The notes under the pieces: generated by a model
What the model saw: only the letters and a program-made list of their open reading frames with translations
Database searches by the model: none
Told to the model about the DNA's origin: nothing
Program-made: the position numbers and the translations under genes
Origin: a virus
IMG/VR virus record: IMGVR_UViG_3300049211_000017
Coordinates: 1 to 46,730 of that record
Strand: one strand, 5' to 3'
Length of the DNA: 46,730 nt
In this document: piece by piece, positions 1-46,730 of the stretch
How positions within the stretch are numbered: the first letter of the stretch is position 1
Layout: the number at the start of each line of letters is the position of its first letter

Positions 1-127
1 TAACGCGTGGACCAGACTGGCCACCGCCAGATCCTTGATACATCGCATTTTCCTGCTTCGCCTGCGCGAACTGGAAGCGATCGACATCGGATGCGGCCAG
101 CCTGTCATTGATACCGATGCCCAGCGC
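1..127. repeat. Terminal direct repeat, copy 1 (identical to 46604..46730)
   Basis: I compared both ends base by base: taacgcgtggaccagactgg...ccgatgcccagcgc is identical at 1-127 and 46604-46730. A length of 127 equals a common maximal assembler k-mer, so this is probably a circular-contig overlap. Confidence 0.95.
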
Positions 128-1057
128 GTTAGCGACATTCTGCGCGTATTGGACTGGATTGTTGGCCCCATCGCCTGCGGGAGCCCAGCGCTGGGCGATC
201 TTCGCGGGCGTATCGTAACCGCGCTCGATATAGGAGCGCAGCAACGCACGTTGGGCATTCTCCCCGTCTGCGATCGACCCGAACTTGGCGAAGCGTCCAT
301 TCGGGCCTTGATAGCCCGGCTGCGAGCGTGCGAAATCGCTATCGATGATCCCGCCGGGGTTGTTGCCTTCAAGCGCAACAGTCCCACCGCTCGCACCCGC
401 GCCAGAAGCTGGACCACCTCCTCCCGTCATGCCACGTGTCTGGATAAGCTGCCGTCCGGATGCATCCGAACCGAACTCCATGAACTGCGATGGATTGACG
501 TGGCCAAGAACCGCCTCGCGGAACTCGGGCGTCCCTGGCTTGACGCCAGCGGCCTTCAGAAGACGTATCGTCTCCGGGTCCTTTGCGGCGTCAATTGCCT
601 TATCGACATCAGAGGCTTCCGCCGCAACGGCATCGATAGCGTCATCGGTCGGATCGAACTGTGCGAGCTGCTCATCGGTATAGCCCAGCGCCTTGAGCGT
701 CGGAGCGGATTGCGCGATGAACGCCTTACGGGCCGCATATGGGCGACTCTTGGCAGCCAGCGCCACGCTGGCCAATGTCCCGGCACGCTCCTTGACAGTC
801 TTGCGCTGGCTTTCGTCCATTTTGCCGAGCGAATCAAACAAGTCGAAATCGCCTGAGGTCGCTGCCTCACGCTTCGCGCCAGCCAGATCGCCAGTACCAG
901 CAAGGGCCCCGACACGCTTCCGGGTCGCCAGCGCCTCGTCTTCTCGCTCCATCTTGCGGCCAAGAAGGCGACTCTGGAAATCCTGCTGCTGGCGCTGGTG
1001 ATACGCCCCGAGAATGCCCGGAATATCAACCTCAGTGATGCCGAAGGGGTTTGCCAT
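1..1057 (-). CDS. Ejection/internal virion protein candidate, 5' part of a 560-aa gene that wraps the window junction and continues at 45978..46603
   Basis: ATG at 1057 overlaps the upstream stop (ATGA). I checked every codon of this minus frame from 1057 to 2 and found no stop. It is in frame with the track ORF 45978..46646 (1057-43=1014=3x338). It sits at the P22 gp20 position. Contains an NNPGGIIDSDF...RWAP motif. Confidence 0.8.
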   Translation of the reverse strand, partial: MANPFGITEVDIPGILGAYHQRQQQDFQSRLLGRKMEREDEALATRKRVGALAGTGDLAGAKREAATSGDFDLFDSLGKMDESQRKTVKERAGTLASVALAAKSRPYAARKAFIAQSAPTLKALGYTDEQLAQFDPTDDAIDAVAAEASDVDKAIDAAKDPETIRLLKAAGVKPGTPEFREAVLGHVNPSQFMEFGSDASGRQLIQTRGMTGGGGPASGAGASGGTVALEGNNPGGIIDSDFARSQPGYQGPNGRFAKFGSIADGENAQRALLRSYIERGYDTPAKIAQRWAPAGDGANNPVQYAQNVANALGIGINDRLAASDVDRFQFAQAKQENAMYQGSGGGQSGPRV

Positions 1058-1857
1058 CAGTAGATCCCGCCGAGTTTGCCGCCATAGATCGGGGGAGTCC
1101 CGCCATAGGTCGCCCCACCGCCACCAAAGCCCCCGCCCTGGCTGTACAAGTATCCGCTTAGGGCGTTGTTGATCCCGCTATTGATCGCCGACCCCGTATT
1201 GGCATAGGCGCTGGCCCGTGCATTGCCCGCGTTGGTGAAGGCGTTCGATATGCCCTGCGCCGCCGACTGGCCTGCCTGCGATGTCGCCTGTGTCGAGGTC
1301 TGCCCGACGCCAGCGAGCGCTGAAAGCCGGTTGGCGTAATTCTCATATTCGGAGGACGCGAGACCCTCGCCGTAGCGCTGGATCGCCTTCAACGTGCCAC
1401 CCGAGCTGAGCAGGCCACGCGCCGCCGCTGATCGCTCGGCAGCCTTCACGCCCTCGTCGAGCCGGAATTGATAGCCCGGAGATGCCTGAAACCCGTCGTA
1501 ACCCGGAGTCATCTGCTGTTGCGGCTGGCCGGCCGCTGTCGGCTGCGCTTGCGTGCTGATCCCACGAAAACCGTCAAAGCCCGTACTAGGCGATGCCTGA
1601 AACCCGTCATCGCCCATATTGCGCGCCGGCGTCCCGGTCGGGCGGCTGATCCCGTACATGTCCGCGAGCTTGTAGAGCGCGCCCGAGCCGACTTCGCGAT
1701 AGGGAGCCTGATCGGAGCGGCTTGTATCATAGAAGTAGCGCTCGTTCGCGGCGGTCTGATCGGCGGCATTCGCCTGCGCCTTCGCGGCCTTATTCCCAGC
1801 AACTACTGTGGAAACCCCGCCTATAAGCGCCGCGCCGCCGATCGCAACAGCTACCAT
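1057..1857 (-). CDS. Ejection/internal virion protein candidate (266 aa), N-terminal TM helix, Gly/Ala/Gln-rich
   Basis: Track ORF 1057..1875. The ATG at 1857 overlaps the GNAT stop (TAATG). N-terminus MVAVAIGGAALIGGVSTVVAG is hydrophobic. C-terminus is GGGFGGGGATYGG. It sits at the P22 gp7 position. Confidence 0.6.
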   Translation of the reverse strand: MVAVAIGGAALIGGVSTVVAGNKAAKAQANAADQTAANERYFYDTSRSDQAPYREVGSGALYKLADMYGISRPTGTPARNMGDDGFQASPSTGFDGFRGISTQAQPTAAGQPQQQMTPGYDGFQASPGYQFRLDEGVKAAERSAAARGLLSSGGTLKAIQRYGEGLASSEYENYANRLSALAGVGQTSTQATSQAGQSAAQGISNAFTNAGNARASAYANTGSAINSGINNALSGYLYSQGGGFGGGGATYGGTPPIYGGKLGGIY

Positions 1858-2315
1858 TATTCGCCCCCCAGCCAAGATGAATAGAACACCTCAACCCGCT
1901 CGTATCCAAGGCGCTCGAACAGAAATGATGCATCTTTGTGGCACTTGGACCCAACGAACATGCGCTGGACGCCGCGCCGCCTCGCCTCGACCTCCACCGC
2001 CTTGAACAATTTGTTCCCGCCCATCTTGCCCCGGTGCTCCGGAGCGATCCAAAATATATCCATCGTAAGAGTTAGGCATGTTTTATAATGCAAGCCGGGG
2101 CCGACGAATCCAATGAAATAGCCGGCGAGCTTACCAGCTTCGCGCAAGGTCATCACCATGACTTCACCGCACGCGTCCTTGCGGTCGTACACGTCATATT
2201 GTGGATCGAGCGGGACTTCATCCTTGTTCAGCGCAAGCTCTTCCCAGTGCAACGGGAATAAGGGCTTCGCTTCATGGACAAACTCAGACCAAGGCTCAAC
2301 CTGCGCAGTCAGCAT
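1857..2315 (-). CDS. GNAT-family N-acetyltransferase (152 aa)
   Basis: Acetyl-CoA motif-A-like HRGKMGGNKLFKAVEVEARRRG, with a beta-strand/helix pattern typical of GNAT. Overlaps both neighbours. Confidence 0.75.
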   Translation of the reverse strand: MLTAQVEPWSEFVHEAKPLFPLHWEELALNKDEVPLDPQYDVYDRKDACGEVMVMTLREAGKLAGYFIGFVGPGLHYKTCLTLTMDIFWIAPEHRGKMGGNKLFKAVEVEARRRGVQRMFVGSKCHKDASFLFERLGYERVEVFYSSWLGGE

Positions 2316-2857
2316 GCCGGCCCCCGCACGTCGATGATGAGCACAATCCGGTCGTCCGCGCTGTTGTTGACCACGCTATGCTCGGCCCGGTTGTTGACCA
2401 GCCAGACTTCGCCCATGCGGAAATTGACCACCTCCTCCTCGATGATGAAATTCGCACCGGGGAGCGATTGCAGCGCGAGTTGATAACGCGTGTAATAGGT
2501 TGCGGGCGCGCCACCATCGACATGCGCGGGAATCGTCTTACCAGGCGCCAGCCTCGTGATCATGACCCGGCCCAACCGCGTGCCATCGACCCGGCGCATC
2601 AGGTTCAGGACGATCTCGCGTAGATGGGGCAATTCGGACCATGCCCTGTAAGGAATCACTTCAAGGTCATCAACAACCTCGGATGGATTGTCAGGGATCT
2701 TGTTGAACCAGCACCAGATATCGTCTGTCTCCTTATGGGGAGACAGCGGATGCGTGGTGCGTAGGGTGTTTTCGTTCCACAGATCGGGGTTGACCGCGAG
2801 CGCGTTGAGCAGCGGCACAACATCCACACCTTCGACGATCTTGCAAAAGTGGCGCAT
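2309..2857 (-). CDS. Cupin / 2OG-Fe(II)-type oxygenase resembling aspartyl/asparaginyl beta-hydroxylases (182 aa from ATG 2857; alternative start 2920)
   Basis: HxD...H metal triad candidates (PAHVDGG ... NRAEHSV). C-terminus DDRIVLIIDV is typical of this fold. There is a 7-nt overlap with the GNAT start. Confidence 0.7.
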   Translation of the reverse strand: MRHFCKIVEGVDVVPLLNALAVNPDLWNENTLRTTHPLSPHKETDDIWCWFNKIPDNPSEVVDDLEVIPYRAWSELPHLREIVLNLMRRVDGTRLGRVMITRLAPGKTIPAHVDGGAPATYYTRYQLALQSLPGANFIIEEEVVNFRMGEVWLVNNRAEHSVVNNSADDRIVLIIDVRGPAC

Positions 2858-2961
2858 GAAGCTCCAGACAGCCAACCTTGACGGTGATGTTCTGTCTGGC
2901 CGTGATCGGCGGCCCATCATGCCGCCAGCTTGCGCCTCACGGAATGAGGGATAGCATAGGG

Positions 2962-2990
2962 TTGAGCATAAGGGAAGACTGGGTTATCGT
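2962..2990 (+). promoter_or_regulatory. Sigma70-like promoter candidate for the counter-oriented DUF551-like gene
   Basis: TTGAGC (2962-2967), 17-nt spacer, TATCGT (2985-2990). The ATG lies 7 nt downstream with no Shine-Dalgarno sequence, which would give a leaderless mRNA. Confidence 0.35.
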
Positions 2991-2997
2991 GGCGGCT

Positions 2998-3189
2998 ATG
3001 GGCTGGTATTCAATCGAATCTGCACCGAGAGACGGAACGTGGGTTATAATCTTCGGTGAATGGAATGGACAGCCACGCGCCCATGCTGCATTTTACAGCG
3101 ATGGCGATTGGTATGACTCCGAAGCAGCGTCTGCGTCACTGACCACCTTTGGTTGGCGTCCAACCGGATGGACGGGATTGCCTAAGTAA
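2998..3189 (+). CDS. DUF551-like small protein (63 aa), opposite strand to the late operon
   Basis: MGWYSIESAPRDGTWVIIF...WRPTGWTGLPK matches the W-x-P/S-I-E-[ST]-APKDGT ... W-x-P-L-P pattern. A paralogue lies at 26027..26329. Confidence 0.55.
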   Translation: MGWYSIESAPRDGTWVIIFGEWNGQPRAHAAFYSDGDWYDSEAASASLTTFGWRPTGWTGLPK

Positions 3190-3520
3190 CCTCTATCCCG
3201 CTGGCCACGAGCGCGACTGAGGTAGCCGCCGACGCCAACGCCTGGATGGTCCCGCCCGCCTCAAGCCACTGGCCGATCGCCTCGATTACCTTGTAACTTT
3301 CGTTCTGGTTCAAGCTCTTGGCCGACAGGACCATATTACTGTCCGTCGCGGTTCCACCTGATGGAACGAGGTGGATCGTCACAGTCCGCGCCGAAGCGTT
3401 CACATTGGTGATCGTCATCGCCTGTATCTGCGCGCGGGTTGACGTGCCAACCGTGTAGAATGTCGTCGCGGCAGCGGTGATCTGCGACCCCGCCACCATT
3501 CTTTTACCAGTGATCGCCAT
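3182..3520 (-). CDS. Small beta-rich virion-associated protein candidate (112 aa)
   Basis: GGGGA Shine-Dalgarno sequence 4 nt before the ATG. Position is between the needle-like gene and the ejection block. Confidence 0.6.
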   Translation of the reverse strand: MAITGKRMVAGSQITAAATTFYTVGTSTRAQIQAMTITNVNASARTVTIHLVPSGGTATDSNMVLSAKSLNQNESYKVIEAIGQWLEAGGTIQALASAATSVALVASGIEVT

Positions 3521-3529
3521 GTCGTCCCC

Positions 3530-4381
3530 CTATGCTGCCGCCGGGATGTAGGAAACGGTCCCGAGCTTGATTAAAACGTCATCGCTCGCAGCGCCTACGC
3601 CCGCCGCTGTGCCGGTCACTTTCAAAACATTGGTCGACGAAAGTGTTAGCCCGGTCAGTTCGCCAACCGCCGTATAGGCCGCCAATGCCGCCCCCTCGGT
3701 CGTCATCGAGATCATGTAGCGAATGACCGTCGCCGATACCCGGATGATCGTGACATAGGCTGTCCATGCCGAACTAAGGCTCAAAGTTAGCGCGCCCGTA
3801 TCGAAGATTGCGGTGCCGCCGAAGTAGATCTTGATCTGCCGCGTGGCGGTCCCCGACGACACGAACGACCCACCATATTCGGCTTCGAACTTATCGCCAT
3901 TGGCCGCCAGTTGCCCCGCCGCCGTGGTGTCGGAATAGAGATCGGTCTCGGTCGTCCCGCTGTTGCCGACCGTCGTATAATGATCGAACAGCGCGTAGGA
4001 TGCCGCCTTGGTCAGCGAGATCGAATCCGCGCCGACCGTGATCCCGGACCCAGCTCCGACATTGATCGTGACGTTGCCACCCATATTGCCGCCGCCGGTC
4101 AACCCAGAACCCGCCGTTAAGGCCCCCGGATCAACAGGCGGGGGCATATAATATTGCGGCGGAGCCTCGGCAGGCTGATTCATCAGCAACGCGGTCATAT
4201 CCTGATGCGAAGTCGTAGCTCCCGCGTCAGTGATGCCGAGCAGCGTGCTGTCGTCGAACGGATTGGTCTGGCTCGTGCCGATCAGCTTCTGGATGTTGAG
4301 GAAGAACAGCCACCATTCCCTCGTCGGGAGGAGCTTGCTATCGACCATCGCAACGGTCGGTGGGTTGATCGGGAATGCCAT
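3530..4381 (-). CDS. Tail needle/fibre candidate (283 aa)
   Basis: Immediately follows the gp10-like gene (TAG ATG), which is the P22 gp26 position. Gly-rich segment GSGLTGGGNMGGNVTINVGAGSGITVG. Confidence 0.5.
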   Translation of the reverse strand: MAFPINPPTVAMVDSKLLPTREWWLFFLNIQKLIGTSQTNPFDDSTLLGITDAGATTSHQDMTALLMNQPAEAPPQYYMPPPVDPGALTAGSGLTGGGNMGGNVTINVGAGSGITVGADSISLTKAASYALFDHYTTVGNSGTTETDLYSDTTAAGQLAANGDKFEAEYGGSFVSSGTATRQIKIYFGGTAIFDTGALTLSLSSAWTAYVTIIRVSATVIRYMISMTTEGAALAAYTAVGELTGLTLSSTNVLKVTGTAAGVGAASDDVLIKLGTVSYIPAAA

Positions 4382-5743
4382 CTACTTGGCATCCAAATAA
4401 TAACTAAAAATAAATCGCCGAACCGGATCGGTGATCACGATCTTGAACTGGCGCTGCCTGAATTGGCCGAGCTTGCGCCAGATGACGCGGGTCGTGTACG
4501 CGCCGATCGCACCCATCGACCGCCACAGTTCATTCGACCAGGTGCGCCCGCCATTGTCCGAATAGCTAAGCATCGCCTGGGGGTCGCTGCCCTGCCCCGT
4601 ACTTAGCCCGACGCCGCTTTCGCACATCAGTTCGAAAGCGTAGCAGGTCATTTCATTGCGCGTGCCGCTCTCGATCACAGGCAACGTCATCTCCATCGAA
4701 ATGCTGTCGCCATCCTCGGCATAAGTGTCGAACGACGCCGTGTAGAGCTTGCCGGTGGTGTTGCTTCCGAAGATCGTCTGATCGTAGACCCGCACCGCCG
4801 ATCCCGCCCGCCAATTGTCCAGCGCGAGCGATTTACGTTCATGCCATGCCCCGGTGGACATGTCATAGCCGAACGTCCCGACATCGGTGCAGAGCAGATA
4901 ATGCTTGTGGCCTTCCTCGGTGACGGTGAACGCCCATGCGTCTGTTGCATTGCGCAACTCATATTCGATCGCATGGGTCGAAATGCGGATCGGGCTATAA
5001 CCATCGAGCCGGTAGACAATCATATCGTCGCCGAGGAAATGCACGCTGTTGTCGATCTTGACGATGCTGTCGCGGGCGAAACAGCCGCGCTCGATGAAGG
5101 CGTTGCCCTGCCGTTCGAACGGGAAATCCGCCGCACCCGAATTGTACCAGATCTCGATCGACTGCTTGCCGTAGAATTGGACTTCGCGATGATCGATACA
5201 GACCCCCACCAGAGCATCGGGCGAGCCCTCGACTGTCGCGATGTCGAGCGGATCATAGATGGTGGCGTTGTTGAGCGAGGATATGACGAATTGCCCGCTG
5301 CTGTCGGCCTTGGTCCACAGGATATAGCCGTCGATGAACCCCACGTCGGAGACCGCCGGCAGATCGGCCGGCGTCGTTATCGAGCCACCGGAATAGACAT
5401 GGCCGACCGTCCCGCCGACGATCGCCAATTCAGTGCCATTGTCCGCCATCGGACAGCGCCCGGAACCCCCGATCGCCCCAAGGTCGGTTGCCGTACCGCT
5501 ACTATCGATCGAATAGAGCCGTGCGCCCGAAACGGCATAGAGCGTATCTCCCATGCGGTGGACGCCGCGCACCGGGTAGGTTGCCAGTTCATCGAACTCG
5601 GTAAGCCCCGGTATCAGCATCACCGCAAACAGGTCGCGCTGGTCGCCGCTGCCCTGCTCGGCATAGCAGTTGACAAGCTTTGACCCGCCCCACGGCGAGG
5701 ATCGGCCCTGCGAATAGCTGAGTGCTGGCTTGACCTTCAGCAT
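4382..5743 (-). CDS. P22 gp10-like tail hub / packaged-DNA stabilisation protein (453 aa)
   Basis: Size, position and a C-terminus (RVIWRKLGQFRQRQFKIVITDPV) that resembles the P22 gp10 C-terminus as I recall it. The start overlaps the adaptor stop (TGATG). Confidence 0.55.
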   Translation of the reverse strand: MLKVKPALSYSQGRSSPWGGSKLVNCYAEQGSGDQRDLFAVMLIPGLTEFDELATYPVRGVHRMGDTLYAVSGARLYSIDSSGTATDLGAIGGSGRCPMADNGTELAIVGGTVGHVYSGGSITTPADLPAVSDVGFIDGYILWTKADSSGQFVISSLNNATIYDPLDIATVEGSPDALVGVCIDHREVQFYGKQSIEIWYNSGAADFPFERQGNAFIERGCFARDSIVKIDNSVHFLGDDMIVYRLDGYSPIRISTHAIEYELRNATDAWAFTVTEEGHKHYLLCTDVGTFGYDMSTGAWHERKSLALDNWRAGSAVRVYDQTIFGSNTTGKLYTASFDTYAEDGDSISMEMTLPVIESGTRNEMTCYAFELMCESGVGLSTGQGSDPQAMLSYSDNGGRTWSNELWRSMGAIGAYTTRVIWRKLGQFRQRQFKIVITDPVRRFIFSYYLDAK

Positions 5744-6438
5744 CACAGATCAGGCTGGAGGAAGATGCTCGCCGGCTCTGTGTCCCAACCACTCAATGCC
5801 GCGTAAAGCGCCCCCGCCCGCGCGTTGATCTCCATCCGCAAATCCGGCGCAATTCCGTACTTGAGCGCCAACTCGCTCGCCAGCGCGTAGCACAGCGCCT
5901 GCGTCCATTCCTGCGGTAGATCGGGGTCATCCGCCGACCCATCGAAATCCTCGATGCGGCGCAGATAGGTGACGCGCAGGGTTTGCGCCGCTGCCGTCGC
6001 GGTCGAAGCCGTGGGCCACAGGTAAAGCGTCCCGGTCTCCCGCTGCGGATCGTAATAGAAGGACACTGGGACTGATGCGCTGGTCTTGTTCGGCGTGTCG
6101 AAATATTCCTGTCGGCTCATCTCGGTCATCGGCGTGTCGGTAGAGCCGGACGTGACGCGGCGGCGCACGGACAGCACCCGCATCGGCTTGACGCTGAACA
6201 GCGTTGCCAGCGCATATTCGGCCTGAGACGCCACGAGCGTGACCGAGCCTTCGGTCATCGTCCAGAGATGGCTTTGCGCGCCCCACGTCTTCACGATCAG
6301 GTTGAGCGAGCGCGTGGCGCGGCTGTACATATCGGCGGAGACGCTTTCTCCCTCCGATCCAATGCCGCAAATATCGAAGGCTTCGTCGATAATCGTGTTG
6401 GTGACGAGACCGAAGTTGGTTGACGAACTCGTGCTCAC
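5743..6438 (-). CDS. Head-to-tail adaptor candidate (231 aa, GTG start)
   Basis: Sits at the P22 gp4 position between the capsid block and the gp10-like gene. Translationally coupled on both sides. Confidence 0.45.
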   Translation of the reverse strand: MSTSSSTNFGLVTNTIIDEAFDICGIGSEGESVSADMYSRATRSLNLIVKTWGAQSHLWTMTEGSVTLVASQAEYALATLFSVKPMRVLSVRRRVTSGSTDTPMTEMSRQEYFDTPNKTSASVPVSFYYDPQRETGTLYLWPTASTATAAAQTLRVTYLRRIEDFDGSADDPDLPQEWTQALCYALASELALKYGIAPDLRMEINARAGALYAALSGWDTEPASIFLQPDL

Positions 6439-6602
6439 TGGATCACCTCGCCTTCGGCAAGGATCGGTTGCCAGCCATTGCGCTTGATCGCTTCGGCCAG
6501 CTTGACATCAGCCAGCGCTTCATGAAGCGAGTAGGAGAGGATGACCCTATCGCCCTCAACCACTTCGTATGTCTGCCCGTTGCGCCGTCCCTCGGTTCTC
6601 AC
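6435..6602 (-). CDS. Hypothetical protein (55 aa, GTG start), absent from the ORF track because it is under 60 aa
   Basis: AGGAGA Shine-Dalgarno sequence 5 nt before the GTG. There is an in-frame TAG 4 codons upstream. Its stop overlaps the next start (GTGA). Translation: VRTEGRRNGQTYEVVEGDRVILSYSLHEALADVKLAEAIKRNGWQPILAEGEVIQ. Confidence 0.5.
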   Translation of the reverse strand: MRTEGRRNGQTYEVVEGDRVILSYSLHEALADVKLAEAIKRNGWQPILAEGEVIQ

Positions 6603-6611
6603 GCTCGTCTC

Positions 6612-6848
6612 CTAGAGATCGGCGGCGGTAACGCTGCCAGGGTCGATGAAAGTGTCTGCGCTTTCTGGGGAGGGATTGGGATGGCGCTGGTCGTCACGCA
6701 CCCGCGCCGGGAAGTCCTGCGGCTGGCGGCGCTTATCGACGAATGATCGATGAACCAACGCCCCATCCCACTGGCGAACCAGTTCATGAGCGGGGAACTT
6801 AAAGCCACTCGCCATGCATATCCCGACTGGCTTGGGCTCCCCGCTCAT
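6612..6848 (-). CDS. Hypothetical protein (78 aa)
   Basis: Track ORF. Its start abuts the upstream stop. Confidence 0.5.
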   Translation of the reverse strand: MSGEPKPVGICMASGFKFPAHELVRQWDGALVHRSFVDKRRQPQDFPARVRDDQRHPNPSPESADTFIDPGSVTAADL

Positions 6849-7088
6849 TTAGTACATCGCGATCATTGTAGTGGCCGTCGTACTGGTTGACTTCACCATG
6901 TCGACCTGGATCGGGAACACGCCCACCGGCACGTTCGAATAGGTCACGCTGTTGCCGCTCGCCATCCGCACCGCGATATTCCCTGTCACGCCGACATAGA
7001 TCGACCGCGTGACAGGGATGATCGTGGCGTCGCTCGGCGTGATCGCTACGCCATCATAGGCCGGGGATGTGTCCGTGCTGCGCCCCAT
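6849..7088 (-). CDS. Small beta-rich protein (79 aa)
   Basis: Track ORF with a Val/Thr/Ile-rich beta-type composition. First gene after the terminator-like hairpin. Confidence 0.55.
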   Translation of the reverse strand: MGRSTDTSPAYDGVAITPSDATIIPVTRSIYVGVTGNIAVRMASGNSVTYSNVPVGVFPIQVDMVKSTSTTATTMIAMY

Positions 7089-7101
7089 CTCTCACCCCTC
7101 G

Positions 7102-7127
7102 AAAAGCGGCGAGGCCGAAGCCCCGCC
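7102..7127 (-). terminator. Intrinsic terminator/attenuator candidate after the beta-helix gene
   Basis: The minus strand reads GGCGGGGC-TTCG-GCCTCGCC (8-bp stem with one G-U pair, UUCG loop), followed by GCTTTTCG. Confidence 0.5.
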
Positions 7128-7134
7128 TAGACTA

Positions 7135-8100
7135 TCAACTGTCAACAGCTGGCAAAATATATCCACTGGCGCCGGCCACGCCCGAAGCGTAGTTGTTGAA
7201 CGTGCCCAGCCCCGCCGATGCCGTAATCAGCAGTTCCGCCGCCGTGTCCGCGTGCTGCGCGAAGTTCTCGGCCACCATCCCGGTCAGGGTCGAGCCATCG
7301 GTATGCAACAGGATCGCGCCCGTCGCGGTGTCGGTGTTGAGCCGGTAGACGATGTTGCGGCGCATATCGAGCGAGGTCACAATCTTGCCGTTGGCGATCG
7401 TCATCAGCGCGGCATTGTTGTTGAGAACCCCGAGGTTCGCATAATTGCCGTACATCTGAACGTCGTCATTGGTGCCGTCGAGCTTGACCATGCTCTTGGT
7501 CGCGAGATCTGGCTCGATCCACTTGTTATTGATCAGCGCCAGGCCATCCGCGTCCGCCGTGGTGGCGTTGGTGTCAACCACCCAGAGGAAATTCATGTTG
7601 GTTGCGGTCGCCTTGATATAGCATTCCTCGACCGTGAAATATTTCGCCGTGGTCAGCGTGAACACCGACACGATGTCAGCGAAGTTCGCGGTGAAAATGA
7701 TGTTCTTGAACGCGACATTCGCCGCCGTCACGCCGATCGTTGCGGTCGTCGCGGTATCGAGCGTGAAGGTCGGACGCAGCGAACCGGTGCCCAGACCGAT
7801 AATCGCGACCCCGGCAACATCAGCCGCGATCGCCGTCGCGGAACTGACCGTCTCTGCATGGCCGGGCTTGATGAAGATGATGTCGCCTCGGCTTGCGGTG
7901 CACTGGCCGATCGCGCCGTCGAGCGTGGCGAACGGGCTGTCGAACGTGCCCTTGTTGCCATCCGAGCCGCCGCGCTGGCCGACCTGAATGGTTGAAGCGT
8001 TCGAGACCCAGAAAACCTTGCCGGGATGGCTTTGCGTGATCGGTACGCCACGAAGCGTGATCCCGTCCTTGAAACCCTGCGGATAAGACGATGCTGGCAT
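7135..8100 (-). CDS. Right-handed beta-helix (pectate-lyase/DUF1565-like) protein, 321 aa
   Basis: N-terminus GSDGNKGTFDSPFATLDGAIGQCTASRGDIIFIKPGHAE, then repetitive Asn/Thr/Ala-rich coils. AGGAGG Shine-Dalgarno sequence. Confidence 0.7.
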   Translation of the reverse strand: MPASSYPQGFKDGITLRGVPITQSHPGKVFWVSNASTIQVGQRGGSDGNKGTFDSPFATLDGAIGQCTASRGDIIFIKPGHAETVSSATAIAADVAGVAIIGLGTGSLRPTFTLDTATTATIGVTAANVAFKNIIFTANFADIVSVFTLTTAKYFTVEECYIKATATNMNFLWVVDTNATTADADGLALINNKWIEPDLATKSMVKLDGTNDDVQMYGNYANLGVLNNNAALMTIANGKIVTSLDMRRNIVYRLNTDTATGAILLHTDGSTLTGMVAENFAQHADTAAELLITASAGLGTFNNYASGVAGASGYILPAVDS

Positions 8101-8150
8101 GCTTGCCTCCTATGGACGCCGTAGCGCCGAGTGGATTTCCATAGTTCAGC

Positions 8151-8172
8151 GGGGGAGACCGAAATCTCCCCC
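8151..8172. promoter_or_regulatory. Perfect 8-bp stem-loop just downstream of the capsid gene
   Basis: GGGGGAGA-ccgaaa-TCTCCCCC, 12 nt after the capsid stop on the minus strand. No U-tract follows. Confidence 0.6.
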
Positions 8173-8184
8173 GTATTCAGTGGA

Positions 8185-9093
8185 TTACGCGCCCATTCCG
8201 TTGCTGTAGATGCCCCGGAAGTCCGTCATTCCGACCGAGAACCTCATGTAACTTTTATATTTGAGGTTCGAAGTGTCGAAATCGCCGTCCTGCGCGAACG
8301 CCGCCTTTTCGCGGTCGAACAGCTTCATCCCCTGCGGCGCATCGGTGCGGATGAAGAACGCATCCGTATCGGTGAGGAAGTGGTTCATCGCCACCTTGGG
8401 GATGATTCCGGTCGAGCGCAGCGCGTTGACCGCATTGTTTGCGGTATCGTTCTGGAGCATCGACTTCAACACCCGCTCGGCCTCGAAAAAGAGCTGGCGC
8501 GGGAGGATGAGCGACTTCGGCATGAGCTTGATGATGTTGCCCACGCTGTCGGTTGCGCCCATGATCTGGATGCACAGATCTTCCAGCGCCGCTTCCGAGA
8601 AGTCCGCAGCCGTGGCCAGCCGGTTCGACTGGTTGCCGGTCAGCGTCGGATGCGACACGGACGAAAGCACGATGCCGTCGCCGAACGTATAGCCCGAGGT
8701 CTGCGCGCGGTTGTAAACGTTCGCCGCCACCGTCTCCTTGGTGAGCCGCATCGAGCGGGCCAGGGATTCGGTGCGCGAAACGCCGCGCTTTGTGTAGAGG
8801 TTGTCCATCATCTCCTCGTGGGTGATGATGAAGCCCAGCGCATAGGCAACGTGCGTGTAGCGCGTGACCGTCTGCTGCGAGGTCGAGGTGTAGGTGATCG
8901 CCGACCCTTGGGTCTTGATCGGCGCCAGACCGAAGCCGGGCTCCTCCACATCTTCCTCATAGGCCATGTCCGATGATTTGACATCGAACAGGTCGGTATA
9001 TTCGGTGGGCTGATCCGTATAATCGCGACCCCATACGGCGTTGAGGCCGGGACGGAGAAGCTTCGGAATGTCGCCAGTCGAGATAACTGCCAT
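8185..9093 (-). CDS. Major capsid protein candidate (302 aa)
   Basis: Position after the scaffold and auxiliary genes, appropriate size, and a hairpin plus terminator bracket downstream. I could not confirm a family by eye. Confidence 0.7.
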   Translation of the reverse strand: MAVISTGDIPKLLRPGLNAVWGRDYTDQPTEYTDLFDVKSSDMAYEEDVEEPGFGLAPIKTQGSAITYTSTSQQTVTRYTHVAYALGFIITHEEMMDNLYTKRGVSRTESLARSMRLTKETVAANVYNRAQTSGYTFGDGIVLSSVSHPTLTGNQSNRLATAADFSEAALEDLCIQIMGATDSVGNIIKLMPKSLILPRQLFFEAERVLKSMLQNDTANNAVNALRSTGIIPKVAMNHFLTDTDAFFIRTDAPQGMKLFDREKAAFAQDGDFDTSNLKYKSYMRFSVGMTDFRGIYSNGMGA

Positions 9094-9108
9094 TGTCGTA
9101 ACTCCCCG

Positions 9109-9690
9109 TTAGATCCCAGCGACCTGGTTGGCCCACTGCGAACGATTGATACGGACGAGCCACTTGGCGTGTTCGCCGATCACATTGTCGGGGCGGTTGA
9201 CGAAATCGACGATCTGGACGTCGAGCGTGTTGGTCGTGGCCTCGCCGACGTTGTTCAGCTCGACACCGGAGAAACCGGTCGTGGTCGAACCCGAACCCAC
9301 GACGAAGTCGGCGTTCAGGCCGGCGTCGTTCGCGGTCAGCGCGGTGCCGCCCGAAACTTCCTGAATCTCGTACAGGACGTTCTGGCCGGTTTCGACAAGG
9401 AGAAGGCGCACCGTCGACGCAGCGCGGTAGATCAGGCTGGCCTCGGTCTCGGGGACAACCCCGACGACGACGCCCGCAATCACGTTGCCGGTCGCCGCCT
9501 GATCGACGTCGAGATAGACGACGCCGTTGATGGTCTGCGACGTGCCCGAGAGAATGACGGGATCGCCCTTGTAGATGGCGGTGCCATCTCCTGATGCGGT
9601 GGAGAAAGTGCGGAGGGATGCGCTATACGGCGATCCATCCAGCATACGAACGGGCTTGAACCCCGCCGGTGCGTCAACATTGGCCATCAT
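9109..9690 (-). CDS. Head decoration / auxiliary capsid protein candidate (193 aa)
   Basis: Directly upstream of the capsid gene with a beta-rich composition. The call rests on position only. Confidence 0.4.
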   Translation of the reverse strand: MMANVDAPAGFKPVRMLDGSPYSASLRTFSTASGDGTAIYKGDPVILSGTSQTINGVVYLDVDQAATGNVIAGVVVGVVPETEASLIYRAASTVRLLLVETGQNVLYEIQEVSGGTALTANDAGLNADFVVGSGSTTTGFSGVELNNVGEATTNTLDVQIVDFVNRPDNVIGEHAKWLVRINRSQWANQVAGI

Positions 9691-9733
9691 GGCACCCCTG
9701 CTTCAAGGACGAAGCGAGGGGTGCGAGGCAACC

Positions 9734-10237
9734 TTAGCGTTCGGCCTTAATCGATCCGTGGCCGTAGGATTCTTGCGAAGTCAGACGGCCGGTGAAATCA
9801 CGGCCTGCCTCGATGGCTTGATCGACAAGGGAGTTTTTGGCTTCCTTTTCGTCAACGCCCTGCTGGTATAGCTGGTCAGGTGTTTCCATGAGATAGGCGT
9901 GGAGCGGAGCGCCATTAGCTTGGGTGCCGACACGGCGGGCGATCCGGGAACCAGGCTGGTCTGTCTTGACAGCGGTATCCGAGACGAACTCATAGCCGAG
10001 TTCTTTCATGTTTGCAATACGGTTGCCTTCGTCATTGACCCAGCGCCGGGTTTCACCCTCCCGCGACGGTGCGGAGAGCTTGTAGGCATGGCCTCCAGTA
10101 CTCGGACGGCGGCGGCGCTCAACCTTGGGAGTAGGTGCTTCTCCGGCCTCAACGACGGCAGCCGGCCGATCGTCAAAGGTTGGGGCGAGAACCTTGCGCG
10201 GGCGTCCGCCACGGTTGCGGGGCTGATCCTCAAGCAT
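9734..10237 (-). CDS. Hypothetical head-assembly protein (167 aa from ATG 10237)
   Basis: Basic N-terminus with GRPRK. Overlaps the scaffold stop by 8 nt. Confidence 0.5.
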   Translation of the reverse strand: MLEDQPRNRGGRPRKVLAPTFDDRPAAVVEAGEAPTPKVERRRRPSTGGHAYKLSAPSREGETRRWVNDEGNRIANMKELGYEFVSDTAVKTDQPGSRIARRVGTQANGAPLHAYLMETPDQLYQQGVDEKEAKNSLVDQAIEAGRDFTGRLTSQESYGHGSIKAER

Positions 10238-11102
10238 TGGCGAAATACTCCTTGGCGAAAGCGTCCAGATTGGGGAAAATCCCCATGGTGACAAAGCGGT
10301 TTCCCTGCTCGCGCGCGGCCTGATCGAGATGGGCAGCGGTCTTCACCGCCGATCGGCCGCCGCGATTGGACGACACGCCTTCGACCGACAGCCTCTTCTT
10401 CGGCTTGGGATCGTCCTCGTCGTCATCCTCGACCGCGCCGAACAGCTTGGGATAGCGTTCGGCGAACTTGTCCTTCACCGATTCCGAAAGCGCCTTGAAA
10501 TATTCGTCAGGCGTGCCGTCATAATCATCGATCGAGCCGAGCTCGTCGGCGACGGTCCCGGCGTAGATCGTCATCGCCTTCTTGGCCCCGCCAGTGGCTC
10601 CTTCGTCGAACCATTCGTTCTCAGCGAGGAAGTCGGCATATTTGCGCTGGATCACCGCTGGCTCATATTTGAGCTTCGGCTTGGTCTCCTCGGGAGCCGC
10701 GTCCTTGCGCAGCGTCTCCATGCGTTCGCCGATCGCCTTGAAGCTGTCGACATCGCCCGATTCAACCGCCGCTTCCTGCTGCGCCTTCAGATCCCCCATG
10801 GCGCGGTCATAGGCCCGCTTCTCCATGCCGGTCATCATGCCCCGGATCGCCTCGAAGTCCTTTTCCAGCCGCGTTCCCCGGCGCTTCTCGGCCTCCAGCG
10901 AGGCGGTGAGGTGCTTGACCCGCGCGTTGGACAGCGACAGCTTCTCCTCGCCGTCCTTAACGAACTGCTCGGCGGACTTGTGTTTGTCGGGATCGCCTGA
11001 GAACTCGTCGAGCGGCTTCCATCCCTGCTGACGGGCCTCGCCTTCGAAGTCACGGGCTTCGATATGCTCGCCGTCATCCTGCGGTGCCAGTGCTGTAGCC
11101 AT
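10230..11102 (-). CDS. Scaffolding protein candidate (290 aa from ATG 11102; the track gives 11147)
   Basis: Acidic, Lys/Glu-rich and predicted helical. Lies between portal and capsid. Confidence 0.5.
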   Translation of the reverse strand: MATALAPQDDGEHIEARDFEGEARQQGWKPLDEFSGDPDKHKSAEQFVKDGEEKLSLSNARVKHLTASLEAEKRRGTRLEKDFEAIRGMMTGMEKRAYDRAMGDLKAQQEAAVESGDVDSFKAIGERMETLRKDAAPEETKPKLKYEPAVIQRKYADFLAENEWFDEGATGGAKKAMTIYAGTVADELGSIDDYDGTPDEYFKALSESVKDKFAERYPKLFGAVEDDDEDDPKPKKRLSVEGVSSNRGGRSAVKTAAHLDQAAREQGNRFVTMGIFPNLDAFAKEYFANA

Positions 11103-11263
11103 TATCTTGACCCCCCTGCTGTTTTGAGCCGCCAGAGATTGGCCCACACGCCAGGCCGGAACTGACGTGGCTGCGCTCCTTCAACGCGATCGTATAGGGC
11201 GACAGTCTGCGGTCCTGCTGGCTCCTGCGCCCACCGCAAGTCGCCGATGCAAAGGGTCATCAT
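11102..11263 (-). CDS. Hypothetical micro-ORF (53 aa)
   Basis: Fills an otherwise empty gap. Its start overlaps the upstream stop and its TAA overlaps the scaffold ATG (TAATG). Confidence 0.3.
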   Translation of the reverse strand: MMTLCIGDLRWAQEPAGPQTVALYDRVEGAQPRQFRPGVWANLWRLKTAGGSR

Positions 11264-11484
11264 TCAGCCTCCAATTTCTGGGCAAGATCTTCGAAATAGG
11301 CGCGGAAGGCGTGGAGATGACTTATAGCCTCAGCGAACCCATCGCCGGCCTTACCGTGGGCAGGGAGCATCCACGCCGCCTCATGCGCGATGTTGAACCC
11401 GCCGAGCGCGCATTTTACGGCCCACAGATCGTCGCCCATGTCGGAAGGCTTTTCGCCGAAGAACTGGCTCAAATATTCGGCCAT
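11260..11484 (-). CDS. Hypothetical protein (74 aa)
   Basis: Track ORF with good composition. Confidence 0.55.
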   Translation of the reverse strand: MAEYLSQFFGEKPSDMGDDLWAVKCALGGFNIAHEAAWMLPAHGKAGDGFAEAISHLHAFRAYFEDLAQKLEAE

Positions 11485-11486
11485 GC

Positions 11487-11972
11487 TCAGTCTCCCAACC
11501 TTGCGATAACGTCCGTGTCGTTCATGATCCGATACTTCTCACCATCATCACCCTTAAGGAGGATGCCACCATATTTCGCGATAAGGATGCGGTCGCCGGG
11601 CGCGGGCCGCGTAAAATGGGGCGATCGCGAAGCCGCTTCTTCCCACGCGTTCTCGCCGACCGCGATCAGCGTACCCTTCATCGTGGCGAACTCTTCCTTT
11701 TCCTTCGCCTGCTCGGGAATGAAGAGGCTGCCCACCTTATCCTGAACTGGATCTGGCATCACCAGCACCTTGAGATCGAGCGGATGGAACCCGCTGCTGT
11801 TGCGATAGCCGCTAGATGCGAGACTGGATACATGATCGGCATAAGCCCTTTCTGCCTTGTCTTGGCCTTCTGCATGGGCGCGGGCCAGTTCAGGAACTAT
11901 GGGCCCTGCGTACGGGAATGGCTCCGCCACCGGGGGCCACTCTTCACCGCTCTTGATCGCCTCAACCGCCAT
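11487..11972 (-). CDS. GroES/Cpn10-like co-chaperonin domain protein with an N-terminal extension of about 65 aa (161 aa; alternative start 11984)
   Basis: LKVLVMPDPVQDKVGSLFIPE...KGTLIAVGENAW...PGDRILIAKYGG...YRIMNDTDVIARL follows the Cpn10 pattern. GGAG lies 6 nt before ATG 11972. Confidence 0.6.
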   Translation of the reverse strand: MAVEAIKSGEEWPPVAEPFPYAGPIVPELARAHAEGQDKAERAYADHVSSLASSGYRNSSGFHPLDLKVLVMPDPVQDKVGSLFIPEQAKEKEEFATMKGTLIAVGENAWEEAASRSPHFTRPAPGDRILIAKYGGILLKGDDGEKYRIMNDTDVIARLGD

Positions 11973-12210
11973 GCTCAACTCCATCCGTTCCCTCGTCCAC
12001 CTGATAGAAATCCCTCACCTGCTCACAGGACAGGTCCGCCAACTCCCCCAACAACCTCGCCATCGGCTGGTATTCCGGGCTCATCGGCGCCCCCCGGCCC
12101 CATGCCTCCATCAAGGCCGCTTGCCGATCCTTGAGGTAAGCCAGGAACGGCTCCGTCAACCGGTGGCTCTTCCATGCCTGGAACTGCTCCGGGTCGGTCA
12201 GCGGGTTCAT
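11962..12210 (-). CDS. Hypothetical protein (82 aa) overprinted on the portal 3' end
   Basis: GGAGGG lies 5 nt before the ATG. Third-position GC is very high in this frame across the 188-nt overlap. Confidence 0.6.
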   Translation of the reverse strand: MNPLTDPEQFQAWKSHRLTEPFLAYLKDRQAALMEAWGRGAPMSPEYQPMARLLGELADLSCEQVRDFYQVDEGTDGVEHGG

Positions 12211-14107
12211 TCATGCCCTCCATCGTATATCCTGTGGATTCGGTCGCGGCCTTGGTTCCCGCCCCCGCGAGAACCGCCGCGTCTGGCAGCATCCCCATCT
12301 GAAGCGCGAGCATTGCTGCGTCGAACATCGATTTCGCCGCCGCCGCCTTGTCCTTGTCGTACTGGCCGTCGATCTTGAGCTTTTCGAGCGCGAGCTTTGC
12401 CCCTTCGATCAGCAGCATCGGATCGGGCTTGGGCTCGCCGACATCAAGCAGCGCCTGCCGCTGGTCACTCGGGATACCCGCTGCTTCCAGTACGATCTTG
12501 TTGAGTGCCGCCTGATTGACGCCGGGATCGCCCTTGAACGACTGGATCAGGAAGCCGGCGCGGCCATGGCGCTGGGCGTCCGATACCATGGTCGGGTCGG
12601 ACACCGGCACCACGTCGAGATCCTTGTCCTGATAGTCGTCCTTCGTGACCATCTGCGGGTCGTCGTTGAGGTTGAAATAGGCGTCCTCGTCGAGGTTCTC
12701 CCTGTTCAACTCCATCTGCTTCTGGAGATCCTTGCCGAAGGAGCGGTGGATGCGCTTGAAGATCGACTTCATCACCTTCATCGCCTGGTCGATCTGCGCC
12801 AACGTCGTCGTGGCCGGCGTGTTGGCGTTCTGCTCGCCGCCAGTCATGATGTCCTGAACCGAGGTGATCCCGCGTGCCGCGTCGATCAGGAACTCCAGCA
12901 GGGTGAGCAGCACCGGCGAAGGGCCGGGCAATTGCAGCGGGAGGATGTTGTCGCGCAAGGTGCCCGCCGTCACGTCGACGCGCTTCCACTCACCCATGAT
13001 CGCACGCAGCGGGCCGCCCTTGATGTTGACGCCAGAGCCGAGGAACCCGCCCTGCGCGTTCTGGAGCGTGCCAGCGTCGAGAGACTGGTTGATCACCGCG
13101 TTGATCGCATCACTCAAATCATCGAGCAGCTTGCCGAAGCCCATACCGTAGAAGCTGCCGTCAGGGGACGGGAAGAACAGGTAGCGGGTGAACCAGCAGC
13201 GGCGCTCGATCTTGACCACGCCCTGATTGTTCATCGTCACCGTCTCGGGCGTGAACGCGGCCGTGATGCGAACAATCTTGCCCTCACGGGTCAGGGTGAC
13301 GACGTAGGGCTCAGCATAGCCATCGTCGTCGAGATCGATCAGCCGGTGCTGTTCGAGGAACTCGACTTCCGCATCATCATCGTCCTGCGAGACGCGCTTG
13401 CTTTCGACGGTGGGCGACACCTCGCCAGGATCGATCCAGCGCCCATTGAGCACCCGCTCCCGGATGTCATTGGGGTAGAGCCGGACGATCTGCGTATAGC
13501 GCGGCGCGGTCTCGAACGAGCGGAACCAGTAGTTCACCACCATGTCGTCTTCAGGAACGATGATAGCGCAATTCTGGCGCGTCACATCGTCATAATAGCT
13601 CTTGCGAAACCCGCACCCCATGATCGGAAGATTGAGCAACAGGCTGTCGGTCTCCTCCTCCCAATCTGGCATGTCGAACAGCAATTGCCAGCTCATATGC
13701 TGGGCTATGCGATCGGCGCGCGCCTGCTTCTCGCCGTCAGGATCGGCCCCCAGCACCCGTCCCTTGGCGATGTTCGGACCGTCGACGATCACCGGATAGG
13801 CGGTGGCCTGGAACTGAAGCGCTGCTTGGATCAGCAGCGGGAACTTCACATTGGCCGCCTTGGGCCATGGGAAGTTCTTCGCCTCCTTGGCCTGCATCGC
13901 AGCCGCCCGCCAGCGCTTGGCATCCGCCAGCCAGTCCTTGCGGCTGTCCTCGTCGATCGCGAAGTCGCGGATGCAGCGCTGGCCGATGCCCGCCAGTTCG
14001 TTCTCGTCGAGCAGCTCCGCGATGTTGTCGGCTTCGAGGATGGCGTGGATGTCGAGCGCCTGCGTCTCGGGCTCTTCCTCGTCCACCATGATTGCGGTTT
14101 CAGCCAT
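12023..14107 (-). CDS. Portal protein (694 aa)
   Basis: Size and position directly after terL. The acidic N-terminus and conserved core look portal-like. Confidence 0.8.
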   Translation of the reverse strand: MAETAIMVDEEEPETQALDIHAILEADNIAELLDENELAGIGQRCIRDFAIDEDSRKDWLADAKRWRAAAMQAKEAKNFPWPKAANVKFPLLIQAALQFQATAYPVIVDGPNIAKGRVLGADPDGEKQARADRIAQHMSWQLLFDMPDWEEETDSLLLNLPIMGCGFRKSYYDDVTRQNCAIIVPEDDMVVNYWFRSFETAPRYTQIVRLYPNDIRERVLNGRWIDPGEVSPTVESKRVSQDDDDAEVEFLEQHRLIDLDDDGYAEPYVVTLTREGKIVRITAAFTPETVTMNNQGVVKIERRCWFTRYLFFPSPDGSFYGMGFGKLLDDLSDAINAVINQSLDAGTLQNAQGGFLGSGVNIKGGPLRAIMGEWKRVDVTAGTLRDNILPLQLPGPSPVLLTLLEFLIDAARGITSVQDIMTGGEQNANTPATTTLAQIDQAMKVMKSIFKRIHRSFGKDLQKQMELNRENLDEDAYFNLNDDPQMVTKDDYQDKDLDVVPVSDPTMVSDAQRHGRAGFLIQSFKGDPGVNQAALNKIVLEAAGIPSDQRQALLDVGEPKPDPMLLIEGAKLALEKLKIDGQYDKDKAAAAKSMFDAAMLALQMGMLPDAAVLAGAGTKAATESTGYTMEGMNEPADRPGAVPGMEEPPVDGAVPGLPQGSASGLDGGMGPGGADEPGIPADGEVVGGVGGPVL

Positions 14108-14306
14108 TGATACAGAACTCCATGCAATGGCTCATCGCCTGCCAGCATTGCGGCTTGGCGACCTGATCCAAACCCATACCAAGCGTATATGTCTTGCCGT
14201 CGATCTCGCGAGAAAATGTGAGGGCATCGTGCCCAATGGTGATCGACACGCCCATTTCTGCCATTTTTCCACCAACATCGGATAGTGATATGGTTTCAGC
14301 CATCAT
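14100..14306 (-). CDS. Hypothetical protein (68 aa)
   Basis: Track ORF between terL and portal, with an 8-nt overlap with the portal start. Confidence 0.5.
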   Translation of the reverse strand: MMAETISLSDVGGKMAEMGVSITIGHDALTFSREIDGKTYTLGMGLDQVAKPQCWQAMSHCMEFCING

Positions 14307-14311
14307 CCCCC

Positions 14312-15793
14312 TCAGTAGCCGGCCGCGCTGCGCCCGTCGTCGGACCAGTCGTCGTTTGTCTCGTCGTCAAAGCTAGGCAGCACAGGTGCGCCGAATGTCA
14401 GCGCCAAGCCATCGCCATCATCAGGTGAAGCCAGTCCGCGCGCCTTCATGTGCTCTTTCTTCTCAAGCAGGATCTGGTCGTTGACGTTGAAGCCGTATTC
14501 GACGCCGATCAGGTCATCGTTCAGAACCTGATCATCAGGGATAGCCCCACCCTGAAGCCACTCGCGCATGATCGCCCACATTTCCGCGCGGCGGTTGGCA
14601 ACCTTCACCCCGTCGCCGAGCTTCACGGCCCCCAAGGGCTTTCCACCGAACTGAACGCCAAGCACCGGCACATTGAGTTGGCGCAGCCTGTCCACCACAC
14701 CTGCGCCAATGCCGCCTTCGTCCACGCAGACCAGCGCGGCCCCTGTCCGGCGCTGCTCCTCAGCCACTCTGGCAGCGAGGGTCATCGTGTCGACACCATG
14801 CAGCCGGATCGGTGGTATCTTGCGCGCGTCCCGTCCTTTACGAAAATAGATCGTGCTGGAATCATCCCCGAAGCGCGCCACGTCGACGCCCATCACCACC
14901 GGGTCATAATGCTCGGTGACGACCTCGCGCTTGCGCGCCACCTCAACGAGGTCCGACCGGATGAACTGCATCGATGACGCGGACGGGAACTGCCCCAGCA
15001 CGCGCACCTTGGTCACGTCGCTATCGAGGCCGTAGCTGTTCACGATCTCCTCAAGGTATGCTTTGTTTGTGCCCTCGACCGTGCGGCTGTCGATCTGCGC
15101 CGTCTTCCACAGGTGGCGGAACTTGCCGAAGCACTCGCGGAACGAGCCAGTGTTCAACGTTGGATTGCCGAACGCCAGGAAGATGATCTGCGTGCCTTCG
15201 TCGGTCAGCGCGCCAAGGATCACCTCCCAGACATTTTTGTGGATGCCGCTCGCCTCGTCCAGAATAACGATGATGCGCCGACCCTTGTTGTGCAGGCCCG
15301 CGAACGCCTCGGTGTTGTTCACGGACCAAGGTGAGGCATCGAGCCGCCATGCCTTCTCATGGCCAGGAACGGTGGAGAATAGCGATGTCGCCGTGGGCTT
15401 GAACCAGTCAGCCGTGATCGAAAGATTCTGCCACTTGGTGATCTCGGGCATTGTCTTGGTGAGAAGCTGGCCCTCGGTGTTCGCGGTGATGACAATGCGG
15501 GTATCTTCGCAGGTATCGAGCGCCCATTTGCATATCATCGCGATCAGCGCCGACTTCCCGATGCCGTGGCCTGATGCGCGAGCGATCCGGCAAGGCTGAT
15601 GACGAGTATCCGGATTTTCCAGATGCTCGCGTATGTCCTCCATGACTTCGCGCTGCCATAGGCGCGGACCGGTAACGCCATCCAAGACACCACTGCCCCA
15701 TGGATAGGCATAGAGCGCGTGGCTCAGCGGATCGAACGTGAAGCTGGCGATGTCGTTCGCCAGTTCAATGAGGGGGTCTGGCTTACTCGCCAT
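14312..15793 (-). CDS. terL: Terminase large subunit (493 aa)
   Basis: Walker A-like ARASGHGIGKS, a Walker B-type VILDEA, and a C-terminal nuclease region with acidic residues. Confidence 0.9.
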   Translation of the reverse strand: MASKPDPLIELANDIASFTFDPLSHALYAYPWGSGVLDGVTGPRLWQREVMEDIREHLENPDTRHQPCRIARASGHGIGKSALIAMICKWALDTCEDTRIVITANTEGQLLTKTMPEITKWQNLSITADWFKPTATSLFSTVPGHEKAWRLDASPWSVNNTEAFAGLHNKGRRIIVILDEASGIHKNVWEVILGALTDEGTQIIFLAFGNPTLNTGSFRECFGKFRHLWKTAQIDSRTVEGTNKAYLEEIVNSYGLDSDVTKVRVLGQFPSASSMQFIRSDLVEVARKREVVTEHYDPVVMGVDVARFGDDSSTIYFRKGRDARKIPPIRLHGVDTMTLAARVAEEQRRTGAALVCVDEGGIGAGVVDRLRQLNVPVLGVQFGGKPLGAVKLGDGVKVANRRAEMWAIMREWLQGGAIPDDQVLNDDLIGVEYGFNVNDQILLEKKEHMKARGLASPDDGDGLALTFGAPVLPSFDDETNDDWSDDGRSAAGY

Positions 15794-16244
15794 CGAGCTG
15801 CCTAGCGACGTGCGTGCGGCGTTCAGCGAGGACCTCGGCGAGATCGCCCTTCAGGTTGATGTCGCGCTCGCTCTTGTCGCGCCATTTCTCGCTGCGGCGG
15901 TTTTTGAGCCAGTTGAATGCCGCTCCAGTGTCTGGCGGCACATGCTCTGTGAACGGTGCGTAGACGGGGCTTTCAGCGCCTGATGGCATGAAGATTTTGA
16001 CGGCAGGATAATTGTAGCCAACGGCGCGATTGTAGAGAGACCGCTCTACACGGTCATCAGCCGCATCCTTCCCGCATGTGACCGCCTCGCAAAATTCCGG
16101 CTGCGTGTGCTTCCAACGATATATCGTGGATATGTCGATCTCGAAAAATTCGGCAAGCTCAATATCGGTTGCACCTAACGCGCAAAGCTTCGCTGCCTGT
16201 TTAGCGAACTCTTTCCGATATGATGTTGGTCGCCCTGCGGCCAC
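15783..16244 (-). CDS. terS: Terminase small subunit (153 aa, GTG start)
   Basis: N-terminal HTH GRPTSYRKEFAKQAAKLCALGATDIELAEFFEIDISTIYRWK. Overlaps terL by 11 nt. Confidence 0.75.
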   Translation of the reverse strand: MAAGRPTSYRKEFAKQAAKLCALGATDIELAEFFEIDISTIYRWKHTQPEFCEAVTCGKDAADDRVERSLYNRAVGYNYPAVKIFMPSGAESPVYAPFTEHVPPDTGAAFNWLKNRRSEKWRDKSERDINLKGDLAEVLAERRTHVARQLDGE

Positions 16245-16335
16245 TATCTTGCCGAGCCCCTCTGTCTGACTGCTCGGAAGGTTTCATAGCTCAATACGTC
16301 GCAAAAGGGAAACTGATATTTGTTAGCAGACTGGG

Positions 16336-16632
16336 TCAACATGTGGTTTGCTCGGCGAGGGCTGCATCGATCATGGCTTGCCACGCCGCAGCCGCGCCGC
16401 AATTCATCTCGCCGTGTTCGCACTCGGTTGCTTGTCCGGCTTCAACCATCGCATCGGTCGGCTTGCGCATTGCTGCGATCGCAGCACGGGCTTCCGATCG
16501 GTAGTCCATCCTTCCCCCCTCTTCGCAGAGATCCCATTCCACCAAACCCAACTTTCCGCCATCATCGCGATCGTTCGCCACCGCTTGAGCACACAGCGCC
16601 TTCGCCACTCGCTCGATCATGGTCTCTGCCAT
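16336..16632 (-). CDS. Hypothetical protein (98 aa)
   Basis: Track ORF. Confidence 0.55.
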   Translation of the reverse strand: MAETMIERVAKALCAQAVANDRDDGGKLGLVEWDLCEEGGRMDYRSEARAAIAAMRKPTDAMVEAGQATECEHGEMNCGAAAAWQAMIDAALAEQTTC

Positions 16633-16642
16633 CGTGCTGTCC

Positions 16643-16828
16643 TCAACCGCCAGGATGGATAACTTTGATCCCCGTGATGCACCCCGTCTTGGGGTCTATC
16701 TCGGTGACTAAAAACGACGAACCCGGGCTAGGGCGATGGACAAGCGTTATGCCATTTGCCGCCGCAATCGCCGCATTGGTCTCGTCGTCAAACGGCTCGA
16801 CGCAGTATCCCTTATCGTCTTCTTCCAT
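16643..16828 (-). CDS. Hypothetical protein (61 aa from ATG 16828)
   Basis: GGAGAA lies 6 nt before the ATG. The longer track start would overlap the primase-helicase gene. Confidence 0.5.
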   Translation of the reverse strand: MEEDDKGYCVEPFDDETNAAIAAANGITLVHRPSPGSSFLVTEIDPKTGCITGIKVIHPGG

Positions 16829-16847
16829 CTCTACTTCTCCGTTGGGG

Positions 16848-18320
16848 CTAGGCGGCCCATTGCTCATATCCGCTCGTATCCGGGTTCCAGTTGAGCGTGA
16901 CCTGGCCCATCTTGCCGGGGAGCCCCATACGGACCTTCGCGACCTTCACGTCGACCAGTGTCGATGTCAGATCCTCGCGATGAATGACGACTCCATAATC
17001 CGCCTTGTTCGCAAAATTGGCTGAGCCAGCGAGGTCGTACAGCGATGGCTTGCGGAGCCTGCCATCCATCTGCGGCTTGCGGGGATGCGCGACCAGCCAG
17101 ACCGCGCATTCGTAGAGTTTGGCGAAGCGCTTGAGCGACCGGATGGCGCGGCCGGTGTAGTCGGTTTCGCTTTCATCCGAGCGCCGCTTATGCTCGATCT
17201 CGTTCCAAGGATCGATAACCAGCAGGCGGATGCCATCCCTCAAGACCGCGACCTTCGCCAACTCCAGCAGATAATCGAGGTCCATTTCGGTGTCCTCGTC
17301 ATCGGCCGTCTGCGCGATGATCCCGAATTTCTGCTCCATCACCTCATCGGCTGGGCCATAGCTCAGGCATTCGGGCTTGAACTCGGCGAGCCCGTACATG
17401 GCGGCACGGAGACGGCGTTGCAAGATCGGCTTCACCATCGTCTCGAACGACGCCAGCGCGATCGGGACGCCCTTCTTGAGTAGCTTCGCCAGCGCCGCCA
17501 ACAGCCATGACGACTTGCCCTGCCCCGCATAGCCGGTGATCACGGTGAAGGTGCCTGGGACCAGTTTGAACAGGTCGTCCAGTCCATCGATGCCGATCGC
17601 CAATGATTGGATCGGCGGCGGCTCGGGGAAATCCTCGAACCGATAGAGCCCCTTCACCGGGTAGGGCTTGGCGCCGTTGATCAATTCAACCATCGCCGCG
17701 TGACCATGGGTGATCAAGACATCGTTCAGGTCTTTTGATCCCTCAGGATAGCGGACGAACCGGCAGCGCTCCGGTCCCAGCAAGCGAGCGAGGTCCGCCG
17801 CCAACGCCCGTCCCGGTTCGTCCGCATCGGTTGCGAGGATGAAACTCTGCACCTTGTCGATCAGGTCTCGGCTGCGCTGGATGAACTCGTATCGCCGCGC
17901 CTCGAACGGGTTGTCGGCCTCGCTGGGTGGAGCTCCGTTCGGTACCGACATTGCTAACGGAAAGCCCGACTGGATCGCCGCCAGCGCGTCCCACTCGCCC
18001 TCCGTGATGATCACCGCCGCCCCGTTCTGGACTTCCGGCGCCAGCAGCACGTCGTGGTTCCACAGCGCGAGGGGCGCGTCCGTGTCCATCCGATGACGCT
18101 TTTCGGAGGTCTGCCGGTACTTGTGATTGATCGTTCGCCCGCGCTCCACATAGGGCACGGTCAGCCAGAAGCCGTTGCCGTCTTGCGTCGTTGCGATGCC
18201 GAATTTCTCGGCCAGCGTCGGATCGAGATTGCGCGCCATGATCCATGCCTTGTGCCGTTCGTGTATCGACATTCGTTCCGCTCCATCCACAGTTATGGCA
18301 TCGCCACGCCATTCCGCCAT
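16848..18320 (-). CDS. Toprim primase + DnaB/RecA-type helicase fusion (490 aa, T7 gp4-like architecture)
   Basis: Toprim motifs (IITEGEWDALA, ILATDADEPG). Walker A GYAGQGKS and Walker B LLVIDPWNE. Confidence 0.85.
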   Translation of the reverse strand: MAEWRGDAITVDGAERMSIHERHKAWIMARNLDPTLAEKFGIATTQDGNGFWLTVPYVERGRTINHKYRQTSEKRHRMDTDAPLALWNHDVLLAPEVQNGAAVIITEGEWDALAAIQSGFPLAMSVPNGAPPSEADNPFEARRYEFIQRSRDLIDKVQSFILATDADEPGRALAADLARLLGPERCRFVRYPEGSKDLNDVLITHGHAAMVELINGAKPYPVKGLYRFEDFPEPPPIQSLAIGIDGLDDLFKLVPGTFTVITGYAGQGKSSWLLAALAKLLKKGVPIALASFETMVKPILQRRLRAAMYGLAEFKPECLSYGPADEVMEQKFGIIAQTADDEDTEMDLDYLLELAKVAVLRDGIRLLVIDPWNEIEHKRRSDESETDYTGRAIRSLKRFAKLYECAVWLVAHPRKPQMDGRLRKPSLYDLAGSANFANKADYGVVIHREDLTSTLVDVKVAKVRMGLPGKMGQVTLNWNPDTSGYEQWAA

Positions 18321-18423
18321 CCACCAGAAACACGCTCAAACACGGGTCTCGCTTGTTCTTTCGCCCATCCGAACATTCGGGGCAGCGCTGCTTGCCAGAT
18401 TTTCGAGGCGTCCAACCGGTCAT
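18277..18423 (-). other. Primase zinc-ribbon coding segment, in a frame -1 nt offset from the Toprim-helicase ORF
   Basis: MTGWTPRKSGKQRCPECSDGRKNKRDPCLSVFLVDGGMAWRCHNCGWSG has CxxC-N22-CxxC. The rest of track ORF 17743..18423 is Arg/Gly-rich shadow sequence. Confidence 0.6.
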
Positions 18424-19154
18424 ACTTGGAACCCCGCGACCCTTGCCTGCCGCTCATCGGCGGTGGCCCGGCTATGCCGCGCCGCTAGCCAATTTGACGT
18501 GGACATGAACCACCGAGATCGCGCGCCAGGATCGGCCTCGGTCGCCAGCCAGTCGTCTCGCGATTGAAGGACCGCGCGCAGATCGAGGTTTGGATAGGCC
18601 GCCTGCCATTGGCTGAACTGCCCCTCCTTGAGACGAATCACTCTGCCGGAAAATGCATAGTCGCTCGCCGCGTCAGCGGTTAAACTTCTTTCTTCTTCTT
18701 TCTTATCCTTCTTATATTCTTCTTCTTTGCCCCGCTGTTGCCCCGCTGTTGCCCCGTTTTCCGGAACAGCGTTGCCCCGGTCTACTGCTTCTGGGGACTG
18801 ATATTTGTCGTAATTACAGATAGATATTACCGACTGGCCTTGCCCCGCTGGGTGCCCCGCTGTTGCCCCGTTTTTTGAACAGATTGAAATCATGCTTTCG
18901 GCGGATAATCGCTTCAAAAAACGGTCTACGCGGCTCTTCGACCAGCGCCATTTTTCTGCCATGAACCGTTGGGCAAAACACAGTTGACCACGAATGAGAT
19001 CGATCACCACGCCCTTGACGCGCAGCTTGGTTGGGCGCCATGCGGCATGCTCGACCAGCCACACCCATGCGTCGCGCTCGCTATATTCGGCATTGCCAAA
19101 CAGCGGATTGTCCTGCCACCCCCGTGCCATCTGGTAGAACCCCCGTTCAGCCAT
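18420..19154 (-). CDS. Replication initiator / replisome organiser candidate (244 aa)
   Basis: Winged-helix-like N-terminal half (RDAWVWLVEHAAW...RGQLCFAQRFMAEKWRWSKSRVDRFLKRL). Iterons are embedded mid-gene, as in lambda O. Confidence 0.6.
   Translation of the reverse strand: MAERGFYQMARGWQDNPLFGNAEYSERDAWVWLVEHAAWRPTKLRVKGVVIDLIRGQLCFAQRFMAEKWRWSKSRVDRFLKRLSAESMISICSKNGATAGHPAGQGQSVISICNYDKYQSPEAVDRGNAVPENGATAGQQRGKEEEYKKDKKEEERSLTADAASDYAFSGRVIRLKEGQFSQWQAAYPNLDLRAVLQSRDDWLATEADPGARSRWFMSTSNWLAARHSRATADERQARVAGFQV
18681..18870. repeat. Origin-of-replication candidate: 7 iterons plus an AT-rich tract
   Basis: TTGCCCCG core at 18727, 18738, 18749, 18772, 18840, 18852 (GTGCCCCG) and 18863. 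Spacing within clusters is 11 bp. They are flanked by a pyrimidine-rich AT tract (18681-18727) and split by an AT-rich spacer of about 60 bp. Confidence 0.7.
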
Positions 19155-19355
19155 CTATGCAGTCTCCAGGCCGTAGGCTTCGATGAGAAGCTGGGCATCC
19201 TCATCTGACACCGCAAAGCGCTCCCACGCAGCTAAGATAAGCCCCTTCCGCCCCTCTGCCGTGGGGCACTTATTCAATATCTGCTGGAAGCCATACAATG
19301 CCTCCGCACGCGCCATGATGGGCTGGATCAACTCTCCGATCGCGCGGGCGCTCAT
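19155..19355 (-). CDS. Hypothetical protein (66 aa)
   Basis: Track ORF, coupled to its neighbours. Confidence 0.5.
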   Translation of the reverse strand: MSARAIGELIQPIMARAEALYGFQQILNKCPTAEGRKGLILAAWERFAVSDEDAQLLIEAYGLETA

Positions 19356-19693
19356 GCCATCACCGTGACGACCACACGGCCGCCCTTGATTGGATCGCTG
19401 TAAATGTATTCGGGGACAAAGCGGCGATCGTTGACAGCCATCGCATCGGCAATCCCGTCAATCCCGGCCTTGATCCATCCGGGCATGTTCTGGCGGTCGG
19501 GACGGCGCGAGGGCGGGAAGAACTCCACCGTCACCACGATGTCACCCTTACCATCGGGGGCGCTGGCATGCACGCTCTTGGCCGCCCAATATGCGGTGGT
19601 CCGATACGCTTTGGTTGCGCGGGATCGCGTGTAATGATGCGGTCGCGCGTTGGGGCTTAGCTCCCTCGGGGGCCATGGCAGAACGATATTCAT
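19352..19693 (-). CDS. rusA: RusA-family Holliday junction resolvase (113 aa from ATG 19693)
   Basis: LSPNARPHHYTRSRATKAYR and DRQNMPGWIKAGIDGIADA motifs. Confidence 0.8.
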   Translation of the reverse strand: MNIVLPWPPRELSPNARPHHYTRSRATKAYRTTAYWAAKSVHASAPDGKGDIVVTVEFFPPSRRPDRQNMPGWIKAGIDGIADAMAVNDRRFVPEYIYSDPIKGGRVVVTVMA

Positions 19694-19833
19694 CCTCGCC
19701 GCCTCCGCTCTTCGTCGCGCACGAGACGCGTTGAGACTGCTGGCGAGAGATTCCACGACCGGCCCCATTCGATCGGCTCGGTTGGGAGGCGGTCGCGGAT
19801 ACGTAGCGCTTGCATGGCGAGATTCTCGGCCAT
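19690..19833 (-). CDS. Hypothetical micro-ORF (47 aa)
   Basis: ATGA/GTGATG coupling at both ends. Confidence 0.3.
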   Translation of the reverse strand: MAENLAMQALRIRDRLPTEPIEWGRSWNLSPAVSTRLVRDEERRRRG

Positions 19834-19973
19834 CACCGGCCCCACCTCTCGACCCATGACCCAGCAGCGGCAAACCCCGCCCCGGACAAACCGAACATGG
19901 TGGCGGTAAGGAACAGCACGATGCTGATGATCGAAAGCGCGAGGACGGCGATGGTGGAGATGAGGTGCTTCAT
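19833..19973 (-). CDS. Hypothetical single-pass membrane peptide (46 aa)
   Basis: MKHLISTIAVLALSIISIVLFLTATMFGLSGAGFAAAGSW. ATGA overlap with the upstream gene. Confidence 0.4.
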   Translation of the reverse strand: MKHLISTIAVLALSIISIVLFLTATMFGLSGAGFAAAGSWVERWGR

Positions 19974-20257
19974 CAGAACGCCCCCATCGTGATGCGCTGG
20001 CGGCTATGCGCGCAGCCAATGTCGCCCCGCACCGCGCAGCGCGGGCAGGGATCGCGGTCGACCCAGATCGGAACATAGGCCGCCGGGATGGTCCAGTCCG
20101 GCGGCGCAAGGCCGTCCCGCCGGTGTTTAGTGCCGTCGCGGCGGTTGGCATAGAGCCGGCGCTGCATCGCCTTGTAGCAGGTGCGGCAGCGGACCTTGCC
20201 GTCGCCCTTGCTGTTGGTGTTCTCGGGAGAGCGGGGATGGCCGCAGCGATAGGTCAT
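19973..20257 (-). CDS. Zinc-ribbon protein (94 aa from ATG 20257), paralogue of 20254..20769
   Basis: CGHPRSPENT...VRCRTC at the N-terminus and DRDPCPRCAVRGDIGC at the C-terminus. Confidence 0.6.
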   Translation of the reverse strand: MTYRCGHPRSPENTNSKGDGKVRCRTCYKAMQRRLYANRRDGTKHRRDGLAPPDWTIPAAYVPIWVDRDPCPRCAVRGDIGCAHSRQRITMGAF

Positions 20258-20769
20258 GCCGCTAGCCTCACGCAGTTGCAGCCGTGATCGGCGCGGGTGC
20301 CGCAATAGGTGCATGGATCACGATGAACACGCGGCATGCTGTCGGCTTCGGGAACGGCATGGACGCGACCGTCCAGCACGAGATCACGGATGCTGCCGGC
20401 GGTCGGGCGAAGGGTTTTCTTGCCGGTCGCGAGGATGGTGGCAACGCGCACCGAACGGAGGATGCGGTCAACCCGGATCAGCCCAGCGCGCTCCAGATGC
20501 CCGAGGATGCGCGCGCCCGACGAACCACTGGAGAAGTCCAGAGCGAACGCAATATCCTCGTTCGACGGACAGGGTTTGCCGGTATTGGCGGCGGCCTCGA
20601 TCATGGCGAAGACGTGGGCGATATGCTGATCGCGCATCGGGTTCTTGCGCTCTTGGTACGCGCGCCGCGATATTTCCCGGCGACATTCCCGGCAGCGCAC
20701 GCCAGCCGATCCGATCGATTGCGTATTATCCTCTGTGCGTGGATGCCCGCAGGGCCAGCTACCGCTCAC
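20254..20769 (-). CDS. Zinc-ribbon + winged-helix DNA-binding protein candidate (171 aa)
   Basis: CGHPRTEDNT...VRCRECR, a central wHTH-like ILGHLERAGLIRVDR, and a C-terminal HRDPCTYCGTRADHGC. Confidence 0.6.
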   Translation of the reverse strand: MSGSWPCGHPRTEDNTQSIGSAGVRCRECRREISRRAYQERKNPMRDQHIAHVFAMIEAAANTGKPCPSNEDIAFALDFSSGSSGARILGHLERAGLIRVDRILRSVRVATILATGKKTLRPTAGSIRDLVLDGRVHAVPEADSMPRVHRDPCTYCGTRADHGCNCVRLAA

Positions 20770-20981
20770 GCCATGTCGCCATGGATCTCGGCGGCGAGGA
20801 TAGGGTCTTTCGCCATGCGGTTACGGCGCTTGGTCTCGATCTCCTTGCGCTTGGCTTCGGACTTGGCGATCTGGAGGATGAGCGCTTGATTGGTCGCCCG
20901 CGAAAGGGCGGCGAAAGAAATGTCGGCCTCCAGTTCCAGCTCGCGGAACCGGGACCATGGCCAGATGCGATCGAGGATCAT
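20766..20981 (-). CDS. Hypothetical protein (71 aa)
   Basis: Track ORF, coupled (ATGA). Confidence 0.5.
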   Translation of the reverse strand: MILDRIWPWSRFRELELEADISFAALSRATNQALILQIAKSEAKRKEIETKRRNRMAKDPILAAEIHGDMA

Positions 20982-21014
20982 GCGGCGTCCTTTCCGTGTG
21001 TGTTCTGTTAAACT

Positions 21015-21167
21015 TTAATCGTCATTGCGCGGGTGCTGACCTGCCTCATACCTTCGGCCAATGCGGTGCGCGGCATGGAGAGCGGCAGCCGCTGCGCCCA
21101 TCGCGAACACCAGAAAGCCGAACATCGCCAATACGGTCGCAGCGAGCCTGAGCAGGAAATCAATCAT
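21015..21167 (-). CDS. Hypothetical membrane peptide (50 aa)
   Basis: MIDFLLRLAATVLAMFGFLVFAMGAAAAAL. ATGA overlap with the upstream stop. Confidence 0.4.
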   Translation of the reverse strand: MIDFLLRLAATVLAMFGFLVFAMGAAAAALHAAHRIGRRYEAGQHPRNDD

Positions 21168-21433
21168 GCGGTTGGCTCCAATCGCTGCGAGACAAGCCGG
21201 ACATATCCTTCAATGTCGTGCCAGCTATCGTGGTAGTCGGGATCGCCATTAAGGATGCGCCCGATCTTGTGAGCGACCATCTCCAGCGCCTCCTTCATAT
21301 CGGCGGGTAGGCTGTCCCAGTTGCGGCTGAGGCGCATCTGAAGCTTGAGCGCCTGAGTGATGCCGGCATGGCTGGCGAAGTCGCCGTAGCGGTTGCCGCG
21401 CGCGGACAGCGTGGCGTTGATGTCCTCGCTCAT
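21164..21433 (-). CDS. Hypothetical phage protein (89 aa)
   Basis: RGNRYGDF...VAHKIGRILNGDPDYHDSWHDIEGY resembles a widespread small phage family; I am unsure which one. Confidence 0.6.
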   Translation of the reverse strand: MSEDINATLSARGNRYGDFASHAGITQALKLQMRLSRNWDSLPADMKEALEMVAHKIGRILNGDPDYHDSWHDIEGYVRLVSQRLEPTA

Positions 21434-21572
21434 ACAGCCGTCCTTTCAGCATGCGGGCAGGCGGCGATCTCGTAGGGCTTCCACGAGGCGCAGCGGGTGG
21501 CGTGGAGGGGCAAGCGACAGTGGGTGCAGCGGCTGGACTGTGGTGTCTGTGCTGTCGGCCCCCTGGCCACCG

Positions 21573-21815
21573 CTAGGACGCTTTAGCGCTTGCGGCGGCG
21601 CCGTCTTTGGCTATCCGAAAAGGGGGCGCGATCCCGAAAAAGTCATTGGCCGTGACCAGGCCGGCGGTGACTTCGACGATCCGCAGCATGAGCGGGCGCG
21701 ATGGAATCTGGTCACCACCACGCAATCGCGTGATGGTCGATCGTTCGGCCCCCACCATGTCGGCAAAAGCCGCGTCGGTGAGATTGGTCTCGGCGAGATA
21801 TTGGGAAAGTTTCAT
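21573..21815 (-). CDS. Cro/CI-type HTH regulator (80 aa from ATG 21815)
   Basis: LTDAAFADMVGAERSTITRLRGG helix-turn-helix. First gene of the leftward unit. Confidence 0.7.
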   Translation of the reverse strand: MKLSQYLAETNLTDAAFADMVGAERSTITRLRGGDQIPSRPLMLRIVEVTAGLVTANDFFGIAPPFRIAKDGAAASAKAS

Positions 21816-21963
21816 GCGGCGTAGAGTGAACTGTGTACACGGGTTGGTCAAGGGGGAATGTGCAAGCTTTTCGTTGTGACCATGAAAAATAATGTGCGGG
21901 ACAGGCACTTTTTAGCATTGACAGGTGCGTGCGCGTTCTACACACTGCATCCATACAGAACGC
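21816..21963. promoter_or_regulatory. Divergent early control region
   Basis: Leftward: TTGACC (21851-21846), 17 nt, CACTCT (21828-21823), then 7 nt to ATG 21815. Rightward: TTGACA (21918-21923), 17 nt, CACACT (21941-21946). The palindrome GTGTACAC (21833-21840) lies in the leftward spacer. AATGTGC occurs twice. Confidence 0.45.
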
Positions 21964-22317
21964 ATGGAGCAAGAGATGGCGACCGAGCAATTCCCCGTCA
22001 CGAACCGATACACCGGCGCCCAGAGCGCACGGTCCAGCGCACTGGTCCTGCTCAACAGCCACTGCGGCAAACTCCACCGTGCTCTGAAGATCACCAGCGA
22101 CCCCTGCACCCGCGAGCTGGCCAACCAGTATCTCGGGCAGCTTGAGCTCGCGATCGAACAGGCGATGACCGCACCGGCGGCGGCCCAGCTGATCCTCGGT
22201 GAATGGGGCGCGAACGGATACGGCCCCGGTGTGGATAGCGTCCTCGCCGATGCGGAAGCGCACGCGGCGCTGGATGCGCGGCCGAAGCTGCATCTGTTCG
22301 GGAGGGTGGAGCGATGA
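21964..22317 (+). CDS. Hypothetical early protein (117 aa; alternative ATG 21976 has a better SD)
   Basis: First ORF of the rightward unit. Confidence 0.55.
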   Translation: MEQEMATEQFPVTNRYTGAQSARSSALVLLNSHCGKLHRALKITSDPCTRELANQYLGQLELAIEQAMTAPAAAQLILGEWGANGYGPGVDSVLADAEAHAALDARPKLHLFGRVER

Positions 22318-22637
22318 GGGGATCATTCACTCCCGGGCCATGGAAAGCCGCTCCCTTTTCGTCGATTGTTGGCTGGCCCATCAGCGCGCAGCCAGACCCG
22401 AAAAGAAACACGGTCATCATAGCCGGAGTCCATGGCTTTTTCGGCGAGGACTACCGCGCCGAGGTTGAAGCGAACGCCCGCCTGATCGCCGCCGCGCCTG
22501 AGTTGCTGGCAGCGTGCCGAGTGGCAGAGTGCGCCGTCGAGGAACTTTGTATTGGGCAGGACCCGGCGAATCAATGTTGGGTGACTCTCGCTGAAATCCG
22601 CGCCGCCATCACCAAGGCGACGGGAGGCGCGGCATGA
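22314..22637 (+). CDS. Hypothetical protein with PGPW...ANARLIAAAPELL motif (107 aa)
   Basis: Motif shared with 29806..30249. Confidence 0.6.
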   Translation: MRGSFTPGPWKAAPFSSIVGWPISAQPDPKRNTVIIAGVHGFFGEDYRAEVEANARLIAAAPELLAACRVAECAVEELCIGQDPANQCWVTLAEIRAAITKATGGAA

Positions 22638-22909
22638 ACGCCATCACCGACATCACCGCGCCGCGCCGCAACCGCCAGCACTTCACCGGGCTAATCCTCG
22701 CGACCATCCGGCAAGCCTGCCGCGCGACCGAGGTTAAGGTTCACCATGGGCAGCAGAACGGGTCCTACGGCGTCCATCAGGCGCTGGTGAAGCTGGATAG
22801 CGATCCGACCGATTATCGCCTGATCCTCGCGCCCGCCAATGCCCCGATCACGATCAACGGCCGCCCCATCGATGAGCATTTCGCGAAGGAGTTGAACGAT
22901 GTCGTGTGA
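22634..22909 (+). CDS. Hypothetical protein (91 aa)
   Basis: Track ORF, ATGA-coupled. Confidence 0.55.
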   Translation: MNAITDITAPRRNRQHFTGLILATIRQACRATEVKVHHGQQNGSYGVHQALVKLDSDPTDYRLILAPANAPITINGRPIDEHFAKELNDVV

Positions 22910-22988
22910 GAACCGTGCCATCCCCCTCTTCGTGATCGGCTTCCTCGCGATGTTCTTGGCCCCTCTGGTTGTGGAGATGACGCGGTGA
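22899..22988 (+). CDS. Hypothetical membrane micro-peptide (29 aa)
   Basis: MSCENRAIPLFVIGFLAMFLAPLVVEMTR. Coupled at both ends. Confidence 0.3.
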   Translation: MSCENRAIPLFVIGFLAMFLAPLVVEMTR

Positions 22989-23197
22989 TCAACTGGAATG
23001 ACTCCTTGCGCGTCAAAGCCACTGGCAAGCGCGCTGAGCTGGCAAGCGAGCCCCTCAATTTCAACGGCTGCCACCGCGTCTTCATCCCATCGGGGCCGGG
23101 GCATATCTCGACCTTCTGGCTGTACGACGACAACGGCATCTGTCGCGTCGATGGCAAGCCGGGTCCGATGGATATTGAGAACGACACCACGTCATGA
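22985..23197 (+). CDS. Hypothetical protein (70 aa, GTG start)
   Basis: Track ORF. Confidence 0.45.
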   Translation: MINWNDSLRVKATGKRAELASEPLNFNGCHRVFIPSGPGHISTFWLYDDNGICRVDGKPGPMDIENDTTS

Positions 23198-23331
23198 CCC
23201 ACCTCCGCACCCTCGCCCGCAACATCGGCACGCCCCTCGAATGGTATCGCGAGGAAGACCGCTTCGGCCGCTTCACGATGGTGCTTGGGCTGGTCGTCGG
23301 GTTCGCGCTGATTGGGGCGAGCTTCACGTGA
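23194..23331 (+). CDS. Hypothetical C-terminally anchored membrane peptide (45 aa)
   Basis: ...FTMVLGLVVGFALIGASFT. ATGA overlap. Confidence 0.35.
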   Translation: MTHLRTLARNIGTPLEWYREEDRFGRFTMVLGLVVGFALIGASFT

Positions 23332-23356
23332 GCGGGCGGGCAGTAGGAGATTGATA

Positions 23357-23683
23357 GTGGCATATTCCGATATTGATTGTTTCGGCGTCTCTAGCACTGC
23401 GGATTTTTATCCGGAATTAGACGATCCCGAATCCTTCGATGGCGACACGATAACGTGGACTTTCCAACTGCCTAGGCAGCAGGAAACTGGGGCAGGGATT
23501 TATCGCATCCAGTTCGTGCGAATTCTCACCCGCGAAGAAAAAGACATGCCTATAGGCAAGGTTCTCGCGTCAGCGAACACCGGCTCCCCTTCGTATGACA
23601 CGCCCGCCTCATCCGGTGACACCGGCATGCAGGGCTCGCCGCCAGCGTGCGAGGCAACGCTCGCGGCAACCGGAGATCAATAA
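23357..23683 (+). CDS. Hypothetical protein (108 aa, GTG start)
   Basis: AGGAGA lies 6 nt before the GTG. Confidence 0.5.
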   Translation: MAYSDIDCFGVSSTADFYPELDDPESFDGDTITWTFQLPRQQETGAGIYRIQFVRILTREEKDMPIGKVLASANTGSPSYDTPASSGDTGMQGSPPACEATLAATGDQ

Positions 23684-24315
23684 TGGAAACGTCTGACAGT
23701 TCGGCCATGTCCGCCAAGATCGTGGCGGCGATTGCCGCCGTGATGGGCAAGGTGCCGAAACTCGCCAAGGGCGAGCGCAACACACATGCCAATTACAACT
23801 TCGCCTCGATCGACGACTTCCTGGAGGCTGTCCGCCCGCTGATGGCGGATGCCGGATTGGTCATCGCCTCGGATGAGGATTCATTCGAGGTGTTGGACGG
23901 CGGGTGGCTGAAGATGCGCTTCGCCTTCTCGGTCCATTGCGGCGGTGATAGCTATGGCCCGCTCCGTCGCTCGATCATGACGCAATCGAAGATGGGATCG
24001 CAGTCGTTCGGTGCCGCACAGTCTTACGCCGAAAAGCAATTCCTGCGCTCGCTGTTCAAGATCGCGACCGGGGAAGGGGACGCCGACAGCCATGCACAGG
24101 TTCCACTAACACGGACAAGTTCCAGTCCCCCGCGCGATACCGATCGCATCACCCCCAAGCAAGTCGAAGCATTGCAGAAGCTGGCCGATGAGGTCGGCGC
24201 CGATGTCCGCAAATTCTGCGCCTACGCGAAAATCACGGTCCTTGGCGACATTCGCGCAGCCGACTTCGATCGCGCGGTTGAGACGCTTGAAGCCAAGAGG
24301 AAGCAGGCAGCATGA
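23683..24315 (+). CDS. erf: Erf-family single-strand annealing protein (210 aa)
   Basis: NYNFASIDDFLEAVRPLMADAGL and FGAAQSYAEKQFLRSLF motifs. TAATG coupling. Confidence 0.75.
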   Translation: METSDSSAMSAKIVAAIAAVMGKVPKLAKGERNTHANYNFASIDDFLEAVRPLMADAGLVIASDEDSFEVLDGGWLKMRFAFSVHCGGDSYGPLRRSIMTQSKMGSQSFGAAQSYAEKQFLRSLFKIATGEGDADSHAQVPLTRTSSSPPRDTDRITPKQVEALQKLADEVGADVRKFCAYAKITVLGDIRAADFDRAVETLEAKRKQAA

Positions 24316-24980
24316 ACGTGCCCACCATCATCGAACAGCGGACGGAAGACTGGTTCGCAATCCGCTGTGGCAAAGCCACCGCCTCCCGCATCGCCGACAT
24401 CATCGCCAAGACCAAGAGCGGCTATTCTGCCTCACGTGCCAACTACCTCGCTCAGCTCGTGTCCGAAAGGCTGACGGGGACGGTCGAGCCGGGATTCACC
24501 AACGCCGCGATGCAATGGGGATGTGACAATGAGGCCGAGGCTCGGTCAGCCTATTGCTTCCGGCAGGACGTGGATGTCGTGGAGGTCGGCTTTGTCGATC
24601 ATCCCAGCATTGCGATGACCGGCGCCAGCCCCGACGGCCTGATCGCGGAGGACGGGCTCGTCGAGATCAAGTGTCCAAACACTGCCACGCACATCGACAC
24701 ACTGCTCAAGGGCGTGGTGCCGGCGAAATACCGGACACAAATGGCGTGGCAGATGGCCTGTACCGGGCGGACGTGGTGCGACTTCGTGTCGTACGATCCG
24801 CGCCTACCCGAGAAAATGCGGCTGTTCGTCAAGCGCATCCACCTGGCCGACGAGCCGATTGGCGAGATCGAGGCCGAGGTCATCGGTTTCCTGAAAGAGG
24901 TTCACGAGACCGTCACGGACCTGCTCGACATCTATGATCCCGCGCCCAGCAACGTCGTCGATTATATTCGGGCTGGCTGA
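24312..24980 (+). CDS. YqaJ/lambda-exonuclease-type recombination exonuclease (222 aa)
   Basis: EDWFAIRCGKATASRIADI and SPDGLIAEDGLVEIKCP motifs. Confidence 0.85.
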   Translation: MNVPTIIEQRTEDWFAIRCGKATASRIADIIAKTKSGYSASRANYLAQLVSERLTGTVEPGFTNAAMQWGCDNEAEARSAYCFRQDVDVVEVGFVDHPSIAMTGASPDGLIAEDGLVEIKCPNTATHIDTLLKGVVPAKYRTQMAWQMACTGRTWCDFVSYDPRLPEKMRLFVKRIHLADEPIGEIEAEVIGFLKEVHETVTDLLDIYDPAPSNVVDYIRAG

Positions 24981-24981
24981 G

Positions 24982-25212
24982 ATGGAATACCGCCACCTCT
25001 CCCCGGAGGACCTGATCTCCACCGATGAAACCTATCGCCGGGTTATGGCGGAGATGCGCAACGAACGCCGGCGCCAGCGCTACGCGACCGATCCTGACTA
25101 TCGGGCGGCGCGGCTGCATTACACGCGCCAGCGCTATGCGACCGACCCCGAATATCGGGCGAAGCAGCACGAACGCAAGGCGCAGTGGCGCGCAAAACGA
25201 AAGGCTGTCTGA
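24982..25212 (+). CDS. Basic repeat protein (76 aa)
   Basis: Tandem 18-aa units RRQRYATDPDYRAARLHY / TRQRYATDPEYRAKQHER (54-nt period). Confidence 0.55.
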   Translation: MEYRHLSPEDLISTDETYRRVMAEMRNERRRQRYATDPDYRAARLHYTRQRYATDPEYRAKQHERKAQWRAKRKAV

Positions 25213-25562
25213 TGCTCCCCACCTCCTCATTCAAACCGCGCCGGAAAAATAGCGGCCGTCAGCACGATGGGAAAAGGTTCCCTAGACATCTGCGCTGGGT
25301 GCGCAGCTTGCCGTGCATTCTCGACGGACGGCACGAATGCGGCGGGGTCATCGAAGCGCACCACGTCAACGAGACGGGCCATGGGATGGGGGTCAAGGGT
25401 CCGGATTTTGAGGTCATTCCCTGCTGCTCGACCGCGCATGAATCAATCCACCGTGGCGTCCTGAGCTTTCAGAAGAAGTGGGGGATCAACCTCGTTGAAG
25501 CGGCGGCCGAATATGCCAAGCGCAGCCCGCATCGGCATGAATGGGAGAACCCGCGTGGCTGA
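25212..25562 (+). CDS. DUF968/HNH-like nuclease candidate (116 aa)
   Basis: HLRWVRSLPCILDGRHECGGVIEAHHV ... VIPCCSTAHESIH. Confidence 0.55.
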   Translation: MLPTSSFKPRRKNSGRQHDGKRFPRHLRWVRSLPCILDGRHECGGVIEAHHVNETGHGMGVKGPDFEVIPCCSTAHESIHRGVLSFQKKWGINLVEAAAEYAKRSPHRHEWENPRG

Positions 25563-25989
25563 CGAACCCCCGCTCTATGCGAGGAAAGTGCTAGGCGCGC
25601 TGCGTCCAGCGAACCCAGCCTGCACCGAAGCGCTCGCCTCCCTGGATGACGGCATCGTTCGTATCCGCATTACCCGCACGCGCGGCAATGTGAAACGCAA
25701 TGGGCTTTACTGGTGTATTTTAGGCATCGCCGCACCAATGCTAGAGAACATGCTCGACGGCCCGATGACAGTATCGATGCTGCATCGCGTTCTGAAGCGC
25801 AAGGGCGGGCTGGCCAAGCCGGTGACGCTGCCGAGCGGCGAGATCGAATGGGATTACGAAAGCATCTCGTTTGCGAAGATGTTGGAGCCGAAGCGGGCCG
25901 AATATATCGACTGGTCGATCCGCACACTGGCCCATTGGTTGGGCGTGACCGAAGATCAGTTGCGCGAGGAAGGACGGATAGCCGCATGA
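25555..25989 (+). CDS. Hypothetical protein (144 aa, GTG start; alternative ATG 25537)
   Basis: GGGAGA lies 6 nt before the GTG. Confidence 0.55.
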   Translation: MADEPPLYARKVLGALRPANPACTEALASLDDGIVRIRITRTRGNVKRNGLYWCILGIAAPMLENMLDGPMTVSMLHRVLKRKGGLAKPVTLPSGEIEWDYESISFAKMLEPKRAEYIDWSIRTLAHWLGVTEDQLREEGRIAA

Positions 25990-26026
25990 TGACCACCGTA
26001 GAGCGCCCCTCACAGGAGGGGCGGTG

Positions 26027-26329
26027 ATGGGAGAGACCGCTGCGCCCATCCCGCCCGCGATGAGCTGGCAGCCGATCGAGACGGCGCCAAAGGATGGCAC
26101 GGAGTTCCAGGCCAAGATCCCCGGACACGGCAGCGATAATGTGATCGTGTGGGTTGATGGCCTAATCGATGACGACAATCACGATTGTGGAACATGGGCT
26201 TTCTCCCGTGATCAGGAGCCGCCCGACTGCTGGACCGATGGTTACTGCTGGACGGTCAACGAAGATGGTGTGCCGTCAACGCAGCCGACGCACTGGAAAC
26301 CGTTGCCCGAACCAGAGGTGGAAGCATGA
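26027..26329 (+). CDS. DUF551-like protein (100 aa)
   Basis: WQPIETAPKDGTEF ... THWKPLPEPE. AGGAGGGG Shine-Dalgarno sequence. Confidence 0.7.
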   Translation: MGETAAPIPPAMSWQPIETAPKDGTEFQAKIPGHGSDNVIVWVDGLIDDDNHDCGTWAFSRDQEPPDCWTDGYCWTVNEDGVPSTQPTHWKPLPEPEVEA

Positions 26330-26565
26330 CCCAGCAGCATCCCCGCGAGTGCGGGACGGAAGGATCAACCATGACAGAACGAGAAGCGGTGGTGGCGTGG
26401 CTGCGAAGCTTAGCGGGCCAATTCGTTACGCCGCCCATTCTCGCGTTCTTTGGTGATCCATGGAAGCGGGACGGGCAACTGCTCTGCTGCGAACTGGCCG
26501 CCGCCATCGAGGCCGGCGACCACCTCCGCGAGCATCAGCCGAGAGACCCTGAGGGAGAGATTTGA
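26326..26565 (+). CDS. Hypothetical protein (79 aa)
   Basis: Track ORF, ATGA-coupled. Confidence 0.5.
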   Translation: MTQQHPRECGTEGSTMTEREAVVAWLRSLAGQFVTPPILAFFGDPWKRDGQLLCCELAAAIEAGDHLREHQPRDPEGEI

Positions 26566-27032
26566 TGGAAGATATGGGCAGCCAGGCTGCGGTTCCGGTT
26601 TCCGTCCCTAGCGTGGCTCACGTTATTATGCGCTCGGTCGGTGAGTATAGCGACCGAACCGTTAGCGCCGTCTGCGCGCTCTTCGACGAAGATGCGGCGA
26701 AACGCTTTGTGGTGGTCGCCGAGCGCCAATGGCGCAATGCCGTGGCGACCTATCCGCCGATCAAATGGCCTGACAATTACAATGACGATGTGGTCTTCAA
26801 CCAGTTTCAAGAAGAGACGTTCGCCCGCCTGACGGCGGTCAAGGAAATGTTAACGCTAGATCCCGACAGTGCCCCAGACGAGTGCGGCGACGACCAGCCG
26901 TTCTACTATTATCATACGATCCCCATCCTCACGTCAGCGATCGAAGCCGAAGGCGGAGACCCGCAGGGGCTCCGCGCGCAGCACGAGAGCGCGATGCCGC
27001 AGGCAGACGCCCAGGATCAGCCACATGACTAG
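26562..27032 (+). CDS. Hypothetical protein (156 aa) carrying the shared 33-aa C-terminal tail
   Basis: Ends LTSAIEAEGGDPQGLRAQHESAMPQADAQDQPHD, which matches the end of 27609..28379. Confidence 0.6.
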   Translation: MMEDMGSQAAVPVSVPSVAHVIMRSVGEYSDRTVSAVCALFDEDAAKRFVVVAERQWRNAVATYPPIKWPDNYNDDVVFNQFQEETFARLTAVKEMLTLDPDSAPDECGDDQPFYYYHTIPILTSAIEAEGGDPQGLRAQHESAMPQADAQDQPHD

Positions 27033-27062
27033 CTCCAACACCCCCTCAATAGCGGAGATCGC
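26931..27062 (+). repeat. 132-bp gene-junction repeat, copy 1
   Basis: 131/132 identical to 28278..28409 (single G/A difference at 26949/28296). Confidence 0.9.
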
Positions 27063-27261
27063 GGCGGGTCTGACAGAGAATCAGCGCAGGGCCATCTTAT
27101 CTGCCCGTTGGATTGGATCAAGCCTGAGCCAAATGTGCCTGGTTGATTACACTGATCCGTGGGCAGCGCCAATCGCAGTGTTCCTAACGTTACGCACTGA
27201 TCGCCTGAACAGCACCGGGCTCGCCGTTCGCGATCACCTCCTCAAGGAGCAGGACCAATGA
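27025..27261 (+). CDS. Hypothetical protein (78 aa)
   Basis: Starts MTSSNTPSIAEIA, identical to the start of 28372..28740. Confidence 0.55.
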   Translation: MTSSNTPSIAEIAAGLTENQRRAILSARWIGSSLSQMCLVDYTDPWAAPIAVFLTLRTDRLNSTGLAVRDHLLKEQDQ

Positions 27262-27449
27262 GCAGCAGCGAATGGATTGAATGGTCGGGCGGGAAGTGTC
27301 CTGTCCCTGATAGCACCATCACCGAGGTTCGCTTTCGTTCGGAAACGTTTGAGACAATTACCGGGCGGGCTGATTACTTCGGCTGGGAATGGCCGGCGGA
27401 TGATCCTTATTACGACGATATCACGGCTTATCGGGTGGTATCACAATGA
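27258..27449 (+). CDS. Hypothetical protein (63 aa)
   Basis: Track ORF, Trp/Asp-rich. Confidence 0.5.
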   Translation: MSSSEWIEWSGGKCPVPDSTITEVRFRSETFETITGRADYFGWEWPADDPYYDDITAYRVVSQ

Positions 27450-27608
27450 CCATAGAAGAAGCTAAGCACGCCGAACGACATCGCTATCACGGCCCTCACC
27501 ACCGCCCTAACCCGCATCGAGAAACTGGAGGCTGCACTTCAATACGCCCGCAATCTGATCGGGCCAGATGAGATTATTGACGCAGCCCTCGCGAAGGAGC
27601 CCCGGGTC
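27446..27608 (+). pseudogene. Shortened, frame-disrupted paralogue of 28417..28740
   Basis: Shares ATGACCATAGAAGAA, a 37-nt block (27496-27532 versus 28528-28564, 2 mismatches) and GCCCTCGCGAAGGAGCCCCGG. Reading must change frame by +1 to follow the homology. One extra G at 27604-27606 fuses the remnant frame to the downstream ATG. Confidence 0.55.
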
Positions 27609-28379
27609 ATGACGATAGATGATGCGCAGAAAATAGCCAAGATCATTGGCACCGCAGACGGCGGTTGTTCTAATTGCGTTGGCGATCTAGTTGAACGCTT
27701 ATCCAAGATGTTTCCATCTTTTCGATGGATCATAACAGACGAGCACCAAATGGAGCAACCGGACTGGAGCGAAGATCCAGAAGATACGCATCAAGTAGGG
27801 TTCGTGGTATTAGTGGAGCCCCGGTCATGTATGGGCGCGGATCGCTTCTACATCGACTGCGAGTTCGACGGGCACAGCGGGTCACTGCTGAGTGTTGGCT
27901 TGGTTCGCGAAGATGGACGCAGTATCCACATCGCCACCACCGCGCAGGCCACCGACGAGTGGGTGGCCCAGAATGTGGTTCCCCTGATAGAGCAACACCG
28001 GGCCGATATGACATGGACGGTGCCCGAGAATGATGTTGGTAGCATCATCAGGCACTTCATTGGCGATTGCACTCATCCGGTAATCGTTGCGGATAGTCCG
28101 GTAGATATTGGGCGCTTTTGTCGAGCGATTTCAACGTCGCCTCATGGGGGTTGGACGTCGGCTGAATACCCACTGATGACCTTTGAGGTCCACAACGTCG
28201 ACTGCTATCCAACCAGTCTGCCTGGGGCGGTCCAGCACAATGCGTGGTGGGACGCGATGGCGTTGCGCCACAAACTTACGTCAGCGATCGAAGCCAAAGG
28301 CGGAGACCCGCAGGGGCTCCGCGCGCAGCACGAGAGCGCGATGCCGCAGGCAGACGCCCAGGATCAGCCACATGACTAG
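27609..28379 (+). CDS. DEDD-type 3'-5' exonuclease (Rv2179c-like) with an N-terminal extra domain and the shared C-terminal tail (256 aa)
   Basis: FYIDCEFDGHSGSLLSVGLV, VIVADSPVDIGRF and HNAWWDAMALR motifs. Confidence 0.6.
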   Translation: MTIDDAQKIAKIIGTADGGCSNCVGDLVERLSKMFPSFRWIITDEHQMEQPDWSEDPEDTHQVGFVVLVEPRSCMGADRFYIDCEFDGHSGSLLSVGLVREDGRSIHIATTAQATDEWVAQNVVPLIEQHRADMTWTVPENDVGSIIRHFIGDCTHPVIVADSPVDIGRFCRAISTSPHGGWTSAEYPLMTFEVHNVDCYPTSLPGAVQHNAWWDAMALRHKLTSAIEAKGGDPQGLRAQHESAMPQADAQDQPHD

Positions 28380-28409
28380 CTCCAACACCCCCTCAATAGC
28401 GGAGATCGC
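28278..28409 (+). repeat. 132-bp gene-junction repeat, copy 2
   Basis: See copy 1. Offset is 1347 bp, in direct orientation. Confidence 0.9.
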
Positions 28410-28740
28410 TAGGCCAATGACCATAGAAGAACAGGCGCGAGAGATGCTGCAAGCTGGCTTCGATCAGCAGGGAGGCGGCCTAATTGTTGGTCACGTCCCC
28501 GGCCGAGATCGTGTTTTCCTCGACATTCTCACCACAGCCCTAACCCGCATCGAGAAGCTGGAGGCGGCGTTGTTCGTGCCTAAGGGGAGCGATGCATCCT
28601 TAAATCTACAAAGTGCCTTGGACGACCTCCGAGGCGAATTTAATCCTAAAGACGGGGACGTAATCGCCCGCACAATCGAACGCGTCATAGACCAACTGGA
28701 AACCGCCCGCGCGGCCCTCGCGAAGGAGCCCCGGTCATGA
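28372..28740 (+). CDS. Hypothetical coiled-coil protein (122 aa)
   Basis: MTSSNTPSIAEIARPMTIEEQ... ATG inside the repeat, overlapping the upstream stop. Confidence 0.55.
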   Translation: MTSSNTPSIAEIARPMTIEEQAREMLQAGFDQQGGGLIVGHVPGRDRVFLDILTTALTRIEKLEAALFVPKGSDASLNLQSALDDLRGEFNPKDGDVIARTIERVIDQLETARAALAKEPRS

Positions 28741-29195
28741 GCGCCGCCGTGCTGCGAGAGCTTGCGGATCGGGTGGAACGCGCGAGCGGGCTGGATCGAC
28801 ACATTGATGGGCTGATTTGGCAGTCCATAGAACCTCAGCATGACTATGTGATGTTCGGCGAAGTGTCCCAGGTGCTCTATCGGCGCGATCCGCACGACAG
28901 TGGCGCCTTTGACGCGCCGCCGCCTTTTACCGCCTCAATCGACGCGGCGATGACGTTGGTGCTGGTAGAGGAATGGACCCTGAATCTTGAGCAGTGGCCG
29001 TCCCCAATGGTAGCCGTAAACCGTGAATACTCTGGCAACTGGCCCTGGGGCCGAGATGCTTGGCGGGCAACACTCACTCACGATTGGGGCGCGTTCGGAC
29101 AGGTGTCAGTGATTTCCGCCACTCCGGCCCTCGCCCTAACCGCCGCCGCCCTTCGCGCACGGGCTCACCTCATCGAAAAGGAACGCGGACAATGA
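28737..29195 (+). CDS. Hypothetical protein (152 aa)
   Basis: LRELADRVERASGLDRHIDGLIW N-terminus, which is common in proteobacterial prophage proteins. Confidence 0.6.
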   Translation: MSAAVLRELADRVERASGLDRHIDGLIWQSIEPQHDYVMFGEVSQVLYRRDPHDSGAFDAPPPFTASIDAAMTLVLVEEWTLNLEQWPSPMVAVNREYSGNWPWGRDAWRATLTHDWGAFGQVSVISATPALALTAAALRARAHLIEKERGQ

Positions 29196-29809
29196 GCAAC
29201 CAGACCACAGAGCAGGCGAGTCTTCGTGTTGATGCGCTAGGCCATGCGGCGGATGCCGTTCGAGACGCATGTTTAACCATCCTCGGCGAAGTCGTTAGTT
29301 TTGATGACAGTCGGAAGATTGCAGAAGCGGTACTTTGTGCGGCTTTTATTGGTACAAGTCTGAAGACCGTAGAGCAGGCGACTGTGGAGGGCGTGTTACC
29401 AATCACACAGTGGACCGAATGGGCAAGGCGGGATGACTGGCATCAGTTATTCGTTGGGTCTGATATTCGTCAGATGCTAGGCGAAATAGCCCGCCTCCGC
29501 GCCACCATCCGCACCCTGCAAGCCAAGCTGGTGGAGGCGGCGCTCGCTCTAACTAAGGCAAATCGGACATCTACTGATCGACTCTACATGCTGGAAGCGA
29601 CTGCCAACATGCTTGGTCCAAACGGGCGGAAGATGTGGAGCCTCTGGCAAGAGAAGGGCATTGAGCGCGTCCATTATAGTTGGGGGCCTGAAGCGTCAAA
29701 GATGACAGGCGAGGAACTGGCGGATGTAATGTTGCGATGTGAGGAGGCCGCGCAAAGCGCAGTGCCGATCGATGAGTCCCTCAACACGATCCGCAAGGGA
29801 GATGAATGA
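29192..29809 (+). CDS. Hypothetical mosaic protein (205 aa)
   Basis: Contains internal copies of sequence blocks found at the starts and middles of the next two genes. Confidence 0.55.
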   Translation: MSNQTTEQASLRVDALGHAADAVRDACLTILGEVVSFDDSRKIAEAVLCAAFIGTSLKTVEQATVEGVLPITQWTEWARRDDWHQLFVGSDIRQMLGEIARLRATIRTLQAKLVEAALALTKANRTSTDRLYMLEATANMLGPNGRKMWSLWQEKGIERVHYSWGPEASKMTGEELADVMLRCEEAAQSAVPIDESLNTIRKGDE

Positions 29810-30249
29810 TGACCACCAACGATCGGGCCGTAGAGCAGGCGACCATTGATGCAGCGGAGATCGAACGACTGGAGAAGCTGCGAGCGGCGGCAACGCCGGG
29901 GCCTTGGCAAGCTAATGGTCGTGACATTGTCCTCCCAGATCGAGCGCTTGCACCATGGTCAAAAGACGAGCCTAAAAATGTCAGGCTCATCGTCACCGCC
30001 ATCAACGCGCTCCCTTCCCTCCTCGCCACCATCCGCGACCTGCAAGCCAAGCTGGCGGAGGCAGAGCGGATACTTGCCAACCCGCCCAAGCATAAGTTCT
30101 GGCGCGCGGGTGAGCTGAATTGCCCACGTGAGATCAAAGCAGGTAACGGCGAACTTCACACCCTGCGCTGCAAGGTCTGCGGGCAAGACAGCCCGCGTAA
30201 CGATATCTGTACCGCTACCCTTACCTCGATCCGCAAAGGGGGTGAGTGA
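29806..30249 (+). CDS. Hypothetical protein with PGPW motif and C-terminal Cys cluster (147 aa)
   Basis: ATPGPWQANGRDIV, INALPSLLATIRDLQAKL and CPREIKAGNGELHTLRCKVCG. Confidence 0.6.
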   Translation: MMTTNDRAVEQATIDAAEIERLEKLRAAATPGPWQANGRDIVLPDRALAPWSKDEPKNVRLIVTAINALPSLLATIRDLQAKLAEAERILANPPKHKFWRAGELNCPREIKAGNGELHTLRCKVCGQDSPRNDICTATLTSIRKGGE

Positions 30250-30572
30250 TGACCAACAACGATCCGGCCGTAGAGCAGGCGACTGTGGAGGCCGTGGCGC
30301 GGGCGCTGTGCCGCAGAGCCCATGAACGCATAGTATCCGACCAAGGTAAATTAAAACGGCTCATTAATAACTATTGGCATAGCTACATTGAAGACGCCAG
30401 CGTAGCCGTTTCCGCCATGCCGCCACTCACCATCGATAGGGAAGAACTGGCGGGAGTGTTTTGCGATGCATTTACCGGCGGCAACGAACAGTTGGCCGAG
30501 GCATCCCAACATCATCGCGAGGCGTATCTCAAAGGTGCCGACGCCATTATCGCGCATTTGGGAGGACGGTGA
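30246..30572 (+). CDS. Hypothetical protein (108 aa)
   Basis: Track ORF. Its N-terminus is paralogous to that of 29806..30249. Confidence 0.55.
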   Translation: MMTNNDPAVEQATVEAVARALCRRAHERIVSDQGKLKRLINNYWHSYIEDASVAVSAMPPLTIDREELAGVFCDAFTGGNEQLAEASQHHREAYLKGADAIIAHLGGR

Positions 30573-30772
30573 TGTTCTATGCCTACATCTACGCCGCGCT
30601 CGGTCTGTTGGTGGCGATCTGGTTCTACCTAAAGATGAGACGATGGGCAGATATTGGCAACACTATGACCAGAAGTCGCAGTGGGTCTGTAAAGATGCTG
30701 CTCCTACTCCCCTTCGCGGCTATCTTGTGGCCAATCACAGCATGGATACTATGGCAGGACACCCGCCCATGA
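30572..30772 (+). CDS. Two-TM membrane protein (66 aa)
   Basis: MFYAYIYAALGLLVAIWFYL ... LLLLPFAAILWPITAWILW. GGAGGA Shine-Dalgarno sequence. Confidence 0.55.
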   Translation: MFYAYIYAALGLLVAIWFYLKMRRWADIGNTMTRSRSGSVKMLLLLPFAAILWPITAWILWQDTRP

Positions 30773-31380
30773 CCCCCGACCACAAGGCGCTGCTGGAGCG
30801 GCTGGACAGTCGAATTGCGAACTATCCAAATAAACTGGACGAGGAACTCGCCACCCTCATCCGCCAGCAAGCCCAGACCATCGCGGAATTGACGGCTGAG
30901 CTGGATCGTGAGCACAGCGCCTACGAGATCGCGTTTGATCAGGCGATGGAGAATGGACAGGCTCTGTCGATAGCTAGAGCCGCCCTCGCGACGGCCCGGC
31001 AAGAGGCGATCGAGACTGCGCGACGAGGCTGGTACGAGGGCTGGGGACACCGCGAGGCCAACATCTCGTGCGAATGTGATGAGCCTACCAATCCCGCCGA
31101 GCATTGGCCGCACAGTGATACGTGCCGCGCCCTCTCCCCGACAGCACCCGCGCCGGGGGAGGGGGTCCCTTGGAATTCCAAGGGACCTACGCCCGTTCCA
31201 CGCTCCACCCGGCCAGATGTCGCGGGGCTGGTAGATGCGCTGCGGGCCATTGGAAAACAGAAACGGGTCGCAGAGATGAGTGAGGAGTTTTACGACGCCG
31301 CCGACTTTGAGGGCGGATGTGATACCATCATCGAGATCGCCCGCGCAGAACTCGCCAAGTGGGAGAACAGCCGTGGGTGA
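30769..31380 (+). CDS. Hypothetical protein (203 aa)
   Basis: Internal ATG of track ORF 30466..31380, coupled by ATGA. Confidence 0.55.
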   Translation: MTPDHKALLERLDSRIANYPNKLDEELATLIRQQAQTIAELTAELDREHSAYEIAFDQAMENGQALSIARAALATARQEAIETARRGWYEGWGHREANISCECDEPTNPAEHWPHSDTCRALSPTAPAPGEGVPWNSKGPTPVPRSTRPDVAGLVDALRAIGKQKRVAEMSEEFYDAADFEGGCDTIIEIARAELAKWENSRG

Positions 31381-31657
31381 CGATCGGAATGTACTGAGGT
31401 CCATCGGTTATTTTGACGACCCAGACCAAGACGAGCCAACGTTCGACCCTGGGCCTGATGGCATTTGTCCAGTCTGCAACAAGCTGATCGGGCTGAAACC
31501 GCGTCTCTGCCGTAACCTGATGGTCAGTTTCCAGCGCAGTTATTTCTTTTCGTACCACACGGAATGCCGCGACGCCGAGAAGCTTGACGCTATTGAAGCT
31601 AGGGTTGTGGATGAACTGTTCGACTGGGATGAGGCTATTAATATGCCCGGAGAATGA
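31373..31657 (+). CDS. Small Cys-containing protein (94 aa, GTG start)
   Basis: GGGAGA lies 6 nt before the GTG. CPVCNKL ... YHTEC. Confidence 0.5.
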   Translation: MGDDRNVLRSIGYFDDPDQDEPTFDPGPDGICPVCNKLIGLKPRLCRNLMVSFQRSYFFSYHTECRDAEKLDAIEARVVDELFDWDEAINMPGE

Positions 31658-31661
31658 TCCC

Positions 31662-31865
31662 ATGAAAGCCCCGCCCCACTTCACCGTCCTGATCCACGGC
31701 ACGACAGAGCGCGTGGTCAAGCGCATCAACATCGATCAGGGCCTCGGCTATCTGCTCACACGCCTGCTATCGGGGCAGGATGTGGCTGAGAGCGCGTTCG
31801 CGAGCTGGGGGCTCACCGTCCATGTCGAGCGGGATTGTGATCAGGGGGATGAGCCGGTAGGATGA
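31662..31865 (+). CDS. Hypothetical protein (67 aa)
   Basis: GGAGAA Shine-Dalgarno sequence. Confidence 0.5.
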   Translation: MKAPPHFTVLIHGTTERVVKRINIDQGLGYLLTRLLSGQDVAESAFASWGLTVHVERDCDQGDEPVG

Positions 31866-31869
31866 AAAC

Positions 31870-32172
31870 ATGAACATCAGCCGCAGATCATTCCTCGGTG
31901 GCGCGATGGTCGCCACAGCACTGGCGGCGCTACCAGCGCTTGCCAAGGCCAACGTCCCAACGATCTATGCGGACGGCGTGCAGGATGACTTTCCCGGTCT
32001 TCAGGCTATGATTGACGGTAAGCCGTTCCGCATCGCAGGTGAGGGGGTATTTGAAAACCATGCAGGTGATGTTGTTATTTCCGACGCCCGCCTAGCGTTA
32101 AGCGAGCCCCTGGATTTATCCAGGCCACATGGAACTGTGACCATGACGCGCTGCCACCTTCGCCGCGTTTAA
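31870..32172 (+). CDS. Small exported protein with a twin-arginine (Tat) signal peptide (100 aa)
   Basis: MNISRRSFLGGAMVATALAALPALAKA: SRRxFL motif, hydrophobic core and an AKA cleavage motif. Confidence 0.65.
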   Translation: MNISRRSFLGGAMVATALAALPALAKANVPTIYADGVQDDFPGLQAMIDGKPFRIAGEGVFENHAGDVVISDARLALSEPLDLSRPHGTVTMTRCHLRRV

Positions 32173-32284
32173 AGGGACGCGGGGTATTAAGTTTGCCCGG
32201 CTCGACCAGAACTACATCCAAGGACAGAGCAATCCAGCACTAGGGCTGGGATTCAACACGCCATGAGGAGGGTAGGATAACACT

Positions 32285-32539
32285 ATGCCCACCAGCCTAT
32301 CCTATCTCACCTTACTGCTGCTGTTCATTGCGCCGTTTGTCGTGGGCTTCTACGCTCCGTCGCGGGCCAGCAAGCGCAAGGGCGCCAACAACAGCTATCA
32401 GCATGGCTCACCAGGGCTTATTCCGGCCCTCATGCTGATGATCGGGTTTGCCGGTGTCGGGGGGTTCGCGTTGCTCGCCTATATCAGCGGGGAACAGCTT
32501 GAGTGGAGCCAGCCAATCGAGGCTCCAAGGGCTCGGTAG
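32285..32539 (+). CDS. Two-TM membrane protein (84 aa)
   Basis: LSYLTLLLLFIAPFVVGFYA and LIPALMLMIGFAGVGGFALLAYI. Last gene of the rightward unit. Confidence 0.45.
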   Translation: MPTSLSYLTLLLLFIAPFVVGFYAPSRASKRKGANNSYQHGSPGLIPALMLMIGFAGVGGFALLAYISGEQLEWSQPIEAPRAR

Positions 32540-32751
32540 TCGCGACGTAGAACCATCCCATCAGAGCGAGGGCCAGGACAAACCCACCGAATCTCAATGT
32601 TTCCATGAACGCCTTGCGTAGCATGATCGTCTCCATAATAAGACGACCAGTAAACCACAACCCCCGACGAAAAGCACCCATCATTCAGGGTAAATCAGCG
32701 CCACGTCCCATCGGCATTGAGCGCACCCTTGTCGGCGTTCTATCATCATCC

Positions 32752-34812
32752 TTAGGTCGCCCACACGCCTGCCGCATCGAGCGCCCCGCTATTGCCGTTC
32801 GCCGCATACCAAGTCGCATCAGGGGTGAACGCTGTGATCACCGCCGCGCGCGTCGTCAGTCCGGTATTCGCATAAGCCGGGAACGCAGCCTGATATACTC
32901 CGAGGCTCTTGGAGAGTGTAACGTTCGGGTTGGGCGATTGTGTCGGTGCCGGCGATTGGCTGGCAAACGACAGAGCGTTCGCGACGTTCCTGGTCACAGT
33001 GCCACCGGTACCATCGGCCGTACCGCCATAGCCGTTGGCCATATTGATCGTGGCTGAGGCGGTAATCCCGCTGTTCGCCTGAAAATCGTTCAGCACGGTG
33101 TTGAAGGCGACGTTCGCGTTTTTAGAACGCAGCAGGTAGATCGCGTTCGCGAAGGTGATGTGCCCAATATTATGGGTCATGTCGATCGCGGTCAGGCGGA
33201 CACGCCCATAGGTGTCGTCGAAGAACAGGAACTGATAATCACCCTGCCCGTCGAGACCGATATTGCGAACCGCGAAGTTGCGCTTGATCGAGCCCACTGG
33301 CATGTCGAGCTTGTTGCTCGTCGGGGCCATGAAATAGACCTTGACGCCATTAGCCGGCGCCGAGGCGAACGTAACCGTGACCTCACCGGTGCTGACGTTG
33401 AACGTCGCGGTGTAGGTGATGCTGTTGACCGTCCCGGTTGCGGTGCCGGCCCCCATATCGATACTCTCGGCGGTTGGATAGGTGTTGCTGCTGCCGACAA
33501 GCAGCTTGACGCCGCTGAAATCGAGCAAGGTCGCGGCCGACAGCGGAACCGTCGCGCTGAACACCGTCTGCGATCCGTTCGCCGTGCCGGCGAGCGTCGA
33601 ACTGGTCCAACCGAGATGCTGTAGATAATCCCCATGGAAGCCGGAACTATAGCGCTTATTGAACGCGAAGTTGTCCTCGAACGTAATATTCTCGAACGAT
33701 CCCGAGCAAAAGTCCCCGTAGATGCCTTCCGCCGTATTGTTGGTAATGATGCAATCCAGTGCATAACTGCCTAGCGCAATCGCTTGCGAAACATTGTAGA
33801 AATCGCAGTCGTCAACCGTGCATGTCCCACGGGTCTTGACCCCATCAACCCCCCACGGCGCGGTAACGCTAGGGCCACATTCAAACCGGCACGAATAATA
33901 TCCGACCCCGCCACCAGCAGAGGAATAGGAGCATAGTGAGCCGGAATAGGTTGGCGTATCGTTGTAGAAGTGAATATCAACCAGATCGATCGGATAGACC
34001 GCAGCAGCGCCTGAGACCGCGCTATCAAAAAACAGCGCCCCCACTTTGAATCCCAACGGCTCCTCGGACTCGACGGTAATCCGACCGCTGCCCGTGGTGT
34101 AGCCACCACTTGGCGGACGGATGCGCCAGACTGCGCCGGTCGGGTTGGAATGGCCTGAGCGGCACTTGATCGTCTCGCCCTTGGCGATTGCGGTCGCCGA
34201 GTTGAGGTAAGTGCGGAGTTGGAAATTGGATGACGTATCGTTCGTGCTGTTGGTGGCAGCGTGGGCCACCCCGCTGGTGATCGTAATCGCGACCGTCTGG
34301 CCATTGTCCAGGGTCAGGTCGTAGCTGGAGCGTGTAAAGACCGCGACAGCACTGCCATAGGTGCCGACGGGAACAATCTCCCCCAACGCATTGACGGTGA
34401 AGTCCGCCATGCCGGTGCCGCTGGCAATCGTCCGCCCGACCCCAACCGGATAGCCGCCATAGCCTTTGTATGTCTTGGTCCCCATGTTGAACGTGAAGGC
34501 GCCATCGGGCGGAGCTGCAATTGCCGCTGAGGCGGTGGTTGCAGATGCCGACAGACCCTGCGCATTAGTCGCGGTCACGGTGCAGCTCAGCAGATGATCA
34601 GTGTCGGCAGAACTGAATACGCGCGTGTTCGCAGTGGCCCCGCCGATCGCCACACCGTCGCGATTCCATTGGTAGGCATAAGAAGGGCTGCCGCTCCATG
34701 TGCCGGTTGAGCATGTGCCAGTGAAGCCCTCCTGCAAGGTCCCACTGATCGAGGGAGTGGCGGTGCAGACTGGCGCGGAATAGATACGCCGCCGCATGCG
34801 GAATTTGGGCAT
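32752..34812 (-). CDS. Tail fibre/tailspike with an Ig-like N-terminal module and a beta-helix body (686 aa from ATG 34812)
   Basis: WSGSPSYAYQWNRDGVAIGGATANT...LSCTVTATNAQG Ig-like repeat, then a long Asn/Gly/Thr-rich coil region. ATGA coupling. Confidence 0.65.
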   Translation of the reverse strand: MPKFRMRRRIYSAPVCTATPSISGTLQEGFTGTCSTGTWSGSPSYAYQWNRDGVAIGGATANTRVFSSADTDHLLSCTVTATNAQGLSASATTASAAIAAPPDGAFTFNMGTKTYKGYGGYPVGVGRTIASGTGMADFTVNALGEIVPVGTYGSAVAVFTRSSYDLTLDNGQTVAITITSGVAHAATNSTNDTSSNFQLRTYLNSATAIAKGETIKCRSGHSNPTGAVWRIRPPSGGYTTGSGRITVESEEPLGFKVGALFFDSAVSGAAAVYPIDLVDIHFYNDTPTYSGSLCSYSSAGGGVGYYSCRFECGPSVTAPWGVDGVKTRGTCTVDDCDFYNVSQAIALGSYALDCIITNNTAEGIYGDFCSGSFENITFEDNFAFNKRYSSGFHGDYLQHLGWTSSTLAGTANGSQTVFSATVPLSAATLLDFSGVKLLVGSSNTYPTAESIDMGAGTATGTVNSITYTATFNVSTGEVTVTFASAPANGVKVYFMAPTSNKLDMPVGSIKRNFAVRNIGLDGQGDYQFLFFDDTYGRVRLTAIDMTHNIGHITFANAIYLLRSKNANVAFNTVLNDFQANSGITASATINMANGYGGTADGTGGTVTRNVANALSFASQSPAPTQSPNPNVTLSKSLGVYQAAFPAYANTGLTTRAAVITAFTPDATWYAANGNSGALDAAGVWAT

Positions 34813-36038
34813 CAGCCAACCCCCAGCAAAAGACTGTTGTAGGAAGTCGAGGACGTGGCCGGCGCAATGTAGGCAACGGATGAAGCTGTTTGCCATGTCA
34901 CCCCCGCAGGCGTTCCTGATGGGCTGTGGCGGATCGCGAGGAGATCGGCGACCGCTGCGGAATAGCTGTTCGTCACGTCCTGCGCGGTGGTGGCGGTATC
35001 GACTACGGCGGCGGCAAGGCTCTGCGCCGAGGTCGCTCCGATCGCCCCGGCCATCAGCGTGAAGGTGCGCGATTTACCAGAGCCTGGTGCTGTTGATAGC
35101 AGCCCGTAAGTCTTGCGGACGACGAACGCGACAGGGGCGATCGCGTGGGTGTTGGACTCGGTGGCCTGGCTGTTCGCCGTGGTGCCGTTGATCGCGGTGA
35201 AGCGGTCCGCCGAGGTCGACAATGCACCCTGATAGTGGTGGAACAACAGGCTCTCGCCGGTCGTCGTCGGAAGCCAGCGCAGGCTAATCTGCGCGGTCGA
35301 GGCAGCAGCCGCGCCGCTCACGGTGACGGAGACGGAAATGATATCGCCAGCCACGTAGGATACCGATGTTCCAACCGTCGAACCGGTCGTGGCCGCATCC
35401 GCGATCGTCACCGCCAAAGCGGAGTCGGCGTTGTTCTTGCGCAGCGTGAAGATTTTCGAGGTTCCAGCCCCAGGCGCGGCGCTCAGGCCGATATAGAGGG
35501 CATCAATCGCCCCGGCGGTCGGCATAACGCATTGCGCCGTCGTCTCGGTCGCGTTGAAATAAGCCCCGCCGAGGGGAGTGAACCCGGCCGTCGATTGGGA
35601 ACCGTGCGCGGCAAAGATCGGACTTTGCCCGCTGGTCGTCGCCTCGAACTGCATACTGATCTGCACGTTCGTGTTGGCGGCCGGAGTGTTGGTAGGAACG
35701 CAGCGAACGTTGACGAGATCACCGGCGGACACCGCGACCGTGTTGCTGATGTCGGCCGCCGTGGTGTTGGTATCGCTGATCGTGCAGGTCAGCGATTGTG
35801 CCACCCCGCCTTTCATGATCGTGATCGCGTAGCTGGTCCCGGCCCCTGGCGCCACCGGGAACTGTACCCGCAGGTTGGACAGCGTTCCGGCAACCGGCAT
35901 CGGGCTGCGTGATTGCGCGTTGTCGTTGGCGTTCCATGCATGCTGCGCGGTCGGGCCCTGAACCAGCGCGGTATAGCGCGTCGCCGACACGGACGGCCCG
36001 GTGGTCGTCAGCGTGGAGAGCATGATCGGCGTCTTCAT
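34812..36038 (-). CDS. Fibre-module protein built from three tandem domains of about 100-125 aa (408 aa)
   Basis: The anchor APGAGTS / APGAGTS / APGSGKS recurs, with matching downstream patterns (..AGD.I.V..). Confidence 0.6.
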   Translation of the reverse strand: MKTPIMLSTLTTTGPSVSATRYTALVQGPTAQHAWNANDNAQSRSPMPVAGTLSNLRVQFPVAPGAGTSYAITIMKGGVAQSLTCTISDTNTTAADISNTVAVSAGDLVNVRCVPTNTPAANTNVQISMQFEATTSGQSPIFAAHGSQSTAGFTPLGGAYFNATETTAQCVMPTAGAIDALYIGLSAAPGAGTSKIFTLRKNNADSALAVTIADAATTGSTVGTSVSYVAGDIISVSVTVSGAAAASTAQISLRWLPTTTGESLLFHHYQGALSTSADRFTAINGTTANSQATESNTHAIAPVAFVVRKTYGLLSTAPGSGKSRTFTLMAGAIGATSAQSLAAAVVDTATTAQDVTNSYSAAVADLLAIRHSPSGTPAGVTWQTASSVAYIAPATSSTSYNSLLLGVG

Positions 36039-36823
36039 CAGATTTTGCTCTTGAAGCCGAGCAGCGTGACGGTGACGGTCGATGCCGCCGCACTCGGGTC
36101 CGCCGCCACCGCCGTATTCGCCGTGAACACCAGCGGGGTTTGCAAGCGATGGACAACGCCGCCTGTGGCCGGAACCGGCAGCGTCATCAATACAGACCCT
36201 GCGGTGCCATCACGCAAATCGACCGTGACGAATGTTGCCGACGAATTGGCGATGATGACATCGGTGATATAGGCTTTGATGCCGGAACCGATCGCCGCGA
36301 TGACGCTGGTCGAGCTGCCGTCTGTGATCGCCGCCAGTCCACGGATATTGTCGCTGAGCGCTTGGCCACGGGTCAGCAGTGCGCCGTCCAGCTCGAACTT
36401 GGCGTCGGTGCGGTCGTTCGCCACAACGTTGGTTCCGCTCGACAGGTCGGCCACCGCCTTGCCGCCGATCTTGACCGGGTTGCCGCTGTCGGCCGCGTCG
36501 TGCGCGACCGGACCAGCGACGGGGGACGGCGTGGTGGTGTCGAGGGCCGCACCTGCAATCGCCTTGAGCAACGCATCATGGGTGCCATCGCCAGATGTCC
36601 ATGCGGCATCGCTAATCGTGCCGAGCACCGCCACCGCAGGATCATCGCTCGCCAGCGTGATGCGCTGCGTGCCAGTGCCTACAACGCCAGCACCCGCCGA
36701 GGCGTCGTTAGCGGTGCCGTCTGCGCCGAGCGAGAGCTTGACGCGCTGGTGCATCACGCCGCCAATGTCGTCGGCCGCGATGGTTGTCCCGGTGCCTTGC
36801 GAAACAGTTACATTATCGGCCAT
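36038..36823 (-). CDS. Fibre-module protein (261 aa)
   Basis: Track ORF, ATGA-coupled to the next gene. Beta-rich with Ala/Thr/Gly composition. Confidence 0.6.
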   Translation of the reverse strand: MADNVTVSQGTGTTIAADDIGGVMHQRVKLSLGADGTANDASAGAGVVGTGTQRITLASDDPAVAVLGTISDAAWTSGDGTHDALLKAIAGAALDTTTPSPVAGPVAHDAADSGNPVKIGGKAVADLSSGTNVVANDRTDAKFELDGALLTRGQALSDNIRGLAAITDGSSTSVIAAIGSGIKAYITDVIIANSSATFVTVDLRDGTAGSVLMTLPVPATGGVVHRLQTPLVFTANTAVAADPSAAASTVTVTLLGFKSKI

Positions 36824-36825
36824 GG

Positions 36826-36854
36826 TTGATAACCTTTCGTATATGTGGTAAAAC
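36826..36854 (+). promoter_or_regulatory. Sigma70-like promoter with extended -10 for HNH gene 1
   Basis: TTGATA (36826-36831), 17 nt, TGgTAAAAC (-10 at 36849-36854). The ATG lies 6 nt downstream with no Shine-Dalgarno sequence, so the transcript would be leaderless. Confidence 0.45.
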
Positions 36855-36860
36855 CGCCAA

Positions 36861-37430
36861 ATGCCAAACCATCAGAACCAATGGAATTACGTGTCCATGG
36901 CTGGACAGCGTTTCGGAACTTGGACGGTCCTGAACGATGAACATCGGAAGCATGGGCGTGTTCACTGCCTCGCCCGGTGCGATTGCGGAGAGGAGCGAAT
37001 AGTCGCCGCGCAAACCCTACGGAACGGCACAAGTAAGAATTGCGGATGCGCGAAAGGAAAGCCCCTTGAGCGCCACGGACTAGCAAGAACATCCACATAC
37101 CAAAATTGGTGCACCATGATGTCGCGTTGCTATAACCCGAAGAATGTCGCCTACCCTTGGTATCAAGCAAAAGGTATCCAGGTATGCGAACGGTGGCGCA
37201 ATTCAGTGGCGGCGTTTGTTGAAGATATGGGGCATCGCCCGACAGCAAAACACACAGTCGACCGGATAGATAACTCGAAAGGCTATGAGCCAGGCAATTG
37301 CCGGTGGGCGACGATGCAGGAGCAGTGCCGAAATCAACACCACCCCTACGTTGACCTGACTGGCCGGCGCGACCTAAAGACCGGAAGGATATTGCCGAAG
37401 TCATCGACTAGTTTGCCTTCGTTAGAATGA
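36861..37430 (+). CDS. HNH homing endonuclease (189 aa), free-standing and antisense to the late operon
   Basis: HTVDRIDNSKGYEPGNCRWATMQEQCRNQ. Visibly lower GC than its flanks. Confidence 0.8.
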   Translation: MPNHQNQWNYVSMAGQRFGTWTVLNDEHRKHGRVHCLARCDCGEERIVAAQTLRNGTSKNCGCAKGKPLERHGLARTSTYQNWCTMMSRCYNPKNVAYPWYQAKGIQVCERWRNSVAAFVEDMGHRPTAKHTVDRIDNSKGYEPGNCRWATMQEQCRNQHHPYVDLTGRRDLKTGRILPKSSTSLPSLE

Positions 37431-37517
37431 GGAGAAGGCCGATCGGCTGACCGGCGGTGGAAGGTGTAGAGGGGGGACTGTTGCGTCCGCCGAGCCCTAA
37501 ACCGAGACCGAGCCGCA

Positions 37518-38000
37518 TTATCTGTTCTCCCCGATGGCCTGTTGTGCCCGGACCCAGCCTTGCAGGTCGATGAGCTTCAGCGTGTTCTCATCCGCCGCCA
37601 GCATCAATGCGACGGCTGATCCGGTAGAAAGGCAGAAAAAGCCTTTACCACAGGGGCCTCCATCAGATCGGCCGGGGGTGAAGGGAACCGGCTTGGCGGC
37701 GGGCACTCCGCGAAGACCGTAGCCTTCCCGCAAGCGCTCGTAGCGAAGAGCAAGATCATCGCGATCGGTCTTATACGCATGGGCGGTTTCCTCACTGGTG
37801 CGCGCGCGCTGGCGCTCTGTGACAAGCATCTCGGCTGCCGCCGCGGCATAGCGCTGCGCGGTGGCAACCTGGATCGCCTGCGCCTGTCCGTCGCGCTTAT
37901 GGGCCATGTCCGTGCGGCCCTTGAGATAGGCACCCGACGTGACGGCGAGGCTCAAGGCGGCTGCGGCGCCTATGGTATATGGGTTGGGCAAGCCGAACAT
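37518..38000 (-). CDS. i-spanin (Rz-like), 160 aa
   Basis: N-terminal TM segment TIGAAAALSLAVTSGAYL, then a charged coiled-coil region. Its start overlaps the holin stop. Confidence 0.65.
   Translation of the reverse strand: MFGLPNPYTIGAAAALSLAVTSGAYLKGRTDMAHKRDGQAQAIQVATAQRYAAAAAEMLVTERQRARTSEETAHAYKTDRDDLALRYERLREGYGLRGVPAAKPVPFTPGRSDGGPCGKGFFCLSTGSAVALMLAADENTLKLIDLQGWVRAQQAIGENR
37604..37780 (-). CDS. o-spanin (Rz1-like lipoprotein, 58 aa), fully embedded in the i-spanin gene in another frame
   Basis: MRIRPIAMILLFATSAC lipoprotein signal with a lipobox-like TSAC. Pro-rich mature part CGKATVFAECPPPSRFPSPPADL. Confidence 0.6.
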   Translation of the reverse strand: MRIRPIAMILLFATSACGKATVFAECPPPSRFPSPPADLMEAPVVKAFSAFLPDQPSH

Positions 38001-38251
38001 TATGGCGCGGCCTCATCTGGCGTGGTGGTGGCCGCCGCCTTGGCGACACCGCGATCTTTAATGGAGACCGCTCCGCCACCACCAGCCAGCAATAAACCCA
38101 TCCCAGTCCCAAATTCTATGATGCTGAATTCATGATTGATGAAGAGATGACAGCCAGCATAAACTGCGCCCGCCACAACAGAAATAACCCAGAGAAGGCG
38201 AGCAGCTTCAATATGCTGATTACCAACACCCTTCAGAAAATTAAATGTCAT
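38000..38251 (-). CDS. Holin candidate, two TM segments (83 aa)
   Basis: LLWVISVVAGAVYAGCHLFI and FGTGMGLLLAGGGGAVSI, with a charged C-terminus. Adjacent to the spanins. Confidence 0.5.
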   Translation of the reverse strand: MTFNFLKGVGNQHIEAARLLWVISVVAGAVYAGCHLFINHEFSIIEFGTGMGLLLAGGGGAVSIKDRGVAKAAATTTPDEAAP

Positions 38252-38289
38252 ATTGCCTTCCTTTTTGAGAGGAATGGCATAAAATAGGC

Positions 38290-38323
38290 GGGCCGGTGCG
38301 GCGTTGAACGCGCCGCCCGGCCC
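38290..38323. promoter_or_regulatory. GC-rich hairpin between the holin start and HNH gene 2
   Basis: GGGCCGG(T)GCGGCG-ttgaacg-CGCCGCCCGGCCC (13 bp, one bulge). On the minus strand it is followed by CCTATTTTAT. On the plus strand it lies in the HNH 5' leader after a TAAAAT box (38280-38285). Confidence 0.6.
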
Positions 38324-38349
38324 TGACCACCACGCGAAAGGACCGCGCC

Positions 38350-38844
38350 ATGGCTGACACCAACACTATCAGAATAAGTGAGTCCGACAAAGCACGCTTT
38401 TGGCACAAAGTTTGCATTGGCACTGATGATCAATGCTGGGAATGGGCTGGCGGGAGAACACTGAAAGGTTATGGAACATTCTGGCTCGCACGACGGAATA
38501 TTCAAGCGTCGCATATTGCGCTTGTCATTGATGGCCGTTCTAGGCCGAATGGCCTTCATGCCCTGCATAGCTGCGACAATCCACCGTGCGTAAATCCGTC
38601 TCATCTGCGTTGGGACACAGCTAGTAGTAATCATAAAGAAAAATGGTTGCGTGGGCGCGGCGTCCAAAACGCACCTCGCGGCGAAAAACATCGTTCGGCA
38701 AAAATAAGCGAAGACGACGTTAAGTCCATACGTAACCATCCTCGCAAGAGGGGGATGCTCAAAGAGATATCTTCCAAGTATGGAATCGCCATTCCGACAG
38801 TTAAAGCTATCAGATGTAGGACGACGTGGAGACATGTCCCATGA
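38350..38844 (+). CDS. HNH homing endonuclease (164 aa), free-standing and antisense to the late operon
   Basis: GYGTFW...HALHSCDNPPCVNPSHLRWDTASSNHKEK plus a C-terminal HTH-like region. Lower GC than its flanks. Confidence 0.85.
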   Translation: MADTNTIRISESDKARFWHKVCIGTDDQCWEWAGGRTLKGYGTFWLARRNIQASHIALVIDGRSRPNGLHALHSCDNPPCVNPSHLRWDTASSNHKEKWLRGRGVQNAPRGEKHRSAKISEDDVKSIRNHPRKRGMLKEISSKYGIAIPTVKAIRCRTTWRHVP

Positions 38845-38870
38845 ACCGCGAATGAGGTGCGACAGCGGGG

Positions 38871-39149
38871 TCACAATCCCGCCTCCATTACGTCGAGAAC
38901 TTCTCGGGTCAGTTTGGTGACGGCGAGGCTGAACATGCCGGTCGCGCGCAGACCATCGATATTGCCCCAGCCGAATATCTGGATTTTTCCATCGATCTCA
39001 GCGCAAGCGACCATGCTTTCGATGTGGCCGATTTCGCCCGCGTCGATTTCATCGGCCATGCGCCGGAATTGGGAAGCAACATCCTTTGCGGATGTCGCGC
39101 GCAGTTTGACGACCTTGGGGCCGGCTTTGGCTTTGCGGCGGGCGGTCAT
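38871..39149 (-). CDS. Hypothetical protein in the lysis cassette (92 aa from ATG 39149)
   Basis: ATGA overlap with the endolysin stop. Confidence 0.5.
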   Translation of the reverse strand: MTARRKAKAGPKVVKLRATSAKDVASQFRRMADEIDAGEIGHIESMVACAEIDGKIQIFGWGNIDGLRATGMFSLAVTKLTREVLDVMEAGL

Positions 39150-39529
39150 GGATAATCCTTCCATGGCAACTGCCAATGAGGACCATCTTTGAATGTGCGC
39201 CAGTCACCGCCCCACTCGATTTCCACCTTTTCCATGGCGGCAGCATCTTTGATAATCGGAGCGAGCGCGTGGTACAGCGGCCAGTCCCAGCGCACTTCGC
39301 CGTCGATCATCGGCGCCAGATCGACGGCGTGACCATTGAGATGCCGGGACTTCATGGTGGTGGTGGCGTGTTTGGCGAACAGCTCCTTCTGGCGGGCGAG
39401 GGTGCGGAGACCCTCCAGCACCGTGAAGTCGATGCTCGACAATGACGCTGCACGCTTGACGACCCGCACTAGGTCTGGGTGGACGCCTTCAAGCCGTGCC
39501 AAGCTACGCGCTCCCAGCGTGATGCTCAT
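39146..39529 (-). CDS. Peptidase M15 (VanY / L-alanyl-D-glutamate endopeptidase-type) endolysin (127 aa)
   Basis: GLRTLARQKELF, SRHLNGHAVDLAP and WGGDW...DGPHWQL motifs. Confidence 0.85.
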   Translation of the reverse strand: MSITLGARSLARLEGVHPDLVRVVKRAASLSSIDFTVLEGLRTLARQKELFAKHATTTMKSRHLNGHAVDLAPMIDGEVRWDWPLYHALAPIIKDAAAMEKVEIEWGGDWRTFKDGPHWQLPWKDYP

Positions 39530-39639
39530 ACGTCCTCCACAGGCGGATACATCGGGGCCGGCTTCAGCCGTTCGTCATCAGCGGCATCGTAAGCCTCGGC
39601 GATCTTTTCCAAGGCGGCATCGATCGGATCGTCGTCCAT
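39526..39639 (-). CDS. Acidic micro-ORF (37 aa)
   Basis: ATGA-coupled at both ends. Confidence 0.35.
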   Translation of the reverse strand: MDDDPIDAALEKIAEAYDAADDERLKPAPMYPPVEDV

Positions 39640-39938
39640 CACTTCCCCCTTTCGAACAGCATATACAGCGCCGCAGACACCGCGATCAGCCAAGCTATCA
39701 GTGGGCTTTTCAGTATCCAGTCGACCAGCTTCCACGCTCCCGCGCGTTCCTGCTGCAACTGCTCCAGCGTCGAGATTCGCATGCCAAGCCTGATCTCCAG
39801 CGCCTCGACCCGTTTGGCGATGTCGAGTGCCAGACCATCGAGCTTCGTCGAGACGTTCGCGACGTCATGCCTGTGCTCGTGGCAATAGCCGGTCAGCTCA
39901 CCGATCTTCATGCTGATCTCGTCGAGCTGGCCACTCAC
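39639..39938 (-). CDS. Coiled-coil protein with a C-terminal TM anchor (99 aa)
   Basis: ...WILKSPLIAWLIAVSAALYMLF. Confidence 0.5.
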   Translation of the reverse strand: MSGQLDEISMKIGELTGYCHEHRHDVANVSTKLDGLALDIAKRVEALEIRLGMRISTLEQLQQERAGAWKLVDWILKSPLIAWLIAVSAALYMLFERGK

Positions 39939-40135
39939 CGCACCCGCTCCGTGTAGATCAGGCGGTCGATCTTCGCCTCGATGATCGCGAGCCGCTCACC
40001 CCGCACCTCCAACGCGGTGATCCTGCTGTTGAACGCGCCGTAGCTACCGACCGCCGTCCCGATCATGCCAAGCACCGCCAGCACGACCGGCGGCGAGCGC
40101 CAGTCATTCCTCGGTGGTTTTGTCGGCTCGGTCAC
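39935..40135 (-). CDS. Single-pass membrane protein (66 aa)
   Basis: PPVVLAVLGMIGTAVGSYGAF. Confidence 0.5.
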   Translation of the reverse strand: MTEPTKPPRNDWRSPPVVLAVLGMIGTAVGSYGAFNSRITALEVRGERLAIIEAKIDRLIYTERVR

Positions 40136-40632
40136 TTTGCAGCGCCCTTCTGATCAGCGGCAGCAGCGTCGCCACGACGACGACGAAGATGAAGAAAATC
40201 GCGAATGCGTCTGCCATGGCCCCCCGCCCAACAAAAGAGTGCCGCCACCTGCCCCCAGGCGATCCAACCCAATGTGTCCAGATAGAGTGTCTTAACCGCC
40301 CAATAGGCATCTCCCACGGGATGGCGCAGCAACAGCGCCAGCGCATAACCGGTATGAATGGTAATCTGGAGGAGATAGCTCACTCCAAGCAGCCCTTGAA
40401 CGAACGATACCGGCCGCTTGAGGATCAGCAGCGCCGTGCCGAAATCCATCGCCATCATCCACAGCCACGGATCATCGGTGTCCGAGACCATCACGAACAG
40501 CCCGATCAGCAGCCAGTTGAGCACAAGCGCCAACGCCGTCCGCGTCATCGGCTCATGATCGCGCCAGACCGCGAACGCACCGACCAGCGCCAGCGCGGCC
40601 ATGTAGGCGATCTCGACCGTCCCAAGTGTCAT
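40132..40632 (-). CDS. Polytopic membrane protein (166 aa, about 5 TM segments)
   Basis: Several hydrophobic segments, with a basic C-terminus RRIRDFLHLRRRRG. Confidence 0.55.
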   Translation of the reverse strand: MTLGTVEIAYMAALALVGAFAVWRDHEPMTRTALALVLNWLLIGLFVMVSDTDDPWLWMMAMDFGTALLILKRPVSFVQGLLGVSYLLQITIHTGYALALLLRHPVGDAYWAVKTLYLDTLGWIAWGQVAALFCWAGGHGRRIRDFLHLRRRRGDAAAADQKGAAK

Positions 40633-40702
40633 TTGCTGGTCGGCTTCGGCTTGGTGGAAGGCTTCGGCTTGCGGGGACCATTACCGGACATATTCTTTGC
40701 TC

Positions 40703-43678
40703 CTATTTGCGGACAACAGCTTTGACCGTTCCGCTCGCGAGATCAACCGCACCACCCGAGGCGTTCGACAGCACCGCCGTCACCGTGTCAGTCGCAGAGA
40801 CGTAGCCAGAGAGCACGAGCCCACCGAGCGAATTTGAGAACGAGATGCGTTCCAAAAAATCCCCGAGAGCCGCTCCCGTCACTGTCACCGTCGTCGTCAC
40901 CTGCGCACCGTCTGCCACACTGGCCGGGTCCCATGTCGCCGATCCCGTCAGCGGCCCGCTCCACGTCGCCGCCGTCGCATGACCCGTGGTGCATTCATAA
41001 TAGCGGTCCTCGGTCGCGAGCGGGACGCGCTTGGTCCAGCGCATGCCGGCGAACCCACCCTTGTTCGTGGCGGATGCCGGGGCAGTATCCGACATCACCA
41101 CCGCGTCGATTTCGAGCTTGACGACGGTTCCCGAAATCACCGCCGCATAGAGATTGTCGGCCTCTGGAATGGTTCCGGTCATCCGCAGGAAATAGCGGCT
41201 ATCGACGTTCGCGCCTGCCGAGATCGCCGCCGACAGCAGATAGGCGGCATTGCCTCTTGCCGGGACGCGCTGAATATCAAGTGCCGCCGAATAGGGGTTG
41301 TTGAAGCCGGCGACGGTCTGATGGTCGGTCGAATAGATGATACCACCGCCCCGGCCGACCCCAAGGTCGCCGCCGATCAACGTGACCAGCCCCGCCTTGT
41401 GGCTGATCCGCGCGGTATAATCACCAATGAAGCGCGGATTGACCAGCCGGACACGGTTGAGATAGCCGCTGTTCGACGGGAAGAACGCCTGGTTGATCTG
41501 GACGCCATGATAGCTGCCGTTGAGGTTCGGCCGCGCCCCGTCGATGGTGCAGTCGATCAGGTCGACGATCGCGTTCGGGCACGCCGCACTCCCCGACGAG
41601 TTCGAGACCATCACGACGCAGCCCTGATCGTTGGTGACATTAACATCCGATGGTACGACCCCGGTCGAGCGAGGGCGATGGCGGATGCGGGTGCCATTGA
41701 ACACCAGCTTGCCCGGCGGGACGGTCGCGATTGTCAGCGCCGCGCGCTCATTGCCTTCGATCAGGCCGCCGTTGAACAGGATCGAGGCGAACCCCGTCGT
41801 ACCCAGAAAAATCTGGCGCGGCCCGCGCAACGTACACTGGTCGAAGCGATAATCGCCGAAGATCACGAGGAAATTGTTGCCGCCCGTGGCATCCATCGTC
41901 ATGTCGGTGATCACCGAATCCATGCGATCGACGCCGAGCAGCAGCGTCAAAGTCAGCCCGGTGCCGGTGCCGCCGATCGTCGTGACCCCGGTCAGGCTCG
42001 ACGGCAACTGGCTGTAGGCGCCTTCGTCGCGGCACATGATCGCGGTAACGACCCCCGCCGTGGTCGCCGTTACCGTCACCTGATAGGGTCGGGAATATTC
42101 ACCGCCGACGACATCAACGACATCGCCCATCTCATAGCCAGATCCGCCTGAGACGATCGTTGTCCCCGAGGCGCGGAGAACCGTGGTCGAGGCCATCCAG
42201 CCGCCCGACAGTTCATCGTCGAAGCCGAGCCCCCAACCGGTGCCGCGCCAGCCGGTCGAGCGGCGGATGTGCGCGCAAACCGCCGTGCGCCCGCCCCGGA
42301 AACAGTTGTGCGATGAACAGCCTATATCGGTGATGTCGATATAGGTGCCGGTGTAGATGCCGTCGCCCTGCGCGTTCTGGAAGCGGCAGTCCTTGAAATT
42401 GAAACGTGGGGCATAGGTGTTGGTGAGCGGCGTCCTGATCCAGAAGGCGGCGTTATGCTCGGTCACGCCCTGGGCAATGTCGCCGTTCTTGTAATAATCA
42501 CCGCTGCCCTTGACCGTCGCCGTCCCGCCCGATCCAGTCCCGCCCGAGAACGATACCGCGAGCGTCCCGCCATTGTCGGGATAGTCGGCGTAGAGATACC
42601 CCGTACCACGCGCGCCCTTGGCGACGTGAACCAACCCCCAGCTCGCCGGGGTCCATGTGAAGCCAGACCGACCAGACAAAGCAGTGCCGTTGATATCAAC
42701 CACCGAAGCTTGCGCAATCGCGCCCGTGGGCAACGTGCTGTAGCCACCGCCTTCGAGAATCTCGCAGGTATCGACAGCACTTCCCGAAAGCGTCAGCACC
42801 TTCAACCGGATGAAGGTTGAGTTGAGCAACACCCCCGAGGTGCCGGTCGCCAACACGATGATGTCACCAACCGAGAAGCCTGTTCCCGCCGCTGAAATCG
42901 ATCCGGTGAGTGCCCCATAATAGCCGGTCGCGGTCATCCCCGATCCGGTGCCGCCGGTGATCGTGAGTGTCGGGAGCGCGGTGTACGAGCCCGGCGCCGT
43001 CACCGGGAACCAGGTTGGTCCCCAAGTCCACGCGCTCGCCGCTTCGCAATTGCCGTCGAAGGTGATGCCCTCAAACCCAAAGTGAACCGGGAAATCGCGA
43101 GCCGCAGCGGGAACGTCGGTCCAGCTATTGGTATTGAACTCCTGCCGCCATGCCGAGCGATGATCGCCATAGGTGGCGTTATCGATCGTCTTAAAGGTCG
43201 TGCCGTAGCCGACGTTGAGCACTAGCGGTCTGGGGATGACGTTGAGGCACCGGATCAGGCCAGGCGGCCATTGCAGCGTCACCAGCCGGTTCGCGGCGAT
43301 GCCGGCAGCGGAAGCTGCTGTGACGGCAGCCTGGCATGCGACGGTCTGGTCGGTCGTGAGTGCGGGGTCGACGCCATAATCGACCGCGTAGAAGACCGAT
43401 GAAGACGCGGCCGTCTGGTTGTCGCGCGTCACCAGCGTGACCCCGGCCGCCGTCTTCAGGACATATTTATAATCGCGATTCTGAAGCCATATCGCGCTAA
43501 ACCTGCCATTGGCATCGGCTACCACCGGGTTTGCGTTGGCGGTAGACAGGATGCGATCCGAATAGGTGGCGAGCCGCGTCGAAGTGCCGGCGGCGTAGAA
43601 GTCGATCGTCGCCCCGGCGAGCGGCGCGCCCGATGCGCTGACAACACTGAAAATGCCGATGTCGAAAAGTGACGCCAT
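40703..43678 (-). CDS. Large tailspike/tail fibre with beta-helix and repeated GGxGxG modules (991 aa from ATG 43678)
   Basis: N-terminus MASLFDIGIFSV..IDFYAAGTSTRLATYSD..NPVVADANGRF. Repeats GGTGSGMTATGYYG and SGGSGYEMGDVVDVVGGEY. Sits at the P22 gp9 position. Confidence 0.7.
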   Translation of the reverse strand: MASLFDIGIFSVVSASGAPLAGATIDFYAAGTSTRLATYSDRILSTANANPVVADANGRFSAIWLQNRDYKYVLKTAAGVTLVTRDNQTAASSSVFYAVDYGVDPALTTDQTVACQAAVTAASAAGIAANRLVTLQWPPGLIRCLNVIPRPLVLNVGYGTTFKTIDNATYGDHRSAWRQEFNTNSWTDVPAAARDFPVHFGFEGITFDGNCEAASAWTWGPTWFPVTAPGSYTALPTLTITGGTGSGMTATGYYGALTGSISAAGTGFSVGDIIVLATGTSGVLLNSTFIRLKVLTLSGSAVDTCEILEGGGYSTLPTGAIAQASVVDINGTALSGRSGFTWTPASWGLVHVAKGARGTGYLYADYPDNGGTLAVSFSGGTGSGGTATVKGSGDYYKNGDIAQGVTEHNAAFWIRTPLTNTYAPRFNFKDCRFQNAQGDGIYTGTYIDITDIGCSSHNCFRGGRTAVCAHIRRSTGWRGTGWGLGFDDELSGGWMASTTVLRASGTTIVSGGSGYEMGDVVDVVGGEYSRPYQVTVTATTAGVVTAIMCRDEGAYSQLPSSLTGVTTIGGTGTGLTLTLLLGVDRMDSVITDMTMDATGGNNFLVIFGDYRFDQCTLRGPRQIFLGTTGFASILFNGGLIEGNERAALTIATVPPGKLVFNGTRIRHRPRSTGVVPSDVNVTNDQGCVVMVSNSSGSAACPNAIVDLIDCTIDGARPNLNGSYHGVQINQAFFPSNSGYLNRVRLVNPRFIGDYTARISHKAGLVTLIGGDLGVGRGGGIIYSTDHQTVAGFNNPYSAALDIQRVPARGNAAYLLSAAISAGANVDSRYFLRMTGTIPEADNLYAAVISGTVVKLEIDAVVMSDTAPASATNKGGFAGMRWTKRVPLATEDRYYECTTGHATAATWSGPLTGSATWDPASVADGAQVTTTVTVTGAALGDFLERISFSNSLGGLVLSGYVSATDTVTAVLSNASGGAVDLASGTVKAVVRK

Positions 43679-43902
43679 CCGGGAGAACCTGCATCCAGCG
43701 CCGCAGCGCGTTGACGGATGTGGTTTTCTGGACTGGCGTGCGCGGCCCACGACGCGCAGCAACGAACGTGCCTGCCGCAGAGGTTCTAGACTATTTGAGC
43801 GCGAAAGGAAAGCGTGTTAGGCTGATGGAGATGAAGGTCTGGCACGCGCTGCTAATATTCAGCTTTGCCTATGTTATCGGCCGCAAAAAGGGCGTGGCTT
43901 TG

Positions 43903-45978
43903 TTATTGCTCGTCTGGCCCTTGATTTGGTGAAGCGGCAACGCTGCCGGATCTGGCCAAATTGTCGTTCGCCCCTTGGAGTATCCTTTCGAAGGCCGTAA
44001 TGTCAGCCGGGGCATTGTCGCGTGATGCGATCGCCGCGAGTTGGGCAAGGTGTGACTTGACCGCGCCTGGGCCTTGCGCTGGCTGGATTTTCCCAGCCTT
44101 GGCAAGCCAGCGGACATATTGCGGATGTACGAGCAGTTTGCCAGCGCCAAATTGCATCCCGGCCGCAACAATGGCCGCAGGATAATTTGCGAACCCGAGG
44201 CCCGTCAAAAACGTAAGATTGGTTCCGATCGAGGTGTTGGAAAAGTTCTGGAGCTTGCCGGCCTCCTTCATCCCGTTCGCGACGGTGGCGAGGTCGTCTA
44301 GAGATTTGCGAAGGGCCTGGTTCTCGCCGAACAACACCGACTTGGCGCGCGGTGACATCTTATTCCATTGCGTGACGAATTGACCAGGGGAAAATACAGT
44401 CCCCGCCGCGTCCTGCGTGCCGGCAGACGCCTCACCCAACTTCTTGATAACGGTGGCGCGCACGGTTGCGGCCTCTTCGTCGGGAAGCGACCGCAACAAG
44501 CGGGAAAGTTTAGCAGGATCGCCACCTTCCTTTTTCCCGAGGCGGAGCAATGATTCATAGGCCGGCTGTCCGCCCTTTCCGCCGTCCTTGCCCAAAACGA
44601 CAGACAGGACATTGTCAATCCTGTCCTGCCGCGCCTTCCAATAGGCATTGGCGCGCTTGAGATCGGTCAGAGCTTTAGGCGGAGCCGCGCCGGTCTTACT
44701 CGCCACTTCGACCGAACGCTCTATATCACCCGACAAGGCGGCATAAACCCGCTTGAGATCGGCGGTCTTGATGTCATCGGTAAGCGAAGGATTGCGCAAA
44801 GCCTCGCCTACCGCCGTCCGCAATCTCCGTGCGGCTTCCAGTGGGATAGAACCGGTGCCCCCAGCGTCACTGGCGAGGGCCTCGCCGAATTTTTTGAGCG
44901 TCGGATTTTGCATTAACGCTGCAATCTCTGGCGTTTGCGACAAGGTGCGGAGCGTCTGACGGGTCGCCGCTATGGTCTCATCGACTACAACCGGCGTCTG
45001 AGGCGCAATCGGAGCAAGGGCTTTGTCGAACAGGTCGCCGCCGCGTTTGCCAGACTGTTCGATAAACGTCCGCGCACCCTTCTGTGCGGCTTCACCAGCC
45101 CCTTCGGCATCGGCCACGCGGCCCGCCCCCTCGGCTATGACATTGCGTGCCGTTCCTACGCTTTCGACCGATTCCTTAGCCGCCTTCGCCATGGGGATAG
45201 CTCCGAGCGTCTTGGCCCCGTAGGAACTGAGCATCTTGGTTGTCGTACCACCGACATCAGCTGGCAGAACTTTGGCCCCGATGCGATCGGCGGCAGCCGC
45301 CACTTCCTGTCCCGGCGAGACGCGCGATAGTAGCGGCGCGGGGCTTTCGATGCCGAGCGCCTTGGGTAGCGATTTCGCGAACGGGGTCACGCCGGGGATT
45401 GTCATCAATCCCGCGCCGAGCTGCCCGACTATTCTAACCCCTTTGCCAACGGCGTCGTCTGGCGTCGGGGCGGCCTTTTCGATCAAGCCGCCAATCGTGA
45501 TTGGATTGTAGAGGTTGGTGCGCGCGGTTTCACCAGCCTGTCGAATGCTTTCGCCATCCAACCCGAGCGCGTCAGCGCCAGCGCCAATCGCCTTGGCGCC
45601 GTAACGCGCGCCCTCGCCCATGACCGCACCCAGCGCGTTCGTCGCAGCATCGGGGATGCCCGCAAGGCCTTGCCCCACCGCCGCCAAGGCATTGGCTGTT
45701 GACCCGCCCCATGTCGGAGCTTCCGCGACATCCGACGGCGGAACATCCACCAATCCAACCGGCGCGCTATCCATTTGAAATTCAGACCATGGATCGCCCG
45801 CTTGCTGCTCGTCTGTCGCTTCGGATGGTGCAGCGTCCCCGCCGACAATATCGACGCGCAACGGTCTCCCGGTGCCCGCGCCGCCGCTATAGCCAGGGCC
45901 TGCCTGCGGAACGATCGGCAACCGGCTATCGGGGACCGGCGGTTCGTCCATCTGGAACTCGGCCCATGCGTCCTCCAT
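43903..45978 (-). CDS. Ejection/internal virion protein candidate (691 aa)
   Basis: Sits at the P22 gp16 position. Ala/Gly-rich and largely helical. N-terminal duplicated motif AWAEFQMD / PWSEFQMD. Confidence 0.6.
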   Translation of the reverse strand: MEDAWAEFQMDEPPVPDSRLPIVPQAGPGYSGGAGTGRPLRVDIVGGDAAPSEATDEQQAGDPWSEFQMDSAPVGLVDVPPSDVAEAPTWGGSTANALAAVGQGLAGIPDAATNALGAVMGEGARYGAKAIGAGADALGLDGESIRQAGETARTNLYNPITIGGLIEKAAPTPDDAVGKGVRIVGQLGAGLMTIPGVTPFAKSLPKALGIESPAPLLSRVSPGQEVAAAADRIGAKVLPADVGGTTTKMLSSYGAKTLGAIPMAKAAKESVESVGTARNVIAEGAGRVADAEGAGEAAQKGARTFIEQSGKRGGDLFDKALAPIAPQTPVVVDETIAATRQTLRTLSQTPEIAALMQNPTLKKFGEALASDAGGTGSIPLEAARRLRTAVGEALRNPSLTDDIKTADLKRVYAALSGDIERSVEVASKTGAAPPKALTDLKRANAYWKARQDRIDNVLSVVLGKDGGKGGQPAYESLLRLGKKEGGDPAKLSRLLRSLPDEEAATVRATVIKKLGEASAGTQDAAGTVFSPGQFVTQWNKMSPRAKSVLFGENQALRKSLDDLATVANGMKEAGKLQNFSNTSIGTNLTFLTGLGFANYPAAIVAAGMQFGAGKLLVHPQYVRWLAKAGKIQPAQGPGAVKSHLAQLAAIASRDNAPADITAFERILQGANDNLARSGSVAASPNQGPDEQ

Positions 45979-46730
45979 CAGCGCGTTCCCGTCCGTCCGT
46001 CAGGCGTGATGAACTTGGTGCCGGGCTTGAGCGCGCGAGCTTCGGCCGGGGTGTTGACGCGGACGGTACCGCCGCTCTTAGGCGCGCCACGATCCCGGTA
46101 TGTCGTAAGATCGCCAACGATCCGATCGAGCGACGCCTTGAATGATGCTTCGCTCTGCTTCGGGTCGAGCGCGCCGATCGCGTCGGTCAGTTTCTGGCCC
46201 TCGGCATTGGATAGCGCACCCATCCCCTTCATGCTCTGCACCATCGGGAGAAAGACTTGCGCCTTCATCGTGTCCAGATTGGCCACAAAATCAGCCGCAT
46301 CCGTCCCTGGTACAACCCATCCTCCTATGAGCCCGCCAGTCAGGCCCTTTGCGCCCACGGCAGTGCTAAGTCCGGGATGGGTTTTCAACCTTCCGGCTGT
46401 CTCGATCGCGCGGTTGAAGGCGTCGATAGCCGACTGCGAATAAGGAGCATCGGCCTTGTCGCCATCCTTATCGACCCGCTGCGGAATACCACTCTCATTG
46501 CGATAGTAGACGCCGGGAGCGAGCCCCTCGGCAGCCACTTCCGCAGCGGTCAGGCGGGGGGCCTGGAACTTGGGCTGCTTTGGCACTGGCGGCGTACTTG
46601 CGATAACGCGTGGACCAGACTGGCCACCGCCAGATCCTTGATACATCGCATTTTCCTGCTTCGCCTGCGCGAACTGGAAGCGATCGACATCGGATGCGGC
46701 CAGCCTGTCATTGATACCGATGCCCAGCGC
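45978..46730 (-). CDS. 3' part of the junction-spanning 560-aa ejection protein gene (see 1..1057)
   Basis: Track ORF 45978..46646 is only the portion after an internal Met. The frame stays open to the window end and continues at 1057..128. Confidence 0.8.
   Translation of the reverse strand, partial: ALGIGINDRLAASDVDRFQFAQAKQENAMYQGSGGGQSGPRVIASTPPVPKQPKFQAPRLTAAEVAAEGLAPGVYYRNESGIPQRVDKDGDKADAPYSQSAIDAFNRAIETAGRLKTHPGLSTAVGAKGLTGGLIGGWVVPGTDAADFVANLDTMKAQVFLPMVQSMKGMGALSNAEGQKLTDAIGALDPKQSEASFKASLDRIVGDLTTYRDRGAPKSGGTVRVNTPAEARALKPGTKFITPDGRTGTR
46604..46730. repeat. Terminal direct repeat, copy 2 (identical to 1..127)
   Basis: Exact 127/127 match to the window start. Confidence 0.95.

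What the first reader, a model, noticed from the sequence alone, without database searches (positions are those of the whole stretch)
1857..2857. Hydroxylase + GNAT acetyltransferase pair spliced into the ejection-protein block of a P22-like late operon
From terS to the tailspike, the gene order matches the P22 order 3-2-1-8-5-4-10-26-(14)-7-20-16-9. Two enzyme genes occupy the slot just before the three ejection-protein-position genes.

- The first is a cupin/2OG-Fe(II) oxygenase of the Asp/Asn beta-hydroxylase type (HxD...H).
- The second is a GNAT (R-G-x-x-G-G motif).
- They overlap each other by 7 nt.
- The GNAT stop shares a base with the start of the first ejection gene (TAATG).

They are therefore made together with, and in proportion to, virion and ejection proteins.

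Hypothesis: the pair either modifies (hydroxylates or acetylates) ejection or tail proteins, or is itself packaged and injected to modify a host target. I do not know of a described phage system with this arrangement.
Basis: partly seen in the sequence, partly recalled or inferred. Interest (0 to 1): 0.7.

Follow-up and report, generated by a model that had tools for sequence, protein, structure and literature searches.

The report
Hydroxylase plus IVP-A acetyltransferase before ejection genes
Two small enzyme genes, an iron/2-oxoglutarate hydroxylase and a GNAT acetyltransferase, really do sit immediately before this phage's DNA-ejection genes. The acetyltransferase is the already described "IVP-A" assembly gene of short-tailed phages, and the new part is its conserved, sometimes fused, hydroxylase partner.

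Summary
On the minus strand, 2309-2857 encodes a 182-aa 2OG/Fe(II) oxygenase (Pfam Asp_Arg_Hydrox, 1.7e-17; H112-x-D114...H160...R170). 1857-2315 encodes a 152-aa GNAT. The two genes overlap by 7 nt, and the GNAT stop shares a base with the start of a P22 gp7-type ejection gene.

"Spliced in" is wrong. The order hydroxylase, GNAT, gp7-like gene recurs in 78 of 79 usable IMG/VR loci, in 32 of 36 bacterial species genomes, and in Pseudomonas phage PfAn1. The gene overlaps recur too.

A GNAT-family gene just upstream of the internal-virion/ejection proteins is already described as podovirus IVP-A (T7 gp13, P22 gp14 slot; Hardies 2016). It is a non-structural morphogenesis factor. The window GNAT belongs to the same family as the VpV262 and Vibrio-phage slot GNATs.

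What appears undescribed is the hydroxylase partner:
- Its catalytic residues are near-invariant.
- It is more conserved than the flanking structural genes.
- At least seven divergent lineages encode natural hydroxylase-GNAT fusion proteins.

Best reading: a two-enzyme late unit acting on one shared substrate during ejection-protein assembly. The substrate is unknown. Packaging into virions is unsupported.

This is a new variant of a known kind, of moderate interest.

The parts
2309..2857 (-). 2OG/Fe(II) oxygenase, 182 aa (Asp_Arg_Hydrox family; HxD...H...R)
   Evidence: Pfam PF05118 1.7e-17. AF2 model pLDDT 95 with a DSBH fold. Foldseek best matches are L-Pro cis-4-hydroxylase 4p7w (E 3.6e-10, TM 0.68), Pro-3-hydroxylase 1e5r and AspH. 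H112, D114, H160 and R170 are kept in 145-150 of 151 sequences (150 representatives clustered at 50% identity, plus the window).
1857..2315 (-). GNAT acetyltransferase-fold protein, 152 aa, in the IVP-A slot
   Evidence: PF00583 1.4e-7 and phrog_1249. AF2 pLDDT 85. Foldseek: AAC(3)-Ib and RimI in the PDB; viral GNATs including VpV262 ORFS at TM 0.83. A family HMM hits VpV262 ORFS at 1e-16 and Vibrio-phage slot GNATs at 2e-42. R95 and G100 are invariant.
1057..1857 (-). First ejection / internal virion protein (IVP-B, P22 gp7 family), 266 aa; its start shares base 1857 with the GNAT stop
   Evidence: phrog_598 'DNA ejection' 1.2e-39. tblastn hits Xfas53 gp38 ('similar to P22 gp7') and VvAW1 gp03.
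1..1057 (-). 5' part of the second ejection-position gene (560 aa; continues at 45978-46603 across the circular junction)
   Evidence: 127-bp terminal overlap, and a continuous ORF once it is removed. ATGA overlap with the IVP-B stop.
45978..46603 (-). 3' part of the second ejection-position gene
43903..45978 (-). Third ejection-position gene, 691 aa
   Evidence: Position only; weak phrog_36512 hit. Homologues lie in the same position in related loci.
2858..3181 (.). Gap upstream of the hydroxylase, with an opposite-strand ORF at 2998-3189 (+). Absent from all relatives examined.
   Evidence: no tblastn hit in 83 loci; no HMM family hit; no promoter or terminator consensus
3182..3520 (-). 112-aa protein (phrog_1276, function unknown). 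In 41 of 80 related loci its homologue lies immediately upstream of the hydroxylase.
4382..5746 (-). P22 gp10-type tail hub / head closure Hc3
   Evidence: phrog_578 1.1e-117; Pfam Phage_stabilise

Best explanation
The GNAT is this phage's IVP-A-type protein. IVP-A is the small acetyltransferase-fold gene that opens the internal-virion/ejection-protein operon of short-tailed phages, in the slot of T7 gp13 and P22 gp14.

In a large clade of P22-tail-type (pro)phages of Alpha-, Beta- and Gammaproteobacteria, this gene has a dedicated partner, a minimal 2OG/Fe(II) hydroxylase encoded just upstream. The two form one functional unit. They are translated from the same late mRNA by overlapping stop and start codons, immediately before the gp7-like ejection protein. 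In some lineages they are fused into a single polypeptide.

Shown:
- Enzyme folds and catalytic motifs.
- Conserved order and coupling.
- Natural fusions.
- Family identity with the slot GNATs of VpV262-like phages.

Inferred:
- Both are catalytically active, non-structural late enzymes.
- They act in sequence on one shared substrate during assembly of the ejection proteins. The most likely chemistry is hydroxylation and acetylation of a protein. My best guess for that protein is an ejection/internal protein made from the same message, modified before it is loaded into the procapsid.
For: 1. Domains and motifs.
2. Synteny. Among 80 IMG/VR loci chosen only for the hydroxylase, 78 of 79 with room have the GNAT directly downstream, and about 70 have the gp7-like gene next. 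32 of 36 GTDB species genomes show the same. So do Pseudomonas phage PfAn1 and Limnohabitans phage DC33.
3. Coupling. The hydroxylase-GNAT spacing is -1, -4 or -7 nt in 71 of 79 loci. The GNAT-IVP-B spacing is within -11 to +4 nt in 58 of 70.
4. Rosetta-stone fusions. Seven divergent cluster representatives (29-48% identical to one another; P0344, P0349, P0378, P0420, P0435, P0470, P0471) are hydroxylase-linker-GNAT proteins. They have 15-40-aa linkers and keep all catalytic residues.
5. Stronger constraint than on neighbours. Median identity to the window is 60% for the hydroxylase and 64% for the GNAT, against 39% for gp10-like and 37% for IVP-B. Identity correlates with the tail hub (r=0.64 and 0.50).
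6. The GNAT alone sits in the same slot in Zobellviridae Vibrio phages, VpV262, MW202796 and cyanophage Pan3.
7. Literature. IVP-A is a non-structural morphogenesis protein that matches acetyltransferases, and P22 has IVP-A and IVP-B homologues in this position (PMC4819975; PMC6775973).
8. P22 gp7 is itself processed at its N-terminus, according to the record annotation. Maturation of IVP-B therefore has a precedent.
Against: - There is no direct evidence for any modified virion protein.
- Residues conserved in IVP-B of hydroxylase-bearing phages are equally conserved in hydroxylase-free relatives (Xfas53, VvAW1, P26218). No hydroxylase-specific target site is visible.
- The hydroxylase's closest solved structures are free-amino-acid and nucleoside hydroxylases, not protein hydroxylases.
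- The hydroxylase subfamily also occurs away from any IVP genes: beside a SET-domain gene and a DUF3987 gene in three Variovorax genomes (47% identity), and alone in L176 and L036. This argues for a substrate that exists without ejection proteins.
- My profile comparisons did not detect homology between this GNAT family and P22 gp14 or T7 gp13 (hhalign probability 0.1-0.2). The link to those two proteins rests on synteny and on the published HMM-HMM analysis.
Confidence: 0.45

Rival explanations
1. Host-directed enzyme pair. The two enzymes modify a host protein or small molecule late in infection (or from the prophage), for example an amino acid, a polyamine or a lysine-bearing host protein. 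They sit in the IVP-A slot only because that position is inherited. The product is not part of the virion.
For: - The nearest structures are free L-proline hydroxylases and small-molecule GNATs: AAC(3), GNA1 and the polyamine acetyltransferase DpA.
- Hydroxylase orthologues (47-60% identity) occur without IVP genes: next to a SET-domain methyltransferase in Variovorax and alone in a Caulobacterales contig.
- A roseophage paper lists GNAT and aspartyl hydroxylase as auxiliary metabolic genes (PMC11288001).
Against: - The position immediately before IVP-B is near-universal, with overlapping stop and start codons, across hosts from Sphingomonadales to Burkholderiales and Pseudomonas.
- No own promoter or terminator was found.
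- Composition is close to the genome's: GC 0.55-0.59 against 0.605.
- The GNAT family occupies a slot whose T7 occupant is needed for morphogenesis (PMC4819975).
Confidence: 0.27
2. Packaged effectors. One or both enzymes are loaded into the capsid with the ejection proteins and injected, to modify a host target such as a defence protein at the start of infection.
For: - The genes lie inside the ejection-protein block.
- Injected enzymatic activities do occur in this block in relatives: a DarB-like antirestriction annotation for the third ejection protein of VvAW1, a transglycosylase in PfAn1, and muralytic and methylase sites in IVPs (PMC4819975 Fig. 7 legend).
Against: - In those precedents the enzyme is a domain of a large IVP. 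Here, none of the 150 hydroxylase-family representatives contained an IVP-B domain; the fusions found were to the GNAT, a cupin or a second hydroxylase copy.
- Both proteins are compact single domains with no extension that could serve as a packaging signal.
- T7 IVP-A is not retained in virions, and the slot gene of phiRIO-1-like phages is called non-structural.
Confidence: 0.13
3. DNA modification. An oxygenase plus an acyl-CoA transferase modifies phage DNA bases just before packaging, a Mom-like anti-restriction chemistry.
For: - Late timing.
- From my own knowledge, Mu Mom is a GNAT-fold, iron-associated enzyme.
- AlkB/ALKBH5 appear among weaker structural matches, TM about 0.55.
Against: - Nucleic-acid oxygenases are not the top structural matches.
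- No other DNA-modification genes turned up among the larger ORFs screened.
- From my own knowledge, the same slot in T7 and P22 is occupied although neither is known to carry such a DNA modification.
Confidence: 0.05
4. Catalytically inert assembly chaperones that merely retain enzyme folds.
For: By eye, the acetyl-CoA motif of T7 gp13 and P22 gp14 looks degenerate (sequences). IVP-A function is described as morphogenetic.
Against: - The Fe ligands and the 2OG-binding Arg are kept in 145-150 of 151 sequences (150 representatives at no more than 50% identity, plus the window).
- GNAT R95 and G100 are invariant and are kept in the fusions.
- Both genes are more conserved than their structural neighbours.
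Confidence: 0.07

Closest known systems
Podovirus IVP-A (T7 gp13; P22 gene 14 slot; acetyltransferase-family gene of VpV262/phiRIO-1-like phages and cobaviruses)
   Same: - A small gene of about 140-160 aa immediately upstream of IVP-B (T7 gp14 / P22 gp7) and the large internal proteins.
- Acetyltransferase fold.
- The window GNAT is a direct family member of the VpV262 and Vibrio-phage slot GNATs (hmmsearch 1e-16 to 2e-42; hhalign 97.9%; TM 0.83).
   Different: - Here the acetyl-CoA loop is well conserved, and the gene has an obligate 2OG-oxygenase partner that is sometimes fused to it. The searched literature does not mention this partner.
- No homology to P22 gp14 (DUF2824) or T7 gp13 was detectable with my profiles.
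Asp/Asn beta-hydroxylase family (PF05118): human AspH, LpxO, OlsC
   Same: Pfam family membership, DSBH fold, and a 2OG-binding Arg ten residues after the distal His.
   Different: - 182 aa with no TPR or membrane domain.
- A full HxD...H triad. From my own knowledge, AspH uses two His only.
- NCBIfam scores for LpxO and OlsC are 17 bits against cut-offs of 450-500.
Bacterial free-proline hydroxylases (L-Pro cis-4-hydroxylase 4p7w; Pro-3-hydroxylase 1e5r)
   Same: Best sequence match in the PDB (1e5r, 2.3e-4) and best structural match (4p7w, E 3.6e-10, TM 0.68). The Fe and 2OG residues align.
   Different: Only 18-21% identity. About 100 residues shorter, so it lacks their extra substrate-lid elements. 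Substrate unknown.
Enzymatic domains carried by ejection / internal virion proteins (muralytic domains; DarB-like and methylase modules)
   Same: Enzymes encoded within the ejection-protein block of podoviruses.
   Different: Those are domains of the large packaged proteins. Here the enzymes are separate small proteins upstream of the block and were never seen fused to an ejection protein.

Membership tests
2OG/Fe(II) oxygenase, Pfam Asp_Arg_Hydrox (PF05118) | Profile match above the curated threshold | tested here: met
   64.1 bits against a cut-off of 22.6, E=1.7e-17
2OG/Fe(II) oxygenase, Pfam Asp_Arg_Hydrox (PF05118) | Double-stranded beta-helix fold | tested here: met
   AF2 pLDDT 95, pTM 0.90. 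434 PDB matches at E<=1e-3; the top 50 listed are almost all 2OG oxygenases.
2OG/Fe(II) oxygenase, Pfam Asp_Arg_Hydrox (PF05118) | Fe(II) facial triad HxD/E...H and a basic residue binding the 2OG C5 carboxylate | tested here: met
   H112, D114, H160 and R170 are invariant in 48 homologues and kept in 145-150 of 151 sequences (150 representatives plus the window). They align with the ligands of 1e5r.
Asp/Asn beta-hydroxylase proper (AspH), LpxO, OlsC | Equivalog-level similarity or accessory domains (TPR, membrane anchor) | tested here: not met
   NCBIfam LpxO 17.5 bits against 500; OlsC 17 bits against 450. A 182-aa single domain.
GNAT superfamily | Profile match above threshold, and the GNAT fold | tested here: met
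   PF00583 32.2 bits against 20.7. AF2 pLDDT 85. TM 0.72 to AAC(3)-Ib, and 0.83-0.88 to viral GNATs.
GNAT superfamily | Acetyl-CoA pyrophosphate-binding motif Q/R-x-x-G-x-G/A | tested here: inconclusive
   The sequence is R95-G-K-M-G99-G100, with the first Gly shifted by one position. R95 and G100 are invariant, also in the fusions. CoA binding was not tested.
Podovirus IVP-A (T7 gp13 / P22 gp14 slot) | Small gene immediately upstream of IVP-B, downstream of the tail hub and tubular tail genes | tested here: met
   The GNAT stop overlaps the IVP-B (phrog_598) start. The gp10-like hub lies upstream. The same holds in more than 100 relatives.
Podovirus IVP-A (T7 gp13 / P22 gp14 slot) | Belongs to the acetyltransferase family found in that slot in VpV262/phiRIO-1-like phages | tested here: met
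   An HMM built only from hydroxylase-linked GNATs hits VpV262 ORFS at 9.6e-17, Vibrio phage 1.253.O at 2e-42 and Pan3 ORF9 at 3.8e-6. hhalign gives 97.9% and 94.8%.
Podovirus IVP-A (T7 gp13 / P22 gp14 slot) | Detectable homology to T7 gp13 or P22 gp14 (DUF2824) | tested here: not met
   hhalign probability 0.1-0.2. The only hint is that the gp14 family profile's best non-repeat PDB hit is the GNAT PseH, at E=0.12. The published claim rests on the HMM-HMM work of Hardies et al..
Podovirus IVP-A (T7 gp13 / P22 gp14 slot) | Non-structural, but required for infectious particles | not testable with these tools
   Needs virion proteomics and genetics. The Pan3 proteomics results are shown only in a figure that is not held.
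Moron / auxiliary metabolic gene insertion | Patchy presence, own promoter or terminator, deviant composition | tested here: not met
   Present in 78 of 79 and 32 of 36 related loci. No promoter hit, and the single terminator-like hit lies inside the GNAT gene at the chance rate. GC 0.55-0.59 against 0.605 for the genome.

The most novel reading that the evidence does not exclude
IVP-A proteins are real acetyltransferases. In this large clade the ejection/internal virion proteins are enzymatically hydroxylated and acetylated by a dedicated phage-encoded two-enzyme unit before packaging, for example to keep these membrane-active proteins soluble or assembly-competent in the producing cell. That would be a covalent-modification step in podovirus virion morphogenesis that has not been described. 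It would also give a mechanism to the long-unexplained T7 gp13 / P22 gp14 class.
Probability: 0.2. Interest if true: 0.8.

Novelty: new variant of a known kind. Interest (0 to 1): 0.5.

Why it matters
The small gene that precedes the ejection proteins of short-tailed phages (T7 gp13, P22 gp14) is needed for infectious particles, but its mechanism is unknown. A widespread lineage keeps that gene as a canonical-looking GNAT and couples or fuses it to an intact 2OG/Fe(II) hydroxylase. This points to chemistry, rather than chaperoning alone, at this step.

A cultured carrier exists (Pseudomonas phage PfAn1), so the idea can be tested directly. It also warns against labelling these two genes as auxiliary metabolic genes in virome surveys.

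Tried and rejected
1. P22 gp14 as a homologue of this GNAT. Single-sequence and family-profile hhalign gave probability 0.1. A gp14 profile against the PDB gave only spurious designed-repeat hits and PseH at E=0.12. An IMG/VR scan for gp14 returned only sequences at least 94% identical. gp14 was not among the top 50 BFVD neighbours of the GNAT model. Left as 'not shown here'.
2. T7 gp13 against the GNAT family: probability 0.2.
3. Retrieving loci that encode the fusion proteins. Two IMG/VR scans found nothing. The metagenome scan returned only unfused gene pairs.
4. Looking for a hydroxylase-specific conserved residue in IVP-B: none found.
5. Promoter and terminator scan around the pair: nothing above chance.
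6. My guess that the opposite-strand ORF 2998-3189 is DUF551-like: no Pfam, PHROG or NCBIfam support.
7. Virion proteomics for cyanophage Pan3 ORF9, a GNAT-slot homologue. The paper shows the mass-spectrometry results only in a figure.
8. Literature searches for PfAn1, DUF2824, P22 gene 14 and virion-associated acetyltransferases gave nothing useful.
9. NCBIfam gave no family above its cut-off for either enzyme.
Full report
**What is there**

The genes lie on the minus strand. ORF 2309-2920 contains the hydroxylase. Homologues are 177-184 aa and align from the second ATG, so the gene is 2309-2857, 182 aa. It matches Pfam Asp_Arg_Hydrox at E=1.7e-17.

The next gene, 1857-2315 (152 aa), matches Pfam Acetyltransf_1 and the PHROG 'acetyltransferase' family phrog_1249. 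The two genes overlap in ATGCTGA, 7 nt. The GNAT stop TAA shares base 1857 with the ATG of gene 1057-1857.

Gene 1057-1857 is phrog_598 'DNA ejection' at 1.2e-39, the family of P22 gp7 and Xfas53 gp38.

The window is a circular genome with a 127-bp terminal overlap. Once the overlap is removed, the second ejection-position gene reads through the junction as 560 aa.

**Are they enzymes?**

The hydroxylase model is confident (pLDDT 95) and is a double-stranded beta-helix.
- Best structural matches are L-proline cis-4-hydroxylase, proline-3-hydroxylase, a nucleoside-antibiotic hydroxylase and AspH.
- The best sequence match in the PDB is proline-3-hydroxylase, with the Fe and 2OG residues aligned.
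- H112, D114, H160 and R170 are invariant in 48 close homologues. They are kept in 145-150 of 151 sequences: 150 representatives clustered at 50% identity, plus the window.
- No NCBIfam equivalog (LpxO, OlsC, non-proteinogenic amino-acid hydroxylase) comes near its cut-off.

The GNAT model (pLDDT 85) resembles generic small GNATs. R95 and G100 of the CoA-binding loop are invariant.

**Is the pair an insertion?**

No.
- I fetched 80 IMG/VR loci chosen only for encoding a hydroxylase relative. In 78 of the 79 with sequence downstream, the GNAT follows directly. In about 70 the gp7-like gene comes next.
- Spacing is -1, -4 or -7 nt between hydroxylase and GNAT in 71 of 79 loci. It is within -11 to +4 nt between GNAT and IVP-B in 58 of 70.
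- In one genome per species of GTDB, 32 of 36 hits show the same adjacency. They are in Sphingomonadales, Hyphomicrobiales, Caulobacterales, Burkholderiales, Rhodanobacteraceae and others.
- The cultured Pseudomonas phage PfAn1 has hydroxylase, acetyltransferase, two 'internal virion proteins', a transglycosylase and a tail protein in that order. Limnohabitans phage DC33 has the pair.
- Both enzymes are more conserved than their neighbours. Median identity to the window is 60% and 64%, against 39% for the tail hub and 37% for IVP-B. Their divergence tracks that of the tail hub.
- GC content is close to the genome's, and no promoter or terminator consensus flanks the pair.

**The two enzymes are one unit**

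A profile search of 1.8 billion cluster representatives found 3393 relatives of the hydroxylase at E up to 0.001. Among the best 150:
- Seven mutually divergent proteins (29-48% identical) are hydroxylase-linker-GNAT fusions of 338-379 aa. Their GNAT halves belong to the same family (E 1e-26 to 1e-49).
- They carry 15-40-residue linkers that the separate genes lack, so they are not frameshift artefacts.
- All catalytic residues are retained.

Other architectures are tandem hydroxylase-hydroxylase, and hydroxylase fused to a Cupin_2 domain of the PHROG families labelled 'tail fiber adhesin' / 'short tail fiber'. VvAW1 gp04, which sits just upstream of that phage's IVP-B, carries the same product name in its record. 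I did not test whether it belongs to those families.

**What the GNAT is**

The GNAT occurs without the hydroxylase in the same slot, after the tail hub and fibres and before the ejection proteins. This is the case in Zobellviridae Vibrio phages, VpV262 (ORFS, upstream of ORFT and the 1536-aa internal virion protein ORFU), MW202796 and cyanophage Pan3.

An HMM built only from hydroxylase-linked GNATs hits these at 2e-42 to 4e-6. hhalign gives 97.9% for VpV262 ORFS. The VpV262 protein is a top structural neighbour at TM 0.83.

Hardies et al. 2016 (PMC4819975) describe exactly this arrangement:
- The podovirus internal-virion-protein operon begins with IVP-A, a non-structural morphogenesis protein.
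- Both T7 gp13 and the slot gene of phiRIO-1-like phages match acetyltransferases.

The cobavirus paper makes the same link to T7 gp13. P22 gene 14 (151 aa, DUF2824) is indeed the gene immediately before gene 7.

I could not reproduce homology of this GNAT family to gp14 or gp13 with my own profiles. That membership criterion is recorded as not met here. The slot and the VpV262-type family membership are met.

**What the hydroxylase adds, and what argues against a virion substrate**

The papers I could search do not mention a hydroxylase in this context. One roseophage paper lists GNAT and 'aspartyl hydroxylase' as auxiliary metabolic genes. The ejection-protein review contains no mention of acetylation or hydroxylation.

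Points against an ejection-protein substrate:
- IVP-B residues conserved in hydroxylase-bearing phages are equally conserved in hydroxylase-free ones.
- The closest solved structures act on small molecules.
- The hydroxylase also occurs outside any IVP context. In three Variovorax genomes it directly follows a SET-domain gene, beside a DUF3987 gene. It stands alone in L176 and L036. In MW202665 it lies in the structural region without a recognisable GNAT.

Points against packaging:
- No fusion to an ejection protein was seen among the 150 representatives.
- Both proteins are compact single domains.
- T7 IVP-A is not retained in virions.

**Verdict**

The GNAT is the known IVP-A-type gene rather than an insertion, and the arrangement of a GNAT ahead of the ejection genes is described.

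The conserved and sometimes fused 2OG-oxygenase partner is, as far as I could find, undescribed. It suggests that this step of podovirus morphogenesis involves covalent chemistry.

The substrate is unknown. I rate 'acts during ejection-protein assembly, probably on a protein made from the same message' at about 0.45. A host-directed enzyme pair is the main rival, at about 0.27.

Noticed in passing
window 1-127 and 46604-46730: [quoted passage not shown] The sequence is a complete circular (or terminally redundant) phage genome of 46,603 bp.
   Followed up: yes
window 2858-3189 (+ strand ORF 2998-3189): A 324-bp gap between the 112-aa gene and the hydroxylase holds a 63-aa opposite-strand ORF (MGWYSIESAPRDGTW...PTGWTGLPK). 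It has no homologue in any of 83 related loci and no HMM family hit. In many relatives the 112-aa gene abuts the hydroxylase, so this looks like a small insertion unique to this genome.
   Followed up: partly
window 11487-11984 (-): A 165-aa protein with a Cpn10/GroES co-chaperonin domain (Pfam PF00166, 2.6e-9) is encoded between the portal and capsid-region genes.
   Followed up: no
window 8185-9093, 12023-14107 (-): The head module is not P22-type. The portal matches SU10_portal and the capsid matches Phage_capsid_4, while the adaptor, tail hub and first ejection protein are P22-type. The late region is mosaic.
   Followed up: partly
L189:5077-6645 (Variovorax robiniae; also L190, L191): A 47%-identical hydroxylase homologue lies 12 nt downstream of a SET-domain protein (PF00856, 7.6e-9), next to a DUF3987 gene. 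There is no GNAT and no ejection gene. This is a second pairing of the hydroxylase with a protein-lysine-modifying type of enzyme, in a different mobile element.
   Followed up: partly
P0417, P0421, P0438, P0449, P0454, P0428 (cluster representatives): Other hydroxylase architectures exist: tandem hydroxylase-hydroxylase (up to 965 aa, with an unannotated C-terminal 600 aa), and hydroxylase fused to a Cupin_2 domain of PHROG 'tail fiber adhesin' families. VvAW1 gp04, in the slot just before IVP-B, carries that product name in its record.
   Followed up: partly
L087:6444-10516 (Vibrio phage VvAW1 gp01): The giant third ejection-position protein of VvAW1 is annotated 'DarB-like antirestriction'. 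This is an example of an enzymatic anti-defence module carried inside an ejection protein.
   Followed up: no
L002 (Limnohabitans phage DC33, PQ492659.1): The GenBank taxonomy line files this 39-kb genome under Inoviridae. It nevertheless carries a hydroxylase-GNAT pair homologous to those of the tailed phages examined here, so the taxonomy looks misassigned.
   Followed up: no
window 23647-24980 (+): An Erf-like single-strand annealing protein and a RecE-like exonuclease form a recombination module on the opposite strand from the late genes.
   Followed up: no
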